From a virus (taxonomy: Duplodnaviria > Caudoviricetes): DNA of 64,000 nt. The stretch lies in IMG/VR virus record IMGVR_UViG_2541047088_000004, positions 1,312-65,311 of that record. One strand, written 5' to 3'. Every line of letters starts with the position of its first letter. Position 1 is the first letter of the stretch. Below, one piece after another: positions 1 through 64,000 of the stretch. The notes under the pieces are model-generated. The model was not told the origin of the DNA, searched no databases, and saw only the letters and a program-made list of their open reading frames with translations. The position numbers were made by a program, and so were the translations under genes.

Positions 1-61
1 TTTGAAGCTAATGGGAATGCCAACAAATGCTAATATATAGAACATTTTTAAAACAATTAGG

Positions 62-493
62 TTGTTTATGCTAATTTTCTTCGCTATAATTGGAAATAAA
101 TACTGTACTTTAAAAGTAAAATTACGAAAGGATGAAAAAACAATGCAAACAGCTCCTATGAAACAAACTGCTACAGCTAAAAAAGCGTTAGAGCATTCTT
201 CACTTGGTAAAACTGCCTTTACGTTAACCTTGATAGGAGACTTCTTTCTGCTCTTTGCGCTTATTGTTACGACAATTGCACAAAGTAACGGAAACGAAGC
301 AAAACCCTATTTCTTTGTTGCTCTTTACTGGATTTTTGTGATTCCTTCAACAATTATGGCTATTATGGACTTGAACAAGCCCAACAGAAAAAAGACTTTG
401 CCGAAAGCTTCTCTAATTCTTGGGTTAGGCATGATAGTAATTGTAATGGTAATAGCAATATTAGCAATGGTATTGTTCGTGGCAACCAAGTAG
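62..493 (+). CDS. Hypothetical integral membrane protein (3-4 TM segments)
   Basis: 143-aa ORF with several long hydrophobic stretches; the true start may be the internal Met of MQTAPM; no family recognised. Confidence 0.6.
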   Translation: MFMLIFFAIIGNKYCTLKVKLRKDEKTMQTAPMKQTATAKKALEHSSLGKTAFTLTLIGDFFLLFALIVTTIAQSNGNEAKPYFFVALYWIFVIPSTIMAIMDLNKPNRKKTLPKASLILGLGMIVIVMVIAILAMVLFVATK

Positions 494-1121
494 GCTGCAC
501 ATTTCTCTATAACCTCATTATCAAACTGCTTGCCACTTGGTTTAAGCAGTTTGATTCTTTTATATGCTGAAGAAAAAAGCACCCGCCCCCACTGTAAATA
601 AAGTCATTTCAGATTTTTATAGTTACAAAAGCAATAATAATAAACAAAATAAAAGTGAAGATACTTGAAGCTGCTATATGCTCCCACTAAGGCAGTTTTG
701 CAGGGAGAGCCTGTAAATATTATATGGCTCACATTTGCGTGTAACCCTTTATTTTACTGGGTTATTTGGACTTTAGTGGATTCTCATATTGACAGGTATT
801 GCGTTATTGCTTATCTGTAGTTTTTTGCGTAAAACAACGTATTTGACGGCCTCCAAGGACACACAGCGACAGTTTTAAAAAAATCGCCCCTTACTCATAA
901 GTGGCAGACCGCATAGCCTTTGGTATAAGCTGTTTTTACATGCTGCATAGTATAAAGTTACTGCGACAAATAAAAATATTGGTATAGAACGTTTTAAAAA
1001 TTTGCGTTACTATGGTTTCGCTTTATTAGCTTTATGTCTACTGGTTGCAAAACAAAAAGAAAGACGGTCATCATATAGACGACCGCCATAATTATGCTCA
1101 TATTAAGAAATCTTGAAAACC

Positions 1122-1814
1122 TTATTGTAAATCATTAAAAAGTGTAAATATATCACTCTTCAATATCACTGCTATTTCTGCTTCCTCCGACGTATCTCCC
1201 CATCTAAAAATCATATCATTTTCTTGACAAAGGTGAATCGAAAGTCCAAAATAGTCTATTTCATCCTTATACCTTCTACTTCTATATTGATTAAATGCTA
1301 GTCTAAAGATATCCGTTATTGCTTTCTCAGATAAAAAATCATCTTTCCTACTTGCAATAATTGTATACCTTTTAGGATTGCTAGATACTACATCCAATAC
1401 CACTGAAAGGTTTTCAAGCCTAAAGTTAGCAATACTTGAAAAAAACATTTTCCCATCTACTTCAACTTCTATTTCGGGTCCTTTAATTAATGTATCAAGT
1501 TGCCATTTGGTCTCAAGTAACTTCCACACTTTTTTATGTCTTTCAATTCGAGAGTTTTTATCTTTAACTTCCACATTTACAAACAGATATAGTTTATGGT
1601 CTTTTAAAAAATTCTGATTTGTAAATACCTTTTGGATTTCGCTGCTACATAAATCTTTAAAAGCAGTTCTATCGCTTGAACCAAATAACTCTGAGCCATT
1701 TATACTAAACACGCTCAAGCTTGGAACCCTTCCTACCCTTTCGCACGCCTCATCTTTATTAAACCATTGAAAGTAAGAGAACGCATCTTTTTCGATTTCA
1801 TTCCAAATCTTCAT
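1122..1814 (-). CDS. Probable cognate immunity protein of the Rhs nuclease toxin
   Basis: Lies directly downstream of the Rhs stop. GGAGTG SD precedes ATG AAG ATT TGG (start 1814; ORF track gives 1823). Soluble protein with no signal peptide, in the standard toxin-immunity position. Confidence 0.7.
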   Translation of the reverse strand: MKIWNEIEKDAFSYFQWFNKDEACERVGRVPSLSVFSINGSELFGSSDRTAFKDLCSSEIQKVFTNQNFLKDHKLYLFVNVEVKDKNSRIERHKKVWKLLETKWQLDTLIKGPEIEVEVDGKMFFSSIANFRLENLSVVLDVVSSNPKRYTIIASRKDDFLSEKAITDIFRLAFNQYRSRRYKDEIDYFGLSIHLCQENDMIFRWGDTSEEAEIAVILKSDIFTLFNDLQ

Positions 1815-1828
1815 TGTTATCACTCCAT

Positions 1829-2100
1829 TTATTTGTTGTAGTCATAGTGATTACCATCCGGATCATTAAAATGAGGTCCTCTATTTTGTGATGGGTCATC
1901 TGGGAACTCATGTCCACCTGAGTGGTCTCTTATTACCTTTCCATCCCCAAAATCATAATCTTTTCCAGGTATTCTATTTCCCCTTTTGTCAACTGCTGGA
2001 GTTACCTTTTTAGGTTGTTCAGTAACCGGAATATCACTATTTCTCTTAGCTTCCCTAAAAGCACCATTTCTTCCTGCCCCTTCTGGACTAAGATTAGGAG
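1829..2100 (-). other. C-terminal toxin domain, Tox-HNH-EHHH-like (HNH/EndoVII nuclease)
   Basis: AFREAKRNSDIP..QP...IRDHSGGH...GPHFN matches the AF..AK...IP..QP / DHS.GH / GPHFN pattern of this toxin family; lies after the DPTGH autocleavage motif (~2740). Confidence 0.75.
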
Positions 2101-5100
2101 GTTTACTCCCCCCCTCACCAACCGCACTCAACCCACGATTAACCTCCGGTATTTTATTTTCAGCAATCCTGCTAAACATTTTATTGAATATATTTGTTGA
2201 TCCGGTTTCTTCATAGATAATCCTGTTTGTTAAGCCATTTGTCTTTGAAATTAGACCTTTTGCGCTCTCGGCAAATTTTGATGCAGCCGTACCAGCCTCA
2301 CTTTCACTTCCCCCAACAAAGAATGATCCTATAAATACTGCTGCATGTGTGCCAAACTCTGCTCTTGTATGCGCGTTTCCATTTATTATATTTGTATCAA
2401 CATAATTTGTTACTTTACTAGCCACCGAATTCCAGACCGCTTTTGGATCTGCCAGTATCTTTTTATAATTATCTCCAATCTGTTTTATAGTTTCCTTAGG
2501 ATGAGTTATAACCTTAGCTACATCTATTACTTTACCTACAATATCTACCGAATCAGTTATTGTTTTAGCTTCATCATATAGCGCTTCGCCTATGCCAGTT
2601 AAAACAGGTACTTTTTCATCCAAATAATTATAGACTGCTTTTGCTTTCTTTTTTACCGGTTTAACTATGTTTTTGTTAACCCACCGTCCTGCAGATGTAT
2701 CATTTAAAAACCAATCTCTGGCTGAATCCATCCAGCTATGTCCTGTTGGGTCATAATATATAAGAGGATTATTCGCACAATACACATACAAATTCAAACT
2801 AAGCGGGTCATTCCTATCGCCAGTATAAGTATCCTCCTGCAAGAACCGTGCAGTCTTCGGGTCATACATCCTCGCATTCAGGTAATAAAGCCCTGTTTCC
2901 TTGTCATACTGATACCCTGCAAAGGTTATAGAATTGCTTGCTGCTCCTGTGGTGTCAGTGATGTTTCCGAAGGCATCATAATAATATGTTGCTGCTATTG
3001 TTCCGTCTGGTTTCAGCAGTGCTGTTACATCGGCATGTCCGTTGTACATGTAATAGTAGGTGGTTCCGTCGACTGAGCGCATTAACAGGTTTGTGCCGTA
3101 TACGTTTCTGCCTGTCTGGTTGCCTGAGCCGTCCAGTTCCAGCACTACCTTGTCGTATTCGTAGAGATATCTTGTTATTGCTCCGTTTACTGCTTTCTCT
3201 ACTCTATAGCCGTCACCATTGTAGGTGTTTTGTACTGTTATTCCACCTGTGGTAGTTGATATCAGCTGGCTTCTGGCATCGTAGGTGTTTGATACAGTTA
3301 CTGTGCCGTTTACTTCTGTGGTAAGCTGGTTGCCGTTGTTGTCGTAAGTGTATACGGTTGTGGCTGTTGTTGTGCCGTTTAACGTTGTTACTATCTGTGT
3401 CAGATGGTCTTGCTCGTTGTAGGTGTAGGTGTTTACTGTTGCGTTACCGCCAACCGTTATTGTTTCGGTTGCTCTGTTTCCTGCTGCATCGTAGGTGTAC
3501 GTGGTTTTTCTGTTGTTCGGCTCTGTTACTGTTTCAAGTCTGTTCAGCGTATCGTAGGTATAATTTGTTGTACCATTTGAGTCTGTTTTAGAGGCTTGGT
3601 TATGAGCCGCATCATACGTATAGCTGTAGGTGTCTATTATGCTGCCATCAGCTTTTTTATTTGTCAAGGTTCTTAACAGTCCATCTGCGTAATAGGTGTA
3701 ATCTTCTCTTGATCCGTCGTTATATATTACGCTTTGTCTTGCCCCGTTATCAAGATAGTTATAGGTTGTTGTCTTTCCATCGGCTGTTACTGTTTTGAGT
3801 CTTCCTGCCATGTCATAGGTTTTCTGTGTCAGGTTGCCCTTGGGGTCTGTTGAAGTTTCGGCCTGACAGCCTTCTTCCATACCTGTTATTTTATCATACT
3901 CGAAGGTTGTTATTCCAATGTTTGGTACATTTTTTGTAAGCACTCTGTTCTGCTCATCGTAGGTTCTTGTTGTGGTTCCTGTGCTGTCGGTCATTGTGAG
4001 CTGGTTACCGTTGCCATCGTAGGTATAGGAAATTGATATATTTCCTGTGGTCTGGCTCAGCAGCCTTCCGTGTATATCGTAGGTGTATGTGGTTGTAATG
4101 CCGTTCCTGTCTGTCTTTGTGGCAAGGTTTCCGTCTGCATTGTAGGTGTAGGCTTCTGTTTTTGCAGGAACATCGTCATATTTGCCTGCTGTTAACGTTC
4201 TTCCGCCTTGGTCTATACGCTTAGCTACCTTGTTTGCCGCATTGTATTCATATGTCGTTATGTTTCCCCTTCCGTCTGTCTGTGTGAGCAGGTTTCCATT
4301 CAGATCATAGGTATAGCTTGTTGTTTCGTTCTTGGAATTTGTAACTGTTTTAAGCCTATTGAATTCATCGTATGTATAGGTTGTATAGTGCGTTTTATCA
4401 TCAGCAGGTGATATATTTCCCCTTGCGTCTGTTTTGGTTTGTATATTTCCGGCATTGTCATAGGTCTGGCTTGTGGTGTGGTTTTCCGGATCAGTCGTTG
4501 ACAGCAGCCTGTTGTTTTTATCGTAAGTGTATTGTGTCACATTGTTAAGGGCATCATAGGATTTTTCCTGTACATTGCTGTGGTTGTATTCTAGCTTCTG
4601 TATGCTTTTGCCGTACGCATCCTTTTTCTCTATGTGTCTATTTAAGCTGTCATATACATTCTGAGAGGTATTGCCCCTCCAATCGGTTACTGTTGTCTGG
4701 TTTCCGTTGGCATCATAACCATAAGCAGTTTCGTGCATTACCCCTGATACGGTTTGCTTTGATGTTGATATTTTGTTTAATACATTGTAGATATTTTCCG
4801 TTGTATTTTGATTCCCGTCTGTTACATATCTTGCATTTCCGTTTTTGTCATAGCGTGTTGAGGTAGTTATTGCCTGCTTCCCGTCCTCTGCCTGCTGTTT
4901 CTGTGACAGTACATCCCCTTGGTTGTTGTAAGTGTAGGTGTTTACCGCACCTCTTGAGTCCTTCTGTATTTTCAGTCTGCCCATTGCATCATATTGGCTG
5001 ATTATTGTACTTTCAGGGATTGTTATATCTCCCGGGGCTGTTGTTTTTCTTAGCTTGCCCAATGCATTGTATTCATAGGTCGTGGTATTTCCGTTTCCAT

Positions 5101-8100
5101 ACTTCTTTGTCAGCAGATTTCCGACATAGTCATATGTATTTATTTGTATTGTCTGCTCTGCACTGCCTGATGTTTTCTGTACTGTAAGCTTTGTTACATT
5201 TCCCGCATCATCGTAGTTATAATTTTTTATTACTCCATTGGCATATGTTTCAGAGGTTTTTCTTCCTAATGCATCGTAGGAATATTTTGTAGTGTAGCTG
5301 AGTCCTCTGTCTTTTGATACGGCATCTTTTACTGTTATCGGCTTGTCTGCGAGATTGTAGGTGTACTCCGTCCCATAGCCTGTAGAGATTTGTGTATCTA
5401 TGCTTGTTATATCTGTTGCCGACTCTAGTCCTAGCCCGTCCAGTTCCTTTGTAACATTTCCATTGTTATCGTACTGGTAGGCTTTCTGTACTATGCTTAC
5501 CTGTTGTGTTACCCATTCATGCGTTACTGGATCTACCTTCTTTTCCTCGCCCACGTAGGTTTTGGTTTTTACCCTGCCCATGAGGTCATAGGTGTATTCA
5601 ACCCTGTTCATCTGAGAAAGAGTTTTTGCAGGGTCGTAGTCTTTAGGAGCTACCTCGGCTATTTTTCTTCCGACTCTGTCGTAATAAAAAGCTGTGGTAT
5701 TTGTCTCAGCATCTGTTGTTGTTTCCAGCAATCCCCTTTGATTATAGTGGTATTCCGTAATATTGCCATTTGCATCCGTTGTTTTTACAACATTTCCCTG
5801 ACAGTCATATTCGGTGGATGATGCTATTGTTACTGCCTGTTCATTTTCATCAATGCCTGGCTGACTTACTCCTGTCTGTCTGTTCAGGTTATCGTAGTTG
5901 CAAGTGGTTGTTACATCGTCAGGTGTTGTTACCGTTTCAAGGTTTCCATTTTTATCGTAGGTGTAAACAGTTCTTAATATTGTATCCTCAGTGCTGTTAA
6001 AGTCATTTCCTGCTAGATCTCCAGCTTTTACATGAACTTTTTTCTCAGATACTTTTCCTAAATAGTTATTTATGAATTCAGTAACATTTTTATCTGTTGT
6101 ACTTGTGTAAACCGTTTCCTTACTTACATTTCCGTCTGCATCGTATTCGTATTCTGTTTTTCTACCTTCGTTGTCGGTAATGCTCTTTACTTTGCCATTA
6201 TTATAGTAGTCGTAGGTTTTTGTAATTAGCTGCAAGGCTGCTGCGTAAAGTGTAACTGTATCTTTTCCTGCTATTTCATTTTTCTTTCTACCTGCTTTGT
6301 CATAAACAATTTTATTGTATGAATATCTGACAGCCCCGCTTACAGTTTCAAACGGTGTCCACTGCTCGGTAAGCCTGTTAAGGCTGTCATACTTATAGTA
6401 GGTAGTGTTCCCTTTTTCATCAGTTGTGCTGTTTACTGTTCCGTTTTTATTGTAGCTTGTCGAAGCGGTTGTGTTGTCAGCGTTTTTTTGTGATATCAGC
6501 CTATCTGCATAATCATAGGTATATTCTGTGATAGCAACATCCTTCGAATTCAGATATTGCTTCTGTGTTTTCTTGGTTTTGCCGTCTGTCAATATATCAT
6601 AGGAGTATTCCTCAAGCAGAACCTTTTCTGATGCTTGATTATCCTGAAAATATTTCTTAACAGGCCTGTCCATGCAATCATATTCATAGGAATATACTGC
6701 ACCGTTAGGGTTAGTCTGGGTTGCAAGGTTTCCGTAAATATCATAGGTATAGCTTGTTGTGTTATTTGCAGCATCGGTTTTTGTTTTAACCTTTCCGCTT
6801 GCATAGTAAGTATATCTATTACCTGCATCACCGTTATATTCGTTGTCTGAAATATTGTCATTTGCCGAATTGTACAGCTTCGGTGATACCTCTTTTGTTT
6901 TGCGGTTTTCGGAATCATATGTTATTCTGGTAACCTTGTTGCCGTCCTGTATCTGTTTTTCCAGATTTCCGTTTTTATCATATACATAACTTGTTATATT
7001 GCCCTTTGCAGTTGTTTTCTTTATTACCTGACCTGCCGGATTGTATTCAAAGGTAGTAATATTATTTTCGGCATCCTTAACCGTCTTAATATTTCCATAT
7101 GCATCATAGGTGTAAACGGTTGTATTTCCCTCCGGGTCTGTCTCGGCTTCAAGCAAGCCCTTTATCTGGCATTCCGCATCTGTATAGTAATGGTATCTTG
7201 TTATTGCAAAATTGCTATCGGCATCCTTGCTCTCATCATAAATATCAGTACCATTTAAAGGCTGAACCTTTTTTACAATATTTCCCTCTGAATCATAAAT
7301 GTAGAAGGTGTATTTTCCTGATTCATCCTTTTCACTTGTCAGGTTGTTATTGCTGTCATATGTCATTGCCTTTGTAGTTTGATCTGGATTTGTTATTTTC
7401 GTAATATTACCTTTTCCGTCCCTGTCATACTTTGTTGTATTACCGTTTCTATCCCTTACCGAGCTTTCCTCGGCATATTTGTTAATTCCCGATTCCTTGC
7501 TGTATTCATATACTGACGTTTTTCCTTCAGCATCTGTTGACCCTGTTATACTGTAGAAGATGTCATATTCCTGCCTTGAAGTTCTGCCTTTGCTGTCTGT
7601 AATCGTTGTCCTGCGGTTTATGTTATCATACGAATATGTAAGCACATTTCCGTTCACATCAGTTATGTTATTAACCTTGTCCTTGTTTTCACCGGAATGG
7701 TTGTATGTAACAGCTTCAATCAGCTTATTGCCGCTATCCCTGACTTCTGTTACAAAGCCGTCAGAATCATAGTAGTAGAAGGTCGGATTCCCCATTGGAT
7801 CAGTCACCTTTGTTAATCGGCTGCTTGTGTAGTCATATGCAACCGTTCTGTTAGAAGCTTCATCTATTATTTTTTTGATAAGTCCGTTTTCATATGTAAC
7901 GGTATAATGTCTTCCTACCTGGTCAGTCACCCCTTGGACTCTGCCATTGGAATCGACATTTAGTGTAACAGCATTCCCGTTTTTGTCCTGCATTTTTACA
8001 AGGTAGCCGCTTGAATTAAATAAATATTTCGACTGGTCTTTAGCCGTAAGGATAAACGTGCCGTCAGCCTGCTTTTTCAGCGTGTATCTTGAATTATTTG

Positions 8101-11100
8101 CAGTAAACGAGCCATCTGTATTTACACTAAAGGAAAGCATTTTCCCATCCGGCAGTGTTACTGCTTTTATATTTGAATTTATAGCTGTTTTAGTAGTACC
8201 GTCCAAAAAGTCGACATAGGTATATTCTTCGTCCTTTACACTGCCCTCGTAGCTAAAGGTCCAACCCTTGCCCAAAGAGGATGCTTTGTCATTTTGAGAA
8301 TTATATGTTCTGGAAAATGCGATATCAAAGCCTGGCGATACCACCGTCAGGTCGGTGTAGGTTCTTGAGTAGTTACCAGTTGCGGAATTTATGCCGCTTT
8401 GACCAAAGTAGAATTTATGGTTCATTTCAGAGCCAAGCCAAGGGTAATATGCTATGCCATCGCCTACTGTGTCGCCTTCGCCTTCTCCATACCATTTAGG
8501 ATAGACAGACGGTCCGTAGTATGAACCCCAGTAGTTGAATCTGGCGTCGATGGGCATTGTTGAGTATTTTTCGTTATAAATGCCGTAGCTGTTTCCATTG
8601 AAGGTGTTGTATAGTAGGATTGGGGCGGTGGTTGTTTTGAAGTAGATGCCGTAGCCGTAGGAATTGGTGATTTCTGAGTTTGTGAGAGTCAGTTTACCCT
8701 CCACATTTAATGTACCAAAAGCTGTATTATGTTCTATCTCTCCATTGCCATATCTTATCTTTATGTTATCTCCAATGAATTCACCTGTACTTTTTACTTT
8801 TATTCCATCCCACCGTTCATTTGTTTTAGATACCCCATGTCCTCCATATTTTGGGTCTTCAAGTGAAGTAAAAACAATAGGCTTTTCCGCTGTTCCCTGT
8901 GCAATCAATTTCCCTTCTACGTCTATATAGTTATTTTTAGAACCTAGTATTATGGTACCAGGTTGTATAGTTAACATATCTCCATTTTTAACTAGTATGT
9001 TATCACACAAGTAATATGTGCCATTATTTAAAGTATGATATCGAGATGATGTCCATCCGCCTATTCCTATTCCGTTATATTCAACATTTCCAGTATATGT
9101 GTTGTTTTGTATCCTATTGACTATACTAATTACGTCTACGCTTACACCAATATCTATATATATAGGGCAACACCTGTTATTTGTTATACTATTTTTCTCA
9201 ATGCTCAAGATACTCATATCTACTAAATTAATATTATTTTGGTAAATGCGTATGCCATATTTATTTTCACTTACATTATTGTTTTCAATAATTACATTCC
9301 CTTCTCCGTATAATCTAAGACTTATACCTGCATTCGAATTCTGGAAAATAGTATTGTTTTCAACAGTTGCATTTTCTGCTTCGTGTAGTCCAAGTTCTAA
9401 GCCAAACGAATTTTGGGAAATAGCATTGTCCCTTATAGTTATATTACCTTTTGCGTTTGTGTCGTTCCATACGGATATGCCACCACTAGTTTTGAAAATA
9501 GTATTACTTTCAATTGCCATATTCTTTGTCCCATTTTGATCTATCCGTATGCCCAACCCCAAATTTAGAGAGATAGTATTGTTCTTGAGTGTCATTACAC
9601 CACTGGTATCCCCATATATACCACTTTCATTTGTTCCATAAATAACGGTATTTTTAATTGTTGTATCATTTGTAGTATCAATATATACCCCATGTGAGAA
9701 TGAATTACTCACTTCAGAATTTATAAGTGTCAGCTTACCATACGTACATATTGTACCTTTGCCACATCCATATCTCACTTTCACATTATCGCCAACAAAT
9801 TCTCCTGTACGCGATACAGATATACCGACCCAATAGTCTTTATTTGAAGATTCCGAGGTGGTTACTCCAGTACCCCCGTAAGCAGAATCCTTATAAGTAG
9901 TAAATACTATAGCACTACCCGTCGTACCTAAAGCAATTAGCTTTCCCTGTACATTTATCATAGAAGTATGAGTGCTCTTTACTATTACCCCAGGCTCAAC
10001 TGTTAACGTTGCTCCATCTATTATATCTATGTTCTTCGACATATAATAAGTGCCACTGGTTAAAGTAAAATTTTCTTTTAAGCTTCCACCTATCACAACT
10101 TGGTTATACTCAGGATTTTTAGGATACGTATTGTTATTTATTCCAGAAAAAACTGATGACTTCACCCCTCCAATATCAACATATATCGGACTTCCATTTT
10201 TACTTATTATGCTGTTATTCTGAATACTTAAATTACCTGTTCCAAAATGCCCAATCCATATACCTCTAGAGTTTACATCTATAGTATTATTTTTTATTGT
10301 TATATTCTCTGCTCCGTTTAGACCGATACTTATACCATCCGAATCAGACGTAATAATATTATTTTCAAGTGTCACTGTGCCGTTCTCTGTTGTAGAAGTA
10401 TTCCATATATATATACCTGGCCATCCCGAACAATCTATCTTGGTATTTTTTATTATTATATCATTGGAAGTTTTTAAGTAAACTCCAATGTAATTTGAAT
10501 TACTAACTTCTGAGTTTACAAGTGATAATTTACCTAATATGCTCAATGTACTATGATTATTTTCCCATTCTCCACCATACCTTATTTTTACATGTTCCCC
10601 GATAAACTCACCTGTAGAAACTACATTTATACCTCCCCAATAATCTGTTTCTGAGCCTGTTACCCCACTTCCACCATACTCAGCATCCTTCACCGTAGTA
10701 AACACAATATCACTTCCAGTAGTACCAAGCGCAATCAGCTTTCCCTGAACATCTATACCATAATTATTGCTTGTACTTTTTACAATTACCCCAGGCTCAA
10801 CTGTCAGTGTCACTCCGCTCGGTATTGTAATGCTACTTTTCAAAATGTATGGACTGTTAGCCAATGTCCAAGTTGTGTTTTCGCTGATTACTCCCTGTTC
10901 ACATGTAGTTACGGTAACCGGCTTACTATACAAAGATACATTACCCTCTGTATTTATTGCTTTTACAGTATAGGAGTATGTTGTTTTTGACTTTAATTCA
11001 CTATCAGAGTATTTGTTTATCCCTGGTGCCCCTACTTTGACATTATCCCGATATACTTCATAGCCTGTCGCCCCATTAACAGCTTCCCATGCCAGATCAA

Positions 11101-12751
11101 CTGAAATACTTGACGGAGTAGCAACAAGGTTAACAGGAGCAGCAAGCAGCGTATACGTTGATATTTCATTACTCCACTCACTTGTAATCACAGAACTTTT
11201 CGGAAAAGTATAGCTGGGATCTAACATATACTTATTGAACAAAGCAAAATCAAGGGCATTTATTTCATTATCGCCGTTAAGATCAGCAGCCCACATGTCG
11301 TCTTCCACAGGGAAATCATAACTGGAATCCATCATACGCTTCTTGAACAAAGCAAAATCAAGGGCATCTACTATACCATCACCGTTAACATCCCCTACCA
11401 AGCCATTTCCACATGGTTTAACGGCCCTCACCTTAACAGTATGCAAACTGTTAGGTACCAGACTGCTATATGCATAACTTGATGCGGTAACATTAGTAAT
11501 ATTTCCATCAAGTGAGACATCATAGCTCTGGGCATCTGCTACGGCATCCCAGCTTACCGTCAACGTTGTGTCAGTTGAAGTCAAATTTATATTTGCAGGG
11601 ATTAAAATAGCTGCCGGAGTTGTTGTCGCTACTATACTCACCGTAATAAAATTACTGAATCCAGACATATTCCCGGCTTCGTTGAACGCCTTTATTCTAT
11701 ATACATAAGTTGTTCCAACCTCCAACCCGATATCGGAGTATGTATTGCTCTCCGATGTCCCAACTTTTATATCATCCCTGTATATCTCATATCCTGAGGC
11801 TCCTGAAACAGAACCCCATGCCAAATTAACAGAAGTACCTGATATATCAGACGTAATATTGGATGGAGCAGCAAGCAGAGTGTATTTTATTATTTCGGTA
11901 CTCCATTCGCTATTTTCTGTTGAAGCAACGGCCCTTACTTTAATAGTATGCAGACTGTTCGGTACCAGATTGCCATATGTATAGCTTGCTTCGGTGACAT
12001 TTGTAACAGTTCCATCCATTGATACATCGTAGCTCTGGGCATCTGCCACGGCATCCCAGCTCACTTTTAATGTTGTATCAGTAGATGATACACTTATATT
12101 AGTAGGAATTGAAATAGAAGCTGGAGTTGCAGCTTCTACAGCATTTTCTGACATTGGAGCTGTTGCCACTGCTGCCGGTGTTTTATCTGTTCCTTCGAGA
12201 TTCACATTCAGAGGAAACGAAATTGAAGAGCCTGTTGTCTGGTTATTAGCAAGTCCCCTTGAAAGCATGTTTTGAGAAATAGATTTGCTATTTGCCTTAC
12301 TAGCAGCATTTAGAACAGTTAAATTACCTAAATTATCAATAGTTCCAGACTGACTACCGGATGCTGTTAAACCAGACTTTAAAAATTTGAATTGGCTTTT
12401 TTTTGATACTGTCTTGGTCGTTCTGTCCGTATCAGCTACCACAGCATTTGGTGTGTTGCTGGTATGTAGGCTTTTAATATCAGAATTTTTAAATTTCGAA
12501 GTTGAAACCTCTGTCTGCTTATCTCCAGAAGTTATTACCGCTGCTGTTTTTTCATGTGTCAAAGCAGCTGCCTTTTGAGTTTTTGCCTGCTGCTGTGGCA
12601 ATATAGGTGCTGTTACGCTATATGTCGGCTGCTTTACCGTGCCAGCAAGCACCTTCTGCATTCCCAGAGGAGACAAATCTGCTATGCTAAACCCCTGAGT
12701 TGCTATTAATACTGCCAATAAACCTGCTATCCACTTTTTCCCTGTACCCAT
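1829..12751 (-). CDS. Secreted WapA-like RHS/YD-repeat polymorphic toxin with FN3 domains, type I dockerin, beta-helix repeats and C-terminal HNH/EndoVII nuclease
   Basis: N-terminal signal peptide (MGTGKKWIAGLLAVLIA...VLA); FN3 motifs (VSWDAV..Y.V...KVRAV..SEWS); dockerin; DUF6531-like GNYSRTYTDL..FSRTYNS; dozens of YxYDxxGN repeats; core end PLSLNLYVYCANNPLIYYDPTGH. Confidence 0.93.
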   Translation of the reverse strand: MGTGKKWIAGLLAVLIATQGFSIADLSPLGMQKVLAGTVKQPTYSVTAPILPQQQAKTQKAAALTHEKTAAVITSGDKQTEVSTSKFKNSDIKSLHTSNTPNAVVADTDRTTKTVSKKSQFKFLKSGLTASGSQSGTIDNLGNLTVLNAASKANSKSISQNMLSRGLANNQTTGSSISFPLNVNLEGTDKTPAAVATAPMSENAVEAATPASISIPTNISVSSTDTTLKVSWDAVADAQSYDVSMDGTVTNVTEASYTYGNLVPNSLHTIKVRAVASTENSEWSTEIIKYTLLAAPSNITSDISGTSVNLAWGSVSGASGYEIYRDDIKVGTSESNTYSDIGLEVGTTYVYRIKAFNEAGNMSGFSNFITVSIVATTTPAAILIPANINLTSTDTTLTVSWDAVADAQSYDVSLDGNITNVTASSYAYSSLVPNSLHTVKVRAVKPCGNGLVGDVNGDGIVDALDFALFKKRMMDSSYDFPVEDDMWAADLNGDNEINALDFALFNKYMLDPSYTFPKSSVITSEWSNEISTYTLLAAPVNLVATPSSISVDLAWEAVNGATGYEVYRDNVKVGAPGINKYSDSELKSKTTYSYTVKAINTEGNVSLYSKPVTVTTCEQGVISENTTWTLANSPYILKSSITIPSGVTLTVEPGVIVKSTSNNYGIDVQGKLIALGTTGSDIVFTTVKDAEYGGSGVTGSETDYWGGINVVSTGEFIGEHVKIRYGGEWENNHSTLSILGKLSLVNSEVSNSNYIGVYLKTSNDIIIKNTKIDCSGWPGIYIWNTSTTENGTVTLENNIITSDSDGISIGLNGAENITIKNNTIDVNSRGIWIGHFGTGNLSIQNNSIISKNGSPIYVDIGGVKSSVFSGINNNTYPKNPEYNQVVIGGSLKENFTLTSGTYYMSKNIDIIDGATLTVEPGVIVKSTHTSMINVQGKLIALGTTGSAIVFTTYKDSAYGGTGVTTSESSNKDYWVGISVSRTGEFVGDNVKVRYGCGKGTICTYGKLTLINSEVSNSFSHGVYIDTTNDTTIKNTVIYGTNESGIYGDTSGVMTLKNNTISLNLGLGIRIDQNGTKNMAIESNTIFKTSGGISVWNDTNAKGNITIRDNAISQNSFGLELGLHEAENATVENNTIFQNSNAGISLRLYGEGNVIIENNNVSENKYGIRIYQNNINLVDMSILSIEKNSITNNRCCPIYIDIGVSVDVISIVNRIQNNTYTGNVEYNGIGIGGWTSSRYHTLNNGTYYLCDNILVKNGDMLTIQPGTIILGSKNNYIDVEGKLIAQGTAEKPIVFTSLEDPKYGGHGVSKTNERWDGIKVKSTGEFIGDNIKIRYGNGEIEHNTAFGTLNVEGKLTLTNSEITNSYGYGIYFKTTTAPILLYNTFNGNSYGIYNEKYSTMPIDARFNYWGSYYGPSVYPKWYGEGEGDTVGDGIAYYPWLGSEMNHKFYFGQSGINSATGNYSRTYTDLTVVSPGFDIAFSRTYNSQNDKASSLGKGWTFSYEGSVKDEEYTYVDFLDGTTKTAINSNIKAVTLPDGKMLSFSVNTDGSFTANNSRYTLKKQADGTFILTAKDQSKYLFNSSGYLVKMQDKNGNAVTLNVDSNGRVQGVTDQVGRHYTVTYENGLIKKIIDEASNRTVAYDYTSSRLTKVTDPMGNPTFYYYDSDGFVTEVRDSGNKLIEAVTYNHSGENKDKVNNITDVNGNVLTYSYDNINRRTTITDSKGRTSRQEYDIFYSITGSTDAEGKTSVYEYSKESGINKYAEESSVRDRNGNTTKYDRDGKGNITKITNPDQTTKAMTYDSNNNLTSEKDESGKYTFYIYDSEGNIVKKVQPLNGTDIYDESKDADSNFAITRYHYYTDAECQIKGLLEAETDPEGNTTVYTYDAYGNIKTVKDAENNITTFEYNPAGQVIKKTTAKGNITSYVYDKNGNLEKQIQDGNKVTRITYDSENRKTKEVSPKLYNSANDNISDNEYNGDAGNRYTYYASGKVKTKTDAANNTTSYTYDIYGNLATQTNPNGAVYSYEYDCMDRPVKKYFQDNQASEKVLLEEYSYDILTDGKTKKTQKQYLNSKDVAITEYTYDYADRLISQKNADNTTASTSYNKNGTVNSTTDEKGNTTYYKYDSLNRLTEQWTPFETVSGAVRYSYNKIVYDKAGRKKNEIAGKDTVTLYAAALQLITKTYDYYNNGKVKSITDNEGRKTEYEYDADGNVSKETVYTSTTDKNVTEFINNYLGKVSEKKVHVKAGDLAGNDFNSTEDTILRTVYTYDKNGNLETVTTPDDVTTTCNYDNLNRQTGVSQPGIDENEQAVTIASSTEYDCQGNVVKTTDANGNITEYHYNQRGLLETTTDAETNTTAFYYDRVGRKIAEVAPKDYDPAKTLSQMNRVEYTYDLMGRVKTKTYVGEEKKVDPVTHEWVTQQVSIVQKAYQYDNNGNVTKELDGLGLESATDITSIDTQISTGYGTEYTYNLADKPITVKDAVSKDRGLSYTTKYSYDALGRKTSETYANGVIKNYNYDDAGNVTKLTVQKTSGSAEQTIQINTYDYVGNLLTKKYGNGNTTTYEYNALGKLRKTTAPGDITIPESTIISQYDAMGRLKIQKDSRGAVNTYTYNNQGDVLSQKQQAEDGKQAITTSTRYDKNGNARYVTDGNQNTTENIYNVLNKISTSKQTVSGVMHETAYGYDANGNQTTVTDWRGNTSQNVYDSLNRHIEKKDAYGKSIQKLEYNHSNVQEKSYDALNNVTQYTYDKNNRLLSTTDPENHTTSQTYDNAGNIQTKTDARGNISPADDKTHYTTYTYDEFNRLKTVTNSKNETTSYTYDLNGNLLTQTDGRGNITTYEYNAANKVAKRIDQGGRTLTAGKYDDVPAKTEAYTYNADGNLATKTDRNGITTTYTYDIHGRLLSQTTGNISISYTYDGNGNQLTMTDSTGTTTRTYDEQNRVLTKNVPNIGITTFEYDKITGMEEGCQAETSTDPKGNLTQKTYDMAGRLKTVTADGKTTTYNYLDNGARQSVIYNDGSREDYTYYADGLLRTLTNKKADGSIIDTYSYTYDAAHNQASKTDSNGTTNYTYDTLNRLETVTEPNNRKTTYTYDAAGNRATETITVGGNATVNTYTYNEQDHLTQIVTTLNGTTTATTVYTYDNNGNQLTTEVNGTVTVSNTYDARSQLISTTTGGITVQNTYNGDGYRVEKAVNGAITRYLYEYDKVVLELDGSGNQTGRNVYGTNLLMRSVDGTTYYYMYNGHADVTALLKPDGTIAATYYYDAFGNITDTTGAASNSITFAGYQYDKETGLYYLNARMYDPKTARFLQEDTYTGDRNDPLSLNLYVYCANNPLIYYDPTGHSWMDSARDWFLNDTSAGRWVNKNIVKPVKKKAKAVYNYLDEKVPVLTGIGEALYDEAKTITDSVDIVGKVIDVAKVITHPKETIKQIGDNYKKILADPKAVWNSVASKVTNYVDTNIINGNAHTRAEFGTHAAVFIGSFFVGGSESEAGTAASKFAESAKGLISKTNGLTNRIIYEETGSTNIFNKMFSRIAENKIPEVNRGLSAVGEGGSKPPNLSPEGAGRNGAFREAKRNSDIPVTEQPKKVTPAVDKRGNRIPGKDYDFGDGKVIRDHSGGHEFPDDPSQNRGPHFNDPDGNHYDYNK
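11198..11395 (-). other. Type I dockerin domain within the Rhs protein
   Basis: Duplicated Ca-binding loop-helix GDVNGDGIVDALDFALFKK ... ADLNGDNEINALDFALFNKY; a 25-bp identical internal repeat at 11235-11259 and 11343-11367. Confidence 0.92.
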
Positions 12752-12823
12752 GCTATCTTCTCCTAAATTATAACTTTAAAGGTATATATATTTATATTTT
12801 GTAAAATATTAACTCATTGCTAA

Positions 12824-12852
12824 ATTTTATGTCGAATGTGATATTTTGTCAA
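12824..12852 (-). promoter_or_regulatory. Sigma-A-type promoter of the Rhs-immunity operon
   Basis: TTGACA-17 nt-TAAAAT on the minus strand, about 70 nt upstream of the Rhs ATG, which has an AGGAG SD. Confidence 0.7.
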
Positions 12853-12867
12853 TAAAAAGCTTTTTAG

Positions 12868-13113
12868 TTATATTTGTAATGCTTTCGCCCTAAGGTAAAG
12901 CCTGAATATTCTTTTTACAAGCTCTGCCTCCCCTGGTACTATGATCAGCTCTCGGACTTCATTTTTGGCGTATCCCAGGAATTTATTGCGATTAACCTGT
13001 ACCTTACCCTGCTGAAGAGGTGTACGATACCCCATCTGGTGTTGGTGCTTAATGATCGGCTTTCCTCCTGTCATAAGAGGCTCATTGCAAAGAATCTCGC
13101 GGAATAAACGCAA
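12868..13113 (-). pseudogene. Serine recombinase fragment (recombinase domain)
   Basis: NRNKFLGYAKNEVRELIIVPGEAELVKRIFRLYL is homologous to the FLGY.K...G.L.I...EA..V.RIF motif of the neighbouring recombinases; both ends missing. Confidence 0.7.
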
Positions 13114-13130
13114 ATGAAGATCTTAAAAAT

Positions 13131-13171
13131 AAAAAACCGTCAACCAGAAGATATTCTCTCTCAATTGACGG
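13131..13171 (-). terminator. Probable intrinsic terminator
   Basis: CCGTCAA...TTGACGG stem followed by a T-run on the minus strand. Confidence 0.4.
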
Positions 13172-13209
13172 CGTAATCAAATATTATTGTATTCTATTTC
13201 TAAATACCC

Positions 13210-13798
13210 CTATTCCCATCTCACCTCACTCCCATCCAGCAACCCCACACTCACCCCATCCTCATAAACTACTACCTTCTCAACCAATTTAAAGAACAAA
13301 TCAGCCTCAAACCTCTCAATTGGCTTTGCACCTTTAACAAAACCTATAAACTTCTTGGCAGTAACCCTCTTTAATATATTCTCGCTGTTAAATTGACTCT
13401 CCCACTTTGTCATATAGTAATCTATATTTTTGCCAATCTCATTAAACTCAAAAACAAATACCTCATATAAAGAACCTCATCATCAATATGCCTGTTGTCA
13501 CAGCCCTTTCTTCCTTTAACCGCATACTTATTATTGCACTGCCAAACGGTTCTTTTTAATCTTTCATCATTAGAGTTCCATATCTTCCTTCCATAGACTC
13601 CTCCACAGCAGCCGCAGATAATTCTGTCCATAAATGTGTTATCATTCGTAATATAGTCCATCTTTTGAATATTGTACTTCTCCATAAAGGCTTTTCTTCT
13701 CTCCCTTTCAAGCTGTACTGCTTTCCACGTGTCTCTATCTATAATTGGTGGGTGGCTCTCCTCAACATAATACTGTGCCACTTCCCCTTTATTCTCTA
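13210..13798 (-). pseudogene. Truncated, frameshifted 3' half of a large serine recombinase (paralogue of 25991-27403)
   Basis: 13465-13798 is nearly identical in DNA to 26255-26587; a frameshift near 13465 splits it into ORFs 13422-13832 and 13210-13413; the catalytic N-terminus is absent. Confidence 0.85.
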
Positions 13799-13806
13799 TA
13801 TGGAAG

Positions 13807-15219
13807 CTAATTCTTTGTGTTAATGCTTCCATTTAGTACAATACCCGATTTAAATTCTATTTGTATTTCTTTTTCTGATATAACCAATATTTTCTCTATA
13901 AGTTTTCTACAATATAAATCATTGTATTCTGTAAGCTCTTGTTTTGATGTTTCAAATATCTCTTCCATTTCTTTTAACCTTTGCTTCTTATTATCCCATT
14001 CTAGATCCTTTAAATTATAAACTTCCTTCTCCTTCTGGATTGGGTCTGTTAACTCTTTTTCTTTTGTAAGAGTGTCCTCCATTTCTTTTATGAACTGCTC
14101 TTTTTTTCTGATTAGTGTTTTGAATACTATGTCAATTGCTTCAAAGAGGTCTTTTTCATAAATTGTTGGTGCTTGACATGCTTTCGGTCCATTGTGCTGT
14201 CGATTACCACACCGCCAAACTATTATCCTTTCTTTCTTAATAGTCCAATGACACCTGTGATACGTTTTCCCACATTGGCTGCATTTTATTTTACCACTTA
14301 AAGCATACTCGGATTTATAGACTCCCTGATCTTTCTTTTTTAGTCCCATAGTACTTCTTCTATTCAGCTTTTCTTGCTGCACTTTTATGTATACTTCTTT
14401 TGTGATAATAGGCTCATGATTATTTTCTACATAATACTGTCGTTCCTGTCCCGTATTTTTTATTCGTTTCTTTGTTAAGAAGTCTAACGTAATTGTTTTT
14501 TGGAGGAGTGCATTCCCAATATATTTTTCGTTGCCAAGTATCTTTATTATGGTTGAAGGGTACCATTTGGAACAGCCAGCAGGAGTTAAGATATTGTCAG
14601 CAGTCAAACCGTCAGCTATCTTTTTTGATCCTTTACCCTCGAGATACTCTGTGAATATTCTTTCTACTATCTTTGCCTCCTCTGGTATTACTACCAACTC
14701 TCCAAATCTGTTTTTCGTATATCCGAGGAAACGGTTATGGTTTACTTTTATTATCCCCTGCTGAAAACGGTGAATTATACCCCATTTTGTATTTAAACTT
14801 AAAGTCCTCGATTCCTCCTGTGCAATTCCCCCGAGTAATGTTATTATGAATTCGCCTTTTGAATCCTTGGTGTCCAAGTTCTCTTTTTCAAAGTATACTG
14901 ATACTCCCTTTTCTTTCAATAGCCTGATATACTTGATGCATTCAAGTGTATTACGCATAAACCTAGAAATTGATTTTGTTATGATCATGTCTATTTTGCC
15001 ATCCATACAGTTTTTGATCATTCTATTGAATTCCGGTCTATTTTTTGCATTTGTTCCGCTTATTCCTTTTTCTTCATAAACCCCGGCAAATTCCCACTTG
15101 TCATTTTCCTTTATATATTCAGTATAATATGATACTTGTGCTTCAATGCTTGTTTGCTGTTCCTCATGTTCCGTACTTACCCTGCAATATGCACCTACTC
15201 GTAGCTTCTTCTGTTTCAT
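13807..15219 (-). CDS. Large serine recombinase (resolvase + recombinase + Zn ribbon)
   Basis: AYCRVST catalytic motif, ITKSISRF.RN, FLGY, NEKY.G..LLQKT, CSQC/WRC Zn ribbon; likely start MKQKK at 15219 (ORF track 15231). Confidence 0.9.
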   Translation of the reverse strand: MKQKKLRVGAYCRVSTEHEEQQTSIEAQVSYYTEYIKENDKWEFAGVYEEKGISGTNAKNRPEFNRMIKNCMDGKIDMIITKSISRFMRNTLECIKYIRLLKEKGVSVYFEKENLDTKDSKGEFIITLLGGIAQEESRTLSLNTKWGIIHRFQQGIIKVNHNRFLGYTKNRFGELVVIPEEAKIVERIFTEYLEGKGSKKIADGLTADNILTPAGCSKWYPSTIIKILGNEKYIGNALLQKTITLDFLTKKRIKNTGQERQYYVENNHEPIITKEVYIKVQQEKLNRRSTMGLKKKDQGVYKSEYALSGKIKCSQCGKTYHRCHWTIKKERIIVWRCGNRQHNGPKACQAPTIYEKDLFEAIDIVFKTLIRKKEQFIKEMEDTLTKEKELTDPIQKEKEVYNLKDLEWDNKKQRLKEMEEIFETSKQELTEYNDLYCRKLIEKILVISEKEIQIEFKSGIVLNGSINTKN

Positions 15220-15275
15220 TGTTATGCCCATGCCAGTAAATAAAGTGGCATGGGCTCAGTACCTCCCCAGATTAT

Positions 15276-17831
15276 TTATATAATTTTCTTAGGCTCTTTT
15301 TCTATTACAATTCTGTTTATAAACTGAAATAATAAAGTATTATGTTTTGTAACGGTAATCTGTTTTATCACTCTTCTAAATAATTGTCCATCGAACTCTA
15401 GTTGATTCTTCTTTTCGTATGTCATCAGTTCTGTTTGAAGCTTTTCGTTCCAGTAATCAAAATCATCTATAGCTGCAGCTCTCCATACCTCATCAACTCT
15501 TTTTTTCAATAGCTCTCGGATTTTTCCTTCCGCCTCCATTGCCTCCGATTGGTTACTTTGTGCTTTCTGGAAGACACGAAGTGTTATTTGTATCTCCTTA
15601 TCCAGTTGGGTTATCTTTTCGTTTATCACCGGTTTGAAAGAATTCGATATGTCTTTTGTATATGTATATAAATTCTTTTTGAGTTGATTTAATACTTCGA
15701 TAAATTTTTGTTCTAACTGCTTTTCTTCTAGCGCTATACTCATGCAATAAACCTTCCCGCCTTTTACATAGCTCGTGCACCTCCATAAGTGTCGTATACT
15801 TGTTTTGCTTTTACTGGTTTGTCTTTTAAATATACCCCTACACACCTCACATATAACTTTGCCACTGAATGGATACTGTGCTCTTTGCTTTTCACAATTT
15901 GCTAAACTATACTTTTTATATCTAATATTTTTTCCTGTTATTATTTGGTTTGCTTTTTCAAGGGTTTCTTTTGAGATTATTGCAGGAAAAGTTTCATCAC
16001 CAATATATTTTGCATTACTCAAAATACCGAATAATGAACCTTTTGTCCACTTTGTTTTGTTTTCGGAAGCTTTAACGGCTTCTTGGTTCAGCCATGATAG
16101 GATTCCACCTTCATTTACTCCTTCGCACGCCATTTCAAATATCTTTTTAATATATACGCCTTTTTCTTCATCAATAACTGGTAGTCCATTGTTACCTAAA
16201 ATATATCCATATGGCAGGTGCCTATTGTTTATCGTCCCAACGCCTATAACCCAGTCTAGCTCCATACCGTTTTTAAGTCTGAAGCATAAGTTATTTCTTG
16301 ATTTAACAACTATATCTTTAACCATTGCGTTAAAACAAGCTTCATCAAACTCATCTATAAGACTATGGTTTTTGATGAATTCTATACTTTTATCCGTTTC
16401 CACAAGTGATATGTCTTTGTTAACCATATCCATTGAAATTGTCTGCTTTCTTGTCTTAAGCTCATTAAGTTTTGTTTTGATTTCATTGATTTTCTGAGTA
16501 AATAGAACAGGCTCAAGATGTCCCTTTGCTAGCAACATTTGTAGCATACTTTCTTTTTCTGATAACTCAATTATCTGATTATCTATGCCATATATTTTTG
16601 TTCGTTCTGCGGTAGATTGTACAAGTTCTTTTAGATATGTCTTATGGGGCAATAGAAGTGTTCTCCAATTTGAATATAGTTTATTATACATGTCTATAAA
16701 TGCTAGAATAACTCTATCCTCTCTTACCGCACTCATCTCACAAGATTCTAAATATTCACTGTACTTGCTTTTGCAAATCAATGCTATATACTTATATTGT
16801 TTTGTTGACTGGCAAGTCATTCTTATAAAGGTTCTCCCGCAATTTCCGCAAATAACCTTTCCGGTTAACGGATAGCGGTTTGCCATCTTTTTGATTGCTT
16901 CCTCATCTATACCTTTTTCTTTTCTCCTTATTTCAAGCAGTTCCTTTACACGTTCAAAATCCTCTCTTGATATGATTGGCTCGTGGTTGTTTTTTATGTA
17001 GTATTGAGGCAGTTCACCTTTGTTGCGTTTCCTTTTGAATGTAACACTATCTGCGGTGATTGTTTTTTGAAGTAAAACATCACCACAGTATTTTTCATTG
17101 GTTACCATTCTTCCAATTGTTGACGAACGCCATTTCACTCCTGTTATGGTTGTTATATTTTCTTCATTTAAACTCCTTGCAATGCTACCCGTTCCTTTAC
17201 CACCAAGATATTCTCTAAATACTCTTTTTACAATTTGTGCTTCAGCCTGATTAATAACCAGATCTCCGTTTTCATCCTTGTCATAGCCCATAATTTTAAT
17301 TGGTGATATTTGAAACTTACCTTGCTTGTATCTTTTCTGGTTGGACCACCTTATATTTGATGAAATTGAAGCTGCCTCTTCTTGCGCTAAGGAGCTGAGG
17401 ACAGAAAGGATCAATTCGCTCTCCTGCGATACGGTGTTTATATTCTCCTTCTCAAAATATACAGTAACTCCTAAAGATTTTAGCTTTCTTACAGTTTCTA
17501 TACAATCAGCGGTATTCCGTGCAAACCTTGAGATGGACTTTGTAATCACCATATCTATTCTGCCGTTTTCACAATCATTAATTAGTCTCATGAATTCAGG
17601 CCTTATTTCTTTTTTAGTACCACTTATACCTTCGTCTGCGTAAATCCCGGCTAACTCCCATTGGTCGTTGCTTTTAATATATTTTTTGTAATGGCTAACC
17701 TGTGCCTCGAATGAATTTTCCTGTTCCTTATGTGTGGAACTGACTCGGCAGTACGCGCAAACTCTAGTTTTTCTGTTACTAGATGCTTCGCTCTCAGTAT
17801 TACTTTTTTCAATAACAGTAACATTTTTCAC
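15276..17831 (-). CDS. Fused large serine recombinase, 851 aa (one catalytic domain, two recombinase + Zn-ribbon modules)
   Basis: AYCRVSS at the N-terminus; a second LPYGY..KKIFE..NAKYIGD..CEVC module after residue ~535; GTG start. Confidence 0.9.
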   Translation of the reverse strand: MKNVTVIEKSNTESEASSNRKTRVCAYCRVSSTHKEQENSFEAQVSHYKKYIKSNDQWELAGIYADEGISGTKKEIRPEFMRLINDCENGRIDMVITKSISRFARNTADCIETVRKLKSLGVTVYFEKENINTVSQESELILSVLSSLAQEEAASISSNIRWSNQKRYKQGKFQISPIKIMGYDKDENGDLVINQAEAQIVKRVFREYLGGKGTGSIARSLNEENITTITGVKWRSSTIGRMVTNEKYCGDVLLQKTITADSVTFKRKRNKGELPQYYIKNNHEPIISREDFERVKELLEIRRKEKGIDEEAIKKMANRYPLTGKVICGNCGRTFIRMTCQSTKQYKYIALICKSKYSEYLESCEMSAVREDRVILAFIDMYNKLYSNWRTLLLPHKTYLKELVQSTAERTKIYGIDNQIIELSEKESMLQMLLAKGHLEPVLFTQKINEIKTKLNELKTRKQTISMDMVNKDISLVETDKSIEFIKNHSLIDEFDEACFNAMVKDIVVKSRNNLCFRLKNGMELDWVIGVGTINNRHLPYGYILGNNGLPVIDEEKGVYIKKIFEMACEGVNEGGILSWLNQEAVKASENKTKWTKGSLFGILSNAKYIGDETFPAIISKETLEKANQIITGKNIRYKKYSLANCEKQRAQYPFSGKVICEVCRGIFKRQTSKSKTSIRHLWRCTSYVKGGKVYCMSIALEEKQLEQKFIEVLNQLKKNLYTYTKDISNSFKPVINEKITQLDKEIQITLRVFQKAQSNQSEAMEAEGKIRELLKKRVDEVWRAAAIDDFDYWNEKLQTELMTYEKKNQLEFDGQLFRRVIKQITVTKHNTLLFQFINRIVIEKEPKKII

Positions 17832-17867
17832 TACTAATCCCTCCCCTTCTTCTAAAGTAGTGCTGCT

Positions 17868-17896
17868 ATGTTACCGTACTAATTTTGTGAATTCAA
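17868..17896 (-). promoter_or_regulatory. Putative promoter TTGAAT-17-TAACAT upstream of the 851-aa recombinase
   Basis: A near-identical motif sits at 20697-20725 upstream of the paralogous cassette. Confidence 0.55.
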
Positions 17897-17947
17897 GTAT
17901 GTCATTTAAGCTTCTTTTAAATTAGATATATTCGCAGTCGCCTCATA

Positions 17948-17989
17948 ATAAAAATCCTCCAATTGAAGTTTTATCTTCGGTTGGAGGAT
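17948..17989 (-). terminator. Intrinsic terminator between the duplicated recombinase cassettes
   Basis: ATCCTCCAA / TTGGAGGAT 9-bp stem followed by TTTTATT on the minus strand. Confidence 0.65.
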
Positions 17990-18125
17990 CTGTTGTCCAT
18001 TGGTTTGCTTGCTATTTAGTTATGTATAGCCCTTACTTTTTAATTATTTACACGTGAAGTTTGTTAATAACACCAAGCAAAAATATTACTTGATTAGTTC
18101 TTCTTTTTCATTGGTTGATATACCT

Positions 18126-19142
18126 TTATTTCTTTTCAATTTCAATTCCGTTTATAAACTGAAATAATAGAGTATTTTGTTTTGTAAAGGTAACTTGTTT
18201 TACCACTCTCCTAAATAATTGTCCATCGAACTCTAGTTGCTTCTTTTCGTATGTCATTAGCTCTTTCTTGAGTTTTTCATTCAAATATTCAAAATCATCT
18301 ATAGCTGAAGCCTTCCATATCTCTTTTGTTCTATTTTTCAATAGTTCATGGATTTTTTCTTTTGCCTCCAGTACATCCCCTTGGTTTCTTTGTGCTTTTT
18401 GGAAGTCATCGAGCATTATTTGTAGTTCCTTATCCAGTTCGGTTATCTTTTCGTTTATCGCCGGTTTGAAAGAATTCGACATGTCTTTTGCATATGTATC
18501 AAAATTCTTTTTGAGTTGATTTAATACTTCGATAAATTTTTGTTCTAACTCACTTTCTTCAATTTCTATACTCCTGCAATAAACCTTTCCTCCTTTGATA
18601 TAGTTCCGACACCTCCATAAGTGAAATATGGCAGTTTTGGTTTTCCGATTTTTTCTTGTAAATGTACCTCCACATACCTCACATATAACTTTTCCACTAA
18701 GTGAATAATTTGCTCTTTGCTCTGTACAATTTGCTATACTATTCTTTTTATATCGGATATATTTTTCCCTTTTTATTTTATTCAATTTTTCTAAGGTTTC
18801 ATTTGATACTATTGCAGGAAAAATTTCGTCACCTGCATATTTTTTGTTCTCCAAAATACTATATATTACACCTCTCCCCCACTTTGATTTATTTGTGGCG
18901 GTTTTAACACTTTCTTGGTTTAACCATGATATGATTCCACTTTCACTTATCCCTTCGCTAGCCATTTCAAATATCTTTTTAATATATACTCCTTTTTCTT
19001 CATCAATAACTGGTAGTCCATTATTCCCACGAGTATATCCAAACGGTAGGTTTTTACAGAACATCGTCTTCACCCCCCATAAATTCATCAAGCTCCATAC
19101 CGTTTTTAAGTCTAAAGCACAAGTTATTTCTTGATTTGACAA
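18126..19142 (-). CDS. Catalytic-domain-less recombinase-family protein (recombinase + Zn ribbon)
   Basis: LPFGY...KKIFE...NKKYAGD, CEVC..WRC; no YCRVS motif; highly similar to the C-terminal 310 aa of the 851-aa protein; true start probably MFCKN near 19064, overlapping the upstream stop. Confidence 0.85.
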   Translation of the reverse strand: MSNQEITCALDLKTVWSLMNLWGVKTMFCKNLPFGYTRGNNGLPVIDEEKGVYIKKIFEMASEGISESGIISWLNQESVKTATNKSKWGRGVIYSILENKKYAGDEIFPAIVSNETLEKLNKIKREKYIRYKKNSIANCTEQRANYSLSGKVICEVCGGTFTRKNRKTKTAIFHLWRCRNYIKGGKVYCRSIEIEESELEQKFIEVLNQLKKNFDTYAKDMSNSFKPAINEKITELDKELQIMLDDFQKAQRNQGDVLEAKEKIHELLKNRTKEIWKASAIDDFEYLNEKLKKELMTYEKKQLEFDGQLFRRVVKQVTFTKQNTLLFQFINGIEIEKK

Positions 19143-20661
19143 CTATGTCTTTAACAATTGCGTTAAAACAATCCTCATCAAACTCATCTATATAAGTATA
19201 ATTTTTGATGAATTCTATACTTTTCTCCGTTTCCGCAAGTAATATGTCTTGATTAACTATGCTCGTTGAAATAGCCTGCTTTCTTGCCTTAATTTCATTA
19301 ATTTTTGCTGTAGTCTCATTGATATTCTTGTTAAAAAGAGCTGGCTCAATACTTCCCTTTGCCAGAAGTATTTTCTGCATACTTTCTTGCTCTGCCAACT
19401 CAATTATCTGATTATCTATATTATATATTTCTGTTCGGTCCGCAGTGGATTGTACAAGTTTTTTTAGATAAGTTCTATACGGTAATAGGAGTGTTCTCCA
19501 ATTTGAATACAGTCGGTTGCTCATATTTATAAATGCTTGATGAAGTCCTTTTTGCATGACTGGTCTTGCGTTGCAATCCATTATCTTCTCTGCTTCAGTG
19601 GATGAACAAACATATACTACACTCCGATATTTATTTGAGGTGTTGTATATAGATCTTTTGTAATGGTTTCCGCAGTTTCCGCATATAATCTTTCCAGTCA
19701 GCGGATAACGTTTTCTCATTTTTTTGATTACTTCTTCATCTATTCCTTGTTTCTTTTTTCTTATTTCAATAAGTTCCTTTACTCGTTCAAAGTCCTCTCT
19801 CGATATAATGGGCTCATGGTTATTCTTTATATAGTATTGCGGTAGTTCCCCTTTGTTACTTTTTCTTTTAAATGTAACACTATCTGCTGTGATTGTTTTT
19901 TGAAGCAAAGCATCCCCGCAGTACTTTTCATTACCCAACATCCTCCTAATTGTGGAGCCATACCATTTCGTGCCCGTAATAGTTGGTATATTTTCTTCAT
20001 TTAGAGTTCTAGCAATTCCAGCACTTCCCTTACCTCCAATATATTCTCTAAATATTCTTTTTACAATTTCTGCTTCAGCTTGATTAATAACCAGATCTCC
20101 ATTTCCATCCTTGTCATAGCCCATGAATTTTGCAGTTGCTATTTGAAACTTTCCTTGCTTGTACCTTCTCTGGTTAGCCCACCTTATATTTGATGACATT
20201 GAAGCTGCCTCTTCTTGCGCTAAGGAGCTGAGGACAGAAAGTATGAGTTCACTCTCTTGCGACATAGAGTTGATATTCTCCTTCTCGAAATATACAGTGA
20301 CCCCTAAAGACTTTAGCTTTCTTATAGTCTCTATACAATCAGCGGTGTTACGCGCAAACCTTGAGATGGACTTGGTAATCACCATATCTATTCTGCCGTT
20401 TTCACAGTCATTAATCAATCTCATGAATTCAGGTCTTATTTCCTTTTTGGTTCCACTAATCCCTTCATCAGAGTAAATACCAGCAAACTCCCATTGAGAG
20501 TTGCTTTGAATATATTTGGTATAATGGCTTGCCTGTGCTTCAAATGAATTTTGCTGTTCCTTATGCATGGAACTAACTCTGCAGTACGCACAAACTCGTA
20601 TTTTCCTATTATCAGCCGCTTTGCTCTCACTGCTTGCTTCAATAACAGTAACCTTTTTCAC
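19054..20661 (-). CDS. Large serine recombinase
   Basis: AYCRVSS, ITKSISRFARN, NEKYCGD.LLQKT; paralogue of the N-terminal 535 aa of the 851-aa protein. Confidence 0.9.
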   Translation of the reverse strand: MKKVTVIEASSESKAADNRKIRVCAYCRVSSMHKEQQNSFEAQASHYTKYIQSNSQWEFAGIYSDEGISGTKKEIRPEFMRLINDCENGRIDMVITKSISRFARNTADCIETIRKLKSLGVTVYFEKENINSMSQESELILSVLSSLAQEEAASMSSNIRWANQRRYKQGKFQIATAKFMGYDKDGNGDLVINQAEAEIVKRIFREYIGGKGSAGIARTLNEENIPTITGTKWYGSTIRRMLGNEKYCGDALLQKTITADSVTFKRKSNKGELPQYYIKNNHEPIISREDFERVKELIEIRKKKQGIDEEVIKKMRKRYPLTGKIICGNCGNHYKRSIYNTSNKYRSVVYVCSSTEAEKIMDCNARPVMQKGLHQAFINMSNRLYSNWRTLLLPYRTYLKKLVQSTADRTEIYNIDNQIIELAEQESMQKILLAKGSIEPALFNKNINETTAKINEIKARKQAISTSIVNQDILLAETEKSIEFIKNYTYIDEFDEDCFNAIVKDIVVKSRNNLCFRLKNGMELDEFMGGEDDVL

Positions 20662-20696
20662 AACGCTCTCCTCCTCTTCTTTTAAAAAGTAGTGCT

Positions 20697-20725
20697 ATGT
20701 TACCGTACTAATTTGAGGAATTCAA
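20697..20725 (-). promoter_or_regulatory. Putative promoter TTGAAT-17-TAACAT
   Basis: Duplicate of the 17868-17896 motif, just upstream of the 535-aa recombinase. Confidence 0.55.
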
Positions 20726-21029
20726 GTTAAATATATATGTCTCTATTTAGTTAATTCAATTTGCTAAAATTACTGCTGAGCATGGAATGGAAAATTCGTG
20801 AAAACGATTTGCTTATCTGCGTGAAGTCGCTGAATGATCTGCAATTTGACTTGTATGGTCTACTGAGGTAAAAAAATCCGATTAGTTATCGGATTGGCAT
20901 AGAGAAGCACCCCTTAGTAAACTATTTTATAATAGTCTCTGGCTTTGGGGTGCACTTGAAATTGGCATTGCTAATTAATAAAACTTAATACCTATCGGTA
21001 GAAATATTATCCTAATTACATTTGAGATA

Positions 21030-21662
21030 CTATTTCTGCAAACTTTTTAAATCTTCAGGTAAAAGCATCGACGCAAATTCTGACGGATCTTTTTCTATGT
21101 ATTCAATACCATTGACAATCCACTTATCGTTATCTTTAATGTACTTAATTTTAACAATTTGATTATTTTGCAATTTGTGTTCACTAATTGCATCTTTTTT
21201 CGCGCCATTTGCAATTACACAATAAGGATCAATATTTTTAACATCATCGCCGTTACTTTTTCCTATGTTTATTTTATTAAATTCTTCACGGTTAAAAAGC
21301 TTTTTTAATCTCCATATGTTTCTGACAATACCATCCTTATCATAAAAAACAAACAATTTACTTTCATCATCCATATTCCTAATTTCATACGAATAATCAT
21401 CGGCAGAGCGTACAATGTCAGGACTGCCATATAAATGTTGTATTGAATCTTTTTTGTTAACAAAAGATAAACTTCGTCTTATCTCATATGGGAGGTTTAT
21501 CTCGTCGGGTATTTTCTTTTGTACATCTTTCCGGTATTGTTTAGAAATATCTGTGTTTTCTTCAATAGCATTAGTACTTTGACTTGTAAGCTTATTAACA
21601 CCACATCCGCAAAGGGCTAAACTTATTAATACTGCAAAAATTATAATTCTATTAATTTTCAT
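21030..21662 (-). CDS. Lipoprotein, possible immunity protein
   Basis: Lipobox LALCG-C after a hydrophobic leader; SD GGGAGG; directly downstream of a papain-like fragment. Confidence 0.75.
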   Translation of the reverse strand: MKINRIIIFAVLISLALCGCGVNKLTSQSTNAIEENTDISKQYRKDVQKKIPDEINLPYEIRRSLSFVNKKDSIQHLYGSPDIVRSADDYSYEIRNMDDESKLFVFYDKDGIVRNIWRLKKLFNREEFNKINIGKSNGDDVKNIDPYCVIANGAKKDAISEHKLQNNQIVKIKYIKDNDKWIVNGIEYIEKDPSEFASMLLPEDLKSLQK

Positions 21663-21708
21663 ATCAATTTAAAACCTCCCTCAAATATTTGGGGTTCAAA
21701 AGATATAC

Positions 21709-22302
21709 TTAATTTGATACAGCAATATAAACAGTTGCACTATTATAATAATTTGAGTAACCCGCAGCATTCCAACTAAATGTGCTTGGATTTATTTGTC
21801 CATCATTTATAGATGGGTTAGAGCCGTGTTTTTCTGACCAATCTCCATTACTGTGCTGTAACATAAAGTGATAATCTGCTTCACCATATTCTTGTAATAT
21901 ACTCCCATCACCATCGAAATCATGCATGCCAGTTCTAACAGCTATCCTTCGTTCAGAAGAACTTATTGTTGAAGTAGCACTAGTGATAAATCTGGCAGTT
22001 CTGTAAAGCTTTTGTAAATCAGCAATAACATTGTTTGCTATATTTTTTACGTCAAAGTAACTTCTTATCTGAGACTGAGTATAGCCTGACGGTAAAGCGC
22101 CATTTGGGTTTGAAAGATCTCCATGATTAAGTGCAAAATTAAATGCCATAGCATAACCTTAGCAATTAGGAGATACAGTATTAATTGCAGAATAAGGCCA
22201 AGCACAACCATATGTTGTTGCAGTTGCACTAAGTGAAATTAAATTATCCCATGGTTTTACAAAATCTGTTAAACCGTTGTTCTTTTGTTGTACATTATTC
22301 TT
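21709..22302 (-). pseudogene. Broken papain-like (Cys-His) peptidase/toxin domain
   Basis: The open frame upstream of ORF 21709-22149 reads ...SPNC*GYAMAF with an in-frame TAA at 22159-22161 (expected NCYGYA); downstream DYHFMLQHSNGDWSEKHG; no start codon in frame. Confidence 0.6.
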
Positions 22303-22561
22303 TTAAAGATAATAGGCATAAAATTTCGATTATCATAAAAGAAATTAAAAAAAGAGGGATGAGTAGTAGTTTTTGGTAATTAGTAGTAGAACTATAAATT
22401 CCAATAAAGATAATAAAAGATTGCATTAAAAAACGGAATAATTTAATTGGTTTGCTATAATGGAGATAATATTTTTCATTACAGGAATTACATCTCTCTT
22501 TAAATAATAGCTTAAAATTTAATTCCTGTTTTTGTTTACATATAGGGCATCCTATTTTCAT
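22295..22561 (-). CDS. Small Zn-ribbon membrane protein (CxxC...CxxC plus 2 TM)
   Basis: MKIGCPICKQ...CNSC followed by two hydrophobic helices; resembles the cxxc_20_cxxc-type small proteins; ORF track start 22609. Confidence 0.5.
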   Translation of the reverse strand: MKIGCPICKQKQELNFKLLFKERCNSCNEKYYLHYSKPIKLFRFLMQSFIIFIGIYSSTTNYQKLLLIPLFLISFMIIEILCLLSLKE

Positions 22562-23272
22562 TAATTTTATTCTCCTTAAATGTATGTATCTTAATAAATC
22601 ACTTTCCAAAAAATCTTAATATACTATACGAAAAGTTGTTGGTCTGTAGCAGATTGAATTTTCTTTGCTAGTCATGCCTTAACCACCTTTACTACAATTG
22701 TAATACCTTCTTGTGCTGCTGCAATCTTTAGTTGTCTATGCAGTTCAGCATATATTGCAATATTATTCAACTGTTTCTTTTCATCCTCAGACCAATTTCT
22801 CATCTCCTTTAACAAAATGTTATTAATTACAATTACAGCAAAAACAGTAAATAATATCAAGTAAATTTTAATAATTTTAGTTACTTATGTGCATGTTATC
22901 ATATCTATTAATCATTCTTCCTAATACATAGATTAATTAATGTATATAAAAGGAAAAAAGGTATTATAGAAGTTGATTATTCAAATTTTGCATTGCTTTT
23001 TGATATAAAATATAAAAAAGCTTTTATCGATAATCTTAATGTGGTATTTTTGCAAAACCCCCACTAAAGGACTAAATGGATAATAGTTGGCGATTTCACC
23101 CACTTTAAGAGATTTGTCACAAAATTACCATCGTTAATATTCTGATATCACACAAGTACATAACGATACTTTTGTGACACTCCTATAGTAATATAACTTG
23201 AAATGTATCTGAATTTGAGTAATAATAATGGATATATATGTAATTTATGGATTTGTGATAGTATAAATTATT

Positions 23273-23779
23273 ATGAGAATAGGAGATGATGGTTTTATGA
23301 AAAAAATAGTTCTACTTGTTATTTTGTTTTGCACAATAATTATTTTAGCTTTTGTTCTTTCAAAAAATGGATCACATAAAATTTTAAAAATTACTGGAAA
23401 TGATGAAAAAGTAATATTGGAATATCTTGATAAAAAAACAAATGATATAGCCAAACCAATAAAAGCCAATGGTAAAATGTACAGTGCTTTTAAGCTTTTA
23501 GGAACTGACCAAAATAAAATATACATATGGTTAGTGAAAATGGAATATACAAAAATCGGTGAACAGGTTTCTAATGAAGGAAATGCAGTATCTGTCCCTG
23601 TAGTATTGAAGATCAATAAAAATAACAAAGGTATTTCAATTATTAGTCACAAATATCCAGAAGATGGAGCTAGTTATGGTAAAAACACAAAAAGGTTATT
23701 TCCTCCTAATATAAAATTTCCTGATTATGAGGACAAAGTTAAACTTGAAGAAGTAATAAAAGAGCGTGCTGAAGAATAA
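23273..23779 (+). CDS. Hypothetical membrane-anchored/secreted protein
   Basis: AGGAG SD then MKKIVLLVILFCTIIILAFVLSK anchor; co-oriented upstream of the amidase gene. Confidence 0.65.
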   Translation: MRIGDDGFMKKIVLLVILFCTIIILAFVLSKNGSHKILKITGNDEKVILEYLDKKTNDIAKPIKANGKMYSAFKLLGTDQNKIYIWLVKMEYTKIGEQVSNEGNAVSVPVVLKINKNNKGISIISHKYPEDGASYGKNTKRLFPPNIKFPDYEDKVKLEEVIKERAEE

Positions 23780-23917
23780 TTTAAAATAATTGCTAATTAG
23801 TGCATAAAATTCAATATTTTTAATTAAATCCTATATATTTACATTTTATGGATAAAATGGTATGCTTTGAATACTAGTTTGCAAACTACAAAATAATTAT
23901 TATAGGGAGTAAAATTG

Positions 23918-25053
23918 ATGCACAAATTAAAAAAATTGTTAGGGAAAATATTAATAGGTACAATGTTATTAACATTAACTGGTACTACTAGTCTGGTTAT
24001 TAATGCAGCCGATACCACAAACCCATATATCAAACTATATTAGATAATAAGGCATCTGTAAATAGTACAGCATCTATAAATCAACAAAAAGTCGAACCTC
24101 TTGTTGACCCGCAAATAGAAGAACAAATAATAATAGCCACTTTAGAAGACTACTATAAATCAGATAAAGAAGTAGCTAATGTTTTGAAAAAATATATAAA
24201 TTATTCTGATTTAAATGAAGACACTTTATCTATTAAAAAAGAAGACAAAATAAGCATAATGAGAAAAGTAAAACAAGTGTATTCACAGGTAAAAAGTAAC
24301 GATGACCAAAAAGTTTTAAAAGGTTATTTAGAAAGATATATAATTAATTCAGGAGATGATGATTTAATATCATTTCTTAATAAGCTCAATCCTCCAGCGA
24401 AGTCAATTAGAACTGATCTAAACATTCAGGATAAGGAGAAATATGGTGAAGTATCAACAACTGGTATAAACGCTACAGCTGCATATACAGGTACATACAC
24501 AGGGGGACTTGCAGGTGATTGGGCTTATAATAACTACAACAAGTACTCCACTAGCTTTCCTGCATTTCATAATAACAATAACTACGGTAGCGATTGCACT
24601 AACTTTGTATCACAAGCTATGTATTCTGGTGGTGGTATGCCATTTCAGGAAAATTGGTACTGTTTTATGAAAAACCCAACTTATCTAAATCCAACAAGTG
24701 CTACTGAGTTGAATTTTAGTTGGACTTTATCAGACCCAAGCCCTTGGATTAGTGTTAAAGAGTTTAGAGACTTTTGGATGTATAAAGCTGTTGGTACTTA
24801 TTATTGTACAAAAAGTGATTACGTTGCTAATCATGTAACACAATATAATAAGCCAATTAGAAAAGGTGATGTAATAGTACTACATAAAGGGATTTCCGAT
24901 TTTATTACAGTTCCAACACATTGTATGATTATTTCAAGGTATGATACCGTAAATAAAGACTTTCTCTTGGCAGGGCATTCAAATGAGAGACAGGCTCATC
25001 CCCTGCTGACTGCAATAGACGCTTATGCTTGTGTAGAATTTATAACATTCTAA
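23918..25053 (+). pseudogene. Secreted Amidase_6-domain (NlpC/P60-like) protein, frameshifted near 24010-24040
   Basis: GGGAG SD + signal peptide MHKLKKLLGKILIGTMLLTLTG... stops at 24041-24043; the alternative frame is open from ~24020 into ORF 24184-25053 with DCTNFVSQAM.SGG, HCMII, GHS motifs. Confidence 0.75.
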
Positions 25054-25075
25054 AGACCTATTTACAGGTAACACT

Positions 25076-25120
25076 GAATACCCTTAAATATTGCAATATT
25101 CAAGGGTATTCTTTTTGTTT
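25076..25120 (+). terminator. Intrinsic terminator after the amidase gene
   Basis: GAATACCCTT / AAGGGTATTC stem followed by TTTTTGTTT. Confidence 0.75.
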
Positions 25121-25179
25121 GGTTATATCCGTGTCAACAACCAAGGCAATAATTAAAACCTTCTTTATTTAGTAGTATA

Positions 25180-25961
25180 TGGTTTTGGTACTACCGGGTA
25201 CAGCAACAGGTATTTGGATTATGCCATTTGCTTGTATTTAGGTTTGCTCCTAGGCTCAGGGTTTATTCACTTTTAACAGACCTTCAGAATTTCCGAAAAT
25301 AGAAAAGCTTTTAAAAGCAAAGATAAATACAAGGCTTATTCAGGAAAACTTTGATGATGTACTGAGACTTTTCCATTCCATCCGGGAAGGTAAAGTGTCC
25401 CGTTCACTTATAACGAGTAAGATTGGTTCATATGCAAGATAAAACAAACTGCTGCAGCCCTGAAAGAAATGGGTAAAATCGATAAGACAATATTCAATCC
25501 TCGATTTACATTTCCAATGAAGCCTTACGCCGTAGGATTCAGAAAGGACTTAACAAAGGTAAAGCAACAAATGCATTGGTAAGAGCTATATTTTTTGGTA
25601 AACGTGGAGAACTGCATGAAAAAGCATTGAAAGACCAACTGCAAAGAGCAAGTGCCTTGAACATAATCATCAATGCTATAAGCGTATGGAACACTGTGTA
25701 TCTTGAGAAAGCTATAGAATATTTGAAAGAAAAAAATACCCTTAAGGGAGATCTGCTTAATTATATATCTCCTTTGGACCGGGAATATATAAATTCCTTA
25801 GGCGAATATACCTTTAACATGAAAAATATCACATCATTGAACAATCTACAGTCATTCAATGAACCAAGCAATTTGAATATTCCTTAGCGTACAAATTTGA
25901 GTAGAATTTAAGGGGTATGGAAGCTTAGCGTGCGATTTTCCGACTTAGTTGGCTCTACCCC
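25180..25961 (+). mobile_element. tnpA: Tn3-family transposon remnant (degenerate tnpA 3' end plus terminal IR)
   Basis: RAIFFGKRGEL...QLQRASALNIIINAISVWNTVYL...ISPL (25576-25887) is the Tn3 transposase C-terminus; the upstream DNA encodes broken VFGLCHLL.FRFAPR. Confidence 0.85.
25924..25961 (-). repeat. Tn3-family 38-bp terminal inverted repeat (single end)
   Basis: Reverse complement GGGGTAGAGCCAACTAAGTCGGAAAATCGCACGCTAAG has the canonical GGGG...CGCTAAG ends and 38-bp length. Confidence 0.85.
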
Positions 25962-25990
25962 TATAACTAAGTGGATATTTTAAGGACATA

Positions 25991-27403
25991 TTATTCAATT
26001 CCGCACTCGATTTCCGTTCCATCTAGCAACCCGACAATCAACCTGGAATCCCCAAAAGCCAGTACCTTCTCCACCATCTTAAAATACAACTCAGTGTCAA
26101 ACTGTTGTAATGTCTCAGCATCTTTAAAAATGTCAACAAATCTTTTGGTGGTGACTCTTTTAAGAATATCCTCACCGTTAATCTGTTCATTCCACTTGCT
26201 CATAAAATGCTCCCTGTTTTCCAGTACTGAATTGAAAGTACTTACAAATGCCATATAAAGAACCTCGTCATTAATATGCCTGTTGTTACAGCCCTTTTTT
26301 CCTTTAGTTGCATACTTATTATTACACTGCCAAATGATCCTTTTTAATCTTTCATCATTAGAGTTCCATACCTTCCTTCCATAGACTCCACCGCAGCAGC
26401 CGCAGATAATTCTGCCTACAAATGGGTTAGCGTTCGTAATATAGTCCATCTTTTGAATATTGTACTTCTCCATAAAGGCTTTTCTTCTCTCCCTTTCAAG
26501 CTGTACTGCTGCCCACGTGTCTTTATCTATAATTGGTGGGTGGCTCTCCTCAACATAATACTGTGCCACTTCCCCTTTATTCTCTACTCGCTTTTTTGAA
26601 AGAAAATCCACTGTGTAGGTTTTTTGAAGCAAAGCTTCTCCCTTATACTTTTCGTTGTTCAACATCTTTTTGATGCTGCTTTCATACCACTTTGCCTTAC
26701 CGTTCCAGTTTGGGATGCCCTCCTTTTCTAACTCATATGCTATTCTATTAGTGCCTTTCCCGTTAAGGTACTCAGAAAATATTCTTCTTACAACTTTCGC
26801 CTGCTTTTCATTTATAACAAGGTTACCGCTTTCATCCTTGTCATAGCCCATGAATTTTGTATGGTTGACTATGACCTTACCCTGCTCAAAGCGCCTTCTG
26901 ATGCCCCATGTAGCATTTCTACTAATGGAAAAATTTTCCTCCTGCGCAAGACTCGCCAGAACTGAGATCAAAAATTCGCCCTTACTTTCAAGGGTTTCAA
27001 TATTTTCTTTTTCAAATTTGACGTTAATCCCCAGCTCTTTAAGTATTCTTACATAATTCAACGTATCCATTGTGTTTCTTGCAAAGCGGCTGATTGATTT
27101 AGTTATTATCATATCTATTTTTCCTGCCTTGCAGTCTTCAATCATTTTATTGAACTGTTCGCGCTTTTTGGTGTTTGTTCCCGATATCCCTTCATCGGCA
27201 TATATCCCTGCCATTTCGTAATCAGGGTGGTTGGTTATATATGAAGTATAGTAGTTTACCTGTGCTTCGTAGCTTGAGAGCTGCTCCGCTTGGTCTGTTG
27301 AAACCCTGCAATATGCTGCCACTCTCTTTTTGTGCGTTTCTATGTTCTCATCAAGCTGTGGTCTGTTTGCTCTTGCCGGAATAACTGTAATGCTTCTTGC
27401 CAT
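25991..27403 (-). CDS. Large serine recombinase (prophage integrase)
   Basis: AYCRVST, ITKSISRFARN, NEKYKG.ALLQKT, CGCC Zn ribbon. Confidence 0.92.
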   Translation of the reverse strand: MARSITVIPARANRPQLDENIETHKKRVAAYCRVSTDQAEQLSSYEAQVNYYTSYITNHPDYEMAGIYADEGISGTNTKKREQFNKMIEDCKAGKIDMIITKSISRFARNTMDTLNYVRILKELGINVKFEKENIETLESKGEFLISVLASLAQEENFSISRNATWGIRRRFEQGKVIVNHTKFMGYDKDESGNLVINEKQAKVVRRIFSEYLNGKGTNRIAYELEKEGIPNWNGKAKWYESSIKKMLNNEKYKGEALLQKTYTVDFLSKKRVENKGEVAQYYVEESHPPIIDKDTWAAVQLERERRKAFMEKYNIQKMDYITNANPFVGRIICGCCGGVYGRKVWNSNDERLKRIIWQCNNKYATKGKKGCNNRHINDEVLYMAFVSTFNSVLENREHFMSKWNEQINGEDILKRVTTKRFVDIFKDAETLQQFDTELYFKMVEKVLAFGDSRLIVGLLDGTEIECGIE

Positions 27404-28553
27404 TTTTTATTGTCTCCTTTACAATTGTGGGTTCATGTATATTAAGCCTGCTTGCAGACCCATCGTCTAATATTGTTCCTGAACATGCTGTCTTGCCGTT
27501 TCTTATATAGTTACTGCACTGCCATACTATTTTTCTGCAGTCTGCTTTACTGTTCCAGGTTCTACGCCTTAATACTGCTCCGCATTTACTGCAGTAAAGC
27601 ATTCCAGTCAAGGGGTAACGGTTCTGGTATTTCATATTGCCTTGGTAGTTCCCCTTTTCTCTGGCTCTTTTTACTATCTCTATTTGTGCCTTATTCCATA
27701 CTTCTTTTGGTATAATAGGTGAATGATTTTCTTCTATATAATAGCTATTCAGTTCACCTTTGTTGAGCACAGTGCTTTTCTTTAGATGGTTAGGGATATA
27801 ATATTTTTGAAGGAGTACATTCCCCATATATTTTTCGTTTTTAAGTATTCCAAGGATTGTACTCTCGCACCATTTCCCCCCTGCCACTGTAGGTATATTA
27901 TCTACAGCAAGTTGCTTTGCAATTGTGAATGTACCCTTGCCCGACAAATATTCTGAATAAATCCGTTCTACGATTTTAGCCTCGGCAGGATTTATCACCA
28001 ATTCACCGTATTCATTCTTGTCATAGCCTAAGAACCTGTTTGTATTAATAATCAGTTGTCCTGTCTCAAACTTCTTTCTGACTCTCCATTTTGTATTTTC
28101 ACTTATGCTCCTGCTTTCTTCCTCTGCAAATGAAGAAAGGACAGAAAGCATAAACTCTCCGTCCTTTGATAATGTTGATATATTCTCTTTTTCAAATATA
28201 ACCTCAATGCCTAATTCTTTTAGTTCTCTGACTATCCTCAATACTATTGTCGTGTTTCTTGCAAATCTTGATATTGATTTTGTAATTATCAGGTCTATTT
28301 TTCTTTCCCTGCATAACCCCAGCATTTTCTGAAATTGCGGTCTGTTCTCTGTGGTTCCGCTGATGCCCTTGTCTGCGAAAACACCTACTAATTCATATTC
28401 GGGATTTGCAGCTATAAGATTTCCGTGATATGTAATCTGGTTTTCTAACGACTCGCCCTGCTCGTAATTATCCGTAGACACCCTTGCATACGCACAGACC
28501 CGATTTTTTCTGCTGATATTTTTCAGCGTAGGTTCTAATATTTTTACCCGCAT
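27351..28553 (-). CDS. Large serine recombinase (second prophage integrase subunit)
   Basis: AYARVST, ITKSISRFARN, NEKYMG.VLLQK, CSKC Zn ribbon; overlaps the downstream integrase start. Confidence 0.92.
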   Translation of the reverse strand: MRVKILEPTLKNISRKNRVCAYARVSTDNYEQGESLENQITYHGNLIAANPEYELVGVFADKGISGTTENRPQFQKMLGLCRERKIDLIITKSISRFARNTTIVLRIVRELKELGIEVIFEKENISTLSKDGEFMLSVLSSFAEEESRSISENTKWRVRKKFETGQLIINTNRFLGYDKNEYGELVINPAEAKIVERIYSEYLSGKGTFTIAKQLAVDNIPTVAGGKWCESTILGILKNEKYMGNVLLQKYYIPNHLKKSTVLNKGELNSYYIEENHSPIIPKEVWNKAQIEIVKRAREKGNYQGNMKYQNRYPLTGMLYCSKCGAVLRRRTWNSKADCRKIVWQCSNYIRNGKTACSGTILDDGSASRLNIHEPTIVKETIKNGKKHYSYSGKSKQTTA

Positions 28554-28596
28554 TTATTACTCCTTTTCATTTTTGTATATTGATAAAAAGGAAATC

Positions 28597-28640
28597 AAAA
28601 AAGACGCATTGCAGGATTGATTAAAACCCTACACTGCGCC
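28597..28640 (-). terminator. Intrinsic terminator/attenuator in the integrase leader
   Basis: GGCGCAGTGTAGG...CCTGCAATGCGTC stem plus TTTTTT on the minus strand, between the promoter (28802-28830) and the ATG (28553). Confidence 0.65.
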
Positions 28641-28651
28641 TGTGTGTGTTA

Positions 28652-28680
28652 TTGTAAAAATATATAGGACAGGATATAAT
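28652..28680 (+). promoter_or_regulatory. Sigma-A promoter for an antisense RNA
   Basis: TTGTAA-17-TATAAT on the plus strand with no downstream plus-strand gene. Confidence 0.6.
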
Positions 28681-28686
28681 AGTCAC

Positions 28687-28794
28687 AAGGTCGCTGTGGC
28701 AGCTTTATGCTGTCGGTGTTAGGTAGATTGGATACCTGCATTGGCTTTCGGGTGTTGGTAGCACTCAAAAGACATGGCGATCTTATTTAATTTT
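28687..28794 (+). ncRNA. Putative structured cis-antisense sRNA (unassigned family)
   Basis: A 12-bp closing helix 28687-28698/28773-28784 with three G-U pairs that form only on the plus strand; inner hairpins GGCAGC/GCTGTC and AGGTA/TACCT; begins 6-7 nt after a TATAAT box and ends in a U-rich tract. Confidence 0.5.
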
Positions 28795-28801
28795 CATACA
28801 C

Positions 28802-28830
28802 ATATTAGCTCTGAAAGCCGTATTTAGCAA
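28802..28830 (-). promoter_or_regulatory. Integrase operon promoter TTGCTA-17-TAATAT
   Basis: Correct spacing; shares an identical 18-bp stretch with the motif at 49940-49957. Confidence 0.55.
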
Positions 28831-28926
28831 GTGATTCAAGCACTCTTATGAAGCCTTCTACCGTTTTTTACATCCTGTTCTATTAATCTATATTGATATT
28901 TGTTTGTATATAAGGTTAGGTCAGTT

Positions 28927-29634
28927 TTATTTTGATAACATATCTGCTGCCTTCTTTATGAGTGTGGCTACATATTCACCATTAACTGTTTTTCCTTTTA
29001 CCGCATTTTCTCTCCAGTAATCTGGTGAGCTGATTATACCAAGTTTGTTGAGTATATTGATATCGTTTTCCAAGCTTGAATTTTCTTTTTGAAATGGTAT
29101 ATCGAAATACTTCAGAATACCTTTTGCTATAACTGTTCCGATTACTTCTATATTATTGATAATCCATACTGCATCGTCCTTGTTGTCATGGTAGGCTATT
29201 TCAATTAGTGCAGCAGGTGCTGCGGTGTATGCCAACTCATATAGGGGCTTGCCTTTTCCGTAATGATTGCAGCCCTCTTTTACTCCCCTGTCCCTAGATG
29301 GTGTGTTAGGTTCTATTTCTGAATATACTGCTCTTGCAAGCTTCTCTCCATTGCCCCCGAATTTATGGCAGTATACCTCGCAACCTCTTCTGTTGCCCGA
29401 GCCTGCATTTGAATGTATGGCAAAGTGAATGTCCGGTTTTTTGCTGTTGCTGTCTGCAACCACCTGAGCCAGTGTCATTTCTGGTTTGTTTCTATATACA
29501 ACAAGTCCGTGCTGTTTCAGTACTCTTTCTGTTACATCTGCCACCTGATTCATTCTCTTTTCCTCAGTGCCGTAATTGCTGACCCCTATATTCTTTTCCT
29601 GTGTTGACGGACTTAAATATATTGTTTTACTCAT
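28927..29634 (-). CDS. Endolysin, N-acetylmuramoyl-L-alanine amidase (Amidase_3)
   Basis: IYLSPSTQE..E.., FAIHSNA, PAALIEIAYHDN motifs; short C-terminal wall-binding domain; follows the holin. Confidence 0.9.
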   Translation of the reverse strand: MSKTIYLSPSTQEKNIGVSNYGTEEKRMNQVADVTERVLKQHGLVVYRNKPEMTLAQVVADSNSKKPDIHFAIHSNAGSGNRRGCEVYCHKFGGNGEKLARAVYSEIEPNTPSRDRGVKEGCNHYGKGKPLYELAYTAAPAALIEIAYHDNKDDAVWIINNIEVIGTVIAKGILKYFDIPFQKENSSLENDINILNKLGIISSPDYWRENAVKGKTVNGEYVATLIKKAADMLSK

Positions 29635-30046
29635 TTTTGTCCTCCGAATTTATTTGTTCCAAGGCCTTTTTCAATTTCTCAGGTATCGGCAGACCTATTT
29701 TTCCTATGTTCTCAAAAATACTGATGCCTTCATTTGATATATAGAAAAAAATAACGGCTGTGCGAACTGCACTACCGTTACCGATTATGTATACATCTAT
29801 TATGTTCCCGACTCCAACCAGAATGAAAATCAATATTTTTTTGAATATCCCTCTGAACCCTATTTCACTGGATAGCTTCTTTTCCAGTATTGCAACCATT
29901 ATCCCAGTCAGATAATCGATTACTACAAATGCAAGTAATGCATACATAAACCCGTCTAAGCCTCCCAGGAACCAACCGACAAATACCCCTGCCGCTGTAA
30001 AGAGTGCCTGTATGGTTTGTATGGTCTCCTTCATGTTACCTCCCAT
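29627..30046 (-). CDS. Phage holin family 4
   Basis: DYLTG...S.IGFRGIFKK...RTAVIFFYISNEGISI.EN motif. Confidence 0.9.
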   Translation of the reverse strand: MGGNMKETIQTIQALFTAAGVFVGWFLGGLDGFMYALLAFVVIDYLTGIMVAILEKKLSSEIGFRGIFKKILIFILVGVGNIIDVYIIGNGSAVRTAVIFFYISNEGISIFENIGKIGLPIPEKLKKALEQINSEDKNE

Positions 30047-30078
30047 AAATTTGATTTGATTTTGTATTTAAATGTTTA

Positions 30079-31176
30079 TTAGCTTGTTACTACCGTCTTT
30101 ACATCCTTAAATGCCGATTTCAGCTTCCGGCTTAATGTGGGAAGGCTGTTTCCAAAAACGGCTTTAAGCTGGAAGCCCCCGGCTTCATATATTTCTGTTA
30201 CCTCAGTAATCCTGCTGTCCATTACCACACTCCATTCTTTGTTCTGTACTGTTACTACATCACCAACCTCCCAATCCTTCTGATATTCAAAGGGTCCCTT
30301 TACAAGAACCTCGGCCTGAAATGAATATAGTCTCTTTAGCTCAGATAGCCTTACATTTCCCCTTTCTGTTAAATCCGCTTTGTTTTCCACATCCCTTGCA
30401 TCAACAAAGGTTACGTACCTGTCTATACCTGTGTCAGTTGTACCTTGCATAACGATTTCCCTGCCTTCTCCATCTCCCCGGCCTGCAACTACTGCATAAT
30501 TTGCAAACCCTAGGATACTGTCCACGAACTCCTGAGATTTAACATTTTCATACTCCGGAGAAAAGATTACCGGAGGGTTATTCTGCTGGTTTACTGAGCA
30601 GTCCCTGCCCTCATATGTGTCAAAGACCCACTTCTTTGAATTAAAATCCAAACGTATTTGCCATCCAAGACCTGAGAATTGGCTTATTTGTTCTAGCTCC
30701 TCAGCCAGATTTTCATACCTACTCTGCCATTTTATAGACTGCCCTCTGTTCAGGCTTGGAGCTATTATCAGGTTTGGAAAGGCCATTTCTTGTATATCAA
30801 TGCAATTTCTTTGTACATAGCTTTTCATTACTGCTTCTGCTGAGCCTTCCCGGATATCATATGCCTGTCCGTCCGGTGGGATAGTGATTCTCTGCTGCAA
30901 TATTCCCCCGAGAGTACAGCCCTTGCAGGTCAATATTTCTTCTCCACGCTCATTTGTCTTGATTTCCTTGTGCCGAATGATGCCTGCTTTATTTACGTCC
31001 TGCCCTAGTATGATTAATGTATTAATTCCAATATCGCTTGCACCTCCTGTCTTCCTGTTAAGTACAAGCTCAAATTCTCCATAGGAATGGTATCGCCTAC
31101 AAAAAGAAAGGGAAAGATAGCTGTCTATCTCCCCCAATGGCTCAAGTGACGGTGTTAATATCCGTATCGGTTTCAT
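30079..31176 (-). CDS. Minor tail protein, ReqiPepy6 Gp37-like (Tal-type)
   Basis: LGEID.Y.SL.F.RRY..YGEFEL, VVAG.G.G..R, DARD, DW.VGDVVTV motifs. Confidence 0.8.
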   Translation of the reverse strand: MKPIRILTPSLEPLGEIDSYLSLSFCRRYHSYGEFELVLNRKTGGASDIGINTLIILGQDVNKAGIIRHKEIKTNERGEEILTCKGCTLGGILQQRITIPPDGQAYDIREGSAEAVMKSYVQRNCIDIQEMAFPNLIIAPSLNRGQSIKWQSRYENLAEELEQISQFSGLGWQIRLDFNSKKWVFDTYEGRDCSVNQQNNPPVIFSPEYENVKSQEFVDSILGFANYAVVAGRGDGEGREIVMQGTTDTGIDRYVTFVDARDVENKADLTERGNVRLSELKRLYSFQAEVLVKGPFEYQKDWEVGDVVTVQNKEWSVVMDSRITEVTEIYEAGGFQLKAVFGNSLPTLSRKLKSAFKDVKTVVTS

Positions 31177-31199
31177 TTTCCCACCTGCTTATTTAATTT

Positions 31200-31322
31200 T
31201 TATCCTTTTCCTGTAATTTCATCCTTTTGCTTTTCTGTAATCCATGTTTTTGATACTGCAATATCTAATTGTTCTGATGTAAGTCTATTAGCTATATATA
31301 AATAACTTAATCTCTCAAACAT
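31200..31322 (-). CDS. XkdX-like small protein (40 aa)
   Basis: Read manually: MFERLSYLYIANRLTSEQLDIAVSKTWITEKQKDEITGKG, preceded by a GGAGG SD; typical position after tail fibre accessory genes. Confidence 0.7.
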   Translation of the reverse strand: MFERLSYLYIANRLTSEQLDIAVSKTWITEKQKDEITGKG

Positions 31323-31327
31323 GACTT

Positions 31328-31624
31328 TTATGCCTCCCCCTTTAAACTTGATGTAATTAAATCATCAATCTGTGCTTGCATATTTAGATTATCGATTATC
31401 AAACTTTCAACTATACTTTGTAACTTTTCTACTTCTGTTTGTTGGGCCTCCAGTTTAACTCCGTTTCTATAAAAGTACCCGTCCTTGTAGGAATCACCTA
31501 TAGCGACCGGAATGGTACCACAGATGATTGCACCGTTAGCATACGCAAAGCTCTGATCTGCTATTATTATATTTTCCACCGTAGTTCCGTTTTGTGCTAG
31601 AACAACACATCTTAAAACTTTTAT
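31328..31624 (-). CDS. Tail fibre-associated hypothetical protein
   Basis: ORF track 31328-31579; the frame is open to an ATA at 31622-31624, 7 nt after GGAGG. Confidence 0.6.
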   Translation of the reverse strand: MKVLRCVVLAQNGTTVENIIIADQSFAYANGAIICGTIPVAIGDSYKDGYFYRNGVKLEAQQTEVEKLQSIVESLIIDNLNMQAQIDDLITSSLKGEA

Positions 31625-31642
31625 AGTAAAACCTCCTTTAAA

Positions 31643-32455
31643 TTATGTTGGGTATCCCCATCGTACAATTACTAAGCCAGAACCACCAGTACCTCCAGTA
31701 CCTCTGGAACTGGCACAGCCACCACCACCTCCTCCTCCACCATAGCCGCCACCACCTGGACCACCAGGTGAACCTACGGTGCCTGAACCGTTAGTGCCAG
31801 CAATACCCGATCCTTCGATAAAGGATGAAGCTCCAGGATCACCGGAATTACTACCTGTGGAGCCAGTCCCACCAGCACCTCCAGCACCACCACCCGCATG
31901 GACTCTACCCCAAAAATCCGTTGTTGGTGTCCCTTGTCCAGTACCATTAGATCCTGCACCAGAGCTACCGCCACTAGAATAGGAGGCTGGAGTTCCATTA
32001 CCCCCATTGGAACCTGCAACACCACCACAAGAGAAATAGCTACTGGTACAATACATTCCTCCTCCACCAGCACTTCCTCCATTACCTCCATTGCTAGAGG
32101 TAGCTCCATAACCACCAGCAGCCGAAGTTAAATTAGGATAAGTACTATTACCTCCATTGACTCCTGCTGAGCCTCCTGAACCAACATAAATAGTATTTGT
32201 TCCTGGTGGATCTACGTTATAATATGTTTTTGTATAGCCGCCACCACCACCTCCTCCACCTACAAGAAAGACATCTACTTTCTTAGGTAATCTATCTATG
32301 AAAGTTAATTTACCAGAGGTATAACATTCAATATAACCTTTGGTAGGGCCTTCCGATACGATCTTACATGAACCTGTATATTCAACTTTTACTGGGGTGC
32401 CTTGTCACTTATCACTTTTTGGTCTTACGAAACTTTCACCAAAGCTTCTACCCAT
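31643..32455 (-). pseudogene. Glycine-rich tail fibre/receptor-binding protein interrupted by an in-frame TGA
   Basis: ATG at 32455 (TAATG coupling) reads MGRSFGESFVRPKSDK*(32405-32407)QGTP...VDVFLVGGGGGG...GGSGLVIVRW, in frame with ORF 31643-32056. Confidence 0.8.
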
Positions 32456-32910
32456 TAATAATCGCCTCCCATAAAGGTTACGGAATAACCCGAAGCAACT
32501 GTCGTACCTAAGGATACATATATTTTTTCTCTACTTTTTAAAGCAGGGGGTAATACTCCATTACCATCGTTGGCATAGTTGATTGGTAATAGTACCGTGT
32601 CCACTCCTGTGATAGCAGCTGTCTGAGCTGTTGAAGCTGCTAATGCTACCTCATGAATTAGTATAAAATTCACCTCTGCTGTGCCTTGTCCATCATTCCA
32701 ATAAATTCTCAATACTGAAGCAACATTACTTCCAAGGGCCCTTATCTTAATAGCATCCACTCTTGTACCATTAGTACCGCCAGTAGCTAAAACCATCCCA
32801 TTTGTTAGAGGAGCTTTTATATTTGTATCAGCAGTTTGTATATATACACCTGATGTATTAGGACTTGCAGGATAAATTGGTATTGTATTTGCTGGCATAT
32901 TATAATGCAC
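32455..32910 (-). CDS. Phage tail/baseplate hypothetical protein
   Basis: ORF coupled to its neighbours in the tail module; likely start MPANT. Confidence 0.6.
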   Translation of the reverse strand: MHYNMPANTIPIYPASPNTSGVYIQTADTNIKAPLTNGMVLATGGTNGTRVDAIKIRALGSNVASVLRIYWNDGQGTAEVNFILIHEVALAASTAQTAAITGVDTVLLPINYANDGNGVLPPALKSREKIYVSLGTTVASGYSVTFMGGDY

Positions 32911-33628
32911 CTCCTATATTTTTATATGCGTTTAAAATTGCTGCTACATTGGGCATATCCCACAAATGTGCCTCAAATTCTGTTTTGGTTACAAGATTAC
33001 TTGTGTCCTTTATTTGTTCAAACCAGCCTTTCCATTCTCTATAGAAATCTCCATCTGGCTCTGAGGTTTTGCTGTTCATCCATGCTTCAAACCTGTTATA
33101 TATTTCTGTTGTATTAACCTGGTCAAACAAATGTGTAACAAGCCCGCAAACAGTATTGTCCAGCCTTTCATCGGTGATTTGATAATCCTCGATATAGCTC
33201 TTTCCTGCAACAATTCTTACCTGAGCCAGAGATATTTCATAAATGTTATCGTTTCTCGTTAATTCCATTGGAGTTGGTTCCAAGGAGGGATTACCCTTTA
33301 GGATAAAGGCCTTTATATACCTGTTTTCCAGAGTTTTATCAAGGCGTATAATTACTCTGTCAATTCTGTCCAAGGCGGGGTCCGCCATATCATGCTCAAG
33401 ATATAAATTCTCTGTGTCAAGCTTATACAAATATCCTTCAAGCCATGCGTATCCGGGTTTTATGTATACTTTCATATTTACTTTGTCTGTTCCAACCTTG
33501 AGGGTTTCCCCGCCGTTGAAAATACCGTTTCTTATAAACTGCCTGAAATATTCCGCAAATTCATCGGCAGTGTAATACCTTTCATCGGTTCCATCAATAC
33601 TATCAAAAAATTTATAGCTTTCTGCCAC
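32900..33628 (-). CDS. Baseplate upper/structural protein (BppU-like N-terminus)
   Basis: FFDS..G.D.R.Y.A..FA.YF..FI.NG, DRIDRVIIRLD, YEISLAQV motifs. Confidence 0.7.
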   Translation of the reverse strand: MAESYKFFDSIDGTDERYYTADEFAEYFRQFIRNGIFNGGETLKVGTDKVNMKVYIKPGYAWLEGYLYKLDTENLYLEHDMADPALDRIDRVIIRLDKTLENRYIKAFILKGNPSLEPTPMELTRNDNIYEISLAQVRIVAGKSYIEDYQITDERLDNTVCGLVTHLFDQVNTTEIYNRFEAWMNSKTSEPDGDFYREWKGWFEQIKDTSNLVTKTEFEAHLWDMPNVAAILNAYKNIGGAL

Positions 33629-33699
33629 CTGTCAACCTCCTGTCATAAGCCAATATAACTGTTTTTCCACTTTTTGTACTTTGGTATTTTATTTAATAC

Positions 33700-33730
33700 A
33701 AAAACTGCATATCTTTATGAGATATGCAGT
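33700..33730 (-). terminator. Intrinsic terminator after the 139-aa moron
   Basis: Perfect 11-bp stem ACTGCATATCT / AGATATGCAGT followed by a T-run on the minus strand. Confidence 0.75.
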
Positions 33731-33751
33731 GCGAAAAGTTCAACATCTTAA

Positions 33752-34171
33752 TTACCTTCCAATAAACATATTTCTGCTAAATGGGCTCCAGTTTTCTCCT
33801 CTATAACCAGTCATCCCTTCTAAATTAACAAAACAAGGGAGCACTGTATACATGATACCAGCCATTGCATTAACCCTAAATGTCATGATGTATCTCATCC
33901 TCGAATTGTCAGCAGGTGTTATTCTTGCCATATTAGGGCGTATTGCATTATCTGCTGTTAGAGCTTCTTTCATTCCTACGCTTGCTATACCAACAGGACC
34001 CATATTACTTCTAATCCAATAATTTGAAACATTTGTTGCTGATGCTAAATCAGTTCGCTGATCATATGTCATTAAAATCTGGTTTGGTGCAATTTGTCTA
34101 GCCTCCATTATAATTGGATGAGGTATCATCTCTCTTTCCGGATAAAAACTTAACATTTTTAAAACCCCCAC
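33752..34171 (-). CDS. Hypothetical protein (moron in the tail module)
   Basis: 139-aa ORF with its own terminator, inserted between Dit and the baseplate gene. Confidence 0.65.
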   Translation of the reverse strand: MGVLKMLSFYPEREMIPHPIIMEARQIAPNQILMTYDQRTDLASATNVSNYWIRSNMGPVGIASVGMKEALTADNAIRPNMARITPADNSRMRYIMTFRVNAMAGIMYTVLPCFVNLEGMTGYRGENWSPFSRNMFIGR

Positions 34172-34256
34172 ATATCTACAAAATAGTTAATACCATATTA
34201 TAAAATATGTGGCTTAACCTGTTTATGTTAACTTTCTTTTTTCTGGATATAGGCTT

Positions 34257-35129
34257 TTATATCCCAATATATCTGTTCTTCCACTTTATCTGTACCTTGG
34301 TGTTGATACTGTCATTGTTGCTGTTATAGCTTACTATGTTCTCCCCGGGAACGAGCTGCCAAAAGGTGCTGTTTAAATCAATGTAGTGAAAGGCATTATT
34401 TCCGTTGATTAAAACATGCTTTTCTCCGAAGGCTGTAGAAATACTAAGTACATCATTTTCCTCCAGCTCACGATTAATCCTTATATATTCTCCTGTAGTT
34501 TCATTGGTCACCATTGGATTCACAGCCGGACCCTTTATTTCAATATTGACCGGGGCAGAAACATCACCGGAGTTGATCGCCCTTCTCTGAAACCCTCTGC
34601 TAGAGAAGGCAGTGGGAAAAGTGGTCTTAAACTTTAAGCCCCCAACTATATATGAAAGCTCTTTGCCTTCATAAAATGTATCAAGCCAAAAGGGTTGATG
34701 GCATAATAAAGTAATTAAAAACTTCTGATACCCGACACCCTTACTACCCTGCTTTCCTGGAAAGACAGGAGTAGATTGAGCTATTCCCTTTATCTCCTTT
34801 ACAATACTCCTGTTGATATATGTAATTGTGACTTCACCAAGTTTCGGATTTAGTACCTCCTGCATTTTTCGTCTGGCATTTAATAATTCGTTAGGGTTTC
34901 TTCTGGTTAATATGGTACCTTCTATTATCAACTCCCTTTCCTCCAAGGTATTACCGATATATCCGGAACCGTCCTGCCCGGGTGACTTCTGACTTTCAAT
35001 GGTCACCTGGACCTCAGATGCGCCATCCAAAGTTTCAAGGAAGAATGGGGCCTTATTACAAAGAGTAATACTGTCTCCTCTTTGATTTGTTATTATCAGC
35101 TTCTGCAAGGCACACCTCCTACCATTCAA
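34257..35129 (-). CDS. Distal tail protein (Dit, Siphovirus tail component)
   Basis: Follows the tape measure gene; Q.S.GQDG..Y....L..REL.I.G, LCHQPFW, N.GDV..PV.I.I.GP..NP motifs. Confidence 0.85.
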   Translation of the reverse strand: MNGRRCALQKLIITNQRGDSITLCNKAPFFLETLDGASEVQVTIESQKSPGQDGSGYIGNTLEERELIIEGTILTRRNPNELLNARRKMQEVLNPKLGEVTITYINRSIVKEIKGIAQSTPVFPGKQGSKGVGYQKFLITLLCHQPFWLDTFYEGKELSYIVGGLKFKTTFPTAFSSRGFQRRAINSGDVSAPVNIEIKGPAVNPMVTNETTGEYIRINRELEENDVLSISTAFGEKHVLINGNNAFHYIDLNSTFWQLVPGENIVSYNSNNDSINTKVQIKWKNRYIGI

Positions 35130-37479
35130 GGGCCATCTGTCTCGATGTATTTTTGATTTGCCTTGCTATTTCCGAGGGAGTCAGCGGAGTAGGACTGTTT
35201 ATTGTAATGTTCTGGATGATTTCATTACCATAAGACGACATATTATTACTCCCGACCGGAACAAACACATTTTCATTTAAACCAGTATTTGTTCCGCTAA
35301 TGGAAGCCAATATATCGGATTTGCTTATATTAAAATCAGTAGGTATTGCCTTTTTCATGTCTCGTTCTATATCAGCCATTGTTCTTATAAAGCCTACCCC
35401 CAGGCCCTTACTCATATTTGCGCCGATATCAGCAAAAACCGTAGAAGGCGAATGTATACCCAGCAACCCCTTAACATTACCTACAATTCCTCCAACAAAA
35501 CCGCTGATCTTACCCTCAATCCAACCTGCCATCCCGGTAATACCTTCCCACAGTCCCTTTACTATGTTTTTACCAATCTCAACAATTGACACAACGGCTT
35601 GTCCAATACCCACCAAAATCGCAGTCACTATCTGTGGAAGCTGTGCAACCAATAAAGGTACTGCCTTAATAAGCCCCATGGAAAGTTCGTATGTGAAGTT
35701 CGAACCCACTTCAATTATCTTGGGGAGATTTTGGGTTATAAAGTTGATAATCGACGATATTATTTTAGGAAGTGCCTTTATAAGTGCTGGAAGTGAATCA
35801 ATTAAACCCTTTGCAAGACCATCAATGATTTTAAAGGCTGCATCCAGAATCTTGTCCATGTTTTGTAAAATGGTTCCTACTATTAAAAGAACTGCATCCA
35901 CAACAGAAGGTATCAGCTTGGGCAGTGCTTCTCCGATTCCATTTGCAAGAGTTATTACCATTTGTATTGCACCTTCAACCAAGGCAGGCAGATTTTCTAT
36001 TATGCCATCCAGCAGTGCTACAACAAGCTTAAGTGCTCCATCTGTTATGGCTGGCAATGCATCTATCAGGCCCTTAAGGAGGGTCATTACAATTGAAACG
36101 GCCGCATTGATTATTGCCGGAAGATTATTTAATATTGCACCTCCAATTGAGGTTACTATATCAAGTCCCAGTTGGATTAATTTAGGCAGGTTCTCCATTA
36201 TTGTGCTTGCAATGCCCCCAACTGTTTCACCGATAACGGCTGATATCTTGCTCCAATCACCTCCGGCTTTATTTAATCCTCTTGCAAAGTTACCAAGTAA
36301 GGTAACTCCATCATCAGCCAGTATTTGAAGCTGGGGCAGTAATACCATCCCCAGTACATTTTTAGCCCCTTCGGCTCCACCTTTTAGTCTCTGAACACTA
36401 TCATCAAACTTTCCGAGTGCAGACAAAGAGTCATCACTCATAACAACACCCATTTGCCTGGCCTCTTCCGTCAATGCCGCGATTCCATCAGAGCCCTGAG
36501 CAATAAGCGGATTTAAATCCTGTGCGGATTTTCCGAATATCTGCATGGCAAGAGCATCCCGTTCTGTTTCATTTGAGATTTTCCCCAAAGTATCAATAGC
36601 TTCCCAATAGACTGTGCCGCTATCTCTTAACTGTCCATTGCTGTCTGTTACGGAAATGCCTAGCTTATTATATGCCTCAGCAAACTTAGCCGATCCGTCT
36701 CTGGCATTTGACATGGACTTTACCTGCTTTGCCATTGAACCTGTAAGAGTATCCAAAGACACATCCACCAACTCCGCAGCGTATTTATATGCCTGAAGGC
36801 TCTCAGTGGACATGCCTGTAACTGTGGACATTGTTAAAATATCATCTGCATATGAGGAGGCATTAACCGACATTTCAATCAATGCCTTTCCTGCACCGGA
36901 AGCAGCGGCACCTATTCCTACAAGTGCTGCACCCATTGCCACACCGATTCCCTTTAAAACACCGCCTAGCTTTTCAAAGCGGTTTCCCGCGTTATCTGCC
37001 GTATCCGCTGTCTTCTTAACTTCCCTGTCAAACTCACTGACCTTGTTCTCCGCTTCATCAAAGCCGCTACCTGTAGTATTCAGAGCCTTATTATTATCCT
37101 CCAGCTCCTTTACCATATTGTTAAGGTCTGCATTTGCATTGTTAAGCTGAATCTGCCATGCTCGAGTTCGCTTATCATTCTCGCCAAAGGAGGTGGCTGC
37201 ATTCAGCAATGCTTTTTCAAGGGTAGCTACCTTTTCCTTCTGAGTATCTATCTCCTTGTTAAGCACTTGATTTCTTGCAGTTAATGCATCAATTGATTTA
37301 TCCTGCCTATCAAATTGTGAGGAAACAAGGTTCATCTCAGAGCCCAAGACCTTAAAGCTCTGATTTATATCCTTTAGTGCATCCTTGAACTCCTTTTCAC
37401 CTTCAATGCCTATTTTCAAGCCAAAATTGTCTGCCAGTATACCACCTCCTTCCTGGATTTTGGGCATAAGAAAAGACAC
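35119..37479 (-). CDS. Tail tape measure protein
   Basis: ADNFGLKIGIEGEKEFK N-terminus, coiled-coil and amphipathic repeats, LLGIHSPS motif; probable CTG start at 37437 after GGAGG. Confidence 0.9.
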   Translation of the reverse strand: MSFLMPKIQEGGGILADNFGLKIGIEGEKEFKDALKDINQSFKVLGSEMNLVSSQFDRQDKSIDALTARNQVLNKEIDTQKEKVATLEKALLNAATSFGENDKRTRAWQIQLNNANADLNNMVKELEDNNKALNTTGSGFDEAENKVSEFDREVKKTADTADNAGNRFEKLGGVLKGIGVAMGAALVGIGAAASGAGKALIEMSVNASSYADDILTMSTVTGMSTESLQAYKYAAELVDVSLDTLTGSMAKQVKSMSNARDGSAKFAEAYNKLGISVTDSNGQLRDSGTVYWEAIDTLGKISNETERDALAMQIFGKSAQDLNPLIAQGSDGIAALTEEARQMGVVMSDDSLSALGKFDDSVQRLKGGAEGAKNVLGMVLLPQLQILADDGVTLLGNFARGLNKAGGDWSKISAVIGETVGGIASTIMENLPKLIQLGLDIVTSIGGAILNNLPAIINAAVSIVMTLLKGLIDALPAITDGALKLVVALLDGIIENLPALVEGAIQMVITLANGIGEALPKLIPSVVDAVLLIVGTILQNMDKILDAAFKIIDGLAKGLIDSLPALIKALPKIISSIINFITQNLPKIIEVGSNFTYELSMGLIKAVPLLVAQLPQIVTAILVGIGQAVVSIVEIGKNIVKGLWEGITGMAGWIEGKISGFVGGIVGNVKGLLGIHSPSTVFADIGANMSKGLGVGFIRTMADIERDMKKAIPTDFNISKSDILASISGTNTGLNENVFVPVGSNNMSSYGNEIIQNITINSPTPLTPSEIARQIKNTSRQMALEW

Positions 37480-37680
37480 TCTGTTAAAGAGAGTGCCTGT
37501 AAAAATTTAAAACCTATTAAGATAATGTACATTATAAAACGATTGCAAAATTACTTTTACACTTCAAACTTATACTGTACTGTTAACTAATCGAAATTGT
37601 TACCAATTTGATACTCTTTCTGTTTTTATTTAATGGTATAATATGTAAATACTATGTTTTTGCATAAAGGAGCTGATTAA

Positions 37681-38241
37681 ATGAAAAAAGCTATTTCATT
37701 GGTTGTTGCAATTATACTCACAGTAATATCGGTTTCATGTACTTATCAAGGAGAAGATAATAAAAAAAGTTTGAATAGCAAAGAGGTCTCAAAAAGCACT
37801 GCTACTGTATCTTTGTCAAGTTCATCTAACGTAAAATTTGAATACTTTTTTAGAGGTTTTGTTACTTTAGTAGGGAATGACAAAATCAGTAATTATCCAC
37901 GTGATCCATGGATAATAGAGACAGATGCTGACTGGCATGATTTTATGGATAAATATGTACCAGGGGCTCGTTATTTAGTATCCGTAGATTATTCAAAAGA
38001 AAGTCTTATATTTAGTCCTTTCTTCCCAGCGCAAGCCCCGTATTCCTACGGTACTGATATAAAAACATTTACTGTAGAAGATAAAGAATTTATACCGAAA
38101 TATATTAAACATGAAAATGGAACAATAAATGATATATGTGTACAGAATATTGATGATATACTTCATGTTTTTGTAAACATAGTAAAAGTAAATAAAAAAG
38201 ATATCCCAACAGATATCTCAAACAAATATCATAAAGATTGA
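37681..38241 (+). CDS. Lipoprotein moron on the opposite strand
   Basis: Lipobox ISVS-C, AAGGAG SD, upstream TGGTATAAT extended -10, AT-rich. Confidence 0.75.
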   Translation: MKKAISLVVAIILTVISVSCTYQGEDNKKSLNSKEVSKSTATVSLSSSSNVKFEYFFRGFVTLVGNDKISNYPRDPWIIETDADWHDFMDKYVPGARYLVSVDYSKESLIFSPFFPAQAPYSYGTDIKTFTVEDKEFIPKYIKHENGTINDICVQNIDDILHVFVNIVKVNKKDIPTDISNKYHKD

Positions 38242-38347
38242 TTTTTTAATATGTAATTCGTTACACAAAAGACGCCTATAAATGGGCATTAGCCTACCAA
38301 GTATACAAAACAATATATCACATTTGTAAAAATCTTGATATAGATTG

Positions 38348-38558
38348 CTAAACACCAAAAGGAATTACATCATCAATAAACAGCTCTCTTTTCGGTTTAG
38401 CCAAACCATTAAACTGCTTGTGAATTTCCCATTGGTCCAGAAGTCCTCCAATGGGCATCAGCCAGACCTCGGCTTCATTTCTTCTTAGCTGTGTTACTCC
38501 ATAATAAATAAGCCGGGCAAACAATTCTTCATCGCTTACCCGACTGACATGTTTTTTG
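38348..38558 (-). other. -1 frameshift extension of the tail assembly chaperone (gpGT-like)
   Basis: Slippery A AAA AAC at 38552-38558 just before the gene stop; the -1 frame is open: HVSRVSDEELFARLIYYGVTQL...DDVIPFGV*. Confidence 0.7.
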
Positions 38559-38937
38559 TGCTGCTCTCCTCCGATTCGATGTACCTTTTGGTTCCCCTGT
38601 ACATTGCTTCCATAATCACTTCTTTATATGCTGTAAGCTCAATAGGTGAGGTCAAAAGTTCTACTTCTTCCTCAGTCAGAAGCTCTCTTCTGTCATTTTT
38701 GTTCTGTAAATTGTGTATAAGCACACCTTGATTTGCCAATAGTGTAATAAGCCAGACTATTTCATCCAATGCCATTTCAAAGCTTTCTGATTTCATAAGT
38801 TTCTCGCCTAAGTTTTCAAGTCCTCCATACCTCTTGGCTATTTCCTTTGTTGCCTTGGTAGTCAGAATAAGTTGATACTCCATACCGCTTATTTCTATTA
38901 GGCTGCTGCGTTCATCCTCCATTTTAACTTCCTCCAT
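38536..38937 (-). CDS. Tail assembly chaperone (gpG-like)
   Basis: Located between the major tail and tape measure genes; LTTKATKEIAKRYGGLENLG motif. Confidence 0.8.
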   Translation of the reverse strand: MEEVKMEDERSSLIEISGMEYQLILTTKATKEIAKRYGGLENLGEKLMKSESFEMALDEIVWLITLLANQGVLIHNLQNKNDRRELLTEEEVELLTSPIELTAYKEVIMEAMYRGTKRYIESEESSTKNMSVG

Positions 38938-38980
38938 TAAAAATACATATATACATATATAATAGTAGTAAATTATTTAG

Positions 38981-39571
38981 TTACGGTGCTTCTGTAAATA
39001 CAGGCTCGTAAACCTTTGTAAACCATGAGCTTATTATTGTCCCGGTAACCCCTGTATCATCCTCACTCACCTCTGCCTTCCATGGATGATTGCCTCTTTC
39101 ATCAAGCTTATTTCTTCTCATTACCGTTCCCTCAATTGTCGGTGTCTGAAAAGAAATGCTATCTCCTTTTGTTTGAAGGTTTGTTGCAGGAATACCGAAT
39201 TTGACTCTAAACAGCCAGAAATACCGGTACTTTCCGTTTGCCTTCTTTGCTCTGAAGCCAATTGCTACAGGTGAACCGCCATCCTCACTGGTGGAGATTA
39301 ATACCTTGTTGTCATCCAGAATCGCACCTGTTAGGTCTTCCGCTGCAGTCATTCCGATATCATCTATTCCAAGGGACAGCTTGCCGCTTTTGAATTCCTT
39401 TACCACCTCAGCCGCACCATCGTCTGCATATAGTACGGCTTCCGCAAGCTCAACGGATAAATCAGCTTTTATTGCTTTTGCCAGTGGTATTGGGATTGCA
39501 TATGTTTCTATACCATCTACATCCTCAGTTATTTTTGAATAGTAAAGCCTATCCAGCCCAATTGTTGCCAT
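38981..39571 (-). CDS. Major tail protein (phi13 family)
   Basis: MATIGLDRLYYSKI...LYADDG...VAIGFRAKK.NGKYRYFWL.RVKF. Confidence 0.9.
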   Translation of the reverse strand: MATIGLDRLYYSKITEDVDGIETYAIPIPLAKAIKADLSVELAEAVLYADDGAAEVVKEFKSGKLSLGIDDIGMTAAEDLTGAILDDNKVLISTSEDGGSPVAIGFRAKKANGKYRYFWLFRVKFGIPATNLQTKGDSISFQTPTIEGTVMRRNKLDERGNHPWKAEVSEDDTGVTGTIISSWFTKVYEPVFTEAP

Positions 39572-39918
39572 TAAATATCCTCCGTAAATAAATTTTCCAC
39601 CGCTACATCTATCGCATAGTGGTGGAATTTTGTTGCTGCTTCATATTCGACGTATCGCCTATCCGTTATAGTGAACTCGGCTGTTATCAATTGCTTTAAT
39701 ATTTTGTCAATTAAATCAAGGTAATTCCCCTTAATATACACAGCCAGCTCCATTTCGTTAATTTCAGCAAGAGGCCTGTCATTTGCAAAAGCAGAGAAGG
39801 TATCTGCTATCGGTATTAACACTATATATTCACTTGCGGTTCTCACTGGATTTTCAACAAGGGTAATAGGAATGTTAAGTAAAGCTAATGCCTTTATTAT
39901 TTGCTGTGAAATACTCAT
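39571..39918 (-). CDS. Tail completion/terminator protein
   Basis: Position in the neck module; YE..TKFHHYAIDV motif. Confidence 0.7.
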   Translation of the reverse strand: MSISQQIIKALALLNIPITLVENPVRTASEYIVLIPIADTFSAFANDRPLAEINEMELAVYIKGNYLDLIDKILKQLITAEFTITDRRYVEYEAATKFHHYAIDVAVENLFTEDI

Positions 39919-40346
39919 AAAGCTTGAACCTCATCCTCCAAAGCCTTTTTCATTTCTTCTATGCAATTCTTTTTTGCTTTGGAGCCGCTTGGTTTTAGCC
40001 AAGGCCTTGCTACCTGATCTGACTTTCCGTGCTCCAGTACTGCCGCTTTCATTGCATTGGATACTCCCTTGGAGTCATTGCCCTCACAACCTACCTTTAT
40101 CCCATAATTACCGTTGCTGTCTACAAAGGGCCGGGTTATTCTCAGGGATTTCAGAAGTTCTCCCTTGGCTTTTGAAGGTATCTTAGTCTCCTTGCCAATT
40201 GATGAAGATAGCTTTTCTTGGGCTGTTAAATATAAGGGCTGTGCTCCCCGTTCTAATACATGTTTTAATACTGTATCGCTCTTGTCAGCCAGATTTGTCA
40301 TTTTATTCAGCATTTCTTCAGGCAGCTTAAAGCTCACTTTGGCCAT
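39915..40346 (-). CDS. HK97 gp10-family neck protein
   Basis: A.VLEHGKS.Q.ARPWLKP motif and position. Confidence 0.8.
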   Translation of the reverse strand: MAKVSFKLPEEMLNKMTNLADKSDTVLKHVLERGAQPLYLTAQEKLSSSIGKETKIPSKAKGELLKSLRITRPFVDSNGNYGIKVGCEGNDSKGVSNAMKAAVLEHGKSDQVARPWLKPSGSKAKKNCIEEMKKALEDEVQAL

Positions 40347-40662
40347 TGGTATAAACCTCCCTTGCTATTATTGTGGTCATTCCAAGTCTGTCATCAGATA
40401 AAATTGAGATAATATCGAAGAGTCTACTGCCGCATCTTATTCGCATAAGTGTGTTTATTCCTGGGATATGTCTTATATATATCTTACTTGTGGCCTCCTC
40501 CACAGTCTGGTCTGAACCAAAATACTCCTTGCTTGATACTGGTGTTATATCTGCCCACACAGTAGCAAATTCCGTAAATGTTTCTTGATTAAAGCCATCC
40601 TCATCAGTCGCATTTATAGGATTTTCTATTGTTATTCTGTAGCGCATTTTACCTAGCTTCAT
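40327..40662 (-). CDS. Head closure (head-tail adaptor) protein
   Basis: GKMRYRITIE...DEDGF....F.TVWA...IYIRH...MRI....FDI.SI. Confidence 0.85.
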   Translation of the reverse strand: MKLGKMRYRITIENPINATDEDGFNQETFTEFATVWADITPVSSKEYFGSDQTVEEATSKIYIRHIPGINTLMRIRCGSRLFDIISILSDDRLGMTTIIAREVYTNGQSEL

Positions 40663-40949
40663 TAAAACACCTCATCACGTACACCAAATAACAGCCCTGC
40701 CAGTGTTTTTATAAGTCCATTGTAATCGGCCTGTTCTCTGTTTTCATATAGATAGGTAACTCCATAAAGCACACCTATTTTAAGGGTTTCAGGAATTTTT
40801 TCTAGTGTATCTACTTTCTTACGTATAATATCCTCGCATAATAATTGTGCCGTATTGATAAGGTTTGCGATGAGAGCATCCTCGCTATCATTATCAAGTC
40901 TTAAATACAGTTTTGCTTCTTCCAATGTTACAAGCATACTCTCACCCAT
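40662..40949 (-). CDS. Head-tail connector protein (gp6-like)
   Basis: VTLEEAKLYLRLD...ED.LI..LI..A...YLYENRE. Confidence 0.88.
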   Translation of the reverse strand: MGESMLVTLEEAKLYLRLDNDSEDALIANLINTAQLLCEDIIRKKVDTLEKIPETLKIGVLYGVTYLYENREQADYNGLIKTLAGLLFGVRDEVF

Positions 40950-41025
40950 TCCTTAGATCCTGTTCTTTTTATTATAAGTTGGCTACGAAGTAGGCAATCT
41001 CATTATGAGTCGGCTACAAAGTGGA

Positions 41026-41247
41026 CTATCTCATTTCTACCATCAGCCCTGCTGTTTTGAGCCTTCCAAGTAGCTGATTGAAATCCGATTTTAATCAGCT
41101 ATTGATGTAGTATTCCGGTCTGCCTGCGCTTGTGCTGGCTTGAGTTCTATTCCGTCGATGATTAGACTGCCCTTGGTGGTTATTTCAAGTGTTCCACCAA
41201 TTATTTTTTTCCCCGCCCGATTCTGTATTGTTTTTTACGTTACTCAT
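41026..41247 (-). pseudogene. Head fibre-like protein, doubly frameshifted
   Basis: Reconstructs to MSNVKNNTESGGEKIIGGTLEI...DLKSDFNQLLGRLKTAGLM only after removing one A in the run at 41204-41210 and adding one T near 41093. Confidence 0.65.
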
Positions 41248-41256
41248 ATTCATCAC

Positions 41257-42462
41257 CTATGCCTTCATTTGAAGCACTTTTATTGCTTCGGGAAGTACAA
41301 GCTTTCCGTCAACTCTTTGCATTGCCTTGAAGCCTACCTGACCTGTTGCTGCGAACAATTCGTTCAACCGTTGAAATGATCTTCCCTGTCTGTCCGCAAT
41401 CCAATAGTAGCTGAAATCCCCAAAGGCAATAGGCTTAGCACCTGCAGAAAGTATAGGTACATAAGCAGATGTCTTTATTGGCTTGTTTAGGATGGTGTCT
41501 GGTGTGTTTGCTGTGATTGAGGGCTGCCATAGGTAGTCACCGCTTCCATTTTTGAGCTTTCTGATTGCCTTTACGGTTGCATCATTCATTACGAATACTG
41601 CATTTTTTCTGTAAGGTGATTTTAAGCTGTAGTAAAGGTCTATAACCTCATCTGCTGTAATTGCAGTTGAGCCTACCGCTGTTACACCCAGCTGTGCACC
41701 TCCTGTTGCATTTAATATTCCTGTTGGCTTACCGACTCCATCGCCTATAACAAAGGCTTCCTCCTCCTTTGCACCTATTCTTCTTGCAAATTCCTTTGCA
41801 ATGTATTTCTCAAGATTAAATACACTGTCATTTAAAAGCTCCTCTGAAACCTTCAGCATTGTAACAAGCTTGTAGGCTCCGATTGAAATAAGTCCGAAGG
41901 AATCATCTGACTCAGGGGCATTTCCTTCCTCCTCTACCCATGAAGCTGTTCCCTTGGAAGCAACAATCGGAATTTTCTTATCTCCCGAGGAAGTGTTCAT
42001 AATATTTGCTATCTGTCTGAATATATTTTCCTCCTCAAGACTTTCAATCAAGGTTCTTTCAAATTCATCAGGTGCAAGAACTCCCCCCTCGGAATCAGTT
42101 CCAACCTGCAAAGCATTATGTACCTCGAAGCTGTTTTTGTTTCTCATCAGCTTCCAGAACGCATCCTTATACTCGTTTGTAGATTTTGGGCTTATTTTAC
42201 TTTTACTTTCCTCAAGGCTTGCATTAGGTAAAGTCCTGATTGCATTTGAGGTTGCCTTTGACAATTCTAAATCGAGCACTGCCTGTCTTTCCAGCCTATC
42301 TATCTCTTTTCCGAGATTTACAACATCAGCTTCCATCCTTTCATACTGCTCAGTATCCTCAGCAGACAACAGTCCGCTCTCGTTTCTTTTAGTGTCTAAA
42401 AAAGCTTTGGTATTTTCCCAAAGCTTGGCTCTTTTCTCTCGCAGTTCCAATATTTTATTCAA
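41257..42462 (-). CDS. Major capsid protein, HK97 family
   Basis: Coiled-coil delta domain; GTDSEGG.LAPDEF, A.WVEE, FGDFSYY.I.DR, RVDGK motifs. Confidence 0.95.
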   Translation of the reverse strand: MNKILELREKRAKLWENTKAFLDTKRNESGLLSAEDTEQYERMEADVVNLGKEIDRLERQAVLDLELSKATSNAIRTLPNASLEESKSKISPKSTNEYKDAFWKLMRNKNSFEVHNALQVGTDSEGGVLAPDEFERTLIESLEEENIFRQIANIMNTSSGDKKIPIVASKGTASWVEEEGNAPESDDSFGLISIGAYKLVTMLKVSEELLNDSVFNLEKYIAKEFARRIGAKEEEAFVIGDGVGKPTGILNATGGAQLGVTAVGSTAITADEVIDLYYSLKSPYRKNAVFVMNDATVKAIRKLKNGSGDYLWQPSITANTPDTILNKPIKTSAYVPILSAGAKPIAFGDFSYYWIADRQGRSFQRLNELFAATGQVGFKAMQRVDGKLVLPEAIKVLQMKA

Positions 42463-42507
42463 TATGTATTCCTCCGTATTAATTAGTAAATTATTTATTG
42501 TGAATTT

Positions 42508-43257
42508 CTAATATTTTAATAGGTCAAGTCTTTTGTTTAGTACCTCATAAGGTGTTCCAACATCTTTTATTATTGTTGACTTGAATTTACTTAAAAGTGA
42601 GTTTGTTATTGCCATGTTACTAAATGTTATGGCTTGGCTTTCTACAGAATCCTTGTTCTGCTCAGAGAACAGTATATTATCTGCAAAGCCCAGTTCTACT
42701 GCTTTCTTTGCATTAAACCAAGTTTCCGAGTCCATGAAGTTTGAAAGCTTTACTCTTGATAGCCCGGTTTTAATTTCATAAGCATTTATAATGCTCTCTT
42801 TAACTTCTGACAGCATAGCAATTGCTTTTTGCATTTCTTCTGTATCTCCAAAAGCCATGGTCATAGGGTTATGAATCATAATAAGGCCTGTGGGAGAAAT
42901 CAGTACTTCTTCACCAGCCATAGCAATTACAGATGCAGCGCTGGCTGCAATACCATCTATCTTTACAGTGACTTTCCCTTTATAGTCCATAAGCATGTTG
43001 TAAATCTGGCTTGCACAAAAAACATCACCACCCGGAGAGTTAATCCAGATGGTGATGTCACCATTTCCATTAAAAAGCTCACTCTTAAATTGTTTTGGTG
43101 TTATTTCATCTCCATACCAAGTTTCTTCTGCTATTGCCCCCTCTAAGTAAAGCGTTCTTGTATCATCCTCGTTCTTCACCCAGTTCCAAAACTTCCTACT
43201 CATTTGCTCCCTCCATTTCATTCTTATTCTTGTTGGCAAAGGCTCCTGCATCAACAA
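42508..43257 (-). CDS. ClpP-like head maturation protease
   Basis: INSPGGDV, DGIAASAASVIAMAG, MIHNP, ETWFNA..AVELGFAD; true start probably MSRKFW at 43203. Confidence 0.92.
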   Translation of the reverse strand: MLMQEPLPTRIRMKWREQMSRKFWNWVKNEDDTRTLYLEGAIAEETWYGDEITPKQFKSELFNGNGDITIWINSPGGDVFCASQIYNMLMDYKGKVTVKIDGIAASAASVIAMAGEEVLISPTGLIMIHNPMTMAFGDTEEMQKAIAMLSEVKESIINAYEIKTGLSRVKLSNFMDSETWFNAKKAVELGFADNILFSEQNKDSVESQAITFSNMAITNSLLSKFKSTIIKDVGTPYEVLNKRLDLLKY

Positions 43258-44476
43258 GCTTTGTCATGTTCCCATTAATCAGATACAAATCCCCTCCTAG
43301 CTCCTCAGAAATTCTATTCATGTTTTCAAGCTCTCTTATATCATTGGCAGATAACCAGCCGTTCTGCCTTCCAACCGCATACCCATTCATTCGGCTCTGG
43401 TAATCACCTCGGAGCAGCCCGTCCACATTAAATTTGACAAAGTACTCTTTCTTCTCGTCTTCACTAAACAGCACTCTTTTTATTGACTGCTCCCAGCGAA
43501 CTACCCATGGATCAAGGGTGTACATTACGAATTCCAGAGACTGCTGCTCTATGTTGGAAAAACTAGACTTCTCAAGGTCACCTATCATATGAGGCGGTAT
43601 TCTGAAAATCCTTGCAATCTCATTGATTTGAAATTTCCGAGTTTCTAAAAACTGTGCCTGCTCTGGTGGAATTCCAATGCTCTGAAACTTCATGCCCTCC
43701 TCTAACACAGCAACCCTGTGGGCATTGGAACTTCCCTGATATACACTGTTCCAACTTTCTCTTACCCTTGCCGGGTCTTTAACCACACCGGGATGCTCAA
43801 GAACACCTCCCGGATTGGCACCGTTTGCAAAGAATTTAGCACCATATTCTTCAGTGGCAATTGCCATACCTATTGCATTCTTAGCCATAGCAATAGGTGA
43901 ATAACCTATGAGTCCATCAAAACCAAGTCCGGGAATGTGCAGAACCTCATAACTTTTTAGGGGATAACTTTGTCCTTCTTTGTTGTATATGTAATAAAGT
44001 TCACCTTTTTCAGTTCTGTCTACGGTCATTTTGTTAGGAAGTAAAGGATACAGGGCTATTACCTTTCCTCTTCCATCCCGGATTATCTGAGCGTATGCAT
44101 TTCCCCATAATAAAAGATGACCCATAAGTGTTTCACGGAACACAAATGAAGTCATCTCGGGATTAGGTTCATCTGCAAGCAGATGATATATTTGATGTTC
44201 TGTTGCTTTTTCCTTACCATGTTGTGTGTAACGATATGTATGCAGTGGTAAAGATGCTATTGTTTCAGCTAGTATTCTGACACAGGCATACACTGCTGTG
44301 GTTTGCATCGCTGTCCGTTCATTTACCGTTTTGCCGCTTGTGGTACTGCCAAAAAAATAGCTGTATGTGCTTCCGGGCAAGCTATTTTTAGGGCCTGCTC
44401 TTGCTTCAAAAAATCTTGATAGTAATGGTAGTTTCATTCTCGTTCCTCCTAAAAATGGGCATAAAAAAGCACCCAT
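43196..44476 (-). CDS. Portal protein, HK97 family
   Basis: VYACVRILAETIASLP, LLLWGNAY, GLIGYSPI, QFLETRKFQI.EIARIF.IPPHM; true start probably MKLPLL at 44438. Confidence 0.95.
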   Translation of the reverse strand: MGAFLCPFLGGTRMKLPLLSRFFEARAGPKNSLPGSTYSYFFGSTTSGKTVNERTAMQTTAVYACVRILAETIASLPLHTYRYTQHGKEKATEHQIYHLLADEPNPEMTSFVFRETLMGHLLLWGNAYAQIIRDGRGKVIALYPLLPNKMTVDRTEKGELYYIYNKEGQSYPLKSYEVLHIPGLGFDGLIGYSPIAMAKNAIGMAIATEEYGAKFFANGANPGGVLEHPGVVKDPARVRESWNSVYQGSSNAHRVAVLEEGMKFQSIGIPPEQAQFLETRKFQINEIARIFRIPPHMIGDLEKSSFSNIEQQSLEFVMYTLDPWVVRWEQSIKRVLFSEDEKKEYFVKFNVDGLLRGDYQSRMNGYAVGRQNGWLSANDIRELENMNRISEELGGDLYLINGNMTKLVDAGAFANKNKNEMEGANE

Positions 44477-44487
44477 ATATGAGTGCT
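44463..44487 (-). terminator. Terminator closing the terL-portal moron
   Basis: AGCAC.../...GTGCT stem followed by TTTTTT on the minus strand. Confidence 0.6.
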
Positions 44488-44728
44488 AAACAATTTATTT
44501 TAGTTGTAGTTTAATTGACGCTTTTTTTAACATTTCAATAGCTTTAGGATCATCTTTATTTATCCTATCAGAATCAATAATATAATTTAGGGATTCTAAA
44601 ACCTTATTATCTCTAGCAATTCTCAGTAGAGCATTAACTCGTACCCTTGTATCCCCATAGTCACTACTCTACCCTGATAGTTAAAAACATCCTTTATAAA
44701 GCAGTTGCATAAATAAGTGGGTATGCTG

Positions 44729-45172
44729 TTAATGCTCCTCTTCAATATATATGGAATCAAGAACAAATCCTAATAATCCTTCGATATGACCTCTTTCTCT
44801 TGAATTGCTTACTCCAATGTATTTAAAGTAACAGTTGTCTTTAATCCACTTTTTGGCTTCTTCATAGTTAGTTATTTGTGGAAATCTCTCATTATCTTCA
44901 ACTAAATATTTTTTCAATCTAGCTGTCGATTTATTACCTTGTAAGTGATTAGTATAAAGCCTTCTTCTTAGTTTTTTAGTCCTACCAACATATAAAGTTT
45001 GATCTGTTGTTTTATCAAAAATTGCATAAACAACTGCTAAGTCATCTTCTAACATACTTGGCAACAAATCACCGAAGTAATACTTCGTAGCATTTTGGAG
45101 TTCGGAACAAACAGTCTCTATTTCTTTAGTCTTTTCATCTGTTAAATATATCAACATTGGCATCCTACTCAT
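44729..45172 (-). CDS. GIY-YIG nuclease-family protein
   Basis: VVYAIF...LYVGRT..LRRRL..NH motif and C-terminal IEGLL glutamate. Confidence 0.75.
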   Translation of the reverse strand: MSRMPMLIYLTDEKTKEIETVCSELQNATKYYFGDLLPSMLEDDLAVVYAIFDKTTDQTLYVGRTKKLRRRLYTNHLQGNKSTARLKKYLVEDNERFPQITNYEEAKKWIKDNCYFKYIGVSNSRERGHIEGLLGFVLDSIYIEEEH

Positions 45173-45229
45173 TGATTTTCCTCCATAATAATAACCTTCA
45201 TGAGCAACTGGTCTAAAGATGTGTTAACC

Positions 45230-45520
45230 TCATTTTCTCAACCAGCTATCATTGAACTTATCTCTAAATTCCTCCATTACATCTTCGAAACGTGTTAACC
45301 CCTCAGCCTTCAAGTGCTTAGAAAATGTAATTGCATTTTCTGTCGCAAGCGCTGACCAAAAATATTGAACCATTTTTTCTGCGCTAAGCCTGCCCATTCT
45401 CCCAACTGTAAGATTAACCCCGCTCTTAATCTTTGCAGGACATTTCTTTGAATCTAGGATAGGATCAAATACCTTGTTGTGAAGATATTGCATAAGTTCT
45501 TGCTCTTTAGTCATATTCAT
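45230..45520 (-). CDS. Hypothetical helical protein (96 aa)
   Basis: GGAGG SD; middle gene of the moron; no family recognised. Confidence 0.7.
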   Translation of the reverse strand: MNMTKEQELMQYLHNKVFDPILDSKKCPAKIKSGVNLTVGRMGRLSAEKMVQYFWSALATENAITFSKHLKAEGLTRFEDVMEEFRDKFNDSWLRK

Positions 45521-45537
45521 GCGCCTCCTTGTTATAG

Positions 45538-46173
45538 CTATTTTTTTAAACGGATTAATTCTGTTGCAGCTTTAAGCCTGCGTTCTGGGTCTGCCGACTT
45601 CAATTCTTCTTCAAGTACAGTCAAAGCGTCACTAAATAAACTGTCTAACCTTTCAGTATTCTCTTTATTCAAAGATAACTGCTTACCGGTAATCTTATCT
45701 AAGCCCGCTTCTTCAATAGAATCTGGGAATTGACATATAGTGTTTCTATTGCTAATTAGTTTTTGGATACTGCTTTCAAGCTTTGTTATAAGTACTCGGT
45801 CTGTCCATTCAACATTTCTTCTATGGCACATACCATCTTCTTCATTGTCATATTGTTGTTCATATTTATATTCTCCCACAGTCCCTATATACACCCAGCC
45901 CTTTTCAGCTATCAGTACAACATCACCAGTTTTCATCGTATTTGAAAAAGTGTTCACTTGCCCTAATGCATTTCCCAACTTATGACCTGTATAACCATAG
46001 GTTTGTTCAAGTCTTTTACGTATTTCATCTGTCGATACTTGGGTCAAATCTCCTATACCCGGCCATCCTATGCAGACAAATTTCTGATCGACAAATTCTC
46101 GAATCCTTTCGATCCCATGTGGCTTTGTTTTCATTTGAAAAATATTCATAATCATACTCCTCTTCCATCGCAT
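45538..46173 (-). CDS. Protein resembling the N-terminal EVE/PUA-like domain of Mrr-type restriction proteins, without a nuclease domain
   Basis: F....V.IGW..IGDL.......Q...F...MK.GD.VL.......Y.G.V..Y.Y......HRR.V.W pattern; helical C-tail; true start ~46149-46155. Confidence 0.6.
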   Translation of the reverse strand: MRWKRSMIMNIFQMKTKPHGIERIREFVDQKFVCIGWPGIGDLTQVSTDEIRKRLEQTYGYTGHKLGNALGQVNTFSNTMKTGDVVLIAEKGWVYIGTVGEYKYEQQYDNEEDGMCHRRNVEWTDRVLITKLESSIQKLISNRNTICQFPDSIEEAGLDKITGKQLSLNKENTERLDSLFSDALTVLEEELKSADPERRLKAATELIRLKK

Positions 46174-46204
46174 CCATCAGGCTTCCTTACGTTTATCTAC
46201 GATT

Positions 46205-46233
46205 AATATATCATAGTAATATTTTCCTGTCAA
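46205..46233 (-). promoter_or_regulatory. Strong sigma-A promoter of the moron cassette
   Basis: TTGACA-17-TATATT. Confidence 0.75.
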
Positions 46234-46241
46234 TAACTTTT

Positions 46242-46273
46242 TTCATGATGAATCCTCATGGTTTCATGATGAA
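46242..46273. promoter_or_regulatory. Tandem palindromic operator TTCAT-G-ATGAA x2
   Basis: Identical 11-mers at 46242-46252 and 46263-46273 (21-bp offset) just upstream of the -35 box. Confidence 0.5.
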
Positions 46274-46303
46274 TTACCACGCAAGGAAGATGTGTAACTT
46301 TTA

Positions 46304-47848
46304 TCATAGTACTAGTATCCCTCTCTCATCATAAACACTACCCTTATTTTCATTCCTTATTGCTCTGTCCAGTGCCATAATAAGCGCGACTGCACCATCT
46401 ATTCGTTCGGTACTCTTTTCTTTATCGGGTTTGATGTTACCCGCCGGGTCAATTTTCACATAGATGTTATCCATCATCCAACGTAGTACAGGATTGCCTC
46501 CGTGAGCCATTCTTTTTTCTAGTGTCAGTTTCATTAATTCCTTGGATGGCGGAGACATGTCCTTGTAGCCTTGTCCGAAGGGAACTACTGTAAAGCCCAT
46601 CCCCTCAAGGTTCTGAACCATTTGGACTGCACCCCAGCGGTCAAAGGCTATTTCTTTTATGTTATATTTTGTTCCTAATTCTTCAATAAATGTTTCAATA
46701 AATCCATAGTGAACAACATTTCCTTCAGTTGTTTTTATATAGCCCTGTTGTTCCCATACATCATATGGCACATGGTCCCGTCTTACTCTTAACTTCAGAT
46801 TATCATCAGGTATCCAGAAGTATGGTAGCACTATGTATTTTTCATCTACTGTTCTTGGGGGAAACACAAGTACAAAGGCTGTAATGTCGGTGGTACTTGA
46901 AAGGTCAAGCCCCGCATAGCACTCCCGACCTCTAAGTGAGTCTATATTTATCTTGAATGCACACTCATCCCATTTATCCATAGGCATCCAGCGGGTAGAC
47001 TGCTTAACCCATTGGTTAAGTCTTAGCTGTCTGAATATATTTTCCTCAGCAGGGTTTTCCTTTGCACTTATGTATGCATTTCTAACCTTCTCAATATCAA
47101 TTGTATGTCCAAGAGAGGGATTGGCCTTGTACCAGTTTTGTTCGCTACCCCAGTCGTCATTTTCTTCTATTCCATATATAACTGGGTAAAAGGTATGATC
47201 AATTTTTCTGCCATCAATAATATCCTGCGCCTTTTGATGTTGTTCATAGCATATGGAATTTCTGTCCGTTCCGGCTGTGGTTATAAGAAAAAACAGCGGT
47301 TGAAGTCTTGCATCACCGCTGCCCTTGGTCATTACATCAAACAGCTCCCTATTTGGCTGACTGTGAAGTTCGTCAAATATAACGGTATGAACATTAAGCC
47401 CATGCTTTGTATATGCCTCCGCCGAAAGTACCTGATAGAAGCTGTTTGTAGGTTTGTACACCAACCGTTTCACTGACATTACAGGTTTTATTCTTTTCTT
47501 TAAAGCCGGGCATTGATCAACCATGTCCACTGCCACGTCAAAGACAATTGCCGCTTGCTGTCTGTCGGAAGCACAGCCGTATACCTCGGCTCCCCATTCC
47601 CCGTCACCACAAGTCATGTATAAGGCAACACCTGCCGCAAGCTCGGATTTACCGTTCTTTTTTGGTATTTCTACATAAGCTGTGTTGTACTGCCGGTATC
47701 CGTTTTCTTTTACTGTTCCAAACACATTTCTGATAATTTTGTCCTGCCAGGAAAGTAAATCAAAGGGTACTCCACGCCACTGACCCTTTGTATGCTTTAA
47801 GCAGTTGATAAAGTTAATTGCATGCTGTGCTTTTGCTTCATCATACAC
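46304..47848 (-). CDS. terL: Terminase large subunit
   Basis: EIPKKNGKSEL Walker A, IFDELH Walker B, AGLDLS...D.TA, RIDG.VA.IMA nuclease motifs. Confidence 0.95.
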   Translation of the reverse strand: MYDEAKAQHAINFINCLKHTKGQWRGVPFDLLSWQDKIIRNVFGTVKENGYRQYNTAYVEIPKKNGKSELAAGVALYMTCGDGEWGAEVYGCASDRQQAAIVFDVAVDMVDQCPALKKRIKPVMSVKRLVYKPTNSFYQVLSAEAYTKHGLNVHTVIFDELHSQPNRELFDVMTKGSGDARLQPLFFLITTAGTDRNSICYEQHQKAQDIIDGRKIDHTFYPVIYGIEENDDWGSEQNWYKANPSLGHTIDIEKVRNAYISAKENPAEENIFRQLRLNQWVKQSTRWMPMDKWDECAFKINIDSLRGRECYAGLDLSSTTDITAFVLVFPPRTVDEKYIVLPYFWIPDDNLKLRVRRDHVPYDVWEQQGYIKTTEGNVVHYGFIETFIEELGTKYNIKEIAFDRWGAVQMVQNLEGMGFTVVPFGQGYKDMSPPSKELMKLTLEKRMAHGGNPVLRWMMDNIYVKIDPAGNIKPDKEKSTERIDGAVALIMALDRAIRNENKGSVYDERGILVL

Positions 47849-48374
47849 TCTTCTTACCCCCGCTTAGCAGTATTAATTCCATTGGATCGTTTACCTCCTG
47901 CTGATTACTGTCGCTGACTATTCTGCTTCTTGCAGACGGTGTAAGTCCAAATTGCTCACAGAATTTGTTCATTATTTTTAAATATGTCTGGGCGATGGAT
48001 ACCTGTGGCACCTGCTGCCAGTACCCTGAAGGGGTTTTTACTATTGTTCCGTGCTTTGATATAAATTCTTCGGCTTCCTTCCATCTTGCATATGCCTGGC
48101 AATAGCCTGCAAAGACTGCCATATCCACCTCTGTCAATATTCCAAGCTGCTCAAGTTGCTTTGCTGTTCTTTTCCATTCCTTTTTCGCTTCATTGTCCAG
48201 CCACATTGGGCATTTGGGTGCCTTTCTTTTTGGTTTGGGCTCTTTTTTATTCAATTCCCGTTTACCGGGGTTTCCCTCAAGCTCTTTTATTGCCGTGGGT
48301 ATTGGCTTTCGCCCTCTCTGTGCCATAGATATCACCTCCATTCTGAAAAGTATCTTGTATGGAAAATTCCCCAC
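47841..48374 (-). CDS. terS: Terminase small subunit, P27 family
   Basis: RGRKP.PT..K.L.GNPGKR...YC.AYA.W...FGLTPSARSR; true start MAQRG at 48326. Confidence 0.92.
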   Translation of the reverse strand: MGNFPYKILFRMEVISMAQRGRKPIPTAIKELEGNPGKRELNKKEPKPKRKAPKCPMWLDNEAKKEWKRTAKQLEQLGILTEVDMAVFAGYCQAYARWKEAEEFISKHGTIVKTPSGYWQQVPQVSIAQTYLKIMNKFCEQFGLTPSARSRIVSDSNQQEVNDPMELILLSGGKKSV

Positions 48375-48420
48375 AAGAAAAGGGCCTACCTAAGTAAGCC
48401 CCTCAAATGTATTTATATAT

Positions 48421-48909
48421 TTATCTGGTAAATGTAAACCGACTATTTTCTAGTTCAGTTACCTCCCGGTTGTTTTCAGCAATAGCTTCTCTAAGTGTCC
48501 GTAGCAGAATTTTATTATCTCGATACCCTTTCCATATAACATCAAGATAGTAGCTCGAAGGCTGTGCCGGAAGTTCTTCGTATTGCTTTGCCATCACATA
48601 CACCATTGCTTGTATATTTCCGTCTTTTGTTTCTACCTCAACTTCTTTTTTTACATACAGCCTTGGATACCCTTCGTATATATCCAGTGCCTTTTCACAA
48701 TCCGGGGTTATCTCCCACAAAACTATGGGTACTGTTCTGCCTTGCATTTTTTCTATGTTTGCTACTCCGGTGTTTATTCCTCTGAAGGTCAGCCTGTAAT
48801 TCAGAAGCTTTCCTGTTCCTATTACCCTGGCATTGGGACACCTTCTACGCATTTGTTCAATGTTCATGTTTGAACCGTAGGCCCCATATATTTTTGTTGT
48901 TTTCTTCAT
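48421..48909 (-). CDS. Gamma-glutamylcyclotransferase (AIG2-like) family protein
   Basis: YGAYGSNM...M..RCP.A...LD.YEGYP.LY motifs. Confidence 0.88.
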   Translation of the reverse strand: MKKTTKIYGAYGSNMNIEQMRRRCPNARVIGTGKLLNYRLTFRGINTGVANIEKMQGRTVPIVLWEITPDCEKALDIYEGYPRLYVKKEVEVETKDGNIQAMVYVMAKQYEELPAQPSSYYLDVIWKGYRDNKILLRTLREAIAENNREVTELENSRFTFTR

Positions 48910-48988
48910 TGTATCTTTTCTCCTTGTTGTTTGAAGTGAGGGCCATTCCTGCCCTCACAAGCCTTTTTTATCTATTCCTTTATCACCT

Positions 48989-49975
48989 TCAAGCTGCATT
49001 TCGCCAAGCCGAGTTTCCTTGTAGGTTTGTAAGTAAGTGAAGCCTGCAGGTTTCAAATTCCTCTCCGATAAGCCCCAACCTCAGCATCCAGCATCTAAAG
49101 GTGTACTTTTCATTATCTGTTTGGGTCCTTTTTGCACTTGCCGACTTTTGTGTGATTGCCTGATGGCTTATTGCCAGACAAAACTGTATGTATGCTTTAA
49201 TCTTTCCGGCATGGGTTGTCCCATTGAAAAGCCTGAACTCGACTGTTCCCTTGTCAAAAACGCTGTGAAGGTTAAGCCCGTGGTATCTGCTGTTGTGGTA
49301 GTGTCTGTTTCTGTTTTCGTAACCGTAGCCTGCATACCAAATGTCTGCCAAAGCCTCCAGAGTCTTTGGTTTCTTCTTGTTAATGGTGGTTATAAGGTCT
49401 TCGTTAACCTTTTTGCAGTATCTGAGTCTGGCAGGGTCTATTTCAAGACTTTTATAAAGTAAGTCTTCTTTGCTTGCCATCAGGTTTATCAAGTTTTTCA
49501 GGCTTGTGGGAGTGTGTTTTTCTGCATCAACATGTATGTGAATCCCGCATTGATATTTGCTTTCACTTAATGCTCCAGCATGTCTTAGCTGTCTTACAAG
49601 TTCCTGAAGGGTTCCAATATCCGCGTAGGTTAGAATCGGGCTGACCAACTTTACGCTGTATTCTCTTGTTGCCGAAACTATTTGGCCCTTTACCTTTTTG
49701 CTTGCTATGATGCTTGCATCGCTTACAAATTTCCAACTCCGTCCGTCTGGCATTGTAACTCTGTATTCATCGTATGTACCACCATGGTATTCAAGCTTTG
49801 CTCTCTCTCCGAAAAACCTTGTTGCAACCTCAGCAGCCTTTGCTCTTGTTATCCCTGTCATTTCAATTTCGATCCCAAATCTCTGTGTTTTCATTTTACC
49901 CCGCCCCTCCCAAAGTAAATATTTTCCTTTTGTTAGTGTACATATTAGCTCTGAAAGAGGCTTATATCCAGTCAT
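48989..49975 (-). CDS. Amidoligase_2 (COOH-NH2 ligase) family protein
   Basis: FGIEIE, W..VSDASI, LVSPIL, CGIHIHV, RYHGLNL, TVEFRLFNGT; true start probably MKTQRFG at 49894. Confidence 0.88.
   Translation of the reverse strand: MTGYKPLSELICTLTKGKYLLWEGRGKMKTQRFGIEIEMTGITRAKAAEVATRFFGERAKLEYHGGTYDEYRVTMPDGRSWKFVSDASIIASKKVKGQIVSATREYSVKLVSPILTYADIGTLQELVRQLRHAGALSESKYQCGIHIHVDAEKHTPTSLKNLINLMASKEDLLYKSLEIDPARLRYCKKVNEDLITTINKKKPKTLEALADIWYAGYGYENRNRHYHNSRYHGLNLHSVFDKGTVEFRLFNGTTHAGKIKAYIQFCLAISHQAITQKSASAKRTQTDNEKYTFRCWMLRLGLIGEEFETCRLHLLTNLQGNSAWRNAA
49942..49970 (-). promoter_or_regulatory. Putative promoter of the amidoligase-GGCT pair
   Basis: TGGATA-17-TAATAT; shares ACATATTAGCTCTGAAAG with 28800-28817. 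Confidence 0.5.
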
Positions 49976-50030
49976 TTAGAGGGATTATATCAACAAAAAG
50001 CACAGCTCTTTATTGTTGATTTTTCACGTT

Positions 50031-50786
50031 TCATGAAAAATATTCTCCGGCGGTTTTTGTGTTTCTAAATGCTCCATTGCCACTAAGGTTTTGAAGAATT
50101 ACTTCTCTTGCTTTTTTATATTCCTTACCCTTAAGCCCAAGCCTAATTAGCCAAGTTCTCATTGTAAACTTCTCATTGTCGGTGTCTGTGGCCTTGGGTA
50201 ACGCGTATTTTAATTCCTTGGCACTGTTACTCAGAAGGGATACAAAATATGTGTACGCTTGGAGTTTGTGAGGTTCTTGTAGGTTACCTGCGAATTTGAA
50301 GGTTATATTTCTATTGTTAAAATCAAATTCTAACCCTCTGCAGCAACCTTGTCCGTGATCGTGTAATGCCTTTTGAAAATCCTCCAAGGTTTGAATCTCA
50401 GTTTTGTTTATGTTTGAGATAAAATCCGTGCTCACAATATCCGTTTCTGCATCAAAGGCTTTCTTTATAAGAATCTGCTTACTGTAAATCATATTTACAA
50501 GGTTTCTTAAGGTCACACCCGTATGGCCCTCCATTGGGAGCGCCACTTCTAATTCCAGTATTTCGGTTTCATTTACAGCCTCATTTACGGCTGTCATTTT
50601 CGGCCCATTGAGTAGTCTTTCAAGTTCAACCACCGTACCATCTTCTGTTGTTATCCTCCCGACTCTGTCAATCATTAGGATTTCTTCTGGCCCTTCTATC
50701 TGATAAGCAAAGCTTGGTGCTCCCATGTATTTTGCTTTAACTTCAAAGTGTTTCTCTAATGCTTTTATAATCTCTTTTCTATCCAT
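50031..50786 (-). CDS. Conserved phage protein (amidoligase-associated, often labelled virulence-related)
   Basis: Y.GAPSFAY, TLRNLVNMIYSKQ, NEKFTMRTWLIRLG..G.EYK.AR..L.NL.GN.AF; C-terminus resembles that of the amidoligase. Confidence 0.75.
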   Translation of the reverse strand: MDRKEIIKALEKHFEVKAKYMGAPSFAYQIEGPEEILMIDRVGRITTEDGTVVELERLLNGPKMTAVNEAVNETEILELEVALPMEGHTGVTLRNLVNMIYSKQILIKKAFDAETDIVSTDFISNINKTEIQTLEDFQKALHDHGQGCCRGLEFDFNNRNITFKFAGNLQEPHKLQAYTYFVSLLSNSAKELKYALPKATDTDNEKFTMRTWLIRLGLKGKEYKKAREVILQNLSGNGAFRNTKTAGEYFS

Positions 50787-50874
50787 GAGTGACCTCCTGT
50801 AATTTTTGTTATTACATATATCACTCTAAAGTACAGGATTAGCAAGTATTATACAGAGGAAAGCCGAGCTTATT

Positions 50875-52122
50875 TTACTCAACGCTATTATCCCTTGTGA
50901 TATCACTATATTGGGTTTTAACTCCGTCTCGTATAAGGTAAACACCGCTGTCACTTCCAACCTGTTCTATGTATCTTTTTACAATAACATCAGAATACTT
51001 TTCATCCAGCTCAATAGTGTGGCAGATACGGTTTGTCTGCTCACAAGCCATCAAGGTTGAACCGCTTCCACCAAAGGGGTCAAGAACTATGCAGTTGCTC
51101 ATGCTGCTGTTTGTTATAGGGTAAGCACACAGTGCAATGGGCTTCATTGTCGGATGCAAATCATTCTTCGATGGCCTGTCAAAGTTCCATATGGTACTCT
51201 GCTTTCTGTCTCCGTACCAGTTGTGTTTGCCGTCCTTCTTCCATCCGAAAAGCACTGGCTCATGTTTCCACTGATAAGGACTCCTGCCAAGCACTAAGCT
51301 CTGCTTAGCCCAAATACACACACCTGACAAATACAAACCTGCTTCCTTGAATGCCTTTCTGAAATTTAAACCCTCTGTGTCTGCATGGAACACATATATT
51401 GATGCATCCTTTTCCATAGACTCTGCCATATTAGTGAAAGCCTTTAAGAGGAAATCGTAAAATTCCTCATTCTTTAGGTTATCATTTTGTATCTTTCCTG
51501 CCTTTGCCTCGTAAGCTACATTATACGGCGGGTCCGTTACAACAAGATTTGCTTTCTGACCATCCATCAAAACATCATATACATTCGGGTCGGTGCTGTC
51601 TCCACATACGAGCCTGTGCCTGCCAAGGAGCCAAACATCGCCTTTCTGTGTAATAGCCGGTTCTTTCAAAGCTTCCTCTACATCGAAGTCATCCTCCTTG
51701 ACTTCCTTCGAGTGTACATCATTAAAAAGCTGATCTATCTCAGGAGGGTCGAACCCGGTAAAGGATACATTGTAATCCAGCGACTGTAAGTCCTTAATCA
51801 AATCAGCCAGCAGTTCTTTATTCCATTCACCGCTGATTTTGTTAAGAGCAATATTTAAAGCCTTTTCCTTGGTCTTATCAATATCTATAATTACACAGTC
51901 TATTTCATTAAAGCCTAATGTTTTCAGTACTGATATTCTCTGATGCCCACCAATCACCGTTAAATCCTTATTTACTATAACCGGGTCAACATATCCAAAC
52001 TCATTTATGCTGTTTTTTATTTTTTCAAATTCTGAATCACCAGGTTTTAGTTTTTTCCTTGGATTATAATCAGCAGGCACTAGGGTATCTATTTTTAATT
52101 TTTTAAATTCCATCTTCCTCAT
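50875..52122 (-). CDS. DNA methyltransferase (N6/N4) with ParB-like N-terminal domain
   Basis: PADYNPRK..IGGHQR ParB part; TDPPY motif IV; HPTMKP; VLDPFGGSGST. Confidence 0.92.
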   Translation of the reverse strand: MRKMEFKKLKIDTLVPADYNPRKKLKPGDSEFEKIKNSINEFGYVDPVIVNKDLTVIGGHQRISVLKTLGFNEIDCVIIDIDKTKEKALNIALNKISGEWNKELLADLIKDLQSLDYNVSFTGFDPPEIDQLFNDVHSKEVKEDDFDVEEALKEPAITQKGDVWLLGRHRLVCGDSTDPNVYDVLMDGQKANLVVTDPPYNVAYEAKAGKIQNDNLKNEEFYDFLLKAFTNMAESMEKDASIYVFHADTEGLNFRKAFKEAGLYLSGVCIWAKQSLVLGRSPYQWKHEPVLFGWKKDGKHNWYGDRKQSTIWNFDRPSKNDLHPTMKPIALCAYPITNSSMSNCIVLDPFGGSGSTLMACEQTNRICHTIELDEKYSDVIVKRYIEQVGSDSGVYLIRDGVKTQYSDITRDNSVE

Positions 52123-52588
52123 CCTTCCAAAACCTTGATTTTATATAACAGTTGTGGCTACAATATTTTCTGTTTCGATTACCATAGCAGGTGAATTCCT
52201 TGTTACAGTTGGGACAAATGTATTTATATATGGCGGATTCTTTTTTATTCCGCTTGTCCTGGTTTTCATTCCACCATTTCCTGCGACATTCTTCAGAACA
52301 GAACCGTTTACTTCTTCCCCGCTGATTTTGAACAAGTGGCTTGCTACAGCGGGCACATATAAGATGTTGATTTATTTGCTCATTTACATTGAGTGATACA
52401 GCCTTTGAATCTCCGGCAAGACCGTTGCGCTTACAATAACCTCTGATACTGTCTCTTGAAATACCGAGTATTGCGGCAATAGCCTTGTACCCTATTCCCT
52501 TAAGCCTTAGTTCATGTATCTGCTGCTTCTCAACCTCAGTCATTCTTATATCCCTTTCTGCGTAAACAGTATTTAAAAAACAACGCAA
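52103..52588 (-). CDS. HTH plus Zn-finger protein (sigma-region-4-like regulator)
   Basis: LRLKGIGYKAIA..LGISRDSIRGYC HTH; CARC..FCSEECR; CPNC..YCSHNCY; true start probably MTEVEKQ at 52543. Confidence 0.75.
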   Translation of the reverse strand: MRCFLNTVYAERDIRMTEVEKQQIHELRLKGIGYKAIAAILGISRDSIRGYCKRNGLAGDSKAVSLNVNEQINQHLICARCSKPLVQNQRGRSKRFCSEECRRKWWNENQDKRNKKESAIYKYICPNCNKEFTCYGNRNRKYCSHNCYIKSRFWKDEEDGI

Positions 52589-52804
52589 AAAACGCTTAAA
52601 GCAACTATTTTTTATAGTCTTTTAAGCGTTTTCTTTATCATTGCTTACATGCTAAATTTATTATAAAGCCATTGATTTTTCAGGACTTTAAAGTGATTTA
52701 ATTGAAATGGGGCATTAATACCTTTTTGCAAAACGAAATATCCCATATGCCTCGTGTCCTGTGGCTTTCCATCCCTATTCTCATCTTAATTGATATCCCC
52801 CCTT

Positions 52805-52885
52805 GCTTAATTCTGCGAAAATTCGCGTCAAGGGGGGCGGCGGTTGCGGCTCTAGGGTTTGCAGAGATTTGAGGGGCCCTAGGCT
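52805..52885. other. Putative cos/packaging region
   Basis: GC-rich GGGGGGCGGCGGTTGCGG...GGGGCCCC island between HNH and the packaging genes, the usual position of cos in HNH/P27 phages. Confidence 0.4.
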
Positions 52886-52906
52886 TAATTCCTTGTTACT
52901 AATAAA

Positions 52907-53425
52907 CTACACATCTTTATAATTAAATTTAGTGTTTATATAAGATATTATGCTGTATATTCTTAGCATTTCATGGATCTCAAACTCTTCGTAATTATTA
53001 TAGACTGTGACACCTATCTTTATATCCGGCTTATGTTCCTCTAGTATTTCAATAGAACCTACATTATTTTCTTCAAACTCAATTAGCATGATGTCTTTAT
53101 TACCATCTTTTTCTTTGAGTTTCATTCCGTACATTAAATTACTTCCGATAACTTTAAACATATCATCTACAGTTTCCAAAAAAATATCAAATCTGATTTC
53201 TTGGAGTTGATTTAATATTATATCTAATGATTCTATTTTCTCTTTGTACCATTTTTGTTTCGGGTTTAAAGATTTTTCTAATGTTTTTAAATTGTTTATA
53301 ATTTCTTTAACTTCTGTTACTTCTTTCTTATTTTTTACCAACTCATCTTTTATTTTACTAATTTCATCTTTAATTTTTTTTACTAAATCAATTAACATGT
53401 CTCTCTTATCTTCCATTAGCGACAC
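52907..53425 (-). CDS. Hypothetical coiled-coil protein (AT-rich moron)
   Basis: 172-aa ORF with a K/E/I/L heptad-rich N-terminus and low GC. Confidence 0.65.
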   Translation of the reverse strand: MSLMEDKRDMLIDLVKKIKDEISKIKDELVKNKKEVTEVKEIINNLKTLEKSLNPKQKWYKEKIESLDIILNQLQEIRFDIFLETVDDMFKVIGSNLMYGMKLKEKDGNKDIMLIEFEENNVGSIEILEEHKPDIKIGVTVYNNYEEFEIHEMLRIYSIISYINTKFNYKDV

Positions 53426-53489
53426 CCCCTTTATATATGCCTATTTAGAGGGGGTGCAAAATATTACAGGTTACAACAATAAATATTCT

Positions 53490-53843
53490 TTAGAATTTAT
53501 ACTCCTGATATCTATCCTCGGTCATTGTCTTCCTATCATGACATCGCTTGCAAAGTGCCTGCCAGTTGCTCTCATCCCAAAAGAGTTCCTTATTACCTCT
53601 GTGGGGAACAATGTGGTCAACTACCGAAGCCTTTACCATCTTTTTATTCTTAAGGCAAGATACACACAAAGGGTGGCTGCTCAAGTACAGCTTTCTTGCG
53701 ATTCTCCATTTGCTGTCATAGCCTCGTTTCTCTGCACTTTCACGTTTATTAATAGTTAAGCTGCTGTGCTTATCACAATAACTTCCACTTGTAAGTTCGG
53801 GACAGCCCAGGTGCTTGCAGGGTTTTTTACATTTGTATGGCAT
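53490..53843 (-). CDS. HNH endonuclease (packaging-associated)
   Basis: RGYDSKW..AR..YL..HPLCV.C...VDHIVPHRG...NWQALCKRCH. Confidence 0.93.
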   Translation of the reverse strand: MPYKCKKPCKHLGCPELTSGSYCDKHSSLTINKRESAEKRGYDSKWRIARKLYLSSHPLCVSCLKNKKMVKASVVDHIVPHRGNKELFWDESNWQALCKRCHDRKTMTEDRYQEYKF

Positions 53844-53930
53844 TTAATCTTTTCGCCTTTAGTTGAGAAAAAGTCTTTGCAGTATACCTGCAGAGACTTT
53901 TTCTTGGAATAGTTATTTTTTCATATTACT

Positions 53931-53987
53931 ATTATATCGGATTCACTTTGGACATTTTTGGACTTTTGAAGACTTTTTTGGACTTTT
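53931..53987 (-). promoter_or_regulatory. Putative late promoter: TATAAT plus four 10-bp direct repeats
   Basis: TTGGACATTT TTGGACTTTT GAAGACTTTT TTGGACTTTT (53948-53987, plus strand) sit where a -35 box would be; -10 at 53931-53936. Confidence 0.55.
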
Positions 53988-53988
53988 A

Positions 53989-54384
53989 CTATCCAATTTC
54001 AAAAAAATCTTTATCAAGATAATATCCTAGTTTCGTTTGCCTCATATAGCACAACGCTTTGATAAAGTTACTTTTGATTGTATTCGGTAGGCAAACCTGA
54101 TTTTTTCTTTCCTTTCTTGCTTTCCTGTAAGATACACGTTCTTCTCGTATATGGGTTTTAGTTAAATATACATAGTGTACTTCTTCCTGGTCATATCTGC
54201 TATAGGCTATGTAATACTTATCTATCCACATTTGAAATTCACCATTGTCTATACGTATTGTCCTAGGTATTGCCTTATTTATATATTTTAGCAATAATTT
54301 TATTTCAGGCAGAGTTATGCCAAACCTCTGTGCTGTCTTTTCTGCATATATCATCAAGGTAAAGTCGTTCAAAGTTTTGTTCAT
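53989..54384 (-). CDS. Hypothetical protein
   Basis: 131-aa ORF coupled to the upstream regulator gene. Confidence 0.6.
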   Translation of the reverse strand: MNKTLNDFTLMIYAEKTAQRFGITLPEIKLLLKYINKAIPRTIRIDNGEFQMWIDKYYIAYSRYDQEEVHYVYLTKTHIREERVSYRKARKERKNQVCLPNTIKSNFIKALCYMRQTKLGYYLDKDFFEIG

Positions 54385-54806
54385 TACACTTTACCTCCCA
54401 GCATTACTTTTTCCATAGCTTTTAAAGCTCGATTATGTATTTTGTAAATGTATGAGGTTCTGTAATTCATTTTTGCGGCGATTTCTTCCCATGTATTAAA
54501 GCACAAATACCTTAGTTCCAACAATATTCTGTTTTCAAAGTTGTCCAGTTTTTGAATGTTACTTGAGATTTCTACTTTTAAATCTATGAATCTGTCAATG
54601 GTTCTATTTATTTCATCTTCTGCCACTACTATTTTGATTATGGCATTTTCCATTGGACTTTTTTCTTTAGTACAGGATACTCTTTCTTTGCCAAAGGAAG
54701 ATGTTATTTTAGAAGTCAATGCCTTCAGCTGCTCCAATTGTTCCAATTGGTTATTTATTCTTAAATTCATTCTATAGGCTTGTCCTAAATATGTTTTAGC
54801 GTTCAT
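54384..54806 (-). CDS. ArpU/RinA-like late transcriptional activator
   Basis: AK.YL.QAY....RI...LEQ...LLELRYL...WEEIA..MNY...Y.YK.H.RAL. Confidence 0.8.
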   Translation of the reverse strand: MNAKTYLGQAYRMNLRINNQLEQLEQLKALTSKITSSFGKERVSCTKEKSPMENAIIKIVVAEDEINRTIDRFIDLKVEISSNIQKLDNFENRILLELRYLCFNTWEEIAAKMNYRTSYIYKIHNRALKAMEKVMLGGKV

Positions 54807-55095
54807 AAGCGCACTCCTTCAGGTTTTCAAGTATTATTTTTACTTCCAGAACACTTGTAACCTTGTAGGCTTTGCCCTTTGCTTCATTGATTTTTTTAAT
54901 CGTTGCTTCCTGCAGCTTTGTTAGTTTTCCCGATGCTGTTTTTACTTCAAAGGCCACAAACTTGCCTCCAATACAGCAAATGATATCAGGAATGCCAGCT
55001 GTTCCGTACATGCCGCCGTGTTCATTCCAACAGAAGCAATCTGGCACAGTCTTTAAGTAATTTATTATTGCATTTGTTATTTGTTTTTCTGCCAT
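54796..55095 (-). CDS. VRR-NUC domain nuclease
   Basis: EK.IT..I..YL...GIPDII.CI.G.FVAFEVK...G..T.LQ. Confidence 0.9.
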   Translation of the reverse strand: MAEKQITNAIINYLKTVPDCFCWNEHGGMYGTAGIPDIICCIGGKFVAFEVKTASGKLTKLQEATIKKINEAKGKAYKVTSVLEVKIILENLKECAYER

Positions 55096-55124
55096 AGCTT
55101 TTTAACAGAACCGTCAATACCGGG

Positions 55125-55234
55125 ATGACCGGGTATTATTATACTCTTTATATATCTTTCTTTTTTTCTTCTATATATATCTTATTTTCACTTTTAACGC
55201 TAAGAAATAAGAAAAAGTCGGTTTTCCCGGTCAT
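55125..55234. other. Putative replication origin
   Basis: ATGACCGGG / CCCGGTCAT inverted repeat flanking a very AT-rich core directly after the primase gene. Confidence 0.35.
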
Positions 55235-55247
55235 GTTGGTCATATAA

Positions 55248-57764
55248 TTAACAGTCCTGTCCCTTTCCTCCTTCACAATAAGTGATGCCTTTCCATGTTC
55301 TCCGCTTTGAAAGCCTGTCTCTTCCTCTTTTTATACTTTGATGGTTGCTTTCGATTTCCTTGTTGAAGTTGGCTTGTGACAATGGCAGCATCCCGGCATT
55401 GACGCAGTATTCCTTATACCTTGAAAACAAGTCATCCCTCACCATTTCGACCTTCTCGTCAAGTTCGCAGTACTCATCCACAAAGGAAAGAGCACTGTTG
55501 CTTTCCACACGGTATCGTTGAAGTTCAGCCTTCGTCCTGTCGGTTTCACTGAATTCGTAGCTGTTGTTAATCAGCCTTTTCAGTCCTTCTAAGGCCCACA
55601 TTAATATACCGTCACGTTCTGCCGACAGCTTCTCACGAAGATTTGGGTCACGTTTGTTCTTTGGAACCGAGCTGTCAAAGCGTATTATAATAAGCCTTCT
55701 GTAAAATCCATCGCTGCGGTCACCATAGTTTTTGGGAATCTCATTACAGGAAAACAACAGCTTTGCATATGGCCTGAATGTAAATGGGTCCTTGTTTTTA
55801 CGCTCCCCGGTGATATAGTCCTCTCCTGTAAGGGCCTTGAACATTCCGTTGTCGTCAATGTTCTTTGAGGGCAAATCAGCAAATATGTTAGCCAGCTTGC
55901 CAAACAACTCAGCCTTATTGAAACGATCACCCAGACTCTGCCAAGGTATGTTACTTACATTTTCGCTCCCCAACAGGATTTCCTGTGCTACCGACAACAA
56001 CGTGGACTTTCCTGCATTTGGAGCACCTACAAATACAAAGGATTTTTGTGCCTTGTTCACTGGAATCAGAAGGTATCCGAATATTTCTTGCATTAGATTT
56101 ATTTCCTCTTGATGCAGTATACTCTCAAGAAAAGCTATAAAATTTGGACATTTCGCATCTTCTCTGTAGGTTGCCATAATCTGAACTGTTGAATAGTACT
56201 TAGGGGTATGGGGCTTAAAGGCACCATCCAGTACGTTATACAAACCGTTCTGCACATTGATAATAAATGGGTTGCAGTTTATTTCCCTTACCGGCTTTCT
56301 GATGAGCATCTTCCATTGGCCCACTGTATCGTTTATTGCGGTCATACTGGCATACCGCGGTATCATAAATTCACGGACTTTTGCTAGAGCCCACAAATCC
56401 TCACTGCTACTATAAACACCATGTTCGTAGAAATAATAGCTTCCGGCTCCATAGAAGGCATCAACATTTTTTGCCATATGGTTTGCAAGAAGTCCTGATA
56501 TAAGCCTGAGACCACCGTTTTCGGTTATTTCATACCATTCAGGCAGTTCAAGTTCCGCTGGCATGTGCTTTGTTTGGGCGTTGTCCAAATATTTTCTATA
56601 GATATCCTTATGGAGTGAAACTAGCGGCTTAACATCTGAGGCCTTCAGACCGAAGTGTCCTTTAACCTCGTAGTTGATAAAGGCTTCAGCTATTACGGAA
56701 TCCACATTATACAAGTATTCTTTCACGAACTCCTGCGCCGCTTGAATATTCTCAACTGCATTTCTTTTCACGTCCAGCTCAGATAAAAACACCCTGAGTT
56801 CTTCTATATTGAGGGGCTTGAAGCAAAGTGCTGCCGGAGACTTGCAGCTGCACCTTCCATCAGTAAGCTTTGGGCATTTGAATCCCTTGTCCGATATGGT
56901 TTTACAGGTAATTGGCTTAGTTCCGCTTTCTAGATAGTGATGTATTTTTTGCTGTGTTTCATTAGGGTTATATTTTGGATAGTTCTTAGATAGCTGGTGA
57001 ATTACCTTGTCACCACCCTCAAATACAGTAAGATTTGTAATCATTGCATACCAGTCATGTTCCGAAAGAGAAGCTGAATTGTTATTGCAGTGCTGTATGA
57101 ATTCGCACCTTCGTCCTACAAGTGTCAGTCCTTTTCGACTGCCAGATAGTGTATTGTTTTTACTAATCACCGTCTCGTTTTCTATTTGGGGCAGTACCGC
57201 TTCAAGCTCTGCCTGTGTATACCTGAGTTCAGGATTGAATTTGATACATTCCACCATGACAGGTTCGCCCTTACAATGATTAAAACCGGGAAGCCGCAGT
57301 ACGCGGCTCTCGTTTATACAAGAACTATCTCCGCTAAAATGTGCCGCCAGACGTTTTTGCACTCTTCGGAAGGCTGAAACATCTGCATCTTTCATCAGCC
57401 AATATGTATGAAGAGACTTTTGGGTTTTGACTATAAATGAAGGCTCAATAGGAAATGCTTTAATCTGTGCCATCTGCTCATCAAGACTCAAGCTGTCATT
57501 CTCCACAAACTGTGCATTGATTCTGGTAATGTCCCTGTCCTCATGCCCGCCATAGTTGACCACAAAGAATATTCCTCGATTCTGCTGGTTGTGCTTCTTT
57601 AAGTTCTCAATCGATGAAGCTATTTTCCCCGCCTCATATTCAAGCTTAAGCCCTTTAAATGCAGTGCCTTTTTTATCTGAAAATATCCTTATGCATACTG
57701 TTTCACCGGAATCAAACATGGGCTTTACGAATTCCTCCAGCGGTATGTTCAGGGCTTTATGCAT
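55248..57764 (-). CDS. P4-family phage primase/helicase with RepB-like primase N-terminus
   Basis: FVEND...KSLHTYW..RVLRLPGF; PriCT-like region; D5_N; GAPNAGKST SF3 Walker A; LFSCNEIP..D.SDGFYRR. Confidence 0.9.
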   Translation of the reverse strand: MHKALNIPLEEFVKPMFDSGETVCIRIFSDKKGTAFKGLKLEYEAGKIASSIENLKKHNQQNRGIFFVVNYGGHEDRDITRINAQFVENDSLSLDEQMAQIKAFPIEPSFIVKTQKSLHTYWLMKDADVSAFRRVQKRLAAHFSGDSSCINESRVLRLPGFNHCKGEPVMVECIKFNPELRYTQAELEAVLPQIENETVISKNNTLSGSRKGLTLVGRRCEFIQHCNNNSASLSEHDWYAMITNLTVFEGGDKVIHQLSKNYPKYNPNETQQKIHHYLESGTKPITCKTISDKGFKCPKLTDGRCSCKSPAALCFKPLNIEELRVFLSELDVKRNAVENIQAAQEFVKEYLYNVDSVIAEAFINYEVKGHFGLKASDVKPLVSLHKDIYRKYLDNAQTKHMPAELELPEWYEITENGGLRLISGLLANHMAKNVDAFYGAGSYYFYEHGVYSSSEDLWALAKVREFMIPRYASMTAINDTVGQWKMLIRKPVREINCNPFIINVQNGLYNVLDGAFKPHTPKYYSTVQIMATYREDAKCPNFIAFLESILHQEEINLMQEIFGYLLIPVNKAQKSFVFVGAPNAGKSTLLSVAQEILLGSENVSNIPWQSLGDRFNKAELFGKLANIFADLPSKNIDDNGMFKALTGEDYITGERKNKDPFTFRPYAKLLFSCNEIPKNYGDRSDGFYRRLIIIRFDSSVPKNKRDPNLREKLSAERDGILMWALEGLKRLINNSYEFSETDRTKAELQRYRVESNSALSFVDEYCELDEKVEMVRDDLFSRYKEYCVNAGMLPLSQANFNKEIESNHQSIKRGRDRLSKRRTWKGITYCEGGKGQDC

Positions 57765-58185
57765 TCTTTAAGACCTCCTCGCACCTGTCGCTAAAGTATC
57801 GTATTGTTATGTTCCGTTTGGCTGCTTTTTCAAGCTCAACAGCCATACCTTTTGAAACCCTGTTACCAAAGCACCACAGTTCCTCACATTTACTCATAAG
57901 AACAAGTCCCATAAATATTCCAAGGTTTCTCTGTTCCTTGTCATCATCATCCAGAAATTGCGGGAACAAAAGGTGTGGAGCTATAGGTATGGTATTTCTT
58001 GATACTGCAAAGCGTGAATAGCCTCTTGCCTTGTTTATGTTATATTCCGTATCACCTGCGAAGGGTGAGCATATGTAAACCAATGGCTTGTACTTCTCTC
58101 GTTTGGCCTGTCTCTCTATTTCCAATAATGCTTCATATGGTGTGGGATCATAATATCCCTCGTGGTTATATTTACTAATACTCAT
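57757..58185 (-). CDS. DUF4406-like (nucleoside 2-deoxyribosyltransferase-fold) phage protein
   Basis: VYICSPFAGD...N...AR.Y...PIAPHLLFPQF...C.ELWCFG...S.GM..E. Confidence 0.8.
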   Translation of the reverse strand: MSISKYNHEGYYDPTPYEALLEIERQAKREKYKPLVYICSPFAGDTEYNINKARGYSRFAVSRNTIPIAPHLLFPQFLDDDDKEQRNLGIFMGLVLMSKCEELWCFGNRVSKGMAVELEKAAKRNITIRYFSDRCEEVLKNA

Positions 58186-58188
58186 ATA

Positions 58189-60114
58189 TTAAACCTCCAG
58201 TTCCTTCATATCTCCAAAATTTTCTCCAACTGCAGCCTCAGCCAATATTGGTACGTCGAAGCCTTCAAAAGGTACAATCTCCATGCACTCCTTAATAAAC
58301 CGGGCAGCTTCTGTAACTTTTTCGTGGGGTACTTCAAATACAAGCTCGTCATGAATTTGAAGCAAAGGCTTTAACCATTCCCGTTCATAAAGCCCGGACA
58401 GAATTCGGACTATAGCAAGCTTTAAAATATCTGCTGCTGTACCCTGAATAGGGGTATTTAAAGCACACCGTTGTGCAAAGCTCTTCTTTCCCCAGTCATC
58501 GGAATTGATGTTGGGAAGGTATCTTCTCCGTCCAAGATATGTTTCTGTATATTTTTGAATAGCAGCTTTTTTCTTCACATCATCCTGCCATGTTGTCAGC
58601 ATGGGATAACCTAACTTTAGGTTAGATATAATCTGCTCACATTCCGAAAGTGAGGTATCCAGTCCTGCCTTGAATTTAAGAGTTCTCTGAAGGCCCTTTG
58701 GAAACAGCCCAAAAAATGTACCGAAATTGCAGTTCTTTGCAATCGTCCTTCGTTCCTTATATTGCTCTGCATTTTTATCAATAGCCTGCGGAAAAGGTAT
58801 TTTATATATAACGCTGGTTGTCTGTCCGTGAATATCTCCACCTGTCCGGTAGGTTTCAAGCATTTTATTATCCCTGCAGAAAAATGCACCCACACGAAGC
58901 TCTATCTGAGATAAGTCTAAAGACAACAGCACATTCCCCTTCGAAGCCTTTATAAAGCTACGAACACCCACAGGGTCATTGTCCTTACGGGGGCAGTTCT
59001 GAAGATTTGGCTTTCTGCATGCAAACCTTCCGGTGTCTGTTCCAAGGGGAAAAAGGTCTGGATGTATCCTCCCGGTTTCACTGTTTATATAATCTAAGTA
59101 TCCATCAATATATGTAGATTTCAGCTTTCCCCACTTCCGATACTCCTGTACAAGTTCAAACAGTTTAATAAGCTCTGGCCTGTTTTCCCTGCACCAGTCT
59201 GACAGCAGGATCATTGCTTCATCGTCTGCTGCCTCTTTGTATTTTGCTGTGGTCTTTAGCACCGGGAGCTGCAAGTCCTTGTATAGATAGTTCTTAAAAG
59301 CTGCCGTCCCTGCATTTTCACCCATGTCCACATCACCGATAAAGAAGGCTATTTCCTCCTTTATTTCTGCCAGCTTCTTCTCTGCTTCTTTTTGTTTTGA
59401 AAGCATTAACTCTCTATCCATCAGCAGGCCATTGTGCTTCATAATCCCCACATACACAGCTGTAGGTGACTCCAGCTTTTCAACTATATACCGATGTTTT
59501 GGAAGAAAGCGGTCAAACCACTTATTGAAGGTGTGGTATAGCCGTAGTGCAAAATCCGAATCGGCACAGGCATAGTGTATTGTTTCAAACTCCTGAGGAT
59601 CAAGTTCGTCAAAATGTTTGCCACTTGTCACTTCCTCGAATCTTGGGAGTTCTATACCGTACAACTCTGCGACCAATGTTTTCAGGCCACTGTCAGAAAG
59701 GTTTCTGAACTCGGTATTGCTTTTGAGTGTTAACTGGCTTGCTTCCATGGTGTCATAGCAGGGAGACTTCACTATTATTCCAAGATGATAGAGGAACATG
59801 GCTTCAAAGTTCAGGTTGTGTGCAATCTTGATAATATCTCGGTTTTCAAACAGCCCGGTCTTCAAGTAGTCAAATACTTTTTTAGGGTTCTCAATATTTT
59901 TCCCTGTTCTGTGTCTCAACGGTATGTAAATTCCGCTACTTTCTTCTACGGACAAGCTGATTCCTGTAATAACTGCTTTGTACGGGTCAAGTGCCACTTT
60001 GTCACAGTCTCTGAATCTATCGGTTGGAGAGGTTTCAAAGTCAAAAGCTATTAATTGTTTGTTATTTATGTACTCCTGTATTTCTTTTATATCTAATACG
60101 CACTTGTAATCCAT
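58189..60114 (-). CDS. Phage family A DNA polymerase with 3'-5' exonuclease
   Basis: FDFET exo motif; TGR...PNLQN; DLSQIELR; R..AK..NFG..FG; NTPIQGTAADI; QIHDEL. Confidence 0.93.
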   Translation of the reverse strand: MDYKCVLDIKEIQEYINNKQLIAFDFETSPTDRFRDCDKVALDPYKAVITGISLSVEESSGIYIPLRHRTGKNIENPKKVFDYLKTGLFENRDIIKIAHNLNFEAMFLYHLGIIVKSPCYDTMEASQLTLKSNTEFRNLSDSGLKTLVAELYGIELPRFEEVTSGKHFDELDPQEFETIHYACADSDFALRLYHTFNKWFDRFLPKHRYIVEKLESPTAVYVGIMKHNGLLMDRELMLSKQKEAEKKLAEIKEEIAFFIGDVDMGENAGTAAFKNYLYKDLQLPVLKTTAKYKEAADDEAMILLSDWCRENRPELIKLFELVQEYRKWGKLKSTYIDGYLDYINSETGRIHPDLFPLGTDTGRFACRKPNLQNCPRKDNDPVGVRSFIKASKGNVLLSLDLSQIELRVGAFFCRDNKMLETYRTGGDIHGQTTSVIYKIPFPQAIDKNAEQYKERRTIAKNCNFGTFFGLFPKGLQRTLKFKAGLDTSLSECEQIISNLKLGYPMLTTWQDDVKKKAAIQKYTETYLGRRRYLPNINSDDWGKKSFAQRCALNTPIQGTAADILKLAIVRILSGLYEREWLKPLLQIHDELVFEVPHEKVTEAARFIKECMEIVPFEGFDVPILAEAAVGENFGDMKELEV

Positions 60115-60192
60115 ATCTTAGTATTAACCCTTTCTGCTCTCATAGTGGGAAAGGTGTTTATTCCACCATTTCTCCACTGTGAGAGCAATCTG

Positions 60193-60957
60193 CTACCTGA
60201 GTGGTTCTATTACCTCGCCTGTTTCCAAGTCAATTGAATCAACATTTGTTGTAACTCCATCCTCTGAACCTAAATCCATATCATAACCAACATTTTTACT
60301 GTAGGCTTTAATCTGCTCGGATAATGTGCTTATCAGGGAAAATTCCTCTGTGGTCAGTTGTCTATCGACCGTGAACTGTGCCTGGGAATATGCAATTCCG
60401 CCGCTGTTTACCGCCTTTTTCAGAGAGAATTTTGTTACCACACAGTTTGACTTTCTTCCCTTTGACAAAAGACGTTTGATATACTTGGTGAATTCCTTTA
60501 GTGAGCCGGTAGGAAGTGAAAGTAGCACGGGGAATATTTCACCCTCCCTCAGGACATAAATCCTTCGCCTGTTCTTGCAAGCCTTAGAACCGTTTTCACC
60601 ACTACCAAACTGGTTGTATGGGCATTTGGCACAGTTTCCTCCTGGGTTGCCCTCACCGAATATTCCGTCAAAGCTTCCGCAGTCCGGTGGCTGATTGCCT
60701 CCTGAATATTTGCTTTGATAGTATGCATGAAGTGGGTGATGATATAGAATTACAGCACTGAACTCTTTAACTGAATCCGGCTCGTTGGGATCATCTCCCG
60801 GAACCTCGAATACTGTTGAACCCGCACTTGGTATTTTAATTCTTTCAAAACCACCATCAAGGCCCTCAAGCTCCTCAGCCATTGCTCCGGTCATATTAAA
60901 TTCTGCTAAATTTGCAAATCCTCTATTTGAAATTTCTAACTCAGTATTTTTATTCAT
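60193..60957 (-). CDS. Conserved phage replication protein (probable ssDNA-binding/annealing)
   Basis: RIKIPS.G...FE..PPDC.S.DG...C..CP.NQFGS...KACKN.R; position in the PolA module. Confidence 0.55.
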   Translation of the reverse strand: MNKNTELEISNRGFANLAEFNMTGAMAEELEGLDGGFERIKIPSAGSTVFEVPGDDPNEPDSVKEFSAVILYHHPLHAYYQSKYSGGNQPPDCGSFDGIFGEGNPGGNCAKCPYNQFGSGENGSKACKNRRRIYVLREGEIFPVLLSLPTGSLKEFTKYIKRLLSKGRKSNCVVTKFSLKKAVNSGGIAYSQAQFTVDRQLTTEEFSLISTLSEQIKAYSKNVGYDMDLGSEDGVTTNVDSIDLETGEVIEPLR

Positions 60958-61141
60958 AGTAAATCCTCCGATTATTGTTTTGTTATTCCAATTTATGTGA
61001 AAGCAATAGCTGCCTAATTTCCTTATTCAATGTTCTTCTGCTTAATATCTTGTCTTAAATCTTTGCAATCTGCTTACTTGTCATTTCTCTTTTTTCAACA
61101 TTCCTATATTCGTTATTCCTAATTCTTCGTATCAAAAAAGA

Positions 61142-61576
61142 CTATTTCGCCGTCTTCCTGACCCCGACCGAGGTCTTTTCAAAGACTTTAACCAGTCCCT
61201 CAAGCCAATCGGGTAATAAATCCTCATTTTCTGATGTCTGCTCCTTCACAAATGCTGAAAGAGAATTTGCATTTACGGTTTCATAAACCAGATCACCAAA
61301 GCCTTTTTCTTTAAGTACCTCATAAAGTTCTGTTTTCTTTTCAGAAAGTGCCGAAGCCCTTGTTGTGGTGGTAAGAAAAAACATTGTTCCGCTTCTTGTA
61401 AAATTTTGTGTTTCACTTTCTGCCATCAATTCTGACAGGGCATAATCGGTGTTATCAATTTCTGTATTAATGTCCTTTACTTGCCGCTCAGCTTGCTTTT
61501 TAGCTTCTTTAAGTTCTCTTAACCTGTCCGCCAATTTGAACATCTTATCTTCTATCGCTTTCACCTCCATAAACAA
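61142..61576 (-). CDS. Conserved phage hypothetical protein
   Basis: Coiled-coil N-terminus; LVYETVNANSLSAFVKE motif; true start probably MEVK or MFK. Confidence 0.7.
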   Translation of the reverse strand: MFMEVKAIEDKMFKLADRLRELKEAKKQAERQVKDINTEIDNTDYALSELMAESETQNFTRSGTMFFLTTTTRASALSEKKTELYEVLKEKGFGDLVYETVNANSLSAFVKEQTSENEDLLPDWLEGLVKVFEKTSVGVRKTAK

Positions 61577-63091
61577 ACGGGTTGTCTCCCCTTATGTATT
61601 CATCAACCAAAATTCTGGCCAGATCTGCCTTGCTTCTTAGTGCTTTTAGTACCTTTTCATCAACAGTTCCTCTGGCAACCAGATATATGTATGTACAGTT
61701 CTCTTTCTGCCCGACTCTGTGTATCCGGGCTTTTGTTTGCTCAAAGTTACTCATGGAGTAGTCCATTGAATAGAAAACCATGGTACTCGCCGCTGTAAGT
61801 GTTATTCCAAGTCCTGCCGTTGCTATCTGTCCTATGAAGACTTTAACCTCGGGGGTGTTCTGAAACTGTGAAACCTGAATTTCTCTATCCTTTACACCGC
61901 CCATTATGAGGGAATATTCAAGTTTCTTCTTTTGTAAAAGCTTTTCAATTGCTTTTATCTCTGCCACAAACCTTGCAATTACTACAATCTTTTTGTCTTG
62001 ATTAATTGCCTCTTCAATAACGTCTGATAGTGCCTCCAGCTTTGCTGTGCTAACATTAGTTACGGTACTTCTGTCATTGCCGATAAATCCCCCTGTCAAT
62101 TGGGATAACCGTAGCAGCCGTGTCAGGACATTTGTAACTGTTACTTCGCCCTTTGACAGTTCCGCATAGCTGTCTTTTACTAATGACCTATATATTTTTT
62201 CTGCAGATGCCTCAAGCTTAATATGCCGTACTATGTCTGTTGTCTCAGGCAAATCAAGACACTCTGCCTTTGTTATTCTGAAAGCAATTGAGTGGAGTCG
62301 GTCCATTAACTCCTGCTCCATTGATTTTTTAAGAACCGGGGTATGATTGCCATAACCCATCATGTCAAAATATCTGCTTCTAAAGGCATAAAAGCTCTCT
62401 CCGAAAATCCCAGGATTAATAAATTTGTATTGGCTGAAAATATCAATGGCTTTGTTTGTTATGACTGTTCCGGTAAGGAGCATTCTGTACCGAGCCTTTG
62501 CACCAAGTTTATGCAGTGCTTTTGACTGCCTGGTGCTGTGTGTTTTTATCTTGTGCCCTTCGTCTGCTATGATTATGTCTGCATCAAATTTTAATAGTCC
62601 TGTCTCCATCCGCCATGCAGATTCATAATTAATAATGACTATCTGAAGAGCCTCTCCTTTCATGTGTTCAAGCGCATCCTGTTTCTTATTCATTGTCCCT
62701 TCAAGAATGACAGCGTTATATGGGAATGCTGCGAATTTTTGAAGTTCTTCCTGCCACACGTTGACAATGGATAAAGGTACCACAATCAGTGCCCTTTTAA
62801 TTTTCCTTGCCATGTACATTGCACCAAGTACTGCTATTGTTGTAAGGGTTTTTCCTGTGCGGAGTTAACCCATTTCCATTAGTAAGGAAACTCCTCTGCT
62901 TCTGGAAATGTTCATCGACACCACCTCCCATCCATTAGTGCATATTCCTTGTTGAATTCATCTTCTACAAGACCAAACATCACACATACAAAATTAAATG
63001 CATTTATCTGGTGTTGATAAGGTGTTGCCTTAATCGGCATTGGAAGAAGACAGTATCCGTTTTCATGTGTTTTTCTTTCATTGAGATCCAA
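61545..63091 (-). pseudogene. SNF2/DEAD helicase split into three pieces
   Basis: 62912-63091 (59 aa, PYQHQINA Q-motif); 62865-62915 (MNISRSRGVSLLMEMG*); then LRTGKT... in frame with 61545-62819 (DEGH, LLTGT, QTKARIHRVGQ). Confidence 0.8.
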
Positions 63092-63125
63092 GTCACTTCA
63101 CCTCATTTTTTGTCACCCATAGGTG

Positions 63126-63332
63126 TCAGTCTTGGTAAAAAAATAGCTTGTCCATTGGTTCCTCGGGAAACGCCTTGATAATTCCACCAATTAGCTTGCT
63201 CCCTCCTTTACGTTCTCCATGTATAAACCTGCTTATTTCAGTTCTTGAAACGCCTGTCTTCCTTGCTAATTCAGCATCATGCCAACCCTTTTTCCTTGCA
63301 AGAGAAATAATATATTCCTTGTTAGGTCTCAT
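63126..63332 (-). CDS. Cro-like XRE HTH regulator
   Basis: ELARKTGVSRTEISRF..GER HTH; divergent from the repressor. Confidence 0.85.
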   Translation of the reverse strand: MRPNKEYIISLARKKGWHDAELARKTGVSRTEISRFIHGERKGGSKLIGGIIKAFPEEPMDKLFFYQD

Positions 63333-63384
63333 ACTTTTTCACCTCCTCTTAGGGAACATATGTTCGTTTCTTTAGCGTTACGTT

Positions 63385-63413
63385 TATTCTATCAGTTATG
63401 TAACCTAGCGTCA
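63385..63413 (-). promoter_or_regulatory. Lytic promoter (cro direction)
   Basis: TTGACG-17-TAGAAT. Confidence 0.7.
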
Positions 63414-63440
63414 AGATACTATAAAAATTTTATTGTAATA

Positions 63441-63469
63441 TTGCTTTTCGGTAACAACTTTTATATAAT
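63441..63469 (+). promoter_or_regulatory. Repressor promoter
   Basis: TTGCTT-17-TATAAT, back-to-back with the cro promoter. Confidence 0.65.
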
Positions 63470-63563
63470 ATATGAAGGTAGTGGAAACACTATATTTAAT
63501 CAATACCTGCCAATACCTATAAAACATAGGTGTTAACGTACTTAGGGACAACTGGAGGTTATT

Positions 63564-64000
63564 ATGACTGAGTTTGAAAAAACAGAACTCGGAAAATTTA
63601 TTGAGATGATCCGGACTGAAAGGGATCTGTCACAAAGGCAGCTTGCAGAGTTAGCGGGAATCAGCAACACTGAAATCTGGAGGCTTGAAACCGGAGAAAG
63701 AAGACGTCCTTCCCCGGATGTTCTAAAGGCAATTGCCCCCCATCTCGGAGTCAGATATGAAGATCTGATGATTAAGGCCGGATACATGGAGGAAACCTGG
63801 AACATAAGCATTTTACCGAAATGATTTTCAGGGACGATATAGGCAACGTTGTTGATATAAGCAAAAGAGCAAAAGAGATGTACAAGCTAGACAGTGACTG
63901 GGCAAACATAGCCTACAGGATTTCAAAAGAGCTCCTCCCTGAGGATATCGCAGCAATAAAAGCCGTTGCCAATTCACTTCTAAACAAGAACAAAAAATAG
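63564..64000 (+). pseudogene. CI-like XRE repressor, frameshifted near 63797
   Basis: HTH LSQRQLAELAGISNTEIWRLETGER ends at 63824; the -1 frame from ~63800 (EHKHFTEMIFRDD...LLNKNKK*) stays open to a TAG at 63998-64000. Confidence 0.75.

Follow-up and report, generated by a model that had tools for sequence, protein, structure and literature searches.

A predicted WapA-like Rhs toxin with a type I dockerin as its only recognisable anchor in a cellulosome-producing bacterium

In the stretch of DNA analysed here (64,000 nt, hereafter the window) we found a two-gene operon on the (-) strand which, judged by its sequence, encodes a Sec-exported, WapA-like Rhs polymorphic toxin together with its immunity protein. 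What sets the predicted toxin apart is its means of attachment: a conserved dockerin of the host's own type appears as the sole recognisable anchor of a WapA-like toxin, and the genome that carries the operon (G000) has the gene content of a bona fide cellulosome producer. With moderate confidence, we read the locus as a whole as an Rhs toxin with immunity whose dockerin is bound to a cohesin of the producer itself and whose cargo is released on contact with another cell.

The toxin gene is a single ORF of 3640 aa (1829..12751, (-) strand, including the stop codon). A sigma-A-type promoter, TTGACA-17-TAAAAT (12824..12852, (-)), lies about 70 nt from its ATG, and an AGGAG ribosome-binding site precedes that codon. 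The promoter matches at 11 of 12 positions and is the top-scoring site of the region, in agreement with the consensus promoter claimed by the initial annotation; promoter-like sites as a class are not enriched there (42 sites, compared with 39.5 in shuffles). The cognate immunity gene (1122..1814, (-); 230 aa counted from the ATG at 1814) begins 14 nt after the toxin stop codon, with a GGAG within the gap, so that the tight coupling proposed for the downstream gene is borne out. Homologues of the immunity protein begin at the same residue as the start that we assign. An intrinsic terminator with a 10-bp stem followed by a T-run (1063..1087, (-)) closes the operon.

Domains were called by Pfam and NCBIfam profile searches, and all matches given lie above the curated cut-offs. 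Every module previously listed for the ORF (signal peptide, dockerin, FN3, beta-helix, RHS core with DPTGH, and HNH nuclease) could be placed, and the profile search proposed along with that list matched all three of its families, Dockerin_1, RHS_repeat and Tox-HNH-EHHH. All features described below are on the (-) strand.

Read by eye, the N-terminus of the toxin shows two lysines (K-K), a hydrophobic core of 15 residues and then S-I-A ahead of a D. We predict from this a Sec signal peptide spanning residues 1 to about 24 (12680..12751), and the N-termini of the orthologs are similar. No match to the T6SS/T7SS adaptors PAAR, LXG or WXG was found in the toxin protein by Pfam search. The fn3 profile matches four stretches. 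FN3 domains 1 and 2 (residues 208-378; 11618..12130), whose ends are marked by YTLLAAP, are followed by FN3 domain 3 (residues 379-545; 11117..11617), whose F-G loop holds the dockerin, and by FN3 domain 4 (residues 546-626; 10874..11116). Three right-handed beta-helix repeats come next (residues 627-1440; 8432..10873), with repeat anchors at 649, 916 and 1260 and with five stretches matched by the Beta_helix profile.

The Rhs shell opens with DUF6531, its N-terminal plug region (residues 1454-1514, E 5e-12; 8210..8392). The RHS/YD-repeat shell and the Rhs-associated core then extend over residues 1515-3338 (2738..8209), with 16 stretches of RHS_repeat (E 2.8e-128), a YD_repeat_2x match (E 8.2e-84) and a full-length match to Rhs_assc_core (TIGR03696, E 2.7e-21, residues 3258-3338). 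At the end of the core stands the autocleavage motif DPTGH (residues 3334-3338; 2738-2752), a sequence match at which cleavage is predicted. The self-cleaved cargo would be 302 aa long and consist of a conserved 220-aa segment (residues 3339-3557; 2081..2737) and an 83-aa HNH-EHHH tip (residues 3558-3640; 1832..2080).

Within the tip, Tox-HNH-EHHH (PF15657) matches at the extreme C-terminus (residues 3586-3638; 1838-1996), with E 2e-9 and 38.1 bits compared to a cut-off of 25, and with E 4.7e-11 and 43.3 bits when the C-terminus is scanned alone. It is the sole copy of this domain in the genome, and the match makes the tip a candidate nuclease. Apart from the HNH tip, Pfam at E<=1 gives only a chance Tsp45I match in residues 3339-3640, and no solved (PDB) relative of the C-terminal 302 aa was found. 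The Pfam search recognised no anchor module in the toxin protein other than the dockerin, which thus appears to be its only recognisable anchor.

This dockerin (residues 453-510; 11222..11395) matches Dockerin_1 (PF00404) with E 3.4e-13, and scored 58.6 bits in the genome search, for which the cut-off is 22.9. It aligns end to end with 71 other dockerins of the host and contains two Ca loops, DVNGDGIVDALD and DLNGDNEINALD. Loops were recognised by D or N at positions 1, 3, 5, 9 and 12, and the residues at positions 10-11 were taken as the recognition pair. In both segments the pair is AL, which is the modal pair of the host (27/70 and 28/70); across the genus, a co-variation comparison between species finds A-L and A-I pairs in use. 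The initial annotation had called a type I dockerin from DALD/NALD and the AL pair, and the profile match, both Ca loops and the modal pair of the genome uphold that call.

Profile searches of the host genome returned eight cohesins in three proteins and about 72 dockerins. Six of the cohesins share one frame, the scaffoldin; another is an OrfX-like single cohesin, and the last, on contig C13, is divergent. In the OrfX-like protein a hydrophobic segment at the N-terminus is joined through a Ser/Thr linker to a single cohesin. Presumably the protein is membrane-anchored, as OrfX is and as its hydrophobic segment suggests. With this set of parts, the host is by its gene content a genuine cellulosome producer. 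It resembles the Ruminiclostridium cellulolyticum/josui group (PMC5748583) in having a CipA-type scaffoldin and an orfX gene, and its counts of cohesins, cohesin-bearing proteins and dockerins equal those given for C. josui JCM17888 in Table 1 of that paper, by which the host is probably R. josui or a very close relation. The cellulosomal enzymes of the group likewise have two-segment dockerins with A-L/A-I recognition residues (PMC5748583). Unlike these enzymes, the present protein would carry a toxin cage of about 400 kDa and not a CAZyme, and its dockerin is internal and loop-inserted instead of terminal.

Indeed, 460 aa stand before the dockerin and 3130 after it, whereas nearly all other dockerins of the host are terminal. 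In an alignment it falls after strand F (...KVRAV) and before strand G (SEWS...YTLL) of the third FN3, a domain that nearly repeats the first FN3. The loop insertion is read from this alignment; AF2, given the FN3[dockerin] module with 5 aligned rows, reached a pLDDT of 57.7, too low for a fold search or as proof of the insertion.

FN3[dockerin] modules fused to RHS are found in G000, in the sister genome G007, in G031 and G036, and in the metagenomic proteins P0008 and P0012; the G036 form matches the Ruminiclostridium sufflavum protein P0010. The modules of the orthologs are 55-60% identical to that of the window, and the Ca-ligand positions are invariant in the five proteins in which the module was aligned. 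Identity reaches 66% in the dockerin columns, compared to 59% in the FN3 that hosts them and 42-56% protein-wide. By these comparisons the dockerin is authentic, conserved and of the same type as the host's others. The fused forms occur in only 4 of the 38 genomes of the genus, and the dockerin-Rhs device is, by this count, sporadic.

The two parts also occur as neighbours. At three further loci, namely two five-gene operons (in G036 and G031) and one gene pair (in G031), a gene for a secreted FN3[dockerin] protein is immediately followed, on the same strand, by an RHS gene that lacks a dockerin. P0008 looks like a fused version of the G031 gene pair. The split operons also encode two helper proteins of about 320 aa, for which no homologues were found in G000.

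An RHS protein of Anaerobacterium chartisolvens has its dockerin outside FN3, which suggests that this fusion arose independently. Further fusions of the dockerin+RHS kind, for which the initial annotation suggested a search, are thus known from genus genomes, from metagenomic proteins and from A. chartisolvens. A PF00404 dockerin is present in only 5 of the 120 closest large RHS proteins; others carry PG_binding_1, LysM, SH3 or SLH. The simplest reading of this pattern is that the dockerin replaces the wall anchor in hosts that own cohesins.

The same observations bear on whether the dockerin has a cohesin partner in vivo at all. It might be a relic, or a structural Ca-binding insert, with the toxin either free or held by its FN3 and beta-helix modules on the wall or on plant polysaccharide. 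Such an account would fit the internal, loop-inserted position, which is unlike that of the host's enzyme dockerins, and three beta-helix repeats that could bind carbohydrate themselves; in addition, the genome cohesin search found no cohesin gene adjoining the operon. We nonetheless regard it as unlikely, given Ca ligands that are invariant and a dockerin better conserved than its FN3 in orthologs of only 55-60% identity. The toxin dockerin moreover has the modal recognition pair of its host, the fusion with RHS arose a second time in A. chartisolvens, and every named dockerin-RHS protein is from a cellulolytic clostridium.

Comparison with other genomes supports the reading of the protein as a polymorphic toxin. 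The ortholog in G007 (a single contig of 4,613,747 bp) is 96% identical over residues 1-3557 and then drops to 21%: its final 80-110 residues or so are unrelated to the G000 toxin and are followed by a different ORF of 84 aa. Further on, G007 has two orphan modules, each of which repeats the conserved end of the gene and joins it to another tip and to a small ORF of its own. The conserved post-cleavage segment is 94-96% common to the main copy of G007 and to both orphan modules. Conversely, the G007 tip and its 84-aa partner persist in G000 as a displaced orphan with 99.5% nucleotide identity (C94:6667-7466). This orphan lies about 7 kb downstream of the operon, past an HTH gene, a resolvase and an IS110 transposase; directly downstream of the operon, within the window, there is no orphan RHS C-terminal array.

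Unusually, the recombination junction lies about 220 residues after DPTGH, not at DPTGH. This position implies that the self-cleaved cargo is two-part, with a conserved segment and a swappable tip. We liken the conserved 220-aa segment to the entry domains in CdiA C-terminal regions, and by this analogy it is a candidate for a domain of entry or translocation.

Neither Pfam nor NCBIfam has a family for the downstream protein, P0002. Its AF2 model reaches a pLDDT of 87.3, and comparison with the PDB gave no convincing fold (Foldseek best E 3e-3; VIA-align best Z 4.5), a result that does not in itself make the fold a new one. P0002 nevertheless has a family of homologues, which fall into about 120 clusters at 50% identity, and seven genome loci were retrieved with the alignment of these homologues. 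At five of the seven, all in other genera, the P0002 homologue stands 7-62 nt after an ORF ending in the same HNH-EHHH tip. The carriers of the tip are diverse: in Anaeromicropila populeti it ends an RHS protein, in Clostridium sp. LS a protein with choline-binding repeats and in Lachnotalea a short ORF, and two Bacillus genomes have it as 64-aa orphan tips in long arrays of small ORFs. A sixth copy adjoins a SUKH immunity gene.

When a tip and its partner move as one between unrelated carriers, they bear the signature of a toxin-immunity cassette. We accordingly assign P0002 as the putative cognate immunity protein of the tip, since the two travel together in this way. Among the 38 species genomes of the genus, P0002 is present in G000 only, suggesting that the tip/immunity cassette was recently imported, and it looks as if this cassette is the only newly acquired part of the locus. 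The proposal that the locus encodes a polymorphic Rhs toxin with its immunity gene is thus strongly supported by the swap of the tip in G007, by the orphans and by the joint travel of tip and P0002 at five of the seven loci.

From these parts we propose the following mechanism, in which the toxin is probably held on the cellulosome or on the cell surface via its dockerin. After Sec export, the dockerin in the third-FN3 loop would bind a type I cohesin of the producer in a Ca-dependent manner. The partner could be one of the six cohesins of the scaffoldin, which would place the toxin on the cellulose-bound complex, or the single cohesin of the membrane-anchored OrfX-like protein, which would display it at the cell surface. 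FN3 domains and beta-helices would serve as a stalk, and the RHS cage with its DUF6531 plug would enclose the cargo. In taking the role that peptidoglycan-binding, LysM, SH3 or SLH modules have in relatives, the dockerin would keep the cage at the interface of cell and cellulose. Contact with a neighbouring cell would lead the cage to free the self-cleaved cargo, the conserved 220-aa segment may help its entry, and the HNH tip would cut nucleic acid in a target that lacks the immunity protein. That the toxin is loaded onto the cellulosome and kills competitors that scavenge sugars, as the initial annotation had it, is a plausible inference from the sequence. Three points count against the docking reading: the dockerin is internal and has to be assumed accessible, AF2 modelled the module with low confidence, and few genomes of the genus have the fusion (4 of 38).

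The dockerin could alternatively be a targeting device, by which the secreted toxin docks on the vacant cohesins (scaffoldin or OrfX) of competing cellulosome producers. A cohesin specific to a species group would then be the receptor, and related rivals on a shared fibre would be the cells selected. The main targets of polymorphic toxins are close relatives, and the delivery parts of G000 and G007 are 96% identical whereas tip and immunity gene differ. The confinement of the immunity gene to G000 among the 38 genomes points the same way, as do the orphan immunity gene against the G007 tip which G000 retains and the recognition pairs, A-L/A-I being so common across the genus that the cohesins of rivals should fit. 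The plentiful cohesins of the producer itself would, however, compete for the dockerin, a cohesin acting as toxin receptor is without precedent, and the equivalent modules in relatives are self-anchoring wall binders. All in all, we judge this version very unlikely, and attachment to the producer's own cohesin remains the reading that we prefer.

The genomic setting raises a last question, that of phage origin. Upstream of the operon, from 13.4 kb on, serine recombinases are followed by a siphovirus prophage (portal, capsid, terminase, Gp37-like tail protein, DNA polymerase A and primase), and the segment from 13447 to about 64337 in window coordinates is an insertion in G000 relative to G007. 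That the operon is cargo of this prophage or of an adjacent mobile element, and serves superinfection exclusion or addiction, might be suggested by recombinases and prophage beginning only about 700 bp upstream of the operon and by the HTH gene, resolvase and IS110 element downstream, but is hardly credible: G007 has the RHS gene and the 700 bp ahead of it but lacks the prophage, so the operon is chromosomal, and we rejected an origin as phage cargo.

Among the closest known systems are WapA/WapI of Bacillus subtilis and related Rhs toxins that Gram-positive bacteria export by Sec, such as WapA of Streptococcus suis (PMC12704120). Like WapA, the present toxin has a signal peptide and a region for retention at its N-terminus, a shell of YD/RHS repeats and an Rhs core with the DPxGx motif, and its predicted nuclease is C-terminal and polymorphic, with the immunity gene next to it. 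A relative from Ruminiclostridium hungatei, P0235, is itself annotated as WapA. In contrast, the retention module is a type I dockerin in an FN3 loop where WapA has a wall-binding repeat, and four FN3 domains and three beta-helices give the present toxin a much longer stalk. Its tip belongs to the HNH-EHHH kind, unlike the tRNase of WapA, and the swap junction falls about 220 aa after the cleavage motif.

Rhs repeats and a dockerin have been found in one polypeptide of a cellulosome producer before, in the ScaO/ScaP proteins of Acetivibrio cellulolyticus (PMC3413522) and Clostridium alkalicellulosi (PMC6780208). Both papers catalogue Rhs modules in dockerin- or cohesin-bearing proteins and treat Rhs as a module of unknown function. 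For the Rhs-containing ScaP2 of C. alkalicellulosi, binding of its X-dockerin to type II cohesins was demonstrated in vitro (PMC6780208), which gives a precedent for cohesin docking by a protein with Rhs repeats. Unlike the present toxin, ScaO/ScaP also carry cohesins, peptidases and galactose oxidase, and the descriptions in these papers (PMC3413522, PMC6780208), by which we set the proteins apart, report no toxin tip or immunity gene. Compared with the hosts of ScaO/ScaP, the present host has a simple cellulosome, and its toxin has a type I dockerin only.

Another group of polymorphic toxins, the PT-TG toxins, appears with cohesin or dockerin parts in the 2026 Pandoomain survey, which lists them under 'trafficking and repetitive domains' (PMC13483458) and gives no mechanism or binding data for these parts. 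Here the carrier is instead an RHS cage. We rejected membership of the PT-TG family (PF14449), the domain being absent from residues 3339-3640 even at E<=1.

In the literature that we searched, no characterised cellulosome-borne toxin was found, and toxins or Rhs go unmentioned in a 2025 cellulosome review and in a 2024 genomic survey of cellulosomes. The earlier statement that there is no characterised example accordingly holds as far as toxin function is concerned. It does not hold for the architecture, Rhs modules with dockerins or cohesins having been catalogued already (PMC3413522, PMC6780208) and binding by the X-dockerin of ScaP2 having been shown (PMC6780208).

What the locus may mean goes beyond a single operon, and here we are more tentative. 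It is possible, though we would not put it higher than that, that the cohesin-dockerin system serves as a mount for weapons (on the producer's own scaffoldin or OrfX) or as a device for aiming them (at the vacant cohesins of rivals).

Cellulosomes are commonly regarded as machines for the display of enzymes. If the proposal is true, the plug by which cellulases are loaded would also mount an antibacterial Rhs cage, and cohesin-dockerin pairing would become a part of contact-dependent competition on plant fibre. This would help to explain how primary degraders guard the sugars that they release. Were the aiming version to be the true one, a rival's own scaffoldin would be the receptor of the toxin. 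The 'Rhs modules' long listed in cellulosome inventories would have to be reinterpreted, and the system is open to standard cohesin-dockerin assays. For Gram-positive Rhs toxins, whose path from the surface of the producer to the target cell is poorly understood, the dockerin would represent a new principle of retention or targeting.

In two further genomes of the same genus (G036 and G031), we found a conserved five-gene operon, all on one strand (L051 3-17509 on G036:C8; L052 749-19646 on G031:C8), which looks like a split counterpart of the fused dockerin-bearing Rhs toxin. Its members are a secreted protein of ~1000 aa with a dockerin inserted in an FN3 loop (FN3[dockerin]), a 1091-aa FN3 protein, an Rhs protein without dockerin (3040-3440 aa) and two helper proteins of ~300-336 aa each, with N-terminal hydrophobic segments and without a Pfam family. 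The two helpers are 67% identical between G036 and G031, and no homologue of either was found in the host genome G000.

A second arrangement is a gene pair on G031:C46 (L020 4078-8034 and L054 100-9093). The first gene encodes a 1318-aa secreted protein combining FN3[dockerin], CHB_HEX_C, a Kelch propeller and BspA-type LRR, and is directly followed by a gene for a 2997-aa secreted VWA-Rhs protein. The metagenomic Rhs protein P0008, 5147 aa long, looks like a fused version of this pair.

The third cohesin of G000 sits in a 197-aa ORF (L008 1219-1812 on G000:C13) that has an acidic, dockerin-loop-like tail, shows no evident signal peptide and adjoins genes for small secreted proteins. A further dockerin was observed in G031 (C60:21871-22020) within a 6036-aa open frame; this frame is a candidate that could be another giant dockerin protein.

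In the toxin itself, ~220 aa separate the DPTGH cleavage motif from the toxin-swap junction downstream of it. This shared segment of 220 aa (window 2081-2737) includes a Gly-rich hydrophobic stretch, gave no match in Pfam or PDB, and recurs in each of the two orphan modules of the sister genome G007.

Immediately upstream of the toxin promoter, window 12868-13447 holds serine-recombinase gene fragments, comprising Recombinase and Zn-ribbon pieces. Comparison with the sister genome shows that G007 lacks ~51 kb at the site corresponding to window 13447-~64337, a stretch that continues beyond the window end. It contains several genes for large serine recombinases, some intact and others fragmentary, at window 13.4-20.7 kb and 26.0-28.6 kb. 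Also within it is a siphovirus prophage, which encodes a Gp37-like tail protein, capsid, portal and TerL as well as a methylase, a D5-type primase and DNA polymerase A. Because the fragments at 12868-13447 are common to G007, they are older than the prophage insertion.

Finally, G000 carries a displaced orphan pair, a 102-aa toxin tip ORF and an 84-aa immunity ORF (C94:6667-7466, locus L009), ~6.7-7.5 kb before the window start. Between an IS110 transposase and this tip lies a 242-aa ORF (L009 7510-8238) whose match to RiboL-PSP HEPN is weak and falls below threshold. In the G007 ortholog, the main tip and its immunity gene share 99.5% DNA identity with the orphan pair of G000. P0002, the cognate immunity protein of the window toxin, is absent from G007. 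Given the match between the two immunity ORFs, we predict that G000 is immune to the toxin of its sister G007.
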